A stretch of 56,486 nucleotides of DNA, counting the filler, from Jimgerdemannia flammicorona (lineage: Eukaryota), in assembly GCA_003990765.1 (NCBI GenBank). It is 3 parts of 3 records of this genome, joined end to end, with 100 filler letters (N's around TTAATTAATTAA, not from the genome) between each part and the next. Parts side by side here need not be neighbours in the genome. Positions count along the whole stretch, not along the records: positions 1 to 18,768 come from RBNJ01002119.1; 2 more parts are not named here. One strand, 5' to 3'. A model generated the notes under the pieces. It was not told where the DNA came from. It did no database searches and worked only from the letters and a program-made list of their open reading frames with translations. The position numbers and the translations under genes are program-made. This document shows positions 1-56,486 of the stretch, in pieces (position 1 is the stretch's first letter; each line of letters begins with the position of its first letter).

Positions 1-1058
1 CCCCCCCCTTAGCTCCCTTGGGCCATTGACGTTTGAACCTCGTGATTAGGCCGCAGCAGTACCCTAAATTGTGTCATTTGACCCCTCAGCACTACAAGGG
101 AGTGGCGAAGAGCATGAGTTGAATTCCTAATCTCGCCGTTTTCCGCGAGGTGGCCCAAGATGGATAAGACAGAGCAAAGACTCCCCGTCGATCAATTCTC
201 CCTTTGTGCTTTGTCATGGTACAAAAATTTCGCCCCGAAATGTCATCGCTCGGAGGTGCAGCGAGGTGGGAAGGGTACGATCAAAATATTGGCTATATGC
301 CATATGGGGAGGAAGCGAGATAGCAAGGGAAGAAGCATTCTTCCTTTATTTAATTCGTCAACTAAAACAACTTTATTATATGGTGCATCACACAAGGTTA
401 CCCACATCCATTGCAACGGCTATCAAAGCGTACTGGTGCCCACAAAGATTGCCGGGCTTTAGCATCGTCCTCATCAGTGTGCGCGCTGTGCGATGCCGTA
501 ATGGGATCGTATATAGGAAGATGTCAGTGCTTTTAGAACCACACTCTTCGCTGATCGAGTGGCATGAAATATTTACCCGAGGGGGCTCAGCCCATCAGCA
601 ATAGAGCAACCGAGCGACAAGCAAGTGGGTCCATACCAAAACGGGAAACCCATCGATTATTAAAGCAATCCGCGTCTTGAGGACGGACTCGTCAGCCCGA
701 GACGGGCTAAGGAAAACGGAACAGCTCCGACAGGGGAGGGTACTTGTCTGCGTTTGAAGGGCGTCTATAGTTGGATCGAACATGCGGTGTGGAAATTAGT
801 TACGTAAGTCGATGGAAACACGGAGTTCGAATTGTCTCGAGCTTGATGCCATCGTGACTTGTCGGAAAACCCAACCCGTCAGTGAATTTGCAATACACTT
901 CAAACCGGCTACATCTTTGTGGCTCACGTCGCTAACCCACTTCCGAAGTCATCGTGCCCTGTGAGGTGTTTGAGGCTTGCAATATATTTTGCTGACGTCA
1001 CTTCCGTGGATAACTGTCAAACGAGGCTGTGTAGTTCGCACACATCACCTTTCACGCA

Positions 1059-2120
1059 ATGGAGACCTTCCGCCCTTTAACACTATATGCCACATGCCTC
1101 CATACGCTTGTTCAATACTCCGATCAGGTCGCATCGCTCGACGGCGCCGGGTACGATCCCTACGGCCGCGACATTATTGACGCTACCCTCGCACATCCGC
1201 ACCTTATCACTCCGAACATCTTCGCTCTCCTCTACGTCCACTACGGGCCAGAAATACTCGCCCACCACCTCACGGCCTCCTCCCTCGTCCTCTCCAAACT
1301 TCGTCTCGACGATCACCAACTCGCCCGCCTCAACTCCATAGGCCCCTTCCTGACCCGCCTCAACCTCTCCGAATCAGACATCAGCGACGACAGCTTGCGA
1401 CACCTCAACACCCTGACCGCCCTCTCCGTCCTCGATCTAAGCCGCAACCGGATCACTGACCTCGGTGTCCTCTATATCGCCATCCCTGTCCTCTCCAATG
1501 CGTCCAACATCACGAGCACCCACCGTCGCACGACCAAGACCGTCTCCGCCGGCATGTCGCGGCTGCGCTTCCTCAGCCTCTCCGATAACCCCATGATCAC
1601 GCACCTCTCTCTCGTGGTACTAAAGTACTTTGACCAGCTGATGGCGCTAGACCTAAGCGTGACGGCAGTGGAAGTCCGCGACGCACTTACCTTGATGCAA
1701 GCCACAGACCCGTGCTGGAAGTCTCTGCCGGAGGACGCCTTCATCTTCCCCAGCAGTGCGGCCTCCGTCTGGTACACTCCGTGCTGCGTCGTCGCCGACT
1801 CCATTGGAGGCGAGCCCAACATCGCGGCGCAGTTGTGGCCTGCGCCTGAGGAACGGGATGGGCTCTTCCGATTCGTCGTCGGCCAGTCAGCTTCGCGTCA
1901 CGTGAGGAATGTATTTGGCGCCGATTTGCTTAGGATCGTTTTTGGCGACGTTGCGTCGTACGAGGCAATGGAGAAGGCGAGAGAAATTGCCAGGACCGAT
2001 CGACCGCCTGTAAGGTTGGTAAGGGATTCTGTCGCGCGGACGAAACTCCCTGTGATGCCTCAAAATCCAAAGCCAGTGCAAATCTTGGGGAAGCGACATC
2101 GCTCCGACACACTGACATAG
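1059..2120 (+). CDS. Leucine-rich-repeat (RNI-like) protein
   Basis: Uninterrupted 353-aa ORF with LRR units (LTRLNLSESDISDDSLRHL, LSVLDLSRNRITDLGV, LRFLSLSDNPMITHLSL, LMALDLSVTAV). Confidence 0.7.
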   Translation: METFRPLTLYATCLHTLVQYSDQVASLDGAGYDPYGRDIIDATLAHPHLITPNIFALLYVHYGPEILAHHLTASSLVLSKLRLDDHQLARLNSIGPFLTRLNLSESDISDDSLRHLNTLTALSVLDLSRNRITDLGVLYIAIPVLSNASNITSTHRRTTKTVSAGMSRLRFLSLSDNPMITHLSLVVLKYFDQLMALDLSVTAVEVRDALTLMQATDPCWKSLPEDAFIFPSSAASVWYTPCCVVADSIGGEPNIAAQLWPAPEERDGLFRFVVGQSASRHVRNVFGADLLRIVFGDVASYEAMEKAREIARTDRPPVRLVRDSVARTKLPVMPQNPKPVQILGKRHRSDTLT

Positions 2121-2240
2121 AACGATCTCCCAGTTTTCTGTAAATATTTTGTAACTCGCTCATGTAAAATATATTGGCATGTAAAATATATTAGCATGTA
2201 GATATATTAGAGCGTAGACACGATCCTAATATCTCCAGAG

Positions 2241-2274
<34 letters not shown>

Positions 2275-2735
2275 TAATAACTGTACCAGTTTGTAAGTAT
2301 TTGGTTTAAATAAATGAGAGATGTCTGAAAAGAAAAATAACAAGAAATGTCTGAAAAGAAAAAGAAGATTTAGATAAACATGAAATGTCCGAAAAGAAAG
2401 GAAGATTTGAATAACAAAATAAACAAGAGATGTCTAGAAAGAAAAGAAAAGAACCGCGCTCGAGACTCTTCGTATCATGATATGACTCAGTTAACAAGTT
2501 TTAGTAGAGAACCGAGCATTGGAAAGATTTCGCGTGGAAAATGATCCGGCCATTAATTTATTTTTTCAAAGGCCATTATCAAGCCGTGCTACATTAACTT
2601 TTTTTTTGGCAGCATTAGATGTATTAAATTACAATTGATGTATGAGGCTCTTATTGCCCCGCGGTCAAAGATGATGAGAAAAACAAACCCAAAAAACAAA
2701 ACAAAACAAAACAAAAAACTGGTATCTATTCTAGG

Positions 2736-5603
2736 TTACGACCTCTTGATAACAAGAGGGGGCGAGAGCCACTTGACCCAGTCCTTGGGCTTTTTGGCAT
2801 CACCGAACACCTTGAGGGCGCTCACGCTGATGTAGTAGACACCATTGGGAACGGGCACAGGGGCAATGCGACCCTTGGGAGTTACGTAGCCTGTCCAGGC
2901 CCAGGTGTAGTTCTGGGAAAGGCCCTGAATGTTGTCGATGGTGTTGCGGGCGAGGAAGTTGACTGGGCTGCCGTAGGTGGGATTGAAGGGCAAGGAACCG
3001 AGAACGGTCTTGGAGCGTGGGTTGATGATATCGAGCTTGACGTGCGCAGTACCGGTCAGGAGGCGGAGCACGACTTTGGGGTAGTCGGTGCCGGCCAGGG
3101 TGTAGGTAACCTTGGTCTTAGGCTTGACAAGGGAGCCGTCGGTGTTCTGGATCACGGGGTAGTCCTTGTCGAAGAGCGGCAGGTCGTGCATGTTGCCCAC
3201 CATGCCAATGTACGGCACGTGGATCGGCTTCTGGTCGGCGTCAAGCGGCTTCACAACCAAGTACCCGCCGTAGATCAGGTGGTCGGTGAGGTTGGCCTTA
3301 GGAGGGAAGACGCTCACCTGCACCTTGACGCTCTTGCCCGGCTTGAGCGTCACAAACTTTTCGGAGAACTTGACCTTCGCGGCCGCGGGGTCGTAGCTTC
3401 CGGGCTCGACGGGCGTGAAGCCCGACTTGGCCACGTCGTAGCCGGCACCGGCGGCGGAGGGAAGGTGGTCGAAGTGGAAGATCGTCTGCTTCTTTCCCCT
3501 GTTGGTGATCGTGATCGTCTTGGTCCGGACGTGGTGAGCGGTGTCGTTGAAGCTCAGCTCAGCGGGGCTAACGTGCGCGGTACCTTTGATGGCGTCGAGA
3601 ACTTGGATCAGACCGGCGCCCTGGTGGATCGGGTTGTCGGTGAAGTTGGTGCCGTAGATCAGCGCGGGCTTGGCGTAGTTCTGGAAGATCTCGGTCACCG
3701 TCTCGGGGTCGTGCTTCTGGCCACGGGCTTCAAGGAGCAGAGCAATCGAGCCAGCAATGTAGGGGGAGGCCATCGACGTGCCGGAGTAGGTGCCGTAGCC
3801 ACCAAGGTAACCAGGGAGGGTCGAGTAAACGTTGCCACCGATACCACCAAGGTTGGGCTTCAGCTGAAGCTCGTTAGTCGGACCCCAGCTGGAGAAGTCG
3901 GAGACGGTGCCGGCGGTGGGGATTGAGCCCAGGACGACGTCCTTGCCAAAGGTGATCTTGGGGCCCTTGCTGAGGGTGATGGAGATTTTGACACCATCAG
4001 CGTTGGCGATACAAACCACAGGGATTTTGATGGTGGCGTCGGTGGACACGGCGATCGGCGCTTGGCCGTCCTTGGTGTAGATGATCACACCGACAGCGCC
4101 GGCGTTCTGGGCGTTGGTCACCTTGGTGAGGAAAGCGCAGGTACCGCGTTTGATCAGGGCAATCTTGCCCTTGATGTCCTTAGTGATGGCGTTGCAACCG
4201 TCATCTTCAACGGCAGTGGTGTTGGAGACGGCGACGAGAGGAACGTCGGCCAGAGCAGGAGGATCGCCGTCCGTGAGATAACCAATAACTTCGCCAGGCA
4301 AAGTTGAGACGGTCAGAATGTTCATGACGAGGGCAAGGTTGTCGAAAGACGCGGCAGCAATCACGCGGCGACCGGTGCCAGGAGCGGAGGCGGCCAGGAT
4401 ACCGCCAGCGCCGTCGTTACCTTGAGCAATGACGACTGTTTGGTGGAAGGATAGAGGAAATGTTTAGATGATTGAAATTTAAAGAACAGGGATGCGTAGA
4501 TTTGGACGACGCCAAAGGAAAGTTTTACTTACGGCTCCTGCCAAGGCCGACGAGCTTATCGGCGAAGATGGATCCCGGATCCTCTTCCCAAGCACTGCCA
4601 CCACCAAGAGACAAGTTGATGACGTCCATGCCGGCCTTGTAGGCCATTTCCAAGGCCTTGATGATGATGTCGTTGGGAGTGGAGCCTTTGCAACCAAAGA
4701 CACGCCACATACCAAGAGTGGCTTGGGGAGCAACACCGAGGAACCCCTACGAGAATGTGGCATAGAAGTTTGTGTAAGTGACCGATTGCACAAGATATTT
4801 GTGACATGACAAAAATTTAAGATATGTACCTTGGCCGTGTCGTTACCAGCAATGATACCAGAGACGTGCGTGCCGTGGCCCTCACTGCCCTTGCCGCATT
4901 TGTCCAGCGGATCGTCATCGGGGTGCAGGGTGCTTGCGTGGACACCATCGAAAGCGTCACCAACAAGATCATAACCATACGCGACCTTGTGGCCAGGACC
5001 GAAAGCGCCACCAAGAGCGGGATGTGTGTAATCGATACCAGAGTCAATCACCCCGACCTTGATGCCCTTGCCATAGTAACCGAGGACACTGTGCACCTTG
5101 TTCACCTCGGTCAGGTTGTGAGCGAAGTACTATAATGTAGCCGCGATGATATTAGACTACTGTTTGCACTGCGACTGCAAGTCAACCACCGTAATGTATG
5201 AATGAAGTATGCGTACCAAATCGGGTTTGTTGTTGCGGGTCTCGACCTTGATGACCTCAGGACGCTTATAGTTGAAGATGGGCCAGACATTGGCGACATT
5301 GGGGTCGTTGATGATATCGTGCAGAGCATTCTCGGTCTGCACAGTAATAGAAATCCCACTGAAGACTTCGGTCTCGTACTTCTGGCGAACGGCCACGCTG
5401 TGTCCCTTGGCGCCCAGCGTGGACACGAAGCTCCTGTACCTACTGGTCTTGACCACGGTGTTGGTGTTCGTGAACTCGACGATGTATCCGCCGCGGAGGG
5501 GCTCGTCGTCGACCGAGCGTTTCGTGCGCGGATGGAATTTACCGGCTTCGACGAGGGTACTGCAGAGCAGACCCAGTGTAAGGAGTGATGCCGCGAATTT
5601 CAT
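2736..5603 (-). CDS. Secreted subtilisin-like S8 serine peptidase with prodomain, PA domain and Fn3-like C-terminal domain; 4 exons (5603-5217, 5129-4830, 4746-4533, 4435-2736)
   Basis: Signal peptide MKFAASLLTLGLLC; catalytic motifs VIDSGIDYTHP, GHGTHVSGII, SGTSMASP; PA domain KIALIKRGTC; three GT-AG introns join the ORF pieces in frame. Confidence 0.95.
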
Positions 5604-7456
5604 TGTGAAGAGGTAGAAGAGGCAAAAGGGTCAATTGCTTTCTACCACAAGAATGAGTGTTGGTTGACTGAGGGAAAATCTGCTGGGTCTTGGATGGCCT
5701 TTTTATATTGTGGTCATGGCGCCTTGTCGTCCATTCGGGCAGGTCTAGATGTGGCGCGGCCCTTTAATTTGCGAAGCCCAAGAAACTTTGCTCGATATGG
5801 AACCTACGGCAGGGACCAAAGTGGTATGCACCCGGTTCAGAAGGAGACTGTCGTACTTGCATCGGCTACTTTTACTAGGAAAATTGACCCATTCCCCTTG
5901 CATAGCCGAACGTCGGAGTGGACAGCCGTCTACAGGCCGTGGGTGTGCATACAATTTTTCTAACAGTTATACGAGTTTGCAGAATTATTCATAAATGTTG
6001 GATGTTGGTAATAACTACAGATTGCAAGACGTCATTGCGCAATTCCGTGAATTTACGCATCCTACCACACTGGGCAGCAATTTCCGTTTAGGTGGACGCG
6101 TTCCGAAGGCCGAGGTCTGGTGGTGACACAAATTTCACTTCCTGCATCGACCGATATGCAGGAATGTTCTGCGGTTTCAAAGGAGAGACATGTGCCGAGG
6201 CGTTGAAGAACCCCCCGCGTATGCACCATCTCAAAGAATAAAGACTAGGTTGAAAATTTGCATGGAAACCTTTCAGAGAACATCCCCTAGAGTAAATCTT
6301 GACTACCTCGTCCCAAAATGCTCACATGCACCAACTCGAAAAAATCCCAAAGACGGAATCGACAAATCCGAAGCATTCAAAAACCGTGATCGGTTCAGGA
6401 TGCAGTTGCCTTTTTGGGGGCAATAATCCGTCAAGCCTGTAGGTAGGTAACACTGTAGGGTTTAATATGATATGAGTAATTAGGCGATCTTCCTTTTTGA
6501 CGGCACGACAATGATCAAAGAGACATACGCGCCGTATATATCAAGTTGTGCCGTCGGTACTCCCATACCCGGTCAACCGTTGGTTTTGTCTAGAATACAC
6601 GAAATATTCTCGATGGACCTTTCGGCGACAACGCAATTTCGAATAACATTTCTAATGTCATTGATTTATTGATGGCGACAAAATCCTTGTTCACGAGCAT
6701 ACATGGTTCTTTTACAACAACAAATTCAACATGCTGGTATAGGTTTTTATGACGGAGAGCCTGGGTATGTTTCAAGAACTGGGTTCCTTGGGTGCGGCAT
6801 TCGGGATTTATTTTTTTGCATGCGAAGTTACGTTACATGGCCTTGGAGATCTTTTGGCTCTGGACACTGGAGGATAATCACAGCGTGGGAATTCTGGAGA
6901 CACTCGCGTGTCAAATGCCAACCCTGAAGTTTGAGCACGCTTCCTGGATTTCCACATGCTGGCATTGAGTCGAGGCCGGTAAACATTGCGTCTACAGCAT
7001 TATAACCCGCCCCACCGCGGAACTTGCCGTCCGAAACCCATGAAGGAAAACTCGTAAATTTTCCTTGATTGGCTATCCCGCAATGGCCTCATGATGCGCG
7101 CACGTGACGCGCTTGTTCGTTATGCCGAGTCTCTACACCGGGATTGCTTCTCCGAATATAGATAATCTTTTGAACGGCTTCGCTTTTTGCGGTTGTGCTC
7201 AGCCCTGATGCTTTTGCATTGATATTGCCACTACCGCTATTGGCAACGGAATAAACCCTTGGTAATGTTACATAAGATTTATGCACTTTTTTTTTTGGCC
7301 TAACCGTCGTTTACCATAGTTGTCCAAATTTTTAATATAATAGTTATTCCTTAGTTTGTAGCATAGAAATCTATTGGCTGTGGTTTTGACGTCACCGCCA
7401 GGCACACTTTCCTTTTGCGTTTTTCGCGTTTTGTCACCTCAAACCTCAAACAAAAC

Positions 7457-8989
7457 ATGGAAGGTCAGTCACTTTTCTAGTTTTATGCGAATGTATTTAT
7501 TATATATGTGAGTGGTAAGTCTAGTGTTGAGTGAAGCATGTATGCAAGCACGGTATGTAAGCAGGGCAGAGTGAAGTACTTTGAGCAAGCCTGGTGCGTC
7601 GGACCTCCTCGACATCATAAATATTTTGGAGTTCACAAGCCTTGAAAGAGCCCTAGTTTGCCCAGTGCTCACCATTCCTTCGTGGAAGTGCACCTTTTGT
7701 CACCATCACATCACACTATCACCCTTCCTTCGTGGGAGCGCAATATATAAGTTTTGTCTTTGAATTATATAATCACAGGAACCTCGGCCCAAGTCCGTTA
7801 TCCTTGTTGTGGAAAATCGGACCATTCTGTCTTCTTTGGAGGCGATGTCAAAGGTTACAGATATACCGTGTTTGACGATTGGCTTCGGACCGTTTCTCCA
7901 GTTGATTTCGTTCATATTGTTAAAAAGCCGCAAAATGGGTAAGTACAAATGCTTATTTGTTTGTCTGCGGTTCGTTCAAACTTCAGCTAATGTTCATAAA
8001 AAAAATGTTAGGTACGGGCACGTCCATTTCGCTACTCATGATGAAGCAAGCCGCTTCTATTGTTTTACGTTAGAAAACAAAATCGTCGGGCCCGATGGCA
8101 GTTACGTCAAGTTCAAAGCTTCGCATTTCATTTCGGGAGAAAAGGTTGAATATGAAAGGGTAGGTTCCTTCGGCGAAATGTTTGGCAAGTGGATCAATGG
8201 AATATCTAATATATCTGATGCTCTGCCTTTAGCAGATTGAAACCTACCCAAACAAAAAACCGAGATCAGAGAATAATACGATGGTCGGTTATCCTTTTCT
8301 ATACTTACCTCGAAATCCAACTGCGTACCAATTTGTCACGTGCCTCACAGCTCGAAACCCAACCACGCACCAACTTGCCGCGTGCCTCTAGCTCGAAACC
8401 CAACTGCGCGTCATCTCGCCACCTGAAGAAACAATCGAGGTTGAATATGGTGTTTATGAAGACAGGTTTGTGGCCTTCCAATCTAGGCCATATCCTGATT
8501 TAGGAGATGGTTGAACAACGGCACAAATGCGAAATCCGGACCTATGCATGATTCTCACCAGCACATCTAATATTATATTTTTCTCCTTTCTATCAAAGCA
8601 AATTATACACTCTAGTCGTACGGACACCAGGTGTCAAAAGTGAAGATGAAATTGAACTCCTCATTGCCGATGAGAATGACGATCAGATAGTATCTGTCAG
8701 CGGGTGGTTAGGATACGGAGATATACCCCCAGGCAGATGTATTATAAATCAACTGCAGTCAGGGCCATTCCAGCTTGATATTAAGCTCCCGAGCAAGTAA
8801 GTTACGGAAGATATGAAAAGTTGGCTGCTTTTTAATTTATGATTATTTGCAACTGCTGATGTCTTTTTTAAATTAAATAGAATTGACATAGCATCCAATG
8901 CCAATGTCAAAGTGGAACATGGTGTGACGACCATAACCTTGCAGAAGATGCCAACTCAAACGAACAAAAAATTTCTCATCATTGGATAG
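7457..8989 (+). CDS. Multi-exon gene: N-terminal RRM fused to C-terminal HSP20/alpha-crystallin-like domain (copy A)
   Basis: Spliced translation gives RNP2-like HSVFFGG and RNP1-like NGYGHVHF (intron 7939-8011). It continues VYEDSKLYTLVVRTPGVKSEDEIELLIADENDDQIVSVSG...GPFQLDIKLPSK|IDIASNANVKVEHGVTTITLQK, matching the alpha-crystallin pattern. Stop at 8987-8989. First exon and linker exons are uncertain. Confidence 0.7.
8309..8410 (+). repeat. 41-42 bp tandem repeat, about 2.5 copies
   Basis: CTCGAAA(T/C)CCAAC... units start at 8309, 8351 and 8392. Confidence 0.8.
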
Positions 8990-9180
8990 AAACGGAGCTA
9001 CGGAAAGCCTTGTACAAAGAGTAAAGAAATGCAGTTTCTCGGGCATACAGTGTTGATTCCGGCAGAGAGGTCTATGGAGGCAAGAGAATTGTTATTGTAA
9101 ATAGCAAATAAATCTTGTCATATGTCGAAAATCCCTCCGCGTCATTAGTGATTATGAACAAGCCTGCTTCTCCAACGGGA

Positions 9181-9515
9181 ATGTGGTTACCGGATGTGAA
9201 CAAGATAGTTACTAATGATATTGCGGCTGTGCTGGGGGCCTATGGTAAGTGAACTGAGGCCCTACCCACGAGGCTCTCCCACAAGCTAACATATTATCCG
9301 TTATATTTTCACTTCCATTCCAGATGTGGAAGCCGGGCGTGCTGCCCATATGAAAGAGATGCTGAGCGTGTTTGAAGTCTATGACATTGATGTTGATCTG
9401 CGACATTTGACACTCATTGCTGATTATATGGTTAGCACATATCGAATAACACGGTGAATCGTATGCGAGTTTGTACTGCTGCGATTGTAACCGTACGGGC
9501 ATCGAGGCCAGTGTG
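9181..9515 (+). pseudogene. RPA1: Isolated fragment of RNA polymerase I largest subunit (C-terminal region), with introns
   Basis: DVNKIVTNDIAAVLGAY|intron 9245-9323|DVEAGRAAHMKEMLSVFEVYDIDVDLRHLTLIADYM|GT...CNRTGIEASV matches the conserved NDI...YGVEAAR...VD.RHL.LIAD.M...FNR.G motif of RPA190-type subunits. No other part of the gene is present. Confidence 0.8.
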
Positions 9516-10068
9516 AGAAAAAGCCCAGAGCGAAGAAGTGAAAGTCGCGTCGTGACAAGACGGTCGGTTATGCCTCGGTCCATTTCGCTCATCTGTATGC
9601 GTCGTTAACGCCAACAAACATTGATATATCGAGTGTCACGAACATATGTTTGCACTCATCGATGCATGCATGCCCCCCGCCCGATGGAATAGTCATCTCA
9701 CATGTTTATGGGAAGCGAGGAATTATCAGAGGGATTACAATGGGTAAATAAATCGAGTCATAGTATTAAGGAAATTGTTGCTAGGGAATAGGGCTCGCAA
9801 GATTAAATTTAGGGTAGTGTGAAAACCAGCGACAATATAAACGTGCAGTGAATGCTAAAGTGATTAAACAAAATAGAGGCTGGTAGCCAAAAGTGACGAG
9901 GAAGTTTGAAGAATCTAACAAGGCAACCACATTATTACGGTGAATGGTGTAGCCATACACGGCTGAATTAATATAACCTTGATGGTCGTAAGTTAACATC
10001 ATCTTTCCAATATATGGTTCTATTTAAGTCGCATGTCAATACGTCATCACCAAAGGATCCAAGAAACT

Positions 10069-10699
10069 TCACCATCCCACGTCCTTCATCGCCGATCCAT
10101 GATGCCTCACACCATGTACCTCCATCGAATTGATAATCTTCCTAATCTCCTTCGAGAGCGTGACGTTGGCGGCGCCGATATTTTCTTCGAGATACTTAAT
10201 GATTTTCGTGCCGGAAGGAATGAAGTCCTGGCCCTGGGCCAGAACCCAGGCGAGGACGAGTCGCGAGGAGATGACGCCCTTGGGCCTTGGCGAGCTCCTC
10301 AATCCTTGCAGTAGGTGCCACCGGAAATCGCTCACGTCGAAGTCGTCGGCCGAATGATATCGTCCCGTTAAGATGCCGCGATGATGTTGTCGCCTGGGGG
10401 GAGAATGAAAGGGTGAGATGATTGTAATAGTTATGGCTCCTTGTCCATTTGCTATCTCAAAGTTCACCTCACGGGTACAATCTATAGCAACATATAGCCC
10501 TTCCACTTACCAAGGTCGCAAGCGGTCTCCAAAAGGTCATTTCCCTCAATATCGAGTATCCAGGAGTACTCGATCTGCAGGGTGGCGATCGGGTGGAAGG
10601 CGGCAAAGAGTGGCCGCCGAGCATTCACTCACACCGAGGTAGCGGGCTTTGTCCTCCTTGAAGGGCTCGGGTATGGCCCTGACGGCATCTTCAATGGGG
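10069..10699 (-). pseudogene. Aldo-keto reductase (AKR13-like) pseudogene, 5'-truncated, with frameshifts and deletions
   Basis: PIEDAVRAI...KARYLGVSECSAATL, HPIATLQIEYS, GILTGRYHSADDFDVSDFR and LAWVLAQGQDFIPSGTKIIKYLEENIGAANVTLS lie in different frames. Confidence 0.85.
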
Positions 10700-10744
10700 C
10701 TGCGGGATAGAATGATGGAAAAATGTGAGCATCTCCGAGAGGGA

Positions 10745-11025
10745 CCACCACCACGAAGGAGGGGAGTACCATCACCACGAAGGAAGGGAACCAGGGGCAC
10801 CACTACGAAGGAGGGGAGTACCATCACCACGAAGGAGGGCGGACCACCACCCACAAAGGCGGGGAAAAAAGAGCACCTCCACGAAGGAGGGCGGACCACC
10901 ACCCACAAAGGCGGGGAAAAAAGAGCACCTCCACGAAGGAGGGCGGACCACCACCCACAAAGGCGGGGAAATAAGAGCACCTCCACGAAGGAGGACGGAC
11001 CACCACCCACAAAGGCCACCACGAA
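10745..11025. repeat. GC-rich minisatellite: 52-bp unit x about 3.6, preceded by shorter units sharing a CACGAAGGA core
   Basis: CCACGAAGGAGGGCGGACCACCACCCACAAAGGCGGGGAAAAAAGAGCACCT units start at 10827, 10879, 10931 and 10983. Confidence 0.9.
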
Positions 11026-11910
11026 GAAAGGAAAGTCACCTTTAGGTGTGTGACGTAAAGGTGACCGCGTGATGTCATACAAATCTTCATGAGTTTTCAT
11101 TCGTGCGGCTTAGCAGAAGGGGTACTCAACCATCTGAAAATAAAAAAGATAAATGATATAAGGGTTTAATTATATCAAATAACAATAGATATTTTATCTC
11201 TGATATTATTCATTATTTTATAGATACAATGTTTTTGCGAAGACAAGTACCGGTTTAGTCGGTGACGTCACCCAAGAAATTATTCTCTACCGCAGCCCGC
11301 CTCTGTTTGCCGATCTGCGCCTTGGGTCTCTTCGGCCTGTTCCTGACGTTTTCGCACGAGTATAATCCGTCCATGTATATTCCAGTTGCACCATGAATCA
11401 ATTGCATGACAAATAACTTCAACGATGTGAACCCGACAACTGGAGCATTCAAGTTTTTCACAAGGACTAACATACAGTGATATTAAAACGTTCCGGTATG
11501 GAAAGGCCCCTATGTACTCTCGTGAAATACGGCGATGACATACAGGCCAAGAGCGCCTACTTGCAACGACATAATTTATGTTGCGATATTGCCTTGAGCT
11601 AATTACAAGTATTACTGCTCGAGATTTGATGGTCGATGGACATGGTTAGCATTTTGCAGACGTATGGAGAAGCGACGTCCAAGCGACCTTGAACTATTGT
11701 TCGGTGTAGATATTCGATGACGTCACGGCATCGAAAAAGGTGAGATTCTATTGTCCATACCTTTCCAATGAAGCTCTGAAACTGCATAATTTTTAACTCT
11801 CCTTCATACATAATAACTAGCTCGGCTGCCACCGTCATTTTATTACATCGCGTTCACCCATTCTCACACATCCTTGCAACTCCCTCCTCAATTCGTCCGT
11901 GGCGCCTTCA

Positions 11911-14511
11911 CTACAAGAAGCTCAGTCCCAGCCCAATCTGTAGCCCTTTCTTATACTGATCACCCATCGCTATGGCCAGCGGCACGCAGAAATTGAGCTC
12001 TAGCCGCGCGATGCTGTGACGGTAGATGAGTCCGAGGCCAGCCGCCACGCTTGGCGACCGCGTTAGGGACTCGAGTGTCTGCTGCGGCGTGTTGTCTGCG
12101 ACGGCGGACAGAATGAATTGGGGTCAATGTCGGAGGCGGGGTAGGACGAATGAAACAGTCATCACGTTGAAGGTATAAATAAAAAATGGGAGAGACCCTC
12201 ACTATTATTATATGGCACTAGCGTCCCCGCATTCACGAACAGGTGAGCCCGCACTGGGTACTCGGACAGCCGTGGCAGCGGGCTCGTGAGGCTGACGCCC
12301 CCAGCCCAGTATGCGTCGCCGCCTAGCGCGTCCTCTGTGATCCAGCAACATGGAGGGAAAGCAACCAAAATACCATGAGGATCCATTCCATCTCTATTCC
12401 TAAACGAAATAATAATGCACTCCAAACAAACACTGCGTTCAACTCTACTCATATTATTAACTCATCCCTCCAAAAACAAATAAAAAAAAAAACGATGCGC
12501 ACTCCGATCCCTAGGTCCGATCCCGCCCGTCCTAAACCCGCGTACGGAGGTTGATCCGCCCAGCTGGAACCTATCAACTATCCTAGAAGGAGCGCCATCG
12601 AGCGTGTAGAGCAGGCCGCCTCGCAGTGTTGCACTCAGAACAAAGCCGAGGGGTAGGCGGGCTGCGACCTGGGCCTCCACATCGTTTCGGACGTGGTGAG
12701 TGTCGCCTAGACCGCCGACTCCGGCGAGCTCCTGCTGCGCGCGTACGAAATAGCCTTGTGTCGGCAGAAGCGGGTCATCGCGCCGGTCGCGCGTGAAGGT
12801 GTGCGTCAGCGCGCATTTCAGGGAGTGGCCGGCTTGGTTGCGGATGCTGCACGTCGGGCAAGCAAGAGGGGGGAGGGGTGGTGTGGTTGTATGCGTAAGA
12901 AAATGTGGATGCGGGTGAAGAGATTAGGGATGGAATATAAAAAGACCATTGCATAACGATTACGATGCAGACGGGAGGGGGCGGATGTAGCAAGGGTGAA
13001 TACCTCAACGACGCCGTCTCCGCAAGCCGATCGACGGTTCGCCATATCGCGCCGTAGCTGAGCTCGTGATAACCCAGTTTCGATAACGCCTAAGGCATAA
13101 AGCAGATCAAGGTGTAATAAACAGTCGGTATATGACGGAAAACGTTGGTCAATAAGTCAAATTTAACTGTTCATGCTATCCCCACATGCTTACACAGCCA
13201 ATTTCACCAATTCGCCCCCCCCCCCTAACTGCTTTTTCACCCACCACACACCAAAAATCAAAATCATGCATGTTCACCTCCTCCCGCCTATCTCCTCTCC
13301 AACTATTCAAACTCTCTTATTCTCACCCACACTTTTTTTTTAAAAAAAAAAAATCGACACCTACTTTGAACCTAACCCCCCCGCCACTGAGCGCCTCCTC
13401 GTACGAGCTGTATGGGGTGTTGCGCACAAGATTGAAGGCGTTGATATCGATACGAGCGTCGGGAGAGGCATTGACGGGTCTGGCCAGGCAGAACTGGAAG
13501 GCGGACGAAGTGCTTGTGCCGAAGGAGATGTTTGTCTCAAGGGTCTCGGCGCCACCAAAGACGTTGCGGATGTTGATGGAGCCGTTCTGGTGGAGGGGAA
13601 AGGTTGTTTTGTTGGCGAGGAATAATACCAAATAATACGGATTCCACGAGCAGAAAAAGGGAATAAAAAAATAAAAATTGAAGTCGTTCCCGTTTGTATT
13701 CGCAACAAACACTCCACTCACTTATTCCTCCCAACCATAAACCATAATCCCTTCACCCGCCAAACACCTACCATGCTTCCCTCCCCGTTTCCGATCTCGG
13801 TTCCCGTCTTGATAAATAACCTAGGCTTCTCCTTGACGTTTATGTGAAGGTCGATGGATCCATCCACGGCGATAGGATCCCTCGCTGCGTCGAGTAGCAG
13901 ATCAACATCGTCAAAGATGTCGAAGCGGCGCAGATCGGCGACGGCGCGCTGTGCGGTCTCGAGGATCGAGCTCACCGTGCGCGTCTTGAATACCGGTCGT
14001 ACAACCGAGAGGAGGAACGAGTCGCGCGTGTGACGCCGGCCGTAAATGTGGATACTGTGCACATGGGATTTCGTCGTCGCCGTGGAGGAGAGCTGAGGGA
14101 GGATAAGACGAGGTGGGAATTGAATACGGTAATTGAATACGGTAATTGGATATGGTAATGATTAGCTTGGATCGGGGGAATTACATGAGTTCAATTTCAC
14201 ATTCCTCCTCTCACCCATTTCAACCATCACCTTGTCCACCCGCTCTTCTTTCTCGCCGAGCCTCTCTTTCTATGGCTCCCACACAACTCACCAATTTTAT
14301 CAGCCTTGCAGCAGTCTCCTCATATGCCTGCTGGTACTGCTCCTCGCTCTCCAGCGCCGAGATGGAACCGCCGGCGGGATTCTCGGCGCGCCGTTGCTCC
14401 TCCTGGGCCTTGCCTAATAGCTGTAATGGGGAAGCGCCACATTAGGTGGGAGGAGGTAAATAAGAGTGTATGAAGGATGTTGCTACGCACGTCGTCGTCC
14501 AGGGTGCTCAT
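11911..14511 (-). CDS. SAM50: Mitochondrial outer-membrane beta-barrel assembly protein Sam50/Tob55 (multi-exon)
   Basis: POTRA-like IHIYGRRHTRDSFL...FDIFDDVDLLLD; KTGTEIGNGEGS; IRNVFGGAETLE; DRFQLGGSTSVRGF; DALGGDAYWAGG; C-terminal beta signal KKGLQIGLGLSFL*. Confidence 0.93.
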
Positions 14512-16361
14512 GGATGGAGATATTGCGGGAAAGGTTTGTTTATGAGTCGCGTTTGCGCGTCACATAATTACTTCACGCATTTAGGGGTGACGTCACAGAG
14601 ACACGTTTTTTTTTTTTAATTGATTTTACGAGCACATTATGTCATTAACAAACTAACACTTTTAAATAAATAAATACCTATTGGAACTTTTATATTATTA
14701 AATAATTATATCTGATTTTATGTTTTTATGTTTTTATGTTTTTTTTTTTTTTAGTCTTCTTACCTTTAATCTATCAAATAAATATATGTAACAAGATATT
14801 TAGTAATAAAAAGAGCGAAAAAATCAAAAATCAAAAAAATCAAAAATCAAAGTGAAAAGTTTAATAAGAAATATAAAAATTAAACATAAAATAGTTTTTA
14901 TAATTAATTTAAAATAGATTTTGCCACTAATATTAATCTCACCAAGTATTGAAAATATATTATAACTCAATTAGCTTACCAATCTATATATTAGTATTAG
15001 CAGATTTAAAGTTATACCAGCAGGTTTGTGGGAATGCACGAGCACGCGTTGCCTCGATGTTTATTGATGTTCGTCGCACACACCAAACCACACTGGAGTG
15101 GCATTCTGTGAGAACTCTCGGGGGGGGGCAAGTTTGCTGACTGTATAATAAATGGTCGTGAAGTTGAACGGTTGATAGGAAGGTATAGAAGTGGATCGGA
15201 AGACTAACGGTTATGTCGTCCGCAGCTTGTTGGCTTGGAATGAAACCATGTGTAATCGGCTACTTATTGTCTTTGAGATACAGTTATAGTTGATTTGCTG
15301 GATGTCAGTTGTTACAAAAGAGGTTCGGAATAAGGTGGATATTTTGTTGAAAGCTGATACATCATCCATGCTCTAGGTTTGCTGGCAGTGGCACATGACC
15401 TTAATATTTAGGCTTTTTTTGCAAATGCTGCAAAGCATTTGAACTAGTTAGCTTAGACGAGCCAGGTTGTCATGGACTCTAGTCTCGGCATGTAGTGAAT
15501 ATGAAAAGAACCAACGAAATGCAATGGACCTATATGAAGTAAAAGGAAAATAGGTCCGTTAAGAGCAAATAGCTGCCGCTGGAGCATTTGGATGGAGCGC
15601 TCGAGTACCCTCACCCTCAGAGTGGCTCCGTAACATTGCCAAAGCGCCTGTCTTCTGAGACTCGACAAGAACGCCGTCCCGCGTGTCTGCTGGGACTACA
15701 AGCTCTGACCTGTGGCCTTTGAAAACAAGGGCGAGGACGAGGATGACTTGCTCAGAGGGTATGTAAAGATTTCCATAGCTCTCCAAGGTGTCTCAGGCAG
15801 CGGGCTTCGAATTGAACCGAATCACGGCCCAACTCCAGCTACCGCCACGGGATAGGTACCAAGCACGACGAAACGTGCAATTTGTTTTCAAGGTTGTCAA
15901 TGCGGTTTGTTATTGCTGGGGTTTGCAATCAGGTGAGATTGACCCGTCAGTATTTTGTCCCTGTGAAGGAAGTTGACAACATCGCCGAGTTGGTTCGAAG
16001 CGACTCCTCCAAAGTTGCGGTCTTCTCCTCAAGCTCGTTAACGTTTTTTTCTAACTGGAGATTTATATGCACCAACTATTCAACGTTAGCGTGCTATGAC
16101 GTCATTCTAAAAAATTCCCACAAAGCCGCGAGGAATTCATCAATATATGTTGTATCGTGGAGCACACAAATGGGATTATTCTCTAAAAAATGATACATGT
16201 TGCAATGCCGATCTCAAAAAAATTCGCACGAGTGTGATAAGATAACGTTTCATGAGTTGAAAAAGCAGGAAGCCTGATCTTTCTCCCGTATCCAACCAAC
16301 CGTGACTATCCACCATCACTATGCTCACCACCCAATGTCCTCTCTCCTTTACCCCTCCCTA

Positions 16362-16649
16362 CTAATTCGCCAAGCTCTTCCTCTTCATATCCTCAACAAC
16401 AAGCTTCTCGCCTGCATACATGGAGTTGACAAAACTCTGCCTCTCGAGCACCTTGAGGTCTTTCTCGGCCTTGCACACCAGCTCGGCCACCCGTTCCGGA
16501 TTCGTCTCGCCAGCGTGGGCGCGGAACCCATCGCGCGTGCGCCGCGCAGCATAGTCGCGAAAGTTGTAGCTGCTGAACCGTCCTGCGTTGCGAAGCATTG
16601 TACGATACAGGTGGAGGACGTAGGTCCGGGAGACGGGCGCGGCGGACAT
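16362..16649 (-). CDS. ISD11: LYR-motif protein Isd11/LYRM4 (Fe-S cluster assembly)
   Basis: VLHLYRTMLRNAGRFSSYNFRDYAARRTRDGFR...LKVLERQSFVNSMYAGEKLVVE; 95 aa from ATG 16649. Confidence 0.93.
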   Translation of the reverse strand: MSAAPVSRTYVLHLYRTMLRNAGRFSSYNFRDYAARRTRDGFRAHAGETNPERVAELVCKAEKDLKVLERQSFVNSMYAGEKLVVEDMKRKSLAN

Positions 16650-16828
16650 GGTGTATTGTGTGTGGGGAGGGGAGGGGATGCAGAGTTGCGATTTATCAGA
16701 TCTGTGACGTACCATTTGTTATGGCGGCTTGGCTTCGTCCTGTGGCTTGTGAATATAAATCTGCCAACGATTTTCGCTTGCTCGCCTCATGCCGACAAAT
16801 GCACAATCAGGCCCACACCATACCTTCC

Positions 16829-18722
16829 ATGGCAACCCGCAACTTTAAGACCGCCATTGCGCGCAACATATCCCGCCTGACGGGTCACACCGAGCCCTTT
16901 TTGCTTGGCTGCATCGAGCGCCCCAAGCTGAGGAGTCACGGCGAGTTCTCCATACCCATACCTAAGTTAATAAAAACCCCATTGGCGACGGGAGAGAGGA
17001 TCGTGAAGAAACCTGTTGATCTGAGTAAGGAGCTGGCGGAGAAGGTTAGCGCGGATTTGGAATTGTCGAGGGAATGCACTATCGGGGTTCGGTGAAAGAT
17101 AGGCGTATCGATTTCGTACATGACGCCAAACTTAATATATCCACATTGTCTTCCAGTTTCCACAGGACCCGCTAATCCGTACAGCAACACCACAAGGTGC
17201 CTTCCTGAATTTTTCCGTCCACCCAGTCGAGTTTATCCGACAGGTGGTGACGCAGGTGCACACAGAATGCGACGGGTACGGCATGCATCCGTCATTGGGC
17301 CGGGGTCGCACTTGCGTCGTCGACTATAGCTCACCCAACATTGCCAAGCCATTCCACGCGGGCCACCTACGCAGCACGATTTTGGGAAATTTTGTTTCAA
17401 AGGTTCATGAGGCATGCGGGTGGAAGGTTATAGGAATTAACTATTTGGGGGATTGGGGGAAACAGTATGGTAAGCAAAGTGCAGATTTATTTTATTTTAT
17501 TATTTTAGGAGGGAAGGTAGAGGGCGAACTAAAAGAACGGCAACCCAATTGAACCCCTTTGGTCTCTCCTCGCAGGTCTTCTCGCGGTCGGTTTCGACAA
17601 GTACGGCGACCAGGCCAAGCTGGAGCAGGATCCGATCCACCACCTGTACGAGGTTTACATCCGGATCAACAAGGAGGCCGAGACGGACAAGGAGATAGAT
17701 GTCAAGGCCAAAGAGTACTTTAAAAGGATGGAGGAGGGTGGGTGTCCGTCTCTGGTTTGTGGTTGAGTTTTTTATATGCTGGCAAGGATAGGTGACCCGT
17801 ATACCCAACACCCTATACTCCACCCAGGCGACGAGACAGCCCTTTCGACCTGGCGCCACTTCCGCACCCTCAGCATTGCCTCCTACACTCCCCTCTACAC
17901 GCGTCTCAACATCCGCTTCGACGTCTACACCGGTGAATCCGAGACCGATGCCCACATACCACGCATCCAGGACCTTCTCGCTCACCACAATCTTGCCATC
18001 ACCGACCCCGCCGATGGCGCCGTCCACGTCGACCTCGACCGCTGGGATCTCGGTAAACCCGTCATCCGACGCGCCGACGGGACTAGCCTGTACGTCACGC
18101 GTGATCTGGCCAGTTTGGCCATGCGGAGGGAGAGGTGGGCGTTTGACCGGGCGGTTTATGTTGTTGGGCATGAACAGGAGAGGTATTTGAAGCAGGTGTT
18201 TCGGATTGCGGGATTGCTCTGGGGCGGTGAGCGGGAGGAAGAAGAGCGTGAGATAAAGAGGAGGAGAATTGAGGAGAAGACACATGTAGGGGAGGAGGAG
18301 ATGGAACCGGACAATCATTGGACGGAGGATCTAGTGCATGTGTCATTTGGACGGATTCATGGTATGTCGACACGGAAGGGAAACGTGGTGTTTTTGCGCG
18401 ATATTCTTGATACGGCGAGAGCGACTATGCTCGAAATTATGAGAGGGAACGAGGAGAAGTTTGAGGAGATAATGGAGGTCGGGACGGACGCGAACACGGG
18501 AGAAGGAAAAGAGGGGGCTTCCGCCCAAGGAGAGACCACTGCTAGGCTGACGGGCGAGGCGGCGGTGGAGCAGATCGCAGATGTGGTGGGTGCGTCGGCG
18601 GTCGTGGTGCAGGACATGCAAGGGAGGCGGGCCAAGGATTACGACTTCTCGTGGGAGAGGATGACAGACGCCATAGGCGATACTGGGGTGTATTTGCAGT
18701 ACGCGCATGCCAGGATCTGTGG
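16829..18722 (+). CDS. MSR1: Arginyl-tRNA synthetase, probably mitochondrial (MSR1/RARS2-type); multi-exon, 3'-truncated by the gap
   Basis: SSPNIAKPFHAGHLRSTILG (HIGH), INYLGDWGKQYG, RADGTSLYVTRDLA, GMSTRKG, GDTGVYLQYAHARIC. N-terminus MATRNFKTAIARNISRL resembles RARS2; localisation is inferred. Confidence 0.88.
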
Positions 18723-18768
18723 GTGAGTTTATATGTCTCATGTTGTGCACCATTTTTTTTTTTTTTTT

Positions 18769-18868
18769 NNNNNNNNNNNNNNNNNNNNNNNNNNNNNNNN
18801 NNNNNNNNNNNNTTAATTAATTAANNNNNNNNNNNNNNNNNNNNNNNNNNNNNNNNNNNNNNNNNNNN
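18769..18868. other. Artificial contig join (44N + TTAATTAATTAA + 44N)
   Basis: N run with a six-frame-stop linker at 18813-18824. Confidence 0.97.
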
Positions 18869-19190
18869 GGGGGGGAGGGGGAGGGGGAAGGTTGGCCAAA
18901 CAACCATTGATTTCACCTACGGTCATCTTCGCGGAAGGTGGTAGCTCTCAAAGCCAACTGAGCAAGAACGAAAACGGAAATACATCGTCGATATTCTCGG
19001 GTTGATCCAACGACAAAATCTCACTTTGTGGGTTTTTTTCCTGCATCTCGACCCTTCTCTTCAATGTACATAAAAATAATTCACAAAATGGCTTGCAATA
19101 AATATAAGTTTCAGAAACAAACAAACAAACAACGTTCATGTCCATGTATATGTCCGTGATGTGACTACTGACTACAAACAACTCGAAATA

Positions 19191-20403
19191 TCACATCATA
19201 AAATGATGCCGACTCCGGGGCGTCCATGAAAACGTGCCAAATCGAATGTATTTCAACATTCCGCAGTTCTTCACCAAGGCCTCAGAAAATGCCTCGTTTA
19301 CTTCTGCAGGTTGGATGATGATGAAACTAAGACATCGCTTCCACCCGTTCATGTCCGCCACACCCTCGCTCGTGAATTGGACTTTGCTTTGCTTGATTTC
19401 AAGTGATTGAAGACTGCCAGCGTGGCGGGCGCAATGGGCGAGGAACTGGTCTGAGAGGCTCGTTACGTATTCCGAGTCAAGGTGTTCAAGGTGCGGGCAG
19501 GAGTCGATGAGGTGGCACAGAGACTTTTCTGAGATGTCTGGAGAATTGTTGTCCCACACGGCATGCAGCTTCAGCATTCTTAAAATACGGATAACAACCG
19601 GCGACAGCCTGCACCACCGAGCTTCGGAAAAATTGGGGCTACGGACGATCGCGAGATTGTTGAAGTTTCGGTGCCAAGTTCGCAAGCCCTGGTCCAGTGG
19701 ATCGGCCGTCATTTCTAGGTCCCAAAGCTCGAGTGAACGCAGTTCCGGAAGAACGAAAATGTTGTTGGAATTGGTGGCGAGAGCGGATTGGCTTGAATAA
19801 CAGAGAAATACTTGAAGTGACTTGGGAAGGTTTTGTAGTATAAAATCGCGGCAAGGGCCGGGACCGGGGGGGTGGGAGGCGTTCGGTGTCAATGAATACG
19901 AGGGATTTGAGCCTTTGAGACAGCGCGGGGAAAATCGTCTGCAAAACGCTGAGGTAAGATTGCCGGTCATCGACATTGGATGTATTAAGATTAAGGCGGA
20001 TAGATTGAAGTTGGGAGGGGAGAAAAAGCTGCAGGATGCGAATGATTGCTGTGTCGGGGTGGACCATGTATCTCGTGCGCCGGTTCCAAACGTGTATTGT
20101 GGATTCTCTGATGTGGCTAGCACGGTCGATATTATCTTGTGAGGCGCTCGCACGCTCGCCGACCAGCGAGTCTGCGAGCTGGTTCCAGATTCGATCGTCC
20201 AAATCGTACCCTTCGTTGGCTTCTCCGCAGAGGATCTTGATATACTTCCAGAGCAGCGGGAGAGCGGCGGCGCGCCAATCGCGGGAGATAAGAGAGCAGT
20301 TGAAGAGGTCCGTGCGCTTGAGGTGATGATTAACGGCATCTCCCTTCGGAAATATCACGAAGATAACTGCTGAGTATTCGAAAGGAAGTGCTATGATCGG
20401 CAT
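19191..20403 (-). pseudogene. F-box/LRR protein with one frameshift (pseudogene or homopolymer sequencing error)
   Basis: F-box-like ALPFEY...DLFNCSLISRDWRAAALPLLWKYI in one frame; LRRs (LPELRSLELWD, IDSCPHLEHLD, LQSLEI, LVKNCGMLKYI) in another. The switch falls near the G7 run at 19866-19872. Confidence 0.75.
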
Positions 20404-20593
20404 AACAAGTAGCCTGGGTTCACGAGGCTGATGGCAAGTAGGTCACACAAAGTACTGGATTTGCACACATCGCACGACACACGTTGCATTCTTTATGTTT
20501 GCATCACCCTTAACCTCTTCACAGACATGAACAACGCACCTAATCATCACATCACTTCGAAAGATTGCATCGCAACCCCATGGAATCTTCTTC

Positions 20594-22645
20594 TTACAAA
20601 CACTGCGGATGGAACGGCACCCCGACACTCTCCTCGGCCGTTCCCCCCGATTCGGACCCATCCGCCCTGAGTTTTCCTCCCACGTCGGGCGCGACCGCAT
20701 TGGCCCTTCTGGGCCCAGAGCCGCTCCTGCGCATCCCGCGCCATGATCGCACGGTGGGCGGCAGGTATTTGAATTGGGGGGAGTCGTAGTAGAGGTGCTT
20801 GCCACAGGCACGGCAAGTTGCCGCGAAGAGGTTGCGGTGAGAAGCGAGCCAGTCCTGACGGGACGTAGGCGGGTAAGGATAGAGGATAACTCGTACAAAT
20901 TTCATTTAGCAAAATGCACAAATGCAAATGCAAAAAAAGAAAAGACGCAAGACTCACCAAAAAGCAAATCAGAGCCTCTCTACCGCCCATGGTCGCAAAC
21001 CTATCCATTGTTTCTGTCGCTAGTTGGGTTATGCGTTGGAAGACGAAATGATCCGAATCCTGCCATATATTTTTCTGGGAACACGTAGCCGGATCGTCGA
21101 AATGAGATCGTTTATGTGGCTCGGTTTGAGGAGTTTTTTCTCTTTTCTTTCATATTTGCTCTTCAATACTGGTGGTATTCATGACCCCCCCCCCTTCTCC
21201 CACAAACGCCCCATTCATTCAAAACACATGGTTGAAGTTATTGCGGGCAACGCACCTCCTCCTTCCATCCGAACACAGCCAACTTATTAAACGCGACGCT
21301 ATCCGACACCGGGTCGTACTGGACATCGGCGAACACGTTCATCACACGTGTCACGGATACCTTAGAAAATATTACTGAAGGTTGTGAGCAATAATACAGA
21401 CCCAACAATATTGCCTCCTCCCAAAATGTTGCGAGGCGCACACGGGCCTACCTTAATGCACGTCACCGACCCTACCAGGCCCGCCGCCCCATCTCCCTCC
21501 CCGCCCTTGATCCTCGACACGCGCACGTCCACGTCCGGGAACCTCCGCGATGCGAGCCACTCGTCAACGAGGTCCTCGAGACTCTGCGCCGGCTCGGGGC
21601 TGGAACGTTGCCAAACCGGTGCCAGTTACATAAGTTGATAGAAAAGATATAAGTACGCTCCGTAAATCGTCCAAGACCAACCAACCTCTTCGCTCTGCCG
21701 TCTTCGCTCACGGCCAGCGCCATTATAGTCTTCTTGGCGACGCCGCCCTCATCCTCGTCCTCGTATGGCCGCTTGACACGGTGCACGGTCGCATTGGAGA
21801 GGTAGCTGGCAGGTAAAAAAGAATGCGTGAGTGTGGGGAACATCAAGGAGAGTTCCTCCACTTCCCTCACAAACCTGAGGGCGCGCTCGGCATTCCTGCG
21901 AAGCGACTCGGCGACATGCGCGCGCGCTGCCTCTGGGTCGAGGAACTGTGTGGCGGCGTCCCTGGGCCGGTCGTCCGTCTTGGCGTCATCGCGGGACAGA
22001 AGCTCGGACTTGAACAGTTTCTCGGCGTCCCATTTCCGCACAAGGCCCAGCTTCTGTGCTTCAATTAAGGGTTCTGGTGATGGTGGGACGTTAGGAAAAG
22101 AGTTTCTCGTTATGTTCTGGGCGTTCAACTATTCACAGACGGCGCAATTATCTGCTCCCGTGGAACGCCAGGCACAGAACAGGAAAAGCACATACGTTCC
22201 GCCTCTATGGCCATCGAATCTAATCCTTCGATCCTCCTCTTAATGTTATCGAGCGCGCCCTTGATCTTGGCGACGACGTCAGTTTTATCTCCTGTTCGGA
22301 AAGAATGGGTGCCGAGAGTCAAAGTGCAGCCCAACTTCGGCTCCCCATTGGCCCTATCACAGTAATCACTTTAGACGACGTTTGAGTGCTGCACTGTAGC
22401 GACTGAGACAAACTGCCATCGAGATTAACCTATGAGGAGGTCCTCCAATTGGTAAAAGTCGCTGACGGAGGCGCGAAGCTGGTTCAACTGGAAGGATTGT
22501 GTGGTAGAGCTGTAAGCCACAGGTGGTTGCAAGAGAGGCAGGCAAAGGTTTGCCTCATACATACAGATGTGAGCATTGTGGTGATCTTTGCGATGCCATC
22601 CTTCAGTTCCACTTCGGAGAGGGTGTGGTTCTTGTTCTGTGCCAT
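20594..22645 (-). CDS. MED27: Mediator complex subunit 27 (multi-exon)
   Basis: KLAVFGWKEE|KNIWQDSDHFVFQRITQLATE and DWLASHRNLFAATCRACGKHL...LPPTVRSW...FHPQC match the Med27 C-terminal Cys/His motif. Start MAQNKNHTLSEVELKDGI at 22645. Confidence 0.8.
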
Positions 22646-22731
22646 AGCTCAAAGCAGAAAGAGTGTGTGTATAACAAACAACTCGCCAGATACGTGTCAC
22701 AGTCACACGAGCACTTGTTTCCCTAGCTGAA

Positions 22732-23725
22732 ATGTCCGACCGCGTCGTCCTCAACGTTGGCGGCCGCCGCTTCGTCACCTTCCTCTCCACCCTCCGCCAG
22801 TTTCCCGACACCGTGCTCGGCACCATGTTTGCCGAGGACAACATGCCCATGGCGAAGACCGTCGACCCTCAGGAATACTTCTTTGACCGCAACGGCGACG
22901 TGTTCGCCGTCATCATTGAATTCTACCGCAACGGCGGGAGGCTGTTCCTCCCCGACAAGTGGGAGAAATTTACGCGGGAGATGTTGGGTACCGATTGAAG
23001 TTTCTTTTCGTCTGTCCGTCGCATCTGCGCCATCAATTCACTCTATTGATTTTGCCCCTCATCCAGCCGCCGAACTAGACTACTTCCAAATCCCTCATGA
23101 CTCCTCCCTCCTCCCTAACCAGCCCGGCCCCCCCACCGACAGTCTTAAACCCCCCACCGACAGTCTTGAGCACCTCGCCTCAACCCTCCCTGCCTCAAAG
23201 CGCTACCTATCTGACCTGCGGTCCCTTTGCCTTACGCGCGCACACCGAATCATGCGCCTCTACGGCAACTTCCTCCTCCGGCTCTTCTGGCTCGGCATCG
23301 AGTTCAGTCATTCTCGAGGGCCCACGGAGATTGGCCCCAAGATGCGGCTTGACCTCAAATTCTCCGAGGATGGTGCTGGTCCGATATTCCTCCAGACGGC
23401 GTCCCTGAACCTGACGCGGCGCTACTATGGTGACCGGTCACCGGGATCACAGGAGTTGCTAGCACGCGTTCCCTCCGAGGAATGGCAGGAGGTCGACTGG
23501 TCCGCATTGATCTCGTTTCTGGAGATGGAGCCGGAGACGTCGCGCGAGTCGCCATATCTGAGGGGGAAGGAGGAGGGCGTACTCAAGTGGGTGAGGGATG
23601 AATTCGTGCTAGCGTTGGCCAAGGCCATGGGGGATGCGCAGGCATTACAGAACATCCTCGTCGATCGGACGTCGAACCATCGATGTGTGGTTAGGATCGA
23701 GATCAATGGTGATCGATTCCAGTGA
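22732..23725 (+). CDS. BTB/POZ (KCTD, K-channel tetramerisation-type) domain protein; intron 22988-23066
   Basis: RVVLNVGGRRFVTFLSTLRQFPDTVLGTMF...EYFFDRNGDVFAVIIEFYRNG...|AELDYFQIP. Confidence 0.88.
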
Positions 23726-24076
23726 GGTTGAGGTGGCGATTTGGTTTGTATTATGACTTTTTTCAAGGATCGATTTCATGTATATATAATCACATTTTAC
23801 GACGTACCACTGTAGCTATCGAATTTTGGACACGCCTCAATCACATTTTTGGCAGAAAATCGCAAGCCATCCGACCCTATAAGTCCTGTGAATATTCACG
23901 ACCGACTTTTTCTATATTATTCATTGAGCCATGCACCACACCTGAGAATGCAAACAATATATACATATAGCCACTGCTTCCAGGTAAATAATAAATGCAT
24001 GACAAAGCTCATGCAAGTCGCCACAACTGGCACTAGACACTCAGACTTTCGCGCTCGCCCCTCCATCCCTACCTCT

Positions 24077-27000
24077 TCAATAATCCATCCTAAATCTCTT
24101 CAACCCATAGGGATCCTCCTCCCCCCCTTCCCCCCACTCGAGTTCGTCCCTCCCCCTGACCTTCCCAACACCTTCCTTCTCTAGCTTCCTACACAGCCAC
24201 CTGACCAGTACAGGCACACTCTCGCACGTCCTAAGCACCTGGGTCATTTTGGCCTCGTCGAGCGCCAAGTCTGCCTCCCGCGGGCGCGGCGTGACGCGCA
24301 CCGAGGGCTGGACAGGTGCGTGCGCGGGCACCATGATCTCGAGGGAGACCAAGGCGAAGGGCCGTGACGGGTGCGAGAAAGTGACAAAGAGGGCTTGCGG
24401 CGGGTGCCGCGCCCTGATTTCGAGCTGGATCGTGCGGTGGACAGGAGAGGTGGTAGAGGAAGAGGCAGCGGCTGTAGTAGTGAAGGGAAATCAGTTGAGT
24501 CTGAATTGTATTTTCGTCAGAGGCTAGGTGTGGAAGCAAGAAGCTACCTACCGTCCAGAATATCATCTAGCGAGAGCGAGGTCGTCTGCACTTCTAACGA
24601 CGATGGCCGATACGTTTGCGCGTTGAAACAGCTCTGGAACAGCGCGTTGAAGATCAATTGCTGCCTCAGACACTAATACCATGATGAAAATAAAGGCCGA
24701 ATCAGCCACACGCCATACAATTAATAAATTGATGCAAACAGCAACATACAACGAATATTCTGCCTTCCCATTCCTCCACCACACTCACCTGCATCACCGC
24801 AAACAGTTGCATTGGGTGTGCGAACGGGATCCGCTCGATGACCTTGGCCCTCGTATTCGTGTCGCCAACGAAAGCGTACTTTTGTGTGACGGGCGTGTCA
24901 GCAAAGGTCTGCAGTCCGTCCCATTGCTCCGTTAGCTGGAATCGGTATGCATACCATACGTAGCATGCAAATACAGTGCTCACTCACCGCCTCCCACTGC
25001 ACGGTTTGCTTCAATAAAAACGAAAGCCGTCGTTGCGATTCATCTGCTGACGAGGCTGCCGGGACGGCGTCGGCGATCTGGGGGTGTCGTAGGGAGGATG
25101 CGGGTCAACCGCTCGGGGTGTTATCATTTATATTAACCCAAACTAAGGCAAAATAATCTCAAAAGCCTTGACTCACCAACAGCTCTTCCAAAGATAAGCT
25201 CGTCCCGCTCACTGCAGCTCCATCCCTCTCCGCCTGCATAACTATTCTCAATTGACGCAACGCCACCCAAAGTAATATATATATTTATCAGCACACAACA
25301 CTGGCAAATTTCCACACCGCCCCCAGCAAAACACTCACCCTCTCCCAAGCCCACACCCACGCCACCGATCCCGACCGCCTGAGCGATAGCCTTCGCGATG
25401 CCCTCGGTGACCGCGACGGGAGGCTCCACCCAAGCGACGAACCGCAGCATGGCCGAGGCGGACGAGGTAACTAGTGGCTGGACGAAGCGGCATGGGGTGG
25501 TGAAGTGCGGATAGGTCAGCTCTGTGATGATGGCGAGGTGGGCGCTGGATGATGGGACATGGACGGGAGTGGGTAATTGGATGAGCACGCGCACCCCCAT
25601 TCGAAAAAAAATCTGACAAAGATCTATATTCATCATAACGCTCCAAAGCAATCCGATACCAACCCATCCTCCCCCGCCTGTACCGACTCCTCGCCTTCGT
25701 CATCCCCAAGCAGGTATTGGGCCCTTGCCGGTGGCAGGAACGCGGTGGGGGTGCGCGACTCCTCGAATTGGATCCACAACCTCGCGAGCTGATCGAGGTT
25801 CTTACACGGTTCACCTGTAATAAAGCACACGCGCTCGGTAAGCCTGGATGTCGGTCCGATCCCTCTCCCACCTTCTTGTACCCATAAAACCTCGCCTACC
25901 TCGCTCCAAGAATCCCCTCAGCTCCTCCCAGTCCATGTCAGCGATCACGGCGCGCGGGGCCCAGTATGCCAGTGACAGGCCCGGGTGGACGCCGTGCAGG
26001 AGCGGAACGCCGTGGCCGCAGGCAAGGACCATGGGGAAGTCGTCCATGCAAACGAGCCTTTCGGTCGGGAGATGTAGAGATACTGGATTACATAATATTC
26101 TTATCGAGAGAATAAAGCAGCGTCGTCTGAAGTTGGAGAATGGGATGCAAAGCATACATCTCTTGCTGCCATATAGAGCGAATATCGGCCGCCAAGTTCC
26201 TTATCACCACAAAGAAGTCAATGGTGGGATAAAGTCCGTTGAAACGGTCGCAATGCGCCAGGATGCCTAGGTCGCGGCGGAAGGAGGGTGCGTCGTGGGA
26301 TCTGGTGGAACAGATCATTCACAGCAGATGTTGTGTTGGACTCCCGATGTCACGTATTTTAACGATGGACGACACGCCGGCGTACCTTAGATTCTCAGCC
26401 AAGATCAGGTCGACCTAGAGGGCAGACATAAAGCGATCAGCAGACGCGCCATCACCGAGCTATGCAACACCCAGCATCTATGGACGGCGCGAACGGAACC
26501 ACGTAATCCTAACACCCACTCTATCATCTTGATGCATTCCAGACGCGTACGTCACATTAACCTTGCGTACGGCGCCCGTGCTCTCAATTTCGATCTTGCC
26601 GTAGGGAGAGAAGAGGGATAAGGGAGGGTTGTAGCGGGAGGTTCGGGTATTATAACCGAATCTACCATTTGCAAAAACTTCAATCCCAACTCCAAACGTT
26701 TACTCACATCGACGGCAATGACAATACCCTCAACGATGATGGACGTGACGGCGGAGCCGGACTTGTTGCCGGTGTCGGTGTAGGTCTTTAGGCTGCATGC
26801 GCATACGAATTTGGCTTAGGGGATCTTGAGGTGCGCTTCGCTACACATCAAGAAACGCAAAACGGGAAGAGAGAAAGATGACGCACCCGAGCTCCTTGGT
26901 GATGGCCTCGACTTTTTTAACGATCCGCTGCGTTTTCTGCTCCGCGTCGTGCGTGGTCGCGTCGTCAATTAGGCCATGACATGTACGGAGGCTACGCTTG

Positions 27001-27519
27001 GCGTTTTGGACGGCGCTTTCGAGCCCGGATTGTTCCTGGATTACGTAGGTCAGTGTAGAAAGGGGAGAAACGTAAGCGCGTACGCTCAAGATTATCAAAA
27101 CGTTGGGTATTTGGCAGCCACGCCATGCTCACCTTTATTAAGATTCCGTACTTGCGGAAATTAACCTCAGCCGCATTCTCCGGCACGACCTCGGTCTCGA
27201 ACTGCGCGCACACGGCCCGCACCGCCACGATCGCGCGCTCAAATTTCAGCCGCGCTTTGTCAATGTTGACTCTACCCAGAGCGTGGAGTGCTAACATGCG
27301 AGCATTGGGAAGACCGAAACATTAAACACCCATCTGTGCAAGGCCGCAAAAACCACGTGCGAGAAACATACTGTCGGCCTTGGGCGCCGCCTCAGGCACC
27401 TGCGGAGGCACGGCAAGACCAGTGGTGTGCAGAAGGATGCCCCACTGATCACATGTAGTTTTTAAAACGTCACGGAGCTCACGTATAGAGGAGTGGATGG
27501 TGGGTTGCGAGTCTGGCAT
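24077..27519 (-). CDS. MED1: Mediator complex subunit 1 (multi-exon)
   Basis: IERIPFAHPMQLFAVMQ|xLRQQLIFNALFQSCF, TFSHPSRPFALVSLEI and KMTQVLRTCESVPVLVRWL parallel the Med1 F.HP...LRQQ..FN.L..SC, F.HP and KV..C.SIPV motifs. N-terminal exons include GIVIAVD|IEIESTGAVRKVNVTYA. Confidence 0.78.
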
Positions 27520-27842
27520 GGTTGTATCTGGATAGGCAGCGAGGGAGCAAGGGGGTGTTGATTCTTGTTTGTGGGTTTAAATCACGTGATGTGTGACTTG
27601 TTTCTCGTCCTCGCCAGCCACTCGTACGAATAAACGAAATCTTTTGTTTTTTTTTTTTTGAAGCGCTTCCTACCACAAACACAGCGTGAAATAAATTTTC
27701 CTTGTACATCGTCTATTGCCCGTCCGTTCTCCAACTCCCACAAATTCACGGAACTCTCGCTTTCCGGACAACCCACCATTATCTATTGTTCATTCGTTTC
27801 CCTGATCCCCTGATCCTAACTCTCGCACGTAACCCTACCGAA

Positions 27843-29090
27843 TCACAACTCGCTCAGCATGTCCTTGACTGCCTTATAATAGTCGGGACTCACGTACTCC
27901 TTCAACTCCTGCTTGGTGACCCACGCGTAGTCCACCACCTCGTCGTTGTCAGGCCGCACCTGGCCGGCGAAGATGTGTGCCTTCATAAAGAAGACCTAAG
28001 AATTCCACAGATCACGTGAGCAAAGACGAAGAAGCAATAGCAGGAAATGCACAAACAAGCCGAAATTCTCACCCTCGCCCCCTTGGCCTTCGGGTCCTTA
28101 GCGACGTAGTCGTCGGGAAATATGTATTTGTAATGACCGATGGGCGTCCGACCGACGAACCAAACGTCCATATCCGGGCCACACTCCTCCAAAAGTTCGC
28201 GTCGCGCGGCCTTGTCGATGAAGGGGGTGCGGAAAAATGAGATCAATGGCCATTTTTTGCTTGAATGGGCGCACTCGAAGTAGATAAACCACCCCTAATG
28301 ATACTTCTCCGCCAAACCGCCCATTCCAACAAATAACGAGCAAAAGAGAGATAACAGCAAATACCTGATGCAACAGCTCCCCAGTTCCCACCCCTCCCTG
28401 TGGAAACTGCCATGCGTGCTGCTCCCTCGGCTTCTTCACGACCAGATACAACGATCTCTGCAACGCGCGATCAAGGCTCTTCATATCTCCCACACGATCC
28501 GCCTCCGTGATGCGATCTGCGTACTCAATCTTAGTCTCCTGCTGCTGCACGCGCTCCTCGTCGGTTTGTGCAAGCTCGGCAGCCTCCCTCACGGCGTCTT
28601 GTATCGACAGCGGTGACCGCATGGCCTGGTTGCGAGCGGCCTCCTCCTCCTTCCATCGGCGCTCCGCGACGGAGCCCTTCTTAAAATAGAAGCCGACGGG
28701 GAAGGGAAGGGCAGCAGCGCGAGCGAGTTTCTCCTGGTAGGCGAAGTAGGCGCGCTCGAAGGGGGTCGGATCGCGGATGATCTGTGGGTCGCGAATGAGG
28801 ACGACACCAGCAACGATGCGATAGCCTTTGGCGATGAGGGGCACCCGCAACGGTGCAACGGTGGTGGAGGGGGGGGTGGAAAGGGGGGTGGTCGGTGGCG
28901 CGGAGGCGGTGTACTTGCGAAGGGGTCGCGCTGCCGAAGCTGGGTTGTGGAGAGGGGAGGATCAGCCGCCGATGAAGGGGTTTGGCCGTGAATCAAGGCA
29001 AGCCCGGGTGCAGGTAGGCAACAGCATACCTTGTGCCGCGTTGGATAATAGACGAGCGGACGCGGTTGCAAAGTGCGGTCGCGGATACAT
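27843..29090 (-). CDS. MRPL17: Mitochondrial large ribosomal subunit protein mL46 (Nudix-like; yeast MRPL17, human MRPL46)
   Basis: FYFKKGSVAERRW, RITEADRVGDMKSLDRALQRSLYLVVK, WQFPQG, AARRELLEECGPDMDVWFVGRTPIG, VFFMKAHIFAGQ...YAWVTKQELKEY. Presequence-like first exon MYPRPHFATASARLLSNAAQ. Confidence 0.92.
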
Positions 29091-29237
29091 TATGGTCTTC
29101 GGGGACGCCCGTCGACTTGCAGCTTGGATCTGTTTACTGATCCCAAAATCGAGGTTTCACGTTTCACGTGACTGGGAAAAGCCACGATGCGTGGCTGAGG
29201 TCAGAGGTCAGAAGTCTGGAAATGACAATTTGGCAAC

Positions 29238-29320
29238 CCATCAACCCAACCCATCAACCATCAACTCATCAACCATCAACTCATCAACCACCAACCCATC
29301 AACTATCAACCCATCAGCCA
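29238..29320 (+). repeat. CCATCAAC-type degenerate short tandem repeat upstream of GNA1
   Basis: Repeated (C/T)CATCAAC units. Confidence 0.75.
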
Positions 29321-29360
29321 TAAAATCGCCTTCTACCCTCTCAAAATTAAACACTCAACC

Positions 29361-30497
29361 ATGCCCGCCTCCCACTCCGAGCTGCTCTTTTCCTACGACC
29401 TCATCTCCCCCGAGGTCCAGGCTGCCCTCCCCCAAGGCTACCACCTGCGTGCCCTCGCTCATGGCGACTACGAGCGCGGCTTCCTCAAGACCCTAGCCGT
29501 CCTAACCGAAGTCGGAAACCACTCCAAGGCCGACTGGATGGGTAGGTATCCTATCAGGCTACGTCTGGACAGATTCACACGCCCTTATGCAGGCTCTATT
29601 TCATGTTCGGCTCTCACTGAACCTTTACCTACCCGCAACTTTCGCAGAGCGCTTCGACTACCTCAAGAAGCATAATCACGAATGTATGTACGCTGCGGCT
29701 ATTCGCGTTTGTTCTTCTCACAACCTTCTTCTGCCACTGCCTCCATCTCACCGCCCTACCCACACAGACTTCACCATCGTCATCGTCGACCCTCAAGATC
29801 GCGTCGTTGCCGCTGGCACCATCTTCGTTGAGCGCAAGTTCGTCCATCTCAACGGCCTTGTACGTCGGCTGTTCCGCCTTCTTTTTATATATTTTTTTAT
29901 TCTTCCTTATTATCTGTTCGATAAACGTGAGATTGCATTATTCCCTCGGCACGCGCTGCTAGCAATTCTCACTTATTCGCTCCGCGCCCGAAATTCCCAG
30001 GTCGGCCACATCGAGGATATCGCCGTTGACGGTAACCAGCAGGGCAAGAAATTTGGCCTGCGCATCATCCAAGCGCTCAAGTTTATCGGTGCCAAGACCG
30101 GATGCTATAAGGGTGCGTGCCATAGATTCTGTGGGCCTTGAATTGGGATGCGCTGTCCTTTTTTTCGAGATCACGGATCGGTATTTCCTAACTTATGCAT
30201 TGTTTGCCATGTCGATCCTATAGTCATCCTCGACTGCTCGCAGAAAGTATGTTCTATCATTCCTTTGCTTTGCCCCCCCCCCAAAAAAATAAAAAAAAAT
30301 AAAATTCGCACGCTTTGTCTCCTCCTTGCGTTCTGTATACGTATACCTCCTACCCGCGCCTAATCCACTCAACCTCCATCATCATCCCACCCTTCTCGCC
30401 GCAGAACATTCCCTTCTATGAGAAGTGCGGCTTCACTCACAAAGAGTATGAGATGGCCTGGTACGTCCCCAAAGACGCCATCAAGGCTAAGCTGTGA
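29361..30497 (+). CDS. GNA1: Glucosamine-6-phosphate N-acetyltransferase (multi-exon)
   Basis: DYERGFLKTLAVLTEVG, GTIFVERKFVH, GHIEDIAVDGNQQGKKFGLRII, GCYK|VILDCS, NIPFYEKCGF. Confidence 0.95.
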
Positions 30498-31067
30498 GCG
30501 ACTCCACTACCGTCGACTAATACCACCAGGTGTCGGACTCCGGGGGGCCTCGGTGCGAGGGGGTCGCCTTGTGTTTAGGATGTATATAGAATGGATGGTA
30601 ACGAGTAGGTGGTTCCGAATAAATGGAAATTACGATTTTGAATTCGAAATCCGTTGCAACTCGTGTATCCGTGTTGGTTGAGATAAGGACGCCCAACATT
30701 TCTGATCTCAATAACATGTCAAACGTCGGAGTCACTAACATCGCTTAGCTCGATATTTTCATTCGATTCCACCGGGTCCTTCCGATCGAGATCCTCACGC
30801 ACGTCTGACGCGGCAGCACCAGTATCCATCGGTTGCTTTCACGGTGTGCTTTTGGACTATCTCCGCGATGTTGCCTGATATCTGTCCAAGTTTGCTGGAA
30901 GTTTGAAAGTGTCGTAATCAAACCAGTTCCAACCTTTCTTTCCTTCCACGAAGTTCAAGATGCGCTTCCCGATTGGCGTTGTTCTCGGCAGACGTGTGTG
31001 GTGGTTACAAAACGAGAAGGTGTAATACTGCGTCCCTTGATTTCATCAAGTCCCCGAAACAAGAACC

Positions 31068-33867
31068 ATGAACGCCAGCGACCCATACTCGATCCACATC
31101 ACGCGCGAGATTGACCCCCTCCCACGCATCCCGCTCCTACCAACCGACAGCGTCACACTGGGCAGCCTCTTGGGCCAAGGCGGCTTCGGACGCGTGTACC
31201 GCGGCACGCTGCGTGGAATGACCGTAGCAGTGAAGCTCATGTCCGCCCCGCGGCTGTCCACCGAGGTGGAACGTGTGGTGCAGAACGAGCTCGGGCTGCT
31301 GGTCCGGCTTCGACACTGCAACTTTGTTGTACAGGTTCTCGGGTACTACCGCACCGATGACAGCACTGTCGCCATCGTGCTCTCGTCGCGGAGAGGGGCG
31401 ATGTAAGGGAGTTCCTAGGCGCGGGGGGCCTGAGGGGGGATTGGTCCACCAAGGTGACGAATGGTCGACATTATTGATTTATGAGCGTGTAACGCCGGCT
31501 CGGGTGGTTGCGAAGAACTATAGCTGACGGTGTCTTTGGACGGGGCGACTGTTTTCTGACAACATAGGCACGGATCTGTGGAGATATTGCCAAGGCGGTG
31601 GAATTTGTTCATGCCGAAGGAATTATTCATGGTGATTTGAAGGCGACGAACATCTTGCTGGATCGCTTCCTCACACCGAAGGTAGGTTGTCCGTCCGCTT
31701 GTTTTCTGTGATTGATAGGACAAGCGGCATCGATAACAATGAGACTTTTTATTGCCAGATTACCGATTTTGGGATCAGCAGAGCCTTCACCACCCTCATC
31801 GGAGGTTCATAACCCAGCTTCACCCTCCGATACGTTGCGCCAGAGCGCTTACGGCATCCCGACAAGCGATTCACCCACCAGGAGTCCGTCTTGAGTGACA
31901 TCTATGGGTATGGCTTGATTGTGTGGGAGGTCGCGACTGACGGAATGCAACCATACGCGGGAATGAACGACATGACGCTCAATATCGCCAAGATCAGCGA
32001 CGAGATCAGCGACGACAACCAGCTCCAATATGTTGGTGACCTCCCCGACGACACGCCCCAGGTCTTCCGCGACATTGTGTGCCAGTGCCTGTCGGTGGAT
32101 CCAACTCTCCGCCCATCCCTCGCATCCGTCCAGAATACCCTCGACGCGTACATGGCCACCGCGCCGGCCCCACGGGCGCTCTATGAAGTCGACTCCATGG
32201 GACTGGCGCCAGCGGCGGCCGCAAGTGATTCTGGGTGGCTCCCGACAAGTCCAACGGTGCCGAGTGCGGACATCGGCGTCAATGAACTCAGCACGCTGTC
32301 CAGGCAACAGAGGGAGGCCTTTGGGGTCGCCATGTACTATTACCAGGAAGGCAAGCTGGTTCAAGCCATGGAGTACTTCCAGGTACCCGAGTTGCGAGAC
32401 CACTCGATTACTCTACGAATGCTGGGTCACTGCCACATCGCTGCTGGGAATGATCCCGTGGAGGCGTTCCAGTGCTTCAAAAGATCGAGCGAGGGGGGCG
32501 ACGCCAAAGGGCAACTTGCGCTCGCCTGGTGCTTTGACAACCGATACGGGACCTGGAAGGATCTTGCGTCAGCATTCGAGTGGTATGTCTCGAGGCAGCG
32601 GCCGAGCTTCGGAAACCGAGGTGGTTGGAGCATCTATTGGAGACCTTTGGCGACCAGAGTGCAGGCAATTCCGCTTTGGACTGGCTTTCCAAGGTCTTCA
32701 TGCCGAATGAGTCGGAGGTTCTCGCAAAAACGCTCCTGGAATCCGTCAGGTCGGGAAATATTCGTGCTCGGAGGCTTTTCGCGTTACTATACTACTCTGG
32801 AAAACTTGATGGGATTCACGAAGGCCTCGAGATTCACACAAATGATAAGCTCTTCTTAGGGCTCGTCGAATACAGTATCGTTGGGAACAAGGAGGCACAA
32901 TCCGAAGTCCACCGCCTCATTAAAGCCTCTCCACCCGATGTCGCCGCTCACCTCCCTGAAGCCTTCCAACTACTTCTAGAGGCAGCAACGGCATGATCAG
33001 CTTTTTGCCAGTGTCAAATTGGCCGGTGCTATTATTTTGGCGCTGGCGTCGATCAAGACGACAAGAGATCCTTTAGCTGGTGTAATTTTGTTGCGCAATT
33101 CAACTTATCTTGCCTGCACACGGGTGGCAGGGGTACTGACAAGAATCTGAAGGAGGCCTTCTATTGGTGCGAGAAGGCCGCCGAAGCTGGGTCTTTACTG
33201 GCGCAAATGGGGCTCAGTTGGATGTACATGAATGGTGCGGGCATTGAGAAGGACCCTGATGCGGCATTCCAGTGGTTTTCGAGGGCAGCACAAGCTGGGA
33301 ACGCTAACGCCCAGAACTCGCTCGGTTACTGCTATTTTGCCGGGGTCGAGGTTGACCAGGACTATGGAATGGCAGCGAGGTGGTACCTTCGGGCTGCAGA
33401 GGCCGGGAGCTTGCAAGGAATGAAAAACATTGGCGTCTGCTACATTTCTGGCAGGGGCGCCAAGGCGGACGTCGCGGCGGCTTTCAGGTGGTTCTCCAAG
33501 GCCGCCAGCGCGGGGTACAGCGACACCCAGTGTAATCTCGCATTTTGCTATATTACTAAGCGGGACGTGGACACCGGAATTTGGTGGCTTCGGAAGTACG
33601 CCATGGGGCCCTGAGGCCGCCCTAGAGGTATTTAAGAACGCCGATAACGATGGATTTGTCAACAAAGGTCACTTGATGGAAGCATATTTACTGTTAGAAA
33701 AAGTGATAAAGGAAGGTGGAGTTGCCGCGGGATGGAATCCGCCAAAGGTGCAGCCAAAAGTGCCGCCAAATGAGATGACAAAGGAGATAACAAAGGAGCT
33801 GTCTCAGACCACCGACCTCAGCGTCAAGACTCGGCAGAACTGGTTCTCGAAACTCGTGCGGAAGTGA
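31068..33867 (+). pseudogene. TKL-type protein kinase with C-terminal Sel1-like repeats, disrupted
   Basis: LGQGGFGRVY, VAVK, HGDLKATNILL, ITDFG, YVAPE, SDIYGYG; Sel1 units AFQWFSRAAQAGNANAQNSLGYCY and ARWYLRAAEAG. Frameshifts near 31385 and 32590, in-frame stops near 32995 and 33613. Confidence 0.85.
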
Positions 33868-34974
33868 CGCCCGTGTCCTTTTGGCTCACGCGACAGGCGC
33901 AATATTCGTGGCAGTGATGTGTTGGCGAACGCGGCGAGATATTGGACGTTGGGCTTTGAGGTGCTGTTCTGGCTAGCCCCGTTGTTATCCAGTGGATATT
34001 GCTGGTATGCAATGTGGATACAATGCGACCCGCACTAACGAGGGAGATTGCGGGTCATATTTTGGGCTGTATTCAACACCATTACGGTGATTGTGGTTGG
34101 GAGTGGATAATTGGTCAAAGCTGTCCCGATAAATATCAAGGGTTGGGCATTTTGATATTTGTTCAATTATAGACAATAAACCCATTATATGGCGCGATGT
34201 GGAGGTGCGGATTGATGATTGCCGGATTCGTCGGCCAACAACTATTCATATCTATGCCATTCTTTTGGGGCATTACCGTGATCGACAACTAGTTTTGAAT
34301 ATGGTTCTCGTGATAAACGATCTTTTTCTAGTATGGTCAACTATCATGAGGACGGGGTGACGTCAGTGCGTTGGTGGGCAAGATCAAGATAAATGACAGA
34401 TCAAGATAACGTTCTCACCTCAATCCCAAATCGGATCGGCTCACCTCCGAAAAAGTTGAATCGAAGTGGCTTAGCATAAGTATACTGACGCAGCTCATTT
34501 GGTTTTCGCAACTATACCTTTGCAAACGTCTAGTCCCTATTTCAGACTCTGTGTCTGCTGTTTTGCGCATCCTGAGCCACGTTCTTTCCTTTTCGCGTTC
34601 TCGCTTTACTTTTCGCATCCTTGCCTTATTTCGTGTTCTCTCACCTTACTTTTCCTTACTTTTCATGTTCTCACCTTGCATTTCGCATTCTTGTGTTCCT
34701 GCCTTACATTTCACATTTCCACATTCTCTTAAACACCCGACTTTTACTTTCGAGGGTGAGTAGCTCCCTAATGCAGAATTCGTATCTGTTGTTTTGTTTA
34801 ATTGTGACCTGAGCCATGCATTCCCATCTGTATTTCTCGCATTCTTGTCTTATATTTCCGTATTCTTGCCTTACATTTTAGGCACGTGAACAAACCTTCC
34901 TCGAAGTAAAACTCTTACTTTGCTTTTGCATTTCGCATCTTCGTGTTCCATCTGTATAGACCAAGGAAGTATTA

Positions 34975-35320
34975 CCAGGTTTGTAGCGCCATCGGTATGA
35001 TAATCGTTTGGTTGCCACCGGTGATGGACTGGTAACCTTCTTTCCTTAAATGTGGATCAGAATTACTTGTCTATGGCATCTTGCCTTTCCTTCAATGTGG
35101 ATTGGGGTGCTCTTAGTATCTTGCCTTTCCTTTATATTTGCCGAGTTTGTAGCGCCATCGGTGTGGCATCGTATTATGATTGCTACCGGTAACGGACTTG
35201 TAACTTTCCTTTAATGTGGATTGGGGTTACTTGTCTATGGTATCTTGCCTTTCCTTCAATGTGGATTGGGATACTTGTCTAGTATCCTGTCTTTCCTTAA
35301 ATGTAGATTGGGGGTACTTG
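34975..35320. repeat. Degenerate local tandem duplications
   Basis: GTTTGTAGCGCCATCGGT occurs twice; TCTTGCCTTTCCTTCAATGTGGATTGGG-like units occur several times. Confidence 0.7.
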
Positions 35321-35366
35321 TCCTACTTACGTATAATGGATTTTTATTTCCTTTATACATACAGAT

Positions 35367-35747
35367 ATGTCATCCAAATATAAACCGTTTATTCTCTGTG
35401 GGAATCCTCGTTATTCAGTATATATTGCTGGAGATCTATCCAATACTACTCACAACGACATCGAGGCATGGCTCCGAACAAAAATTTCGTTGAGTTTTTT
35501 TTTACACATATTGAAGTTTTCCAATAACTCGTAAGTATTGGTAATAGGTTGTCTATGCCAATATATAGTCATGTTCAATTTTCTTACGATCTTGATATTT
35601 TATAGCTACGGCCACGCCCATTTCAATACTGAAGAAAAGGCCGGACCCTTCTACCCCAGTATGGGTGATAGGGCCTTCCAAGGGCCGAATGGAGGAGTTG
35701 TATATTTCAACTCATCAACAGCTTTGGGCGTCACTACACAATACAGG

Positions 35748-35824
<77 letters not shown>

Positions 35825-36680
35825 ATATCTTTTACTTAAATTAACATTTTCTTTTCACATCTTCTTTAACACTTTTTATTTCCTTTGGTCTCCAGCTACC
35901 TCAAGTAGATCACACAACCTAAGGGGCAGACGCCCAACAAGCAAAAGTAGGTCGCGCAGAGATGGAAGCAGGTCACAGCCCAACAGACAGAACCAGGTCG
36001 CGCAGCCTAACAGGCAGAAGCAGGTCACATAGCCCAACAGGCAGAACCAGGTCGCGCAGCCCAACATGCAGAAGTAAATCACGCACAACAGGCAGAAGCA
36101 GGTCATGCAGTCCAACAGGTGGATCCGACATCTGTCAGGCGCAAGAAAGAGTACTTGCCTGAAAATCGAGATGGCTGTACAATTTTTGAAACTGGGTTTG
36201 TATAGAGTTTGTGTAAATGATTGTGCATATTATCTTTGCTGCGTGCGTATATTAAATAACACATTTTTATTCTTTTACCATAGTGATACATTCACTATTG
36301 TGGTGTCTACCCCGGGTGTAACTCAGAAGGATCATGTCGAGATTGCCGTTGATGGCAACGATGACAACCTTATCATCTCTGGCGACGTGACGGGTATATT
36401 CCAGAATATCTCTGGCACAGTGGTTATGAACAATATGCCAGATAAGGTTGAAAATCATGTGTCACTTCCGACGAGGTAAGTAAAATAAAATTACGTAAAA
36501 TATTACGAAGTATTGGTTCACAAATGTTTCCAAGTTTTTTTATTTTTATTTTATTTTTTTATATACTTTAGGATAGATTCAGAAGGCTCTATTCAGACTG
36601 AAGTCGCAAACGGTCTAACGAAGATCACTGTCAACAAGATCAAGATGCGTCCTCAGAAAATTTTAAAACAGAAGTGCTAA
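35367..36680 (+). pseudogene. RRM + HSP20/alpha-crystallin fusion gene, copy B (two in-frame TAA and a 2-bp deletion in the repeat linker)
   Basis: YSVYIAGD...WLRT...HILKFSNNS|YGHAHFNTEEKA..FY...GPNGGVVYFNSS and IFETG|DTFTIVVSTPGVTQKDHVEIAVDG...LIISG...HVSLPTR|IDSEGSIQTEVANGLTKITVNK. Intron positions match copy A. Confidence 0.7.
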
Positions 36681-37635
36681 TCGGTGCAATATATCAGTTT
36701 GCTTTCCATCATGTACATGCTCGTGCTTAAGTTTGGTGACATTTTAGAGATGTAAATATACACGTAGTTTAATAGATGGTTGCAACAAAATGCTTGGTAA
36801 CTTTAGGCAGAAGTGGAAAAAAAATGCGGGGGCAGGGACGGCGAGCCTGAGGGACGTGGGGTATGTGGCGAGGAAGGGGGTAATCATGATGGGCATGAGG
36901 ATCAGAAGGGGTCATTTGTATAAAGTAAACCACACAAGAAATCCAACTGCCGATTCAACCGCTCGCGCCAATCCATTCATGTATGCAGATACAGGTGTCC
37001 GAAGAATGTCGTTTGAGGTGTGCTATACTGGTATGACTGATTGTGAAATTTGGTGTCCTAAAACTCTCTTGCGGATTTTCAACGGGCATGACCTGAAAGA
37101 TATATATGACTAAAAAGAAAGCTTCGCCAACATGCAGGTTCATCAAAACACTGATCTTTATTTTTTATTTTTATTTTTTTCTTTGTTATTGTTCTGCTCT
37201 TGTTACATGACATATGCCCAGTTGGCACACTAACGCCTCCACTTTGAAATTATTGATGTGGCATGTAGTTGCACCAAAGGATCTTGAAATTGTCACTAAA
37301 ACCAAAGGATTGATGGACGATAGGGTTCAAAAATGTCAGCAGGACAAACGGCTCCAATTTCCGCATGATCGACGCTGGCGTATCTCTCACAGTATTGTTG
37401 GGCCTGCTGACGCCGGAGGCGGCCAGTTCCAGGGACCCGTCCCCGCAACGCAAAAAGCATATCGGTGCTATGATGGCAGGTTTCCGTTGGTTGACATTTT
37501 GTGCAACTCGCAAAGGAGGAATTAAGACATCCGTATCTCGTGCTTTCCGTATAAGTGTAGCAAGTGCCGGGAAGCCTGCTGTTTAGGTTTAGCATTTAAA
37601 CTGCCTCGCGCGCATCCCGTTGGGCCGCGTTGCGA

Positions 37636-37735
37636 NNNNNNNNNNNNNNNNNNNNNNNNNNNNNNNNNNNNNNNNNNNNTTAATTAATTAANNNNNNNNN
37701 NNNNNNNNNNNNNNNNNNNNNNNNNNNNNNNNNNN
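37636..37735. other. Artificial contig join (44N + TTAATTAATTAA + 44N)
   Basis: N run with linker at 37680-37691. Confidence 0.97.
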
Positions 37736-37747
37736 AAAAAAAAAAAA

Positions 37748-37950
37748 AGTCGAAATTGCTGAAGAAATAAGAAACCGGACCCAGGAAACATCAGGAAACT
37801 CGCCAGAAAACTTTGCCAGAAATACTAGAATAACCGCCAACTGCCAGGAAGCCTAGGAACCCGCGAAAACGATCGCCGACTTTTTTCGCCATTCCGAACG
37901 TCTAGTCACGTGACCAACGACTCACCAACTTGACACGAGTAACGCGGACA
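37748..37950. mobile_element. Possible CpG-rich (young) LTR end
   Basis: CpG-rich block ending in ...CGGACA and containing TCACGTGA, like the LTR at 56113. No partner copy is visible. Confidence 0.3.
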
Positions 37951-38743
37951 AATCGAACAGCAGTTGAACTGAACATTGAGCCAGAATATTGTTAGAGATA
38001 AAGAGATATATAGCATATAAATAACCAGTGGCACATTGAGCCATGCAATTCAGTACAAATCACATGCCACATTTTAGGGGCTCAACTGGGAAAGTTTTTT
38101 TTAAGACTTGACCATTTGGCTCAAGAACCCAGCAGCCATCTATAGTGGAGAATTTGGGAGAACTAGCCAACAGCAGCCTGCTTCAGGAAGAGAAGCACAC
38201 ACCATTGTCAGGACAGCCCTCACTCTGTTCAGAAACAGTAGTCAATAGTACTTGCAAATGAATTAAATGAAATTGAGTTAAATTGAATAGAAGATCTGAA
38301 AAGTCAAATTAAATCGAGATTTTTTCAAGTTGAATGGAAGTCAAATTGAATGGAAGTCAAATCAAATGGAGCCTCAATTTGATTAGGGTCGAATCAAATG
38401 GAGCCTCAATTTGATTAGGGTCAAATCAAATAGAGCCTCAATTTAATTCGGGTTGAATTAAATAGAGTCTCAATTTGATTAGGGTCGAATTGAATGGAGG
38501 CTTTATTTGAATGATGATGTCACAAAATTTTATTGATTACAATACAGGCTAGACTATCAATGATACAGGCTATCAATGATTCTGCTTATATCTAGCTACT
38601 GCTGCCCAATGAGTGTTATTGTATGCTCTTTTTTAGAGAGATAGATTTAGAGTCAAGGGGTTAATCTTCTGATAGATTTGAGGTATTATATCACATTTCT
38701 TTCCATATTGCCTACAATTGTAGTAACTGGTATGTGGATGACC

Positions 38744-39406
38744 TCATTTTGGAACCAGAACCTTCTCATTACTCGAAATTACATTGTCTGGAGTATCATT
38801 ATCAGAAATTTCAAACATATCATCAACCTCCACTTCAATGTCTAAATCCAAAATCTCAATAGTGGCAGCATTGGCAAGCATATCATCCTCCACTTCAATG
38901 TCTGAGTTCAAAATGTCAATGACAGCAGCATCAGGGGTGACAGCATTGGGGGCTATAGCAGCAGCAGCATTGGGAACTATAGTAGTAGTAGTATTGGGGG
39001 CTACAGCAGTAGTAGCATTGGGGGCTATAGCAGTGGCAGTGTTGGAGGCTATGGCAGCATTGTGGGCTATGGTAGTGTTGGGGGCTATGGTAGTGGCAGC
39101 AAAGGCAGTAGTAGCATTTGGAGTAGTAGTAGTATTGATAATAGGTTCAGCCTCAAATGCTTCATCTATGTCTAGATCGATAGTGGTGGCAGTGGGTTCA
39201 GTCTTGAATGCTTTGTCTATGTCTAGATCAAATTCTTGAATCACCTTGGTAATATTCATTCTTATTTTCTTACATTCAACTCTAGACTTGTTTCCTTCAT
39301 TGAGCTGGCTGGAGATTTTATAGATTCTCTGATTCATTTTCTGTAATACTCTGGTAAGATCTTTAATAAGTATATGAAGATTGATGTAGGGAGAGGAAGA
39401 GGACAT
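38744..39406 (-). CDS. Open 220-aa passenger ORF inside the hAT element (coiled-coil N-terminus, Ala/Thr repeat, acidic repeat)
   Basis: Intact ORF with APNAT-type and DIEVEDDM repeats; function unknown. Confidence 0.4.
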   Translation of the reverse strand: MSSSSPYINLHILIKDLTRVLQKMNQRIYKISSQLNEGNKSRVECKKIRMNITKVIQEFDLDIDKAFKTEPTATTIDLDIDEAFEAEPIINTTTTPNATTAFAATTIAPNTTIAHNAAIASNTATAIAPNATTAVAPNTTTTIVPNAAAAIAPNAVTPDAAVIDILNSDIEVEDDMLANAATIEILDLDIEVEVDDMFEISDNDTPDNVISSNEKVLVPK

Positions 39407-40998
39407 TTTTTTTTTTTTTTTTTTATTGAAATTTTCACATCAGAAGTACTTATTTATATATTTTAGATTGGAGTGCTCATCATATCTTAAGCTTTCAAAG
39501 TGCTCACTTTCACAAAGTGTCTGCACTTTCAAAGTGCCTATGTCTACTATATCTTAAGCTTTCAAATCACCTGCTTTCGAAGTGCTTGCTATATCTTAAG
39601 CTTTCTTTTTCCAACACAACTCTCATCACGATTCTCATGACCCATGACTGTATCTATGGTACCCTGATAACATCTGCCCTGCTTTCAAAGTATCTACCCT
39701 GATGACATCTGCCTCACTTTCAAAGTGACCACCATATCTTAAGCTTTCAAATGCCTGCTTTCAAAGCACTATATCAGAGGGATTTTATGATAACTATTTC
39801 AATTTAATTATATAAAAATGGTTATATTTTGAGATTTTGGGGTTGGCTAGTACTAGGCTGATTGCTATACCTTTAAACATATATATTCCCAAATTGTTTC
39901 CAGTTTTAAAGCACCTCTTTTAAGTTATACAAGATCTCTACCATTAGAAAAGATTCTCTCAATTGGAGCACTTGTTGCTGGGATGGTTAAATAGTCTTGT
40001 GCTATTTTCACTAAATTTGGGAAATCTTCAATATGGCCCTAATGTTTTTAAATATATTTTGATTTGAATTAAATATGATTCTATTTAAATACAATTTGAA
40101 TTAAAGTCTCAACTTACTTGCTACTAAGATAATATATCAATTCTTGTTAGATATTCAACAATTTCACTTTTCAAATAAATATCCACCTCATGCTCAGGGT
40201 TTGCTATCAGTTTTTGTCTTTTGTTGAATATATATTGTTGTAATGTAGCATTAATATCATTGATTTCAGTATCTATAATATTATACCATTCTTGATAAAC
40301 TGGTCCAGGGAGAGGGGCATAGGTTTCATCATAAGTTATATGTATAAACAGCTCTCTTGGTAGCCTCAACCCATTCAGACTCCCATTCATGAGATGTATA
40401 ATATGATAGTTTAAGTCTGGGGTCAAGTGCTGGTATATTTGAAGAAAAATAAATTCAAAATATAAAAATTCAAAATGTAAAATTCATATAGTTCTTGAGT
40501 TTCAAAATTTTACTTACTAGTACTAATATAATAAGTTGGAATATCTGTTATTAAATAATATATTTTCAACTTATCAATAGCTGCTGTTAGTGCCAGATAA
40601 AATAGTATTTGATTGCTCTCTAGTAGTATTCAATTGCTCTCCTGTAGTATTTGATTACTCATCTGTAGTTTTCAAATCTTCTCATCATGCTCTTACAACA
40701 TATGTATCTAGTAAGAAATTGTAAATCAGAACAGTAGAATAGATTGTTGGATATTTTTCTCAAGCAGCAAGATCTGTTGCCATTTTGAAGCTCTTTAGAA
40801 TTTCCATAGTACCTTTCAATATTTCCCAAGTATGGCTCCCAATAGCATATTTTCTTAAGTCTTTATCTATGATAACAGTTGCAGTTAAAGGCTATATATT
40901 ATAGAAAATAAATTTATTAGATTATTTGAATTAAATTTAAAAATAAATAAAAGACTTATATCTGAAAATTCTAAAGCCCACTCAATCATAGCAAAGTA

Positions 40999-41127
40999 TC
41001 CTTTGCGTGAAATATATGTGAGATGTGTTATGCTAAATCGAGTGTGCTGATATAAGCTGGGTCAATGGGTTTGGTGAATATGGAAGCATGCATTTCCCAG
41101 GCCCGCCATTTGTGTAAAGCGAAGAGG
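40999..41127. repeat. Ngaro repeat B2 (direct copy of B1 at 41519-41647)
   Basis: About 130-bp direct repeat (ATGTGAGATGTGTTATGCTAAATCGAG...) at 520-bp spacing. Confidence 0.92.
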
Positions 41128-41172
41128 CTGCACATTTATTGTTCCTCCTCCAAAAGGGAAGGGCGGGATGGG

Positions 41173-41511
41173 TTGTATAAACTGATTGCAGGAACTAACT
41201 AAGTATATAGGCATAGTCTATGCGCTTGATTGTTAAGATGTGACATGTACTCAGTCACTCAGGGGGATATTACATGTAATGTATACTGAAATGTTACTAA
41301 GCTATTTACCACTGGCATCTTGCTGGAGAACTGAGACTAGGCTAACATTGTATAAGAAACCACACAACGGAAACTGAGACTAAGCTAAGATTGCATACGA
41401 AATGGTGTGGCAGAGAACTGATACTAAGCTAAGATTGCATGAAAGCTGAAAGATTACATGATAGTGGCTTCGGCCACTTTGCCAAAGTTTGAGCTACATT
41501 CATAACTCTAA
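41173..41511. repeat. Ngaro repeat A2 (direct copy of A1 at 45584-45924)
   Basis: About 340-bp direct repeat from TTG(T/C)ATAAACTGATTGCAGG to GAGCTACATTCATAACTC. Confidence 0.92.
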
Positions 41512-44500
41512 CAAAGTGTTCTTCACATAAAATGTATGTGAGATGTGTTATGCTAAATCGAGTGTGCTGATATAAGCTGGGTCAATGGGTTTGGTGAATA
41601 TGGAAGCATGCGCTTCCCAGGCCTGCCATTCATGTAAAGTGAAGGGGCCAATACTGCAGGCCTGGGGGATGGTCAGGCTCCTAATTCAGGTGCCACCAAC
41701 CACCACCACCAGCCAAACCCATGGCCTGCTGGTAATCAGGAAAAGGGGAGCGCTACCACAGCTGCAGTCATTCGAGGCAGGATACAGTGTAAATCGCGAA
41801 TGTAATGAAGAAAAGCTGCCAATTTCCAGCGGCCTGCCAGTTGAATAACATGGTCAGGGTAATCAGCTGAAGCTAACAGAGTAGTGCCACCAATGCGAAA
41901 AGAGTGACCATGTATGCTACAGGACAGCAAGGTACCAACCAAGAAAGACCAGATAGTGTCAATAAAGGTTGTTTGAGTGAGCAGTTGAGATGGGCCAAGG
42001 TGTCTTCCAGCCGGGCTGAGAGTATCTGAATCATGTTGTCAATAGCAGTGTATAGGCAGTCGAATGTGCCAGAAAACCCAAGCAAAACATCACCTGTCTC
42101 ACCAGTCTTTATTTGCAGAAGATGTAAAGACCAGAAGGGATGTGTGTGCACTGAGTCCCATCACTTAAGGAAGTTGGAATGATGTGCCTGCCAGATGGAA
42201 TTGAAGGCTGCACTATTCTGCATAGTGAGTTCACCAACTCGCATGAGACTGTAGAAGGCAGAGCAAGCAGCTGTCCAAATGGTGGTGCCAAATGATATGT
42301 CTAGTCATAATGTACTGCGAATGGCCCATAAATGTTGACAGGTAATAGGGCAGTGGTCTTGCAAATGAGAGGGTGGTGGGGGGGAAGCCTGGATAGACTT
42401 GAGAATAGTGTCAAAAAGTGGTAGCACCAAGCACTGCAGTTGGGGGCCCCGCCAGTGGGCCACTTGATAATTAGCTAGATCATAGAAATAGTTCTTGATA
42501 GTGGTGTGAGGTTTACCCTTGCTAGCAAGCCATAGTGCCCAATGGCTTAACAGGTCATCCTGCAAGGGGATAGTGGTTGCTTCGAGAATGTTGCAGGAGT
42601 TGAGGAAGTAGTGGAGGGAGTTGATGCCAGGGCACAAGCTACTAGTCTGGGTGTGAGACCGCTGGTAGAGACATGTGTCAAATTGATGATGAAGCCAAAG
42701 GGGGATGTGATCGAGGTAGGTAGAAGTTCCTGGGGGTAGGGAGGGAGAGTACTGTGAGATAAAGGGTCAGCAGGGTTTGATGCAGAGGGGATGTACCAAG
42801 CCTGAATGTCGAATCTCATTTCGAGGCAAAGAAGAATGATGTGACATAGCAAATCATTGACAAGAGGGTTGTGGTGAGCATGACTACTGGTCAATGCTTC
42901 AACACAGGGTTGGCTGTCGCACCAAAGAACAATGTGTTGTGAATGAAAGAATGGGTCCCAAAGCACCAATGAAACCCAGATGGCAAACATCTCCTTCCAG
43001 AATATGTCATACCCCTGGCCAACAAAGGAGGGAGCCCACCGTACACTCCATCAGCGATGCCCCAGCAGGCTGCCAGCGCCGAAGGTCCCAGATGCATCGG
43101 TAAAGAAACCATAGTCAATCCAATCAGAATGGTAGAGCAGACAGCAGCTTGACCATGAGTGAAGAATGTCAGACCACCACTGTAAATTGGTGGCTAATTG
43201 TAGAGGTGGATAATGTTGCCCAATGTAGAGCAGCTTCCAGGAAGCAGCAAAATGAATAATGCAGTCGCAAAATACTTTCCCATAAGGAAGGATCTGGACC
43301 ACATGCATCAGGTGGCCTGTGAGCGACTGAGCATCATGATGTGATCATGGCCAAAGACAGTGAGGGTGAGCAGAATTGGCAGAAGTAAGCCAGTCTGTGA
43401 TGAGAGTCAAGAGATGTGCCTGCTTTTCCTCAGGGAGGCTGATCATCATAGATGGCACATCAAGACAAAAGCCCACATACTCGATTGAGGGGGTTGGAGG
43501 GATGTCTTTGGATGTCTTGAGGGGGAGGCTGAATTGTGCAGTAATGGCGTGAAATCATGTGTAAGAGAATAGCACACTTGCAGGGGGCGCGACATAAATG
43601 AAGTCATTGACAAATGACCCAGGTTGGGAAGGTCATAGAGGTGGGTACAGATCCATGTAAAGAGGTTCATGAGAGAGGTGAATATGAAGGGGGTGGAGCG
43701 CAGACCAAATGGGAGAAACATGTTGAGAAAAAAGAGACCAAGCCAGCAGATGCCTTGCATAGCCCAGTCTGACTGGTGGACAGGAATTGTACGAAATGCC
43801 TCCTCAACATCTGCTTTCCAGAATAGTGCTGTGGGACCAATGGTAATGAGTAGGAGGATGATAGCTTGGATTGAGTGGTACTGAATAGAAAACTCTTCTG
43901 GGTCAATACCGTCATTGACTGATGTTCCTTCGGGAAAGGAGAGGTGCTATATCATCCTGAATTTGGTTGAGTGTTTCTTAGGAATGGCACCAAGGAGAAC
44001 ATTGTGAAAGGGGTGAACCTCAATGGGGAGTGCCAATAGGGATAGAAAGGGGCCTAAATAACGGCCAGCAGCTAATTCACTATGAATGTTGGTAGAGAGG
44101 ACTTCTTGGTAACAATATGCTGACACGAGGTTGTCAGATAGCAGATCAATGTGAAGCTCAGGGTGGGAGTAGTTGCTATGCAAGTAACTATTGCGAAGGC
44201 CTGTTAAGTGGTACTGGACTAGGGATTGGTCAGGATGTGATTGCAAGACCCATATCCACTCCTTTAACTGATAAGGGGTAGTTGGGTGTGCAGAGGTTGG
44301 TGGTATGGTGAGATTAGCCATGGTGAGCAATGCATGCCAAGGCTATGTGGGGTCTATAGCAGAAGAGGCAGACATAAACTCGACCACAGTTGGAGTGGGG
44401 GCAGCTGGGGCCATTAAAATTCCAGCAGACTGAGCTTGCAGCACCATCGAGATATAATGGATTATCTGGCTTCTGGGCAAATGTGGGCCGTTGAAGTGGG

Positions 44501-47500
44501 GTTTGGGTACAGGAGCTGACACCATGCCCCTGCACCCCACATCAAAAGCATGGCATGTTATGGGCAGGACCTGCCTTTATACTACCCAGAGCTGTTGATG
44601 AAACTCCTGTTGACTGCGATGCTGAGTGAGGAAGGGTCGTCTGGTGGCTATAAGTAGCAGGAGCAGTCACTAGTTGACCAATGATTGTTTCAAATATACA
44701 GCGAACTGCCTCTGGGTTGCCAATATCCAGCTCTGGAAATGAAGCTTTCAGCATGTGGACTTGTCTATCGAAGCATTGGAGTGCCACTCAATTGTATCAA
44801 TCATTGATAGCCTTGACAATGAAGATGGCATAGGCTAGTAGTTGGAGTGCATGCACTATATAGATGGTAGACCGAGTCATGCCCAGAGAGAGAAGTGCAC
44901 CTCGAATATTGAAAATGGTCTCAAGCCAAAGGGGTAGGTCGAGGTCATGATCTGGTGAGTGTGTATCTGATTTCTTATGGCTCGCATGTGATGTAAGGGC
45001 ATTCCCAGTCCATTTGGCTAGGATTTGATATTTTCCTGTCTCCAGTGAAGCTAACAGGTCAGGGGAGACCTAATCCCACCTTAACATAATATCGGAAATA
45101 AAGGAGGATGTTAACTCACCACTGACTGGGGGTCCTATTGGAGCAGGTGGCAGCATAAGGGGGGCTGCGACTGATGGGGGGGCCATAACTGATGGGGGTA
45201 CTGTTTGCAGTAAACCCATAGGAAAGGCTGGTAGAGCTGGTGCTGAGCCCAGCCCTGATTGCCTTGGGAGCCATGCCAGAAGTATGGGTAGTAAACGTTC
45301 AATAAGGGTATCTTCAGTTTGCTTTGGTGGCCATGGAGGTTCTGGGTCTAGATTGGGATGGTATGTGTCCAGATGCACCACCAATACCACTTTTTGACCA
45401 TTGACTGATAAGTCATGGTCACAGCATAGAGTGACTAAGTATTCCTTATGTAGAGCATGTTGACCTGGTAAATTGGGAATCAGGGCACGAGCTTATTGAG
45501 GATCCTGCATAGGTTGAGCTGGTACCAGTGAGAGAGGACTCTGGGACTGGGTGCGAATTGGGGGCATGGTTTGTTGACTTTTTTTGCATAAACTGATTGC
45601 AGGAACTAACTAAGTATACAGGCATAGTCTATGTGCTTGATTGTTAAGATGTGATGCATACTCAGTCGCTCAGGGGGATATTACATATAATGCATACTGA
45701 AACATTGCTAAGCTATTTGCCACTGGCATCTTGCCGGGGAACTGAGACTAGGCTAATATTGCATAAGAAACCATACAACAGAAACTGAGACTAAGCTAAG
45801 ATTGCATAAGAAATGGTGTGGCAGAGAACTGACACTAAGCTAAGATTGTATGAAAGACCTGAAAGATTGCATGATAGTGGCTTCAGCCACTTTTCCGAAG
45901 TTTGAGCTACATTCATAACTCCAAAATATATTGAATTCCACCAAGTTTTGATATCTAAAATAAGTTCTTTTGGTTTGAGTATAAATATTTTGCACTTTTT
46001 AATAAATTTCTCTTGATGTAGTAAAGATGATTAAATCTTCATAATGATCACTTGAAGTTTTGAAATTTCTCTGCCCTCAGTTATATCAATAGTATCTTGA
46101 TCAGCCTTCAGACAGGTTAAAAAATCCTGAACAGCCAGATTAATGATATGAGCCATATATTATACATATTATATTGATGGATGGTTTAGATCAATATAAT
46201 CAAACTCCTTATGAATTGTTCAAAATAAAACATTATTGTTAGTTACATTGTCTGTTGTTATAGCCAATACCTAGAGTAAATAATTCGAAATATAAGACAA
46301 TTTTTAAATATCAAACAATCATCTGAAAGTATGAAAATACTCTTTTTGAAAAATATATACCTTTGTCTATATATCAAAGTCTTTAATATACTTTAAGAAG
46401 ACATCAGTAAGATTTTCACCTGAGTGAGATCCTAACAGCTCAATAAAATCAATCAACATAGAATTGAGTTGTCAATTCTGACTAATCTAATATGCATTAA
46501 TTCTAAGAAATGCATGCATATTCAGTGATGTCCATGTATCAAGAGTGAAGGATATTTGATCTGGTATATTCTAGTTTCCAATAAATTAAATGAGATTCAG
46601 ATTATTAGAATTAAATTAAATTCGGATAATTTGAATTAAGATTTGAACTATTAAGATTTACCTGTAGTTTAATTTTGATGGTACATATTCCAACTTTATT
46701 CAAAAGTTGATTGGATTTCATTTTGAATCATTCCAGTAGAAGGAATAGTAATATCTGATTTCAAAAGGTGAAAAATATCTCTCAGTTCCAAATTCTCAAT
46801 AACTGTGAAAGGCTGATTATCCTGAATAATCCAGCAAATAAGCTTCTCTTGAAATAATTGTGCATTGAATTTTGGCTATTATTATAATAAGTAATTTTTA
46901 AGTAATAATGAATAAAATAGAAAAAAAAAAGAATTAATAATACTTGTGAAAGAAATAAATCCATTGTTTCTACTTGTTTAACTTTATGGCTCTGAGTAAA
47001 ATGATCCTGCATATTTGTTGTTAAACTATCTACAAATTTATATATTGCTGAACAGTAATTGTATTTTACTCTAGTTTCACCATTTGTGTCTATCTTTGTA
47101 AATTCTTTCCAGATCTCAGAGCATTCATGTGGTTTTCCTTTTCCTTTTTCTTTTCTTCTCTCTATACTAGATTGTTGTAATGAGGTTATACTTGCACTTG
47201 TTGAAGTTGTATCTACTGACACCAAGGCTGCTCTAGTATCTTCTATAGGTGGTAGTGGTAGTGAAAACAGTTCCTCTAACATAGTTAATATATTGGAAGA
47301 GAGTGTTTATTATAAGTAGCATAGCATGTAAACTGAATCAAATCAATTTGATTTGAGTTTGAAACTGAATAATCAATTCAATTCAGGTTTGGAACTGAAT
47401 TGAATTAATTTGACTTGGGTTTGATACTGCATTGAATCAATTCAAATCAATTCCATTTGGGTATCCTTAAAGTATGTGATTCTGAAAGTCATATGACTTA

Positions 47501-50238
47501 TGTCAAACTGAATAAAAGTCGAATGAAAGCCAAACCAAATGAAAGTTGAATCAAATGAAAGTTGAATCAAATGAAAGTCAAATTGAATGAAAGTCAAATT
47601 GAATGAAAGTCGAATTGAATGAAGATAAAATGGAATGAAAGCCAAATTGAATTGAACAAAAGCGAAACTGAATGAAAGTCAAATCGAATAAAAGTCAAAT
47701 TGAATTGAGCCTTGATTCAATTTGTATCAAATCGAATTGAGAGTCAATTCAATTCGATTCAGTTTTTTATAAGTACTACTCAAGAGACAAATTCAATCTT
47801 TATCACTACTCAGACAGAAATATATACTCTTGGTAAGATAAACAGAACCACTACTTCATAACAGCAAGGGGTAGACCAACTGAACATTAGCTAATTTCTA
47901 TTGCCAGAACCTCAGTACCCTGATCCTTCACACTCTATTATTATCTACAAAAAACAAGAAGCTCAAGCTATCTCTGAATCTCAGTATTTAGTAATCATTA
48001 TCACTCAATCAGAGAACCACATCATCAAGAACCTCTATACTAGCTTTAATTAGAAAGGTCAAACTCTCTACACCTTTATCAAGATACTGTCTCCTGCTAG
48101 CACCACTAGCTCATTAAGCCTCCACCATCTCTATCTTAAGTATTATTAAGAAACTCTACTTCAGAACCAGACTCAGACAGTAAAAATGAACTAGAGATAA
48201 GCTATCTTCAGAAATCCCATAGTATAGACAGTGAAGATATTGAGGAATTCCTTGTAAAAATTGAAGTACAAGTAGCAGCCAAGCAGTGGAATGCCCTGAG
48301 AAAGCTCAGAATTATAGAATCACTCCTAAGAGATCCTGCCCTACAGAAGTACAATCAAGCAAGGCAAATTGGAGAAGAAATCCATATAACAGAACAAGCC
48401 AACAATCTTCAAGCAAATGGAGATTATGCAGACAGATATAATATCCATAAGATCTGGCTCTGCACTCAGTTCAATAGTCTTGAGCATCAACAAGAAGCAT
48501 AAGAAGCTTTGAACTATATGAGCCAAGCTGCTAATAAAACTCCAAAAAGCTTCTATCATTAAATTTAAGCTCAGATGATCAAGACAAACTTGCAACCTAT
48601 AGTTCAACTGGCCTTGGCCTCAACCATCTTTCTCAATAGAATATTCTCAGAGCTTCAAAGATAAGTTATTAGGATGGACTATTGAAGTATTGAACTATAA
48701 GTTGCAGAAGCACAAAGATGCTGAGAAGTAGACTATAGATTATATCAGCAGACTTAAGAATATCAAAAATCAGCTCAAGCTGAAATTTCAAAGATTCATA
48801 GAATGACTCTAGAACAAGAAAATGTCTACTTAAGAGCCCAGTTGGCCAACTATGAGAGCAGACCCTCATCCTCAATTCCAACTCAGTATAGGCAATAATA
48901 GCAGTCTCTACCAAGAACTCAAGAAGACTCTATGATAATAATTACTAAATAAATGAAAGATCTAGCCATTATGATTGCTCAGTTAAAGAACTAAGAAGAA
49001 AGATGGCAAGATTATCATTAAGATAATAGACCTGACTACTGTCAGCAGAAAAACAGAAACTTCATGCAGGCTCTACTAGTTTTAACTACAGATTTACCAG
49101 TAATAGATTCCTATACTTCAACTTACTTCAGCTATAGACATCAAGATCACATTTAGAGATTCTGCCCAAAGAAATAGACTGTCTAATGACAAAAATGTCA
49201 ACCTCATTCAGATAGATGAAGAAACTCAAGAAATAGAATAAGATGCTGCCTGGCTTCATAGCTAAGATAATACCTACTCATACTTTGAAGTCTTTCCCTC
49301 TAAGATAATATAGAATACAGTACCTGCTCAAACTAGAGGATAAAGAAGACCCCCAAGAACCCCACTCTAACCACCATTGTCAGTAACCATATCTACAGAC
49401 AAATATCTGAGACATGGCTATTCCTTCTCAGATATACTTTAGAAAAGTGATAAGAGAGTTAGAAGAGATACCTCTGAACCCAAAGCTGGTCTATCAAGAA
49501 TATCAAGAAGTACCTCTCTGCCTGATCTCAAAGAAGAAGAACATATAAGTATAGAATCTTCAACTGATAAAATATCCAATAAAAATGAGAGAATTCATCT
49601 AAAGAGATCTAGACATTGAAGGAGTAGTAAACCCCATAAAGCAGTATCACTTTGGGAATATCTCCACACCCAGAATATAGGCCTTACATTCAAACAAGTT
49701 ATTAAGAATGTACCAGAAGTTAGGCAAAAGTTCCTCAAGAAAGTCAAAGAAGATACCAAGAGAGTTTCTATCTAAGGACTACATACTCTAGAGCCAAGTA
49801 CCATCTATATAGTCTATGAACACTAGTGCCAAGAACATCAATCCACAAGGCTGGCTAATGGAAAGATATATGCTGAAAATATCAGAATTCTTATTGATAC
49901 TGGAGCAGCAGTTTACATCATTACTCAGTGAATGTTAAAAAGAATTGAATGGAGAATTGATGAAGAAACCAAGGCAAAAGTTATTATGGAAGATGAATCA
50001 GCATCTACCCCTCTTGGACTAGTCAGAGATATATCTATTCAAGTTAGAAGGGTCTGTCTCAACATACCTCAAGCAATTGTAACCCCAGTAATCTCCTATG
50101 ATCAGATTCTGAGAACTTACTGGTTGTACCAAGTTGAAGCCAATGTAGATATCAAGAAACAACTCCTGATATTCACCTTTTATAGACAAAAGCACAAGGT
50201 ACCAATTGAGTCTAAAGAATCAAGGAAATTAAGTCAAG

Positions 50239-50984
50239 TGTAATAATTCTTATTTCTATCCCTCTCTTATCCTTTAGATAATTAGAGAAACAAGATATTA
50301 CTTAGGAACTTAGTATATAATGTATACCAAGAAGCCTTCAGTGTAAGAAAGCACTCACTTGAAAGTAGTTGTAGTGGTAGTGTCCTTCCTATCAACTGTA
50401 GTTATAAGAGACTTATTCTTTACTATATATAGACTGAATTTGTCTTGGAATTCAGGTTCAATAAGTGAGTTTACTTAAGTCTTTATGATTTATATACCAG
50501 TTTCAGTTCTGGTAAAAGTTAGTTAGACTTCTGGAGTTTTAGTCACAAATACTAGAGTCACATAGATGTTATTACTAAGACTCAGAGAAATGTATGTGTA
50601 GAGGGAGACTTGATTCTTATATTAAGGACTGAACTAAAACTGTCTTTATTTCAGATTGGATGTGGGGGGTATTTATACAAGTTGGTTTATAATTTCTGAC
50701 TAAGTATAAGTAACTAATTTGGTAACTATGGTGAGGTTTGTGATCATGACCTTTGTTAGATAGTTTGTGATCAGAATCACTTTATGATCAGGACCTCTAT
50801 TGTTAGGCAATAATCAGAGTTGCTATAGTGCTGATTGCTATGATACTGATTCCTGGAGATAAGCTGGATATTGTTTAATTATATCATTTATATCATTTGT
50901 ATTATTTTTTACATTTGTCATATGTTGTACTCAATTGTGATATTATTGCTAAGTCATATCTCATCTGTTCATTGTTCTATTACA
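50239..50984 (-). repeat. 3' LTR, 746 bp, AT-shifted (old)
   Basis: TGTAATA...TATTACA inverted termini; homologous in inverted orientation to 56113-56486. Confidence 0.85.
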
Positions 50985-52990
50985 TCCTTTCTCTCTTAAA
51001 AATCAATATCCTCATTGATTTGGAAATTGAGAACTAGGAGAGAGAAAGGTGGGAAATCATCCTTAGTGTTGTTGTCTTCTTCTTCAGTAGTTGGAGGAGT
51101 AGTTGTTGATCACTTAATGTTAAGAATAGAGAAGTCAATAAGGTCTGCAAATGGTTCTTAAAGTGGTATAGGCAGTGAGGTAGGAGTTCTTCATCTAATA
51201 TGGTTGGGACCATCCAAGTAGAGTTCTTGATTCTTATGTCTAGAGATATCTATTGGAATGGGCAGTCCTTCAAAGAGGGCAGAGAGGCCTTGGATCCATT
51301 GGTCTGGATTATCATTCAAGAGAGAGCTCTAGTGGGGTTTGCAGTCGTAGACTTAAGGACAATCCAGAAGTTGACTTCTTGGGTAATCTTGATCTCTAGT
51401 TCATCAATCTTGAGGAAGGAGAGATTCTGGAAGTTCAGTTATATGTAGTTGAGATTGAAGATTGCAAAAGGTGTATAGTGTATGATTTGATAGATCTTCT
51501 TAGCTAGTCTTTATATACTTGTCTAGGTTGGTCTAGTCTGAGACCTGATCAATGGATAGGCTCTTTGTATATTAAAGAAGTTGATGACTAATTTCATATT
51601 TATGCCAGATTTCTAGGTAGCTGGTAGTAAGGTAGGCTCTTTTGATGACTTCACAGTAGTTAAGGACATAATGTCCTAGGTCATGGCTGGTGAGGTTAAG
51701 GGCCTCAGAGCAGTGGTTTCTTTCTTAAATAGTGATCTGGATGTGTCCAAAGAGGTGGTCAACCTGGCTGGAGAGAAGCTGGCTATAGCAGACTGTTTGG
51801 TAGCAAGTAGCAGGTATTCTTATCTTATCTTTTCTTTGGAGAGAAGAGAGGGAGATGGAGGTTGTAATGTGTTCCTGCTATGAGTATTTATACTTATTTA
51901 TCTATCTGGTATGACTTTATTTCAATCATATTTCTAGAGGAATGTGTAACCTATTGCTGTAAGCAGAGCATATGCTAGATATATGAGAAAATGCTGATTT
52001 CAAAGATATCACTATATTGCAGTTATGGTTATACAGAGTTGAGAGATCTTGGTCTTCTTTTTTTTTGTCTTGTTGGTATATTTGTGAGGACTGACCATCC
52101 TGGTCTAGGGTAAGGACTCTCATTATCATGACTGGGGATTTAAATCTCTTGAAAATAGCATTTCTTATAATCTGAGGTAATTTCTAGTAACAATATCTGT
52201 CTTATAGATAGACTTGAGATTGGTTCTGACATTGTTGGCTTTCTTGAGTTCTATATGAAATGTCTGTCACTCTTCAATAGAGATGATACAGATGGCATGA
52301 ACAGAGTTGTTCAAATGCATTTACTATATCTTACTAGATTATTCTTCATCTGAATATTCTCTTATTGGTTAATTATAGTATTTCTCTTCTTGTAATGTTC
52401 AGTATTATATATCCTAGATAAATATATATGGAATCTTCTTCATTTGCTATATGCTCTAGATTTTAGAGCTACAGTTTCTTCCTTTGCTATAGAGTGAGTG
52501 TCTCCATATAGTTCTGGAGGTCTTTGCATATATTCTCCAGAGCTTCTTCTTTTTCCCAGATGGTATCATGGGTGGGGTAACCATTCTACTTGATGAGATA
52601 ACACTGCTTGACTGTTTTGGTATGTTTGCAGATCTTATGGTCAAGTACTCTCTCAATTTCGAATTTCTCATGATTATTGATCCTAATTGGGAATAGTGGT
52701 GGAACTGTATACTTGGGGAATGGGTTCTCATGGTAGTCTACCAATTGACTGATATAGAACACTAAATGTAATTGAATATTGTAAGAAAGTTGCAATTTGT
52801 AGTTGACTTCACTGACTTTTTCCACAACCTCATATGGTCTAATTCTTCTAGCACAGAGTTTCTTGAATAGTTGTTATGCCAGAGTATCTGGATAGAGGTG
52901 GTCTGTTCTAAGCATGACCATGTCACTAATATTATAGGAGACTTCTCTTTATTTCAAGTTTGCATACTTGGTCTAGTAGTCCTGTACTTC
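50239..52990 (-). mobile_element. 3' part of a chromodomain-bearing Ty3/Gypsy element (chromovirus): integrase C-terminus, chromodomain, about 1.5 kb extra region, PPT and 3' LTR
   Basis: EKVSEVNYKLQL...LHLVFYISQL; FEIERVLDHK...YLIK*NGYPTHDTIWE; PPT AAGAGAGAAAGGA (minus strand, 50997-50985) abutting the LTR. Confidence 0.88.
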
Positions 52991-55900
52991 TTTTTTTTTT
53001 TTTTTTTTTTTTTATAGTTACTTGGACTTCTCTTTATTACTGCAATCTATAAATAATAATACAATTTCACCCCCAACCCCTCAACCAATATCCCTCAGAT
53101 CTTCTTCTCCACCCTCCATCTCTTCCCATTGGAGAATAACCCAGTCACCCACCACCCGAACCCTCTCTCTACTTTTCTGGCAAATATAATTCACCAAACT
53201 CCATCAGCTCCCCCCACCTTGTCCCCACCCTCTCTACTAGCTATTCAAAATATCAAGTATTAATCATTCTCATCATGTCATCTTAGCCTCAACCTCAGCC
53301 TACTGGCCCTCCTTGAATACATGTAACCAATGCCCAGCCAGCCCAACCCAAATTGCCAGAGCTCATCCCAAGGTCAACCATTCATCCCCAACCCCACCCA
53401 CTAGACTTTGGCAGAGGTCCCTCCATCTCCCCCCTTCCCCCCCCACCAGGGCTCGCAGTTGTAACTAGTTTGCAATGTAGTTCCAAAACTCCCCCAGAAC
53501 TTCATACTCTTCAAGCCAATGTTTAGGTATTTGTACCACTCCCCCCTCCTGGCCAACATCCATACATTCCTCATACTCAAACATACCATCCACCACCAAG
53601 TGCCCAGACTGATAGTTCAGCATCATATTCCACCTTAGAAACCTCCACCATATCATCCAAAACTTGGGGGGAAGCCACCACATTACCTGCTTACTCTAAG
53701 GCCAAAGATCATTCCAGTCCCACTCCTCACCAATCTCCACCCTCTGCTATGCTTTAGGCCACAGGTCCCCCCCTAGGTCCCACATACAATCCATTCCATC
53801 ACCAAGCTAGAAATCCTCCACCAATACACCACTCAGCAGTAGCTTGTCTCATCTCTACATCTGTGGTCTCCAGTCCTCCTCCCCCTCATCACCCTGCTAC
53901 CAAAGTCCAATTCTCCTTGCACCATCCACCACCCTCACCAAAAGCCCCTATATCACATCCTCTTGCTCCCATCCAGGGCCACCATTGCAAGCAGATTGCC
54001 AGTTACTCCATGAGGGAAAAACCAGGCTTCCCACACTCTCTGCATGAGTGGCACCCACTCCTGGCCCCTCAACTCACTCACCTTCTTCAGCCACCATACT
54101 ATCAGATAATGAAGGTGTTTGGTAAAGTACACCAAGTCTAGCCCACCTCTGTCAATAGGCAGGATCAGAACCTCCCATCCTATCTGACTTCACTGCCCAG
54201 CCCAGATCCACAATCTTGCCATCTTCACAAGTCACCAGACCATCCATGTCAGAAAGTCCAGATGATACCCCACATACCATAGCTTCGGCAGCCAATATAT
54301 ATTCAGCACTATCACCCTTCCTGCCAAGGATATATGCCGACCACCCCACCTTAAGAGCACATTTCCCCATACTAGGAGCTGCTGTTTCCACTAAGCCTGG
54401 GGCAGAAGAGACCCATATACTGAGAAGTAGATTCTCAAGTAATGGACTGGTTCTCCTTCTAGCACCACTATTCCAATCACATTGCTGCCAACTATTCTGC
54501 TGCCTAGCACCAGAGCCTCACATTTTTATCAGTTGAGTTGAGCACCTGAGCCCCTCTCATACCATTCTACAGACCTCCTTAATTCCTCCACATCCTGTAA
54601 TGAACCCAGTCCAGCCACCATATTATCTGCAAAAGCCCCCACCTTCTAATTAATTCTCAAAATGTCCAAACCCCCAATTCAATGCTGGATCCTGTCTAAT
54701 AGAGGCTCTAAGGAAAGGACATATAAGATAGATGACAAAGGATCTCCTTGCGGCACCCCATGACCAAGTGGGAAAGTCACACCCCTGTGCCTATTCACTA
54801 CCAATGCTGCTTGACTGTCTTCTAATAGACTGATTAATGACCTCCTGAACTATGGGGGAACTCCCACCCATTTCAGTACTCCCTCCAGCCAGGTCCTCCT
54901 CACTCTGTCATATGTTTTCTCCTGATCCAGAAACACTAACCAACTATTAACCCCAGCTGTCTGAGCCCCTTCAATCACCCCATAGATCCAGGCAGTTTCA
55001 TCTCAGATCAGTTGACCACCAACAAACCCTCTCTGCTCCACTCCTAGTACTTGCTAAGTAATCTCCTGCAGTCTAGTCACTAAGATCTTTGTCACCAGCT
55101 TGTAGTCTATATCAAGGAGTATGATCAGTCACCAGTTCTTCCAATCTTCCCTTCTCCCCTTATCCTTATAGAGCAAGGAGACCAGCTGTAGGTACTGGCC
55201 CCCAATCCAAGTTCCAGACCAAAGAATCTCACCACACATTACTGTCATCTCCTCCAATACCACCTCCACCCCAGCCATCTTCTTCCAAAAATCCCAAGAA
55301 AGCCCATCCTCTCTTGGGGCTGTCCCCTTGCTTGTTGAAGCCAAAACCTTGCAAACTTCCTCCCCCCACACTGGATCTCCTAGTGTCCCCAGGCCCAGTG
55401 CTGGGTCTGGATGCCAATCCCCCAACTGTCATTCAAAGTTCAAGGCATCCTCACTCCCTTCTTCCTCACTCCATAAATTCTTCCAGTGAGTCCTCAGCAA
55501 TTCCAGAATCTTAGTAGTCCCTGCCACCATCTCCCCATCCTCATCCAAAATATCATCCCACTGCTGTCTGATTCTCCGAGCTTGGAGTAACCAGGAAAGA
55601 AACCTAGTGGACCTCTCCCCCTCCTCCAACCTCTGCCACCACAACCTCACTACCATCCCCTTTAGCTGAGCCCCTTCCTCCATTCATAGCACTTCCTTAA
55701 GCTCATCAACTTCCTTTTGTATCTACAGAATACACCAATCAGCCACCCCCTAACCCTCCAGAGACCCCACCCACCTCCCCAAAAGTACTGCCAATCTCTG
55801 TGAAGCCCATTGCACTCACCACCGCCACTGAGCACTCCTTCCTTTCCCTGCCTCCCTCCAGTACCTCTGAGCACTCGATTTGAGCCACTGCCAGTGATCA

Positions 55901-56112
55901 CCAATCACCAAACCCTGCTTCTGCCACCTACCAATCTTCTCAATAATATTTACCTCCCAATCTGCCCATAAGAAACCATCCTCCAACAATGAAGAGTTCA
56001 GCCACCAATGTCCAGGCCCATCCCCACTTCCCCCAAATCTCCCACACCCTATCAGACCCCAGTGATCCAACTATAGGTACCTAACCACCTCCAGTATATC
56101 TCAGACATCTAC
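52991..56112 (-). mobile_element. Decayed non-LTR retrotransposon (LINE, L1/Tx1-like ORF2) with poly(A) tail; 5' part interrupted by an LTR
   Basis: Endonuclease end DHW..GPGHWWLNSSLL; EGERSTRFL; KGTAPREDGL..DFWK; LLYKDKG...W*LI.LLDIDYKL.TKIL..RL; GVPQGDPLS. Poly(T) at 52991-53013 on the plus strand. Confidence 0.88.
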
Positions 56113-56486
56113 TGTAATAGAACGAGCGAACAGATGGGACGCGACGAACGACGAGCGATCACGTGACCTGGCGAGCGATGACGTCATCATACGAACGAAG
56201 AGCGACATATGAATTACGAACGATGCAAACGATGCGAAACGACGCGGAAAACGATATCCAGCTTATCCCCAATAATCGGCACCGCAGCAACAGTTGCCAC
56301 AGCAGCTGATCATTGCCTAGTAATTGAGGTCCTGATCACAAAGTTGTTTTTACCAAAAACCACCTGACAAAGGTCGCGATCACAAACCTCATTATAGTTA
56401 CCAAATTAGTCACTTATACTTAGTCAGAAATCGCGGACCAACTTGTATAAATACTCCCCAGTTTCCATCCGAAATAAAGCAGTTTT
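56113..56486 (+). mobile_element. Young, CpG-rich LTR of the same family as 50239-50984; runs off the window end
   Basis: Starts TGTAATAGAAC; its reverse complement aligns to 50637-50984. Confidence 0.85.

Follow-up and report, generated by a model that had tools for sequence, protein, structure and literature searches.

A spliced gene of Jimgerdemannia flammicorona predicted to join an RRM-fold domain to an alpha-crystallin domain

Small heat shock proteins (sHSPs) consist of an alpha-crystallin domain (ACD) flanked by disordered arms, of which the N-terminal one captures clients and tunes oligomers. A locus of Jimgerdemannia flammicorona, at positions 7457 to 8989 on the plus strand of the stretch of DNA analyzed here (56,486 nucleotides with filler, referred to as the window), raises the question of whether a single spliced gene can carry an RRM ahead of such a domain. 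The motifs quoted in the original prediction are present in the plus strand of this interval. SVFFGG lies in exon 2, NGYGHVHF spans the junction of exons 2 and 3, and YVKFKAS lies in exon 3, while exons 5 to 7 encode VYEDSKLYTLVVRTPGV, VSVSG, GPFQLDIKLPSKID, and VKVEHGVTTITLQK in that order. The gene, referred to as copy 1, is predicted to encode an RRM-fold domain, a variable linker, and an ACD. This architecture is supported by RNA contigs, by profile searches against solved structures, and by fold comparison of two family models, one of which is encoded in the window by a second copy (copy 2).

The interval from 7457 to 8989 (plus strand) is a transcribed, multi-intron fungal gene (Table 1). 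It is covered by the RNA contigs X1 (1,386 nt) and X2 (1,082 nt), which come from two studies, and by X3 (300 nt), from a soil metatranscriptome. Five introns, all GT..AG, are removed exactly in both X1 and X2. X3 shows the last intron only and, since it covers just the 3' end, is silent on the 5' exons. In one contig, which spans 7435 to 9100, the frame is unbroken from exon 2 to the stop codon, over 241 codons. This contig runs across the exons of the RRM type and those of the ACD type, which places the two domains on a single mRNA and in a single open frame, as had been proposed. A 42-bp tandem repeat (8309 to 8404) crosses an exon boundary, with units 1 and 2 within intron 4 and unit 3 opening exon 5.

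Table 1. Features of copy 1 and of its paralogue, in window coordinates
Feature	Position	Strand	Remarks
Copy 1, 5' leader	7435..7456	+	RNA contig X1 starts at 7435
Copy 1, putative exon 1	7457..7463	+	ATG plus 4 nt; inferred
Copy 1, putative intron 1	7464..7778	+	315 nt; GTCAGT..CACAG; phase 1
Copy 1, exon 2	7779..7938	+	conserved CCG motif; RRM beta1 SVFFGG; alpha1 ..DDWLRT; beta2 FVHIVKK
Copy 1, intron 2	7939..8011	+	73 nt; phase 2; RNA contigs; position and phase as in copy 2
Copy 1, exon 3	8012..8159	+	RNP1 YGHVHF; alpha2; GP loop; beta4 YVKFKAS
Copy 1, intron 3	8160..8232	+	73 nt; phase 0; acceptor TAG 8230-8232; RNA contigs
Copy 1, exon 4	8233..8283	+	51 nt; linker; 3' end is ATG 8281-8283
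Copy 1, intron 4	8284..8391	+	108 nt; phase 0; RNA contigs
Copy 1, exon 5	8392..8465	+	end of linker, then first predicted ACD strand EVEYGVYED
Copy 1, intron 5	8466..8598	+	133 nt; GTTTGT donor; phase 2; RNA contigs; common to copy 2
Copy 1, exon 6	8599..8796	+	predicted ACD core KLYTLVVRTPGVKSEDE..VSVSG..GPFQLDIKLPSK
Copy 1, intron 6	8797..8880	+	84 nt; phase 2; 3/3 runs; common to copy 2
Copy 1, exon 7 (coding part)	8881..8989	+	last predicted ACD strands VKVEHGVTTITLQK; C-terminal tail KKFLIIG; stop TAG 8987-8989
Copy 1, 3' UTR	8990..9100	+	to at least 9075 in X2; X1 extends farther
Copy 2 (paralogue)	35367..36680	+	separate contig of the window; product identical to P0001
Copy 2, exons	35367-35530, 35606-35747, 36014-36195, 36284-36475, 36572-36680	+	spliced model

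The GT-AG splicing foreseen for copy 1 held for these five introns, but the first intron, on which the proposed start codon depends, is kept in both of the RNA contigs that cover it, which leaves the start of copy 1 unproven. Reading from the 5' end, the transcript has its first AUG at 7457, in a context (CAAAACATGG) rated strong; in unspliced RNA this AUG opens a uORF of 7 codons, and putative intron 1 contains 6 further uATGs. If intron 1 is not spliced out, the exon-2 frame has no ATG: none was found in frame between the TAA at 7748 to 7750 and position 8281, and the first in-frame ATG is the one at the end of exon 4. Production of the full-length copy 1 protein would require removal of this 5' intron, and its splicing may be inefficient or regulated. 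No CTRAY branch motif occurs in its last 60 nt, nor does confirmed intron 4 have one. An alternative start at ATG 7538, combined with a GTATGT donor, was ruled out by its wrong phase. The repeat within putative intron 1 differs between strains, X1 having a 25-nt insertion after 7717.

Retention of the leader intron in two of two contigs from which all five other introns are gone, together with the 7 uATGs of the unspliced leader, could also mean that copy 1 makes no fusion protein and is either a decaying paralogue or the source of an ACD-only protein initiated at ATG 8281, the true fusion being made by copy 2 and the other paralogues. In keeping with this, the copy 1 protein was found in neither of the two protein libraries searched (an exon-6 query gave 29 candidates, none of them scoring, and the protein is none of the 7 hits of a family search), and one public gene model, P0003, consists of linker and ACD only. 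However, the frame of exons 2 to 7 is intact, and its alignment with distant orthologues begins at residue 5, before any alternative start. The strong first AUG is followed 7 nt later by a GT donor, and splicing there gives copy 1 an N terminus as long as those of copy 2 and P0004. Since RNA contigs drop rare isoforms, a spliced form of intron 1 may exist, and we regard the absence of a copy 1 fusion protein as very unlikely.

Copy 2 shares four intron positions, including their phases, with copy 1, and its spliced product is the 262-aa protein P0001, which is listed at NCBI as "hypothetical protein." The spliced product of copy 1 aligns with the relative P0006 over its full length (residues 5 to 247) with 29% identity and a pairwise E value of 4e-38, and with P0008, P0009, and P0001 at 1e-31 to 5e-26, all of these values being relative to a small subject set. 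The full-length alignments and the common intron positions and phases indicate that the resemblance is not due to chance. Family searches returned 7 hits at an E value of ≤1e-3, 5 of which were family proteins; other searches gave 4 and 7 hits. Two giant repetitive proteins, P0002 (5,455 aa) and P0005 (3,726 aa), matched only profile positions 14 to 43, an acidic stretch. The two-domain layout also occurs in relatives from Jimgerdemannia, Glomus, Ambispora, and Rhizophagus. Members were seen only under Endogonales and Glomeromycotina names, in limited searches that do not prove absence elsewhere, and this distribution supports the lineage-specific family originally proposed. In a scan of metagenome contigs with the exon-6 alignment, none of 97 pattern matches was confirmed by tblastn. 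Most relatives are named only "SHSP domain-containing protein" in UniRef; since no public name goes beyond the SHSP domain, the RRM has escaped annotation. The gene models P0003 and P0012 to P0015 are regarded as truncated. No RRM-sHSP fusion is described in the literature searched, in line with the expectation that the fusion was uncharacterized.

The C-terminal domain of the family resembles the sHSP ACD in both sequence and predicted fold. Against the Pfam HSP20 profile (PF00011; cutoff, 20.8 bits), P0006 scored 34.7 bits, whereas P0001 and P0003 (20.2 each), P0010 (20.3), P0008 (18.8), P0004 (15.6), and P0011 (13.5) fell below the cutoff and P0009 had no match. A family profile searched against the PDB matched Saccharomyces cerevisiae Hsp26 (3.4e-8), Schizosaccharomyces pombe Hsp16 (SpHsp16; 9.4e-7), and about 20 further sHSP entries, and a profile of exon 6 alone matched Hsp26 at 0.0067. 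In AlphaFold models of P0006 and P0001, a C-terminal beta-sandwich matches the sHSP ACD fold. The top Foldseek hits are all sHSPs (SpHsp16, 3e-7). By VIA, the ACD of the P0006 model matches an sHSP with a Z score of 12.3 (root mean square deviation [rmsd], 2.2; 96 residues aligned), and that of the P0001 model does so with a Z score of 10.7 (rmsd, 2.9; 95 aligned), tied with 4rzk_B (rmsd, 2.0; 80 aligned). The fold of copy 1 itself is extrapolated from these two models, which represent relatives at about 29% identity. In the ESM Atlas, exon 6 was uninformative, with a recognition value of 2148 (below the 2300 mark) and CarboxypepD_reg-type beta-sandwiches as the nearest clusters (0.88 to 0.90).

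Two copies of P0006 residues 118 to 230 were predicted to form an ACD dimer, with an ipSAE of 0.73 compared with 0.00 for the highest-scoring of 3 controls, at least 98% contact agreement between runs, a partner pLDDT of at least 83, and an interface of residues 126 to 132 against 175 to 183. Of the microbial proteins in a benchmark, 21 of the 30 solved as pairs passed the mark for a dimer, as did none of the 23 solved as single chains. Eukaryotic pairs passed in 17 of 29 cases, but in only 1 of the 7 that lacked an older solved relative. Because sHSP dimers have already been solved, the dimer pass may reflect memory of those structures.

The N-terminal domain, of about 85 aa, is predicted to be a divergent RRM fold. 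DSSP assigns the order beta-alpha-beta-beta-alpha-beta in the AlphaFold models, in which this domain has a pLDDT of >90 (P0006) or 75 to 82 (P0001). When a profile of the N-terminal domain was searched against the PDB, the 14 best of 26 rows were all RRM proteins, including nucleolin (1.4e-5) and Pub1 (2.4e-5). With VIA, 21 and 22 of the 50 top rows for the P0006 and P0001 models, respectively, cover the N-terminal domain, and all of these are RRMs, with Z scores of 9.3 and 8.9 for U2AF65 RRM1 (rmsd, 1.9) and 9.3 for PSF. Thus, both of the expected folds were recovered in both models. In Pfam, the isolated N-terminal domain of P0008 scored 20.7 bits against RRM_1 (PF00076), which is exactly the cutoff; full-length P0008 (18.6), P0011 (13.8), and the isolated P0009 domain (13.3) were below it, and P0006, P0001, and P0004 had no RRM_1 match. 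A profile of exon 3 alone matched no RRM in the PDB and gave only weak SUMO2 and Nup116 rows.

Could both resemblances have arisen by chance in a lineage-specific protein that evolves fast? Five exons of copy 1, searched one by one, yielded Pfam rows no better than chance, with no RRM and no HSP20, and the ESM Atlas placed exon 6 near unrelated beta-sandwich families at low recognition. However, the profile matches are independent of each other, HSP20 exceeds its cutoff in P0006, and both folds are matched in two models, which makes such a coincidence extremely improbable.

Within the family, RNP1 reads [NSGC]-x-[YW]-G-[HF]-[VA]-H-F, with an aromatic residue at position 3 and no basic residue at position 1. 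Position 5 is His in all members but P0008, which has Phe; the His noted at this position in both copies of the window was borne out (YGHVHF in copy 1 and YGHAHF in copy 2). At RNP2 position 2, the Jimgerdemannia copies have F or Y and the Glomeromycotina members have L. A CCG motif is conserved before beta1, and the Cys just before beta1, a His in beta2, and the His at RNP1 position 7 are invariant. With geometry taken from canonical RRMs, the predicted solvent-facing beta3 positions are conserved (RNP1 position 3, Y/W; position 5, H/F; position 7, H), which suggests a ligand-binding face, the likeliest ligand being single-stranded RNA or a ribonucleoprotein (RNP) client.

Many RRM-fold domains, such as UHMs, bind proteins and not RNA. 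The N-terminal domain may likewise have kept the fold and lost RNA binding. It would then do the work of the sHSP arm as a module for protein-protein contact or oligomerization, or as a site for metal or redox chemistry, in an otherwise ordinary holdase whose arm is unusual in being folded. The degenerate RNP motifs (RNP1 with a nonbasic first residue and His as its fifth, and RNP2 with Leu as its second residue in Glomeromycotina members), RRM_1 scores mostly under the cutoff, and a near-neutral net charge of the domain (-1 to +6) are what this reading would lead one to expect, and the invariant Cys and His together with the His at position 5 (except in P0008) might create a metal site on the face of the sheet. 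Against it, the most conserved residues lie on the canonical RNA face, and the closest sequence matches, PABP1 RRM2 (YGFVHF), Pub1, and nucleolin, are bona fide RNA binders. His can also stack on bases. On this evidence, loss of RNA binding is somewhat unlikely.

The reading that we favor, with moderate confidence, is that the gene fuses an RRM-type domain to an ACD and that its product would act, without ATP, as a multivalent tether or holdase of RNA-protein assemblies; we infer both RNA binding and chaperone activity for the family. The ACD would form the usual dimer of nonmetazoan sHSPs, built by pairing the beta6 loop of a subunit with beta2 of its partner. In sHSPs, the C terminus carries an I-x-I/V anchoring motif. 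The tails found here (KKFLIIG in copy 1; KFLNIL, RFLNLL, KILKQK, and KILKRS) conserve K-[FI]-L without a strict I-x-I, and this K-[FI]-L tail may join dimers into oligomers. The linker is of low complexity, differs in length and repeats between paralogues, and is predicted to be disordered (pLDDT of about 30 over P0001 residues 93 to 154). With a folded RRM in place of the usual disordered client-binding arm, an oligomer would present multiple RRMs, each on a flexible linker.

This reading can be extended to RNA-tethered sHSP particles, in which dimers or oligomers with many RRMs on repeat linkers would hold mRNPs or store them, for instance in hyphae under stress or in dormant spores. Such particles would be confined to plant-symbiotic Mucoromycota (Glomeromycotina and Endogonales). 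The output of copy 1 would be gated posttranscriptionally by the uORF-laden 5' intron, whose removal would be the sole route to the start codon, and the Cys and His of the RRM face would make ligand binding dependent on metal or redox state. As a whole, we consider this extended scheme speculative and unlikely.

In both sequence and fold, the C-terminal domain is best matched by Hsp26 (PDB 7oa6) and SpHsp16 (PDB 3w1z), which share with the family the motifs PGV-K-x-[ED], VSG, and LP..ID...NG[VIL]T, a short hydrophobic C-terminal tail, and a similar size of 230 to 330 aa; a beta6/beta2 strand-exchange dimer is predicted for the family as well. In the two known proteins the arm is disordered or, in Hsp26, includes a middle domain, whereas in the family it is a folded RRM-type domain followed by a repeat linker. 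The sHSP motif F-x-R-x-x-x-L-P is also altered, its Arg being replaced by L, V, N, or H. Several members differ further from sHSPs in falling below the Pfam HSP20 cutoff, and no heat-shock-element-like site (TTCNNGAANNTTC, at most 1 mismatch; 18 matches compared with 18.97 expected) was found upstream of either copy (7000 to 7456 and 34900 to 35366). The longest run common to the two upstream regions is at most 13 nt. CS/p23-type domains (Shq1, Sgt1, p23, and PIH1D1) have the same beta-sandwich superfold as the C-terminal domain (Z scores of 9 to 10.5), but the sequence profiles match only sHSPs, which outrank CS domains in both fold searches.

For the N-terminal domain, PABP1 RRM2, Pub1, nucleolin, TIA-1, SF3B4/Hsh49, and U2AF65 RRM1 are alike in fold (Z scores of 8 to 9.3 and rmsd of about 2 Å over 73 to 78 residues). 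The stretch from RNP1 to alpha2 aligns with PABP1 (YG[HF]VHF..eDA versus YGFVHF), and the aromatic residue at RNP1 position 3 is kept. Unlike canonical RRMs, the family places His fifth in RNP1 and lacks Lys or Arg at the first position. The canonical RNP2 consensus is [ILV]-[FY]-[ILV]-x-N-L, unlike the V-[LYF]-[VIF]-[AG]-G of the family. The family also has the CCG motif before beta1 and the fusion to an ACD, whereas the canonical RRM proteins named here carry no ACD.

An ACD and an RRM have been brought together before on separate proteins: the ACD of HspB8 is reported to mediate interactions that halt the hardening of FUS condensates, which is driven by RRM misfolding (PMC8510580). There the RRM is the client, whereas in the present family both domains are predicted to lie on one polypeptide. 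The family would thereby offer a test of ACD-RRM interaction, so far approached only in trans, HspB8 and FUS being an example (PMC8510580). As a natural family with a folded RRM-type domain at the position of the arm, it would also provide a test of whether sHSP scaffolds can target RNA or RNPs. The family is apparently limited to two mycorrhizal fungal lineages, in which lineage-specific stress and RNA biology are poorly known.

The copy 1 gene can be read on the plus strand as seven exons, and its six introns are all GT..AG. All of the motifs quoted in the original prediction of an RRM fused to a small heat-shock protein (sHSP) domain are present in the conceptual product of 248 residues, namely, SVFFGG (beta1), NGYGHVHF (RNP1, interrupted by intron 2 directly before the Tyr), YVKFKAS (beta4, followed by a linker), and the alpha-crystallin domain (ACD) pattern of, in order, EVEYGVYEDSKLYTLVVRTPGVKSEDE, VSVSG, GPFQLDIKLPSKID, VKVEHGVTTITLQK, and a KKFLIIG tail. 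RNA contigs were compared with positions 7300 to 9100 of the window, and three runs contain the stretch. Contigs X1 (1386 nt) and X2 (1082 nt), labelled organism A and derived from two studies, both lack introns 2 to 6, and X3 (300 nt), from a soil metatranscriptome, contains the last exon joint with zero mismatches. Copy 1 is a real, expressed gene. Since X1 extends from 7435 to beyond 9100, a single mRNA carries both the RRM-type and the ACD-type exons in one open frame, as was predicted, and the two are not on separate transcripts. Intron 3 ends with the acceptor TAG at 8230-8232, giving exon 4 a length of 51 nt. A 42-bp tandem repeat (2.3 copies with 83% matches) straddles the boundary of intron 4 and exon 5; the first two units, each with AG at its end, are removed by splicing, exon 5 opens with the sequence of the third, and the intronic units would give similar peptides if read in another frame. 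This arrangement suggests a once-coding repeat or a sliding acceptor. The copy 1 protein was not found in either protein library searched, and the gene seems to be unannotated.

Positions of features in the window
Feature	Position	Strand
Subtilase gene	2739-5129	-
Copy 1 gene	7457-8989	+
Copy 1 putative exon 1	7457-7463	+
Copy 1 putative intron 1 (5' intron)	7464-7778	+
Short repeat in 5' intron/leader	7690-7745	
Copy 1 exon 2	7779-7938	+
Copy 1 intron 2	7939-8011	+
Copy 1 exon 3	8012-8159	+
Copy 1 intron 3	8160-8232	+
Copy 1 exon 4	8233-8283	+
Copy 1 intron 4	8284-8391	+
42-bp tandem repeat	8309-8404	
Copy 1 exon 5	8392-8465	+
Copy 1 intron 5	8466-8598	+
Copy 1 exon 6	8599-8796	+
Copy 1 intron 6	8797-8880	+
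Copy 1 exon 7	8881-8989	+
Short spliced ORF directly 3' of copy 1	9154-9460	+
Spacer 1	18769-18868	
Protein kinase-Sel1 gene	31813-33611	+
Copy 2 gene	35367-36680	+
Copy 2 linker intron	35748-36013	+
Spacer 2	37636-37735	

The 5' intron is retained in both of the contigs that bear on it (X1 and X2). In the unspliced RNA, ATG 7457 opens only a 7-codon upstream ORF and is followed by six further upstream ATGs, and the exon-2 frame contains a TAA at 7748-7750, after which the first ATG occurs only at 8281. One of the two main rival explanations is that copy 1 is not translated or yields the ACD alone. The retention argues against the 5' splice, as does the lack of a CTRAY motif in the last 60 nt of the intron, although confirmed intron 4 likewise has none. 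In favor of the splice, no AUG of the transcript precedes ATG 7457, which lies in a strong context and has a GT donor 7 nt downstream; removal of the 5' intron restores an N-terminus equal in length to those of copy 2 and family protein P0004; the likeness of copy 1 to distant orthologues starts at residue 5; and a 25-nt insertion of X1 within the intron is not a multiple of three, indicating that the stretch is non-coding there. Because contigs drop rare isoforms, a minor or conditional form of copy 1 from which the 5' intron has been removed may exist. The intron/leader also holds a short repeat (..CCTTCCTTCGTGG..), of which X1 carries one extra 25-nt unit after 7717 in addition to a T>C change at 7609, indicating that the leader region varies between strains.

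A tblastn search of the window with the copy 1 model identified the paralogue, copy 2, whose five joined exons encode exactly the sequence of P0001, which NCBI records for Jimgerdemannia flammicorona as a hypothetical protein and UniRef as an 'SHSP domain-containing protein'. Four intron positions and their phases are common to the two copies: before Y-G-H, after ..Y-(E)-R, before the x-x-[FY]-T-[IL]-V-V strand, and after L-P-[ST]-[KR]. The copy 2 linker intron contains a poly(T) run of ~85 nt followed by ~27-nt tandem repeats, in which an Arg/Ser-rich peptide is also readable in another frame; the public P0001 model continues past the acceptor at 36013 in the AEAGH.. frame. Two spacers, each composed of 44 N, TTAATTAATTAA, and 44 N, cut the window into three pieces of ~18.75 kb (the middle one, at 18,767 nt, is exactly as long as the contig on record for P0001), and the window looks like three concatenated contigs with copies 1 and 2 on separate pieces. 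Among the other genes, exon 2 of the ORF next to copy 1, toward which X1 continues, matches RNA polymerase Rpb1 domain 5 (PF04998; 28.8 bits versus a cut-off of 28.5), and this ORF seems to be an isolated piece of a largest-subunit gene. The kinase gene encodes a protein-kinase catalytic domain followed by Sel1 repeats (E 8.7e-43), and the subtilase gene, with at least two exons, encodes a Peptidase_S8 domain with an inserted PA domain and an Fn3-like domain.

An HMMER search with the exon-6 alignment against 1.84 billion representatives gave seven matches at E<=1e-3, of which five belong to the family as proteins or fragments (P0001, P0003, P0004, P0006, and P0007). In the other two, the giant repetitive proteins P0002 and P0005, the match is confined to an acidic stretch, and they were rejected. 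Profile searches of a 5.8-billion collection added P0008, P0009, and P0011-P0015; the family searches relied on shared words or on the ACD exon alone as the query. Source names comprise eight species, namely, J. flammicorona (Endogonales), Glomus cerebriforme, Ambispora leptoticha, A. gerdemannii, Rhizophagus clarus, R. irregularis, Funneliformis mosseae, and F. caledonium. In the family alignment, the RRM-type domain and the ACD occur together in copy 1, P0001/P0010, P0004, P0006, P0008, P0009, and P0011, and P0003, P0007, and P0012-P0015 are partial or apparently faulty gene models. Several of the public models P0003 and P0012-P0015 lack exons or are joined to neighboring genes; P0012 has a WD40 fragment attached, P0014 lacks RNP1, and P0013 lacks the TPGV strand. 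Annotation of the family in Glomeromycotina genomes is probably incomplete. In public databases, the family is represented solely by hypothetical proteins that are unnamed or called 'SHSP domain-containing', with the RRM unrecognised. In open-access full text, neither a description of an RRM-sHSP fusion nor a mention of five family locus tags was found, and a term probe of a paper on kinetoplastid ACD proteins gave no occurrences. The nearest theme is the reported action of the HspB8 ACD on the FUS RRM in trans (PMC8510580).

For the C-terminal ACD, Pfam HSP20 scores 34.7 bits in P0006, above the cut-off of 20.8, and 20.2 bits, just below it, in copy 2, with lower scores in other members. The family profile matches only solved sHSPs of the PDB in this region, including Hsp26 (3.4e-8) and SpHsp16 (9.4e-7), followed by plant, archaeal, and bacterial sHSPs, and the exon-6 profile by itself matches Hsp26 at 0.0067. 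In AlphaFold models (mean pLDDT, 79.9 for P0006 and 64.5 for P0001), the ACD is a sandwich of seven or eight strands. The best Foldseek matches are without exception sHSPs, and VIA, a fold search independent of Foldseek, ranks sHSP ACDs first (Z 12.3 for P0006 and 10.7 for P0001), with CS/p23 domains close behind. Two copies of P0006 residues 118-230 gave an ipSAE of 0.73, whereas the highest-scoring of three controls reached 0.00; contact agreement between runs was at least 98% and partner pLDDT at least 83. The predicted interface, 126-132 against partner 175-183, corresponds to the strand exchange of non-metazoan sHSP dimers. According to the tool's figures, the dimer mark is reached by 21 of 30 solved pairs and 0 of 23 solved single chains in microbes and by 17 of 29 pairs in eukaryotes (1 of 7 among those without an older solved relative). 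Since sHSP dimers have already been solved, the P0006 result may reflect likeness to them instead of binding.

The N domain matches Pfam RRM_1 at the cut-off (20.7 bits) when isolated from P0008 and below it in full-length P0008 (18.6), P0011 (13.8), and the isolated P0009 domain (13.3), with zero match in P0006, P0001, and P0004. A seven-sequence N-domain profile, with copy 1 exons 2 and 3 entered as fragments, returned 26 PDB rows, the best 14 of which are all RRM proteins, headed by nucleolin (1.4e-5), Pub1 (2.4e-5), PABP1 (0.0073), TIA-1 (0.0081), and SF3B4 (0.013); the other rows are six EVH1 domains near E 0.8 and six more RRM proteins. The modeled domain has a beta-alpha-beta-beta-alpha-beta order (pLDDT >90 in P0006 and 75-82 in P0001). 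Among the best 50 VIA rows, 21 (P0006) and 22 (P0001) fall on the N domain, and all are RRMs, including U2AF65 RRM1 (Z 9.3 for P0006 and 8.9 for P0001; rmsd 1.9), PSF (Z 9.3), Hsh49, U1-70K, and nucleolin. N-domain values of Z 8-9 are only moderately higher than the stated background of Z 7-8. The predicted RRM fold is nevertheless a firm assignment, because all of the N-domain VIA rows are RRMs and the sequence matches are independent.

The family RNP1 reads [NSGC]-x-[YW]-G-[HF]-[VA]-H-F in the alignment. In canonical RRM geometry, RNP1 positions 3, 5, and 7 lie on the RNA-binding side, and these positions are among the best-conserved sites of the N domain, which argues for a putative ligand-binding face on the sheet. 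The absence of a basic residue at RNP1 position 1, the Leu at RNP2 position 2 in Glomeromycotina members, and the N-domain net charge of -1 to +6 across the family alignment argue against classical RNA binding, and the other main rival explanation is that the RRM fold serves a non-RNA role. Three residues are invariant, namely, a Cys immediately preceding beta1, a His of beta2, and the RNP1 position 7 His, and RNP1 position 5 is His in every member except one. These conserved residues (C15, H50, H61, and H63 in P0006; exons 2-3 in copy 1) may form a candidate metal or redox site on the sheet face. The linkers between the two domains, ~29 to 120 residues long and of predicted disorder, consist of lineage-specific tandem repeats.

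Copy 1 combines both domains in one mRNA and one frame, its relatives, including copy 2, contain two recognisable folds, and the family is conserved. Dimers or oligomers of the sHSP type would display RRMs on flexible linkers, and such an oligomer could act as a multivalent tether or holdase for RNA or ribonucleoproteins, with copy 1 possibly gated post-transcriptionally via its 5' intron. Proteins with an RRM-type domain and an ACD are a genuine family and a variant kind of small heat-shock protein.
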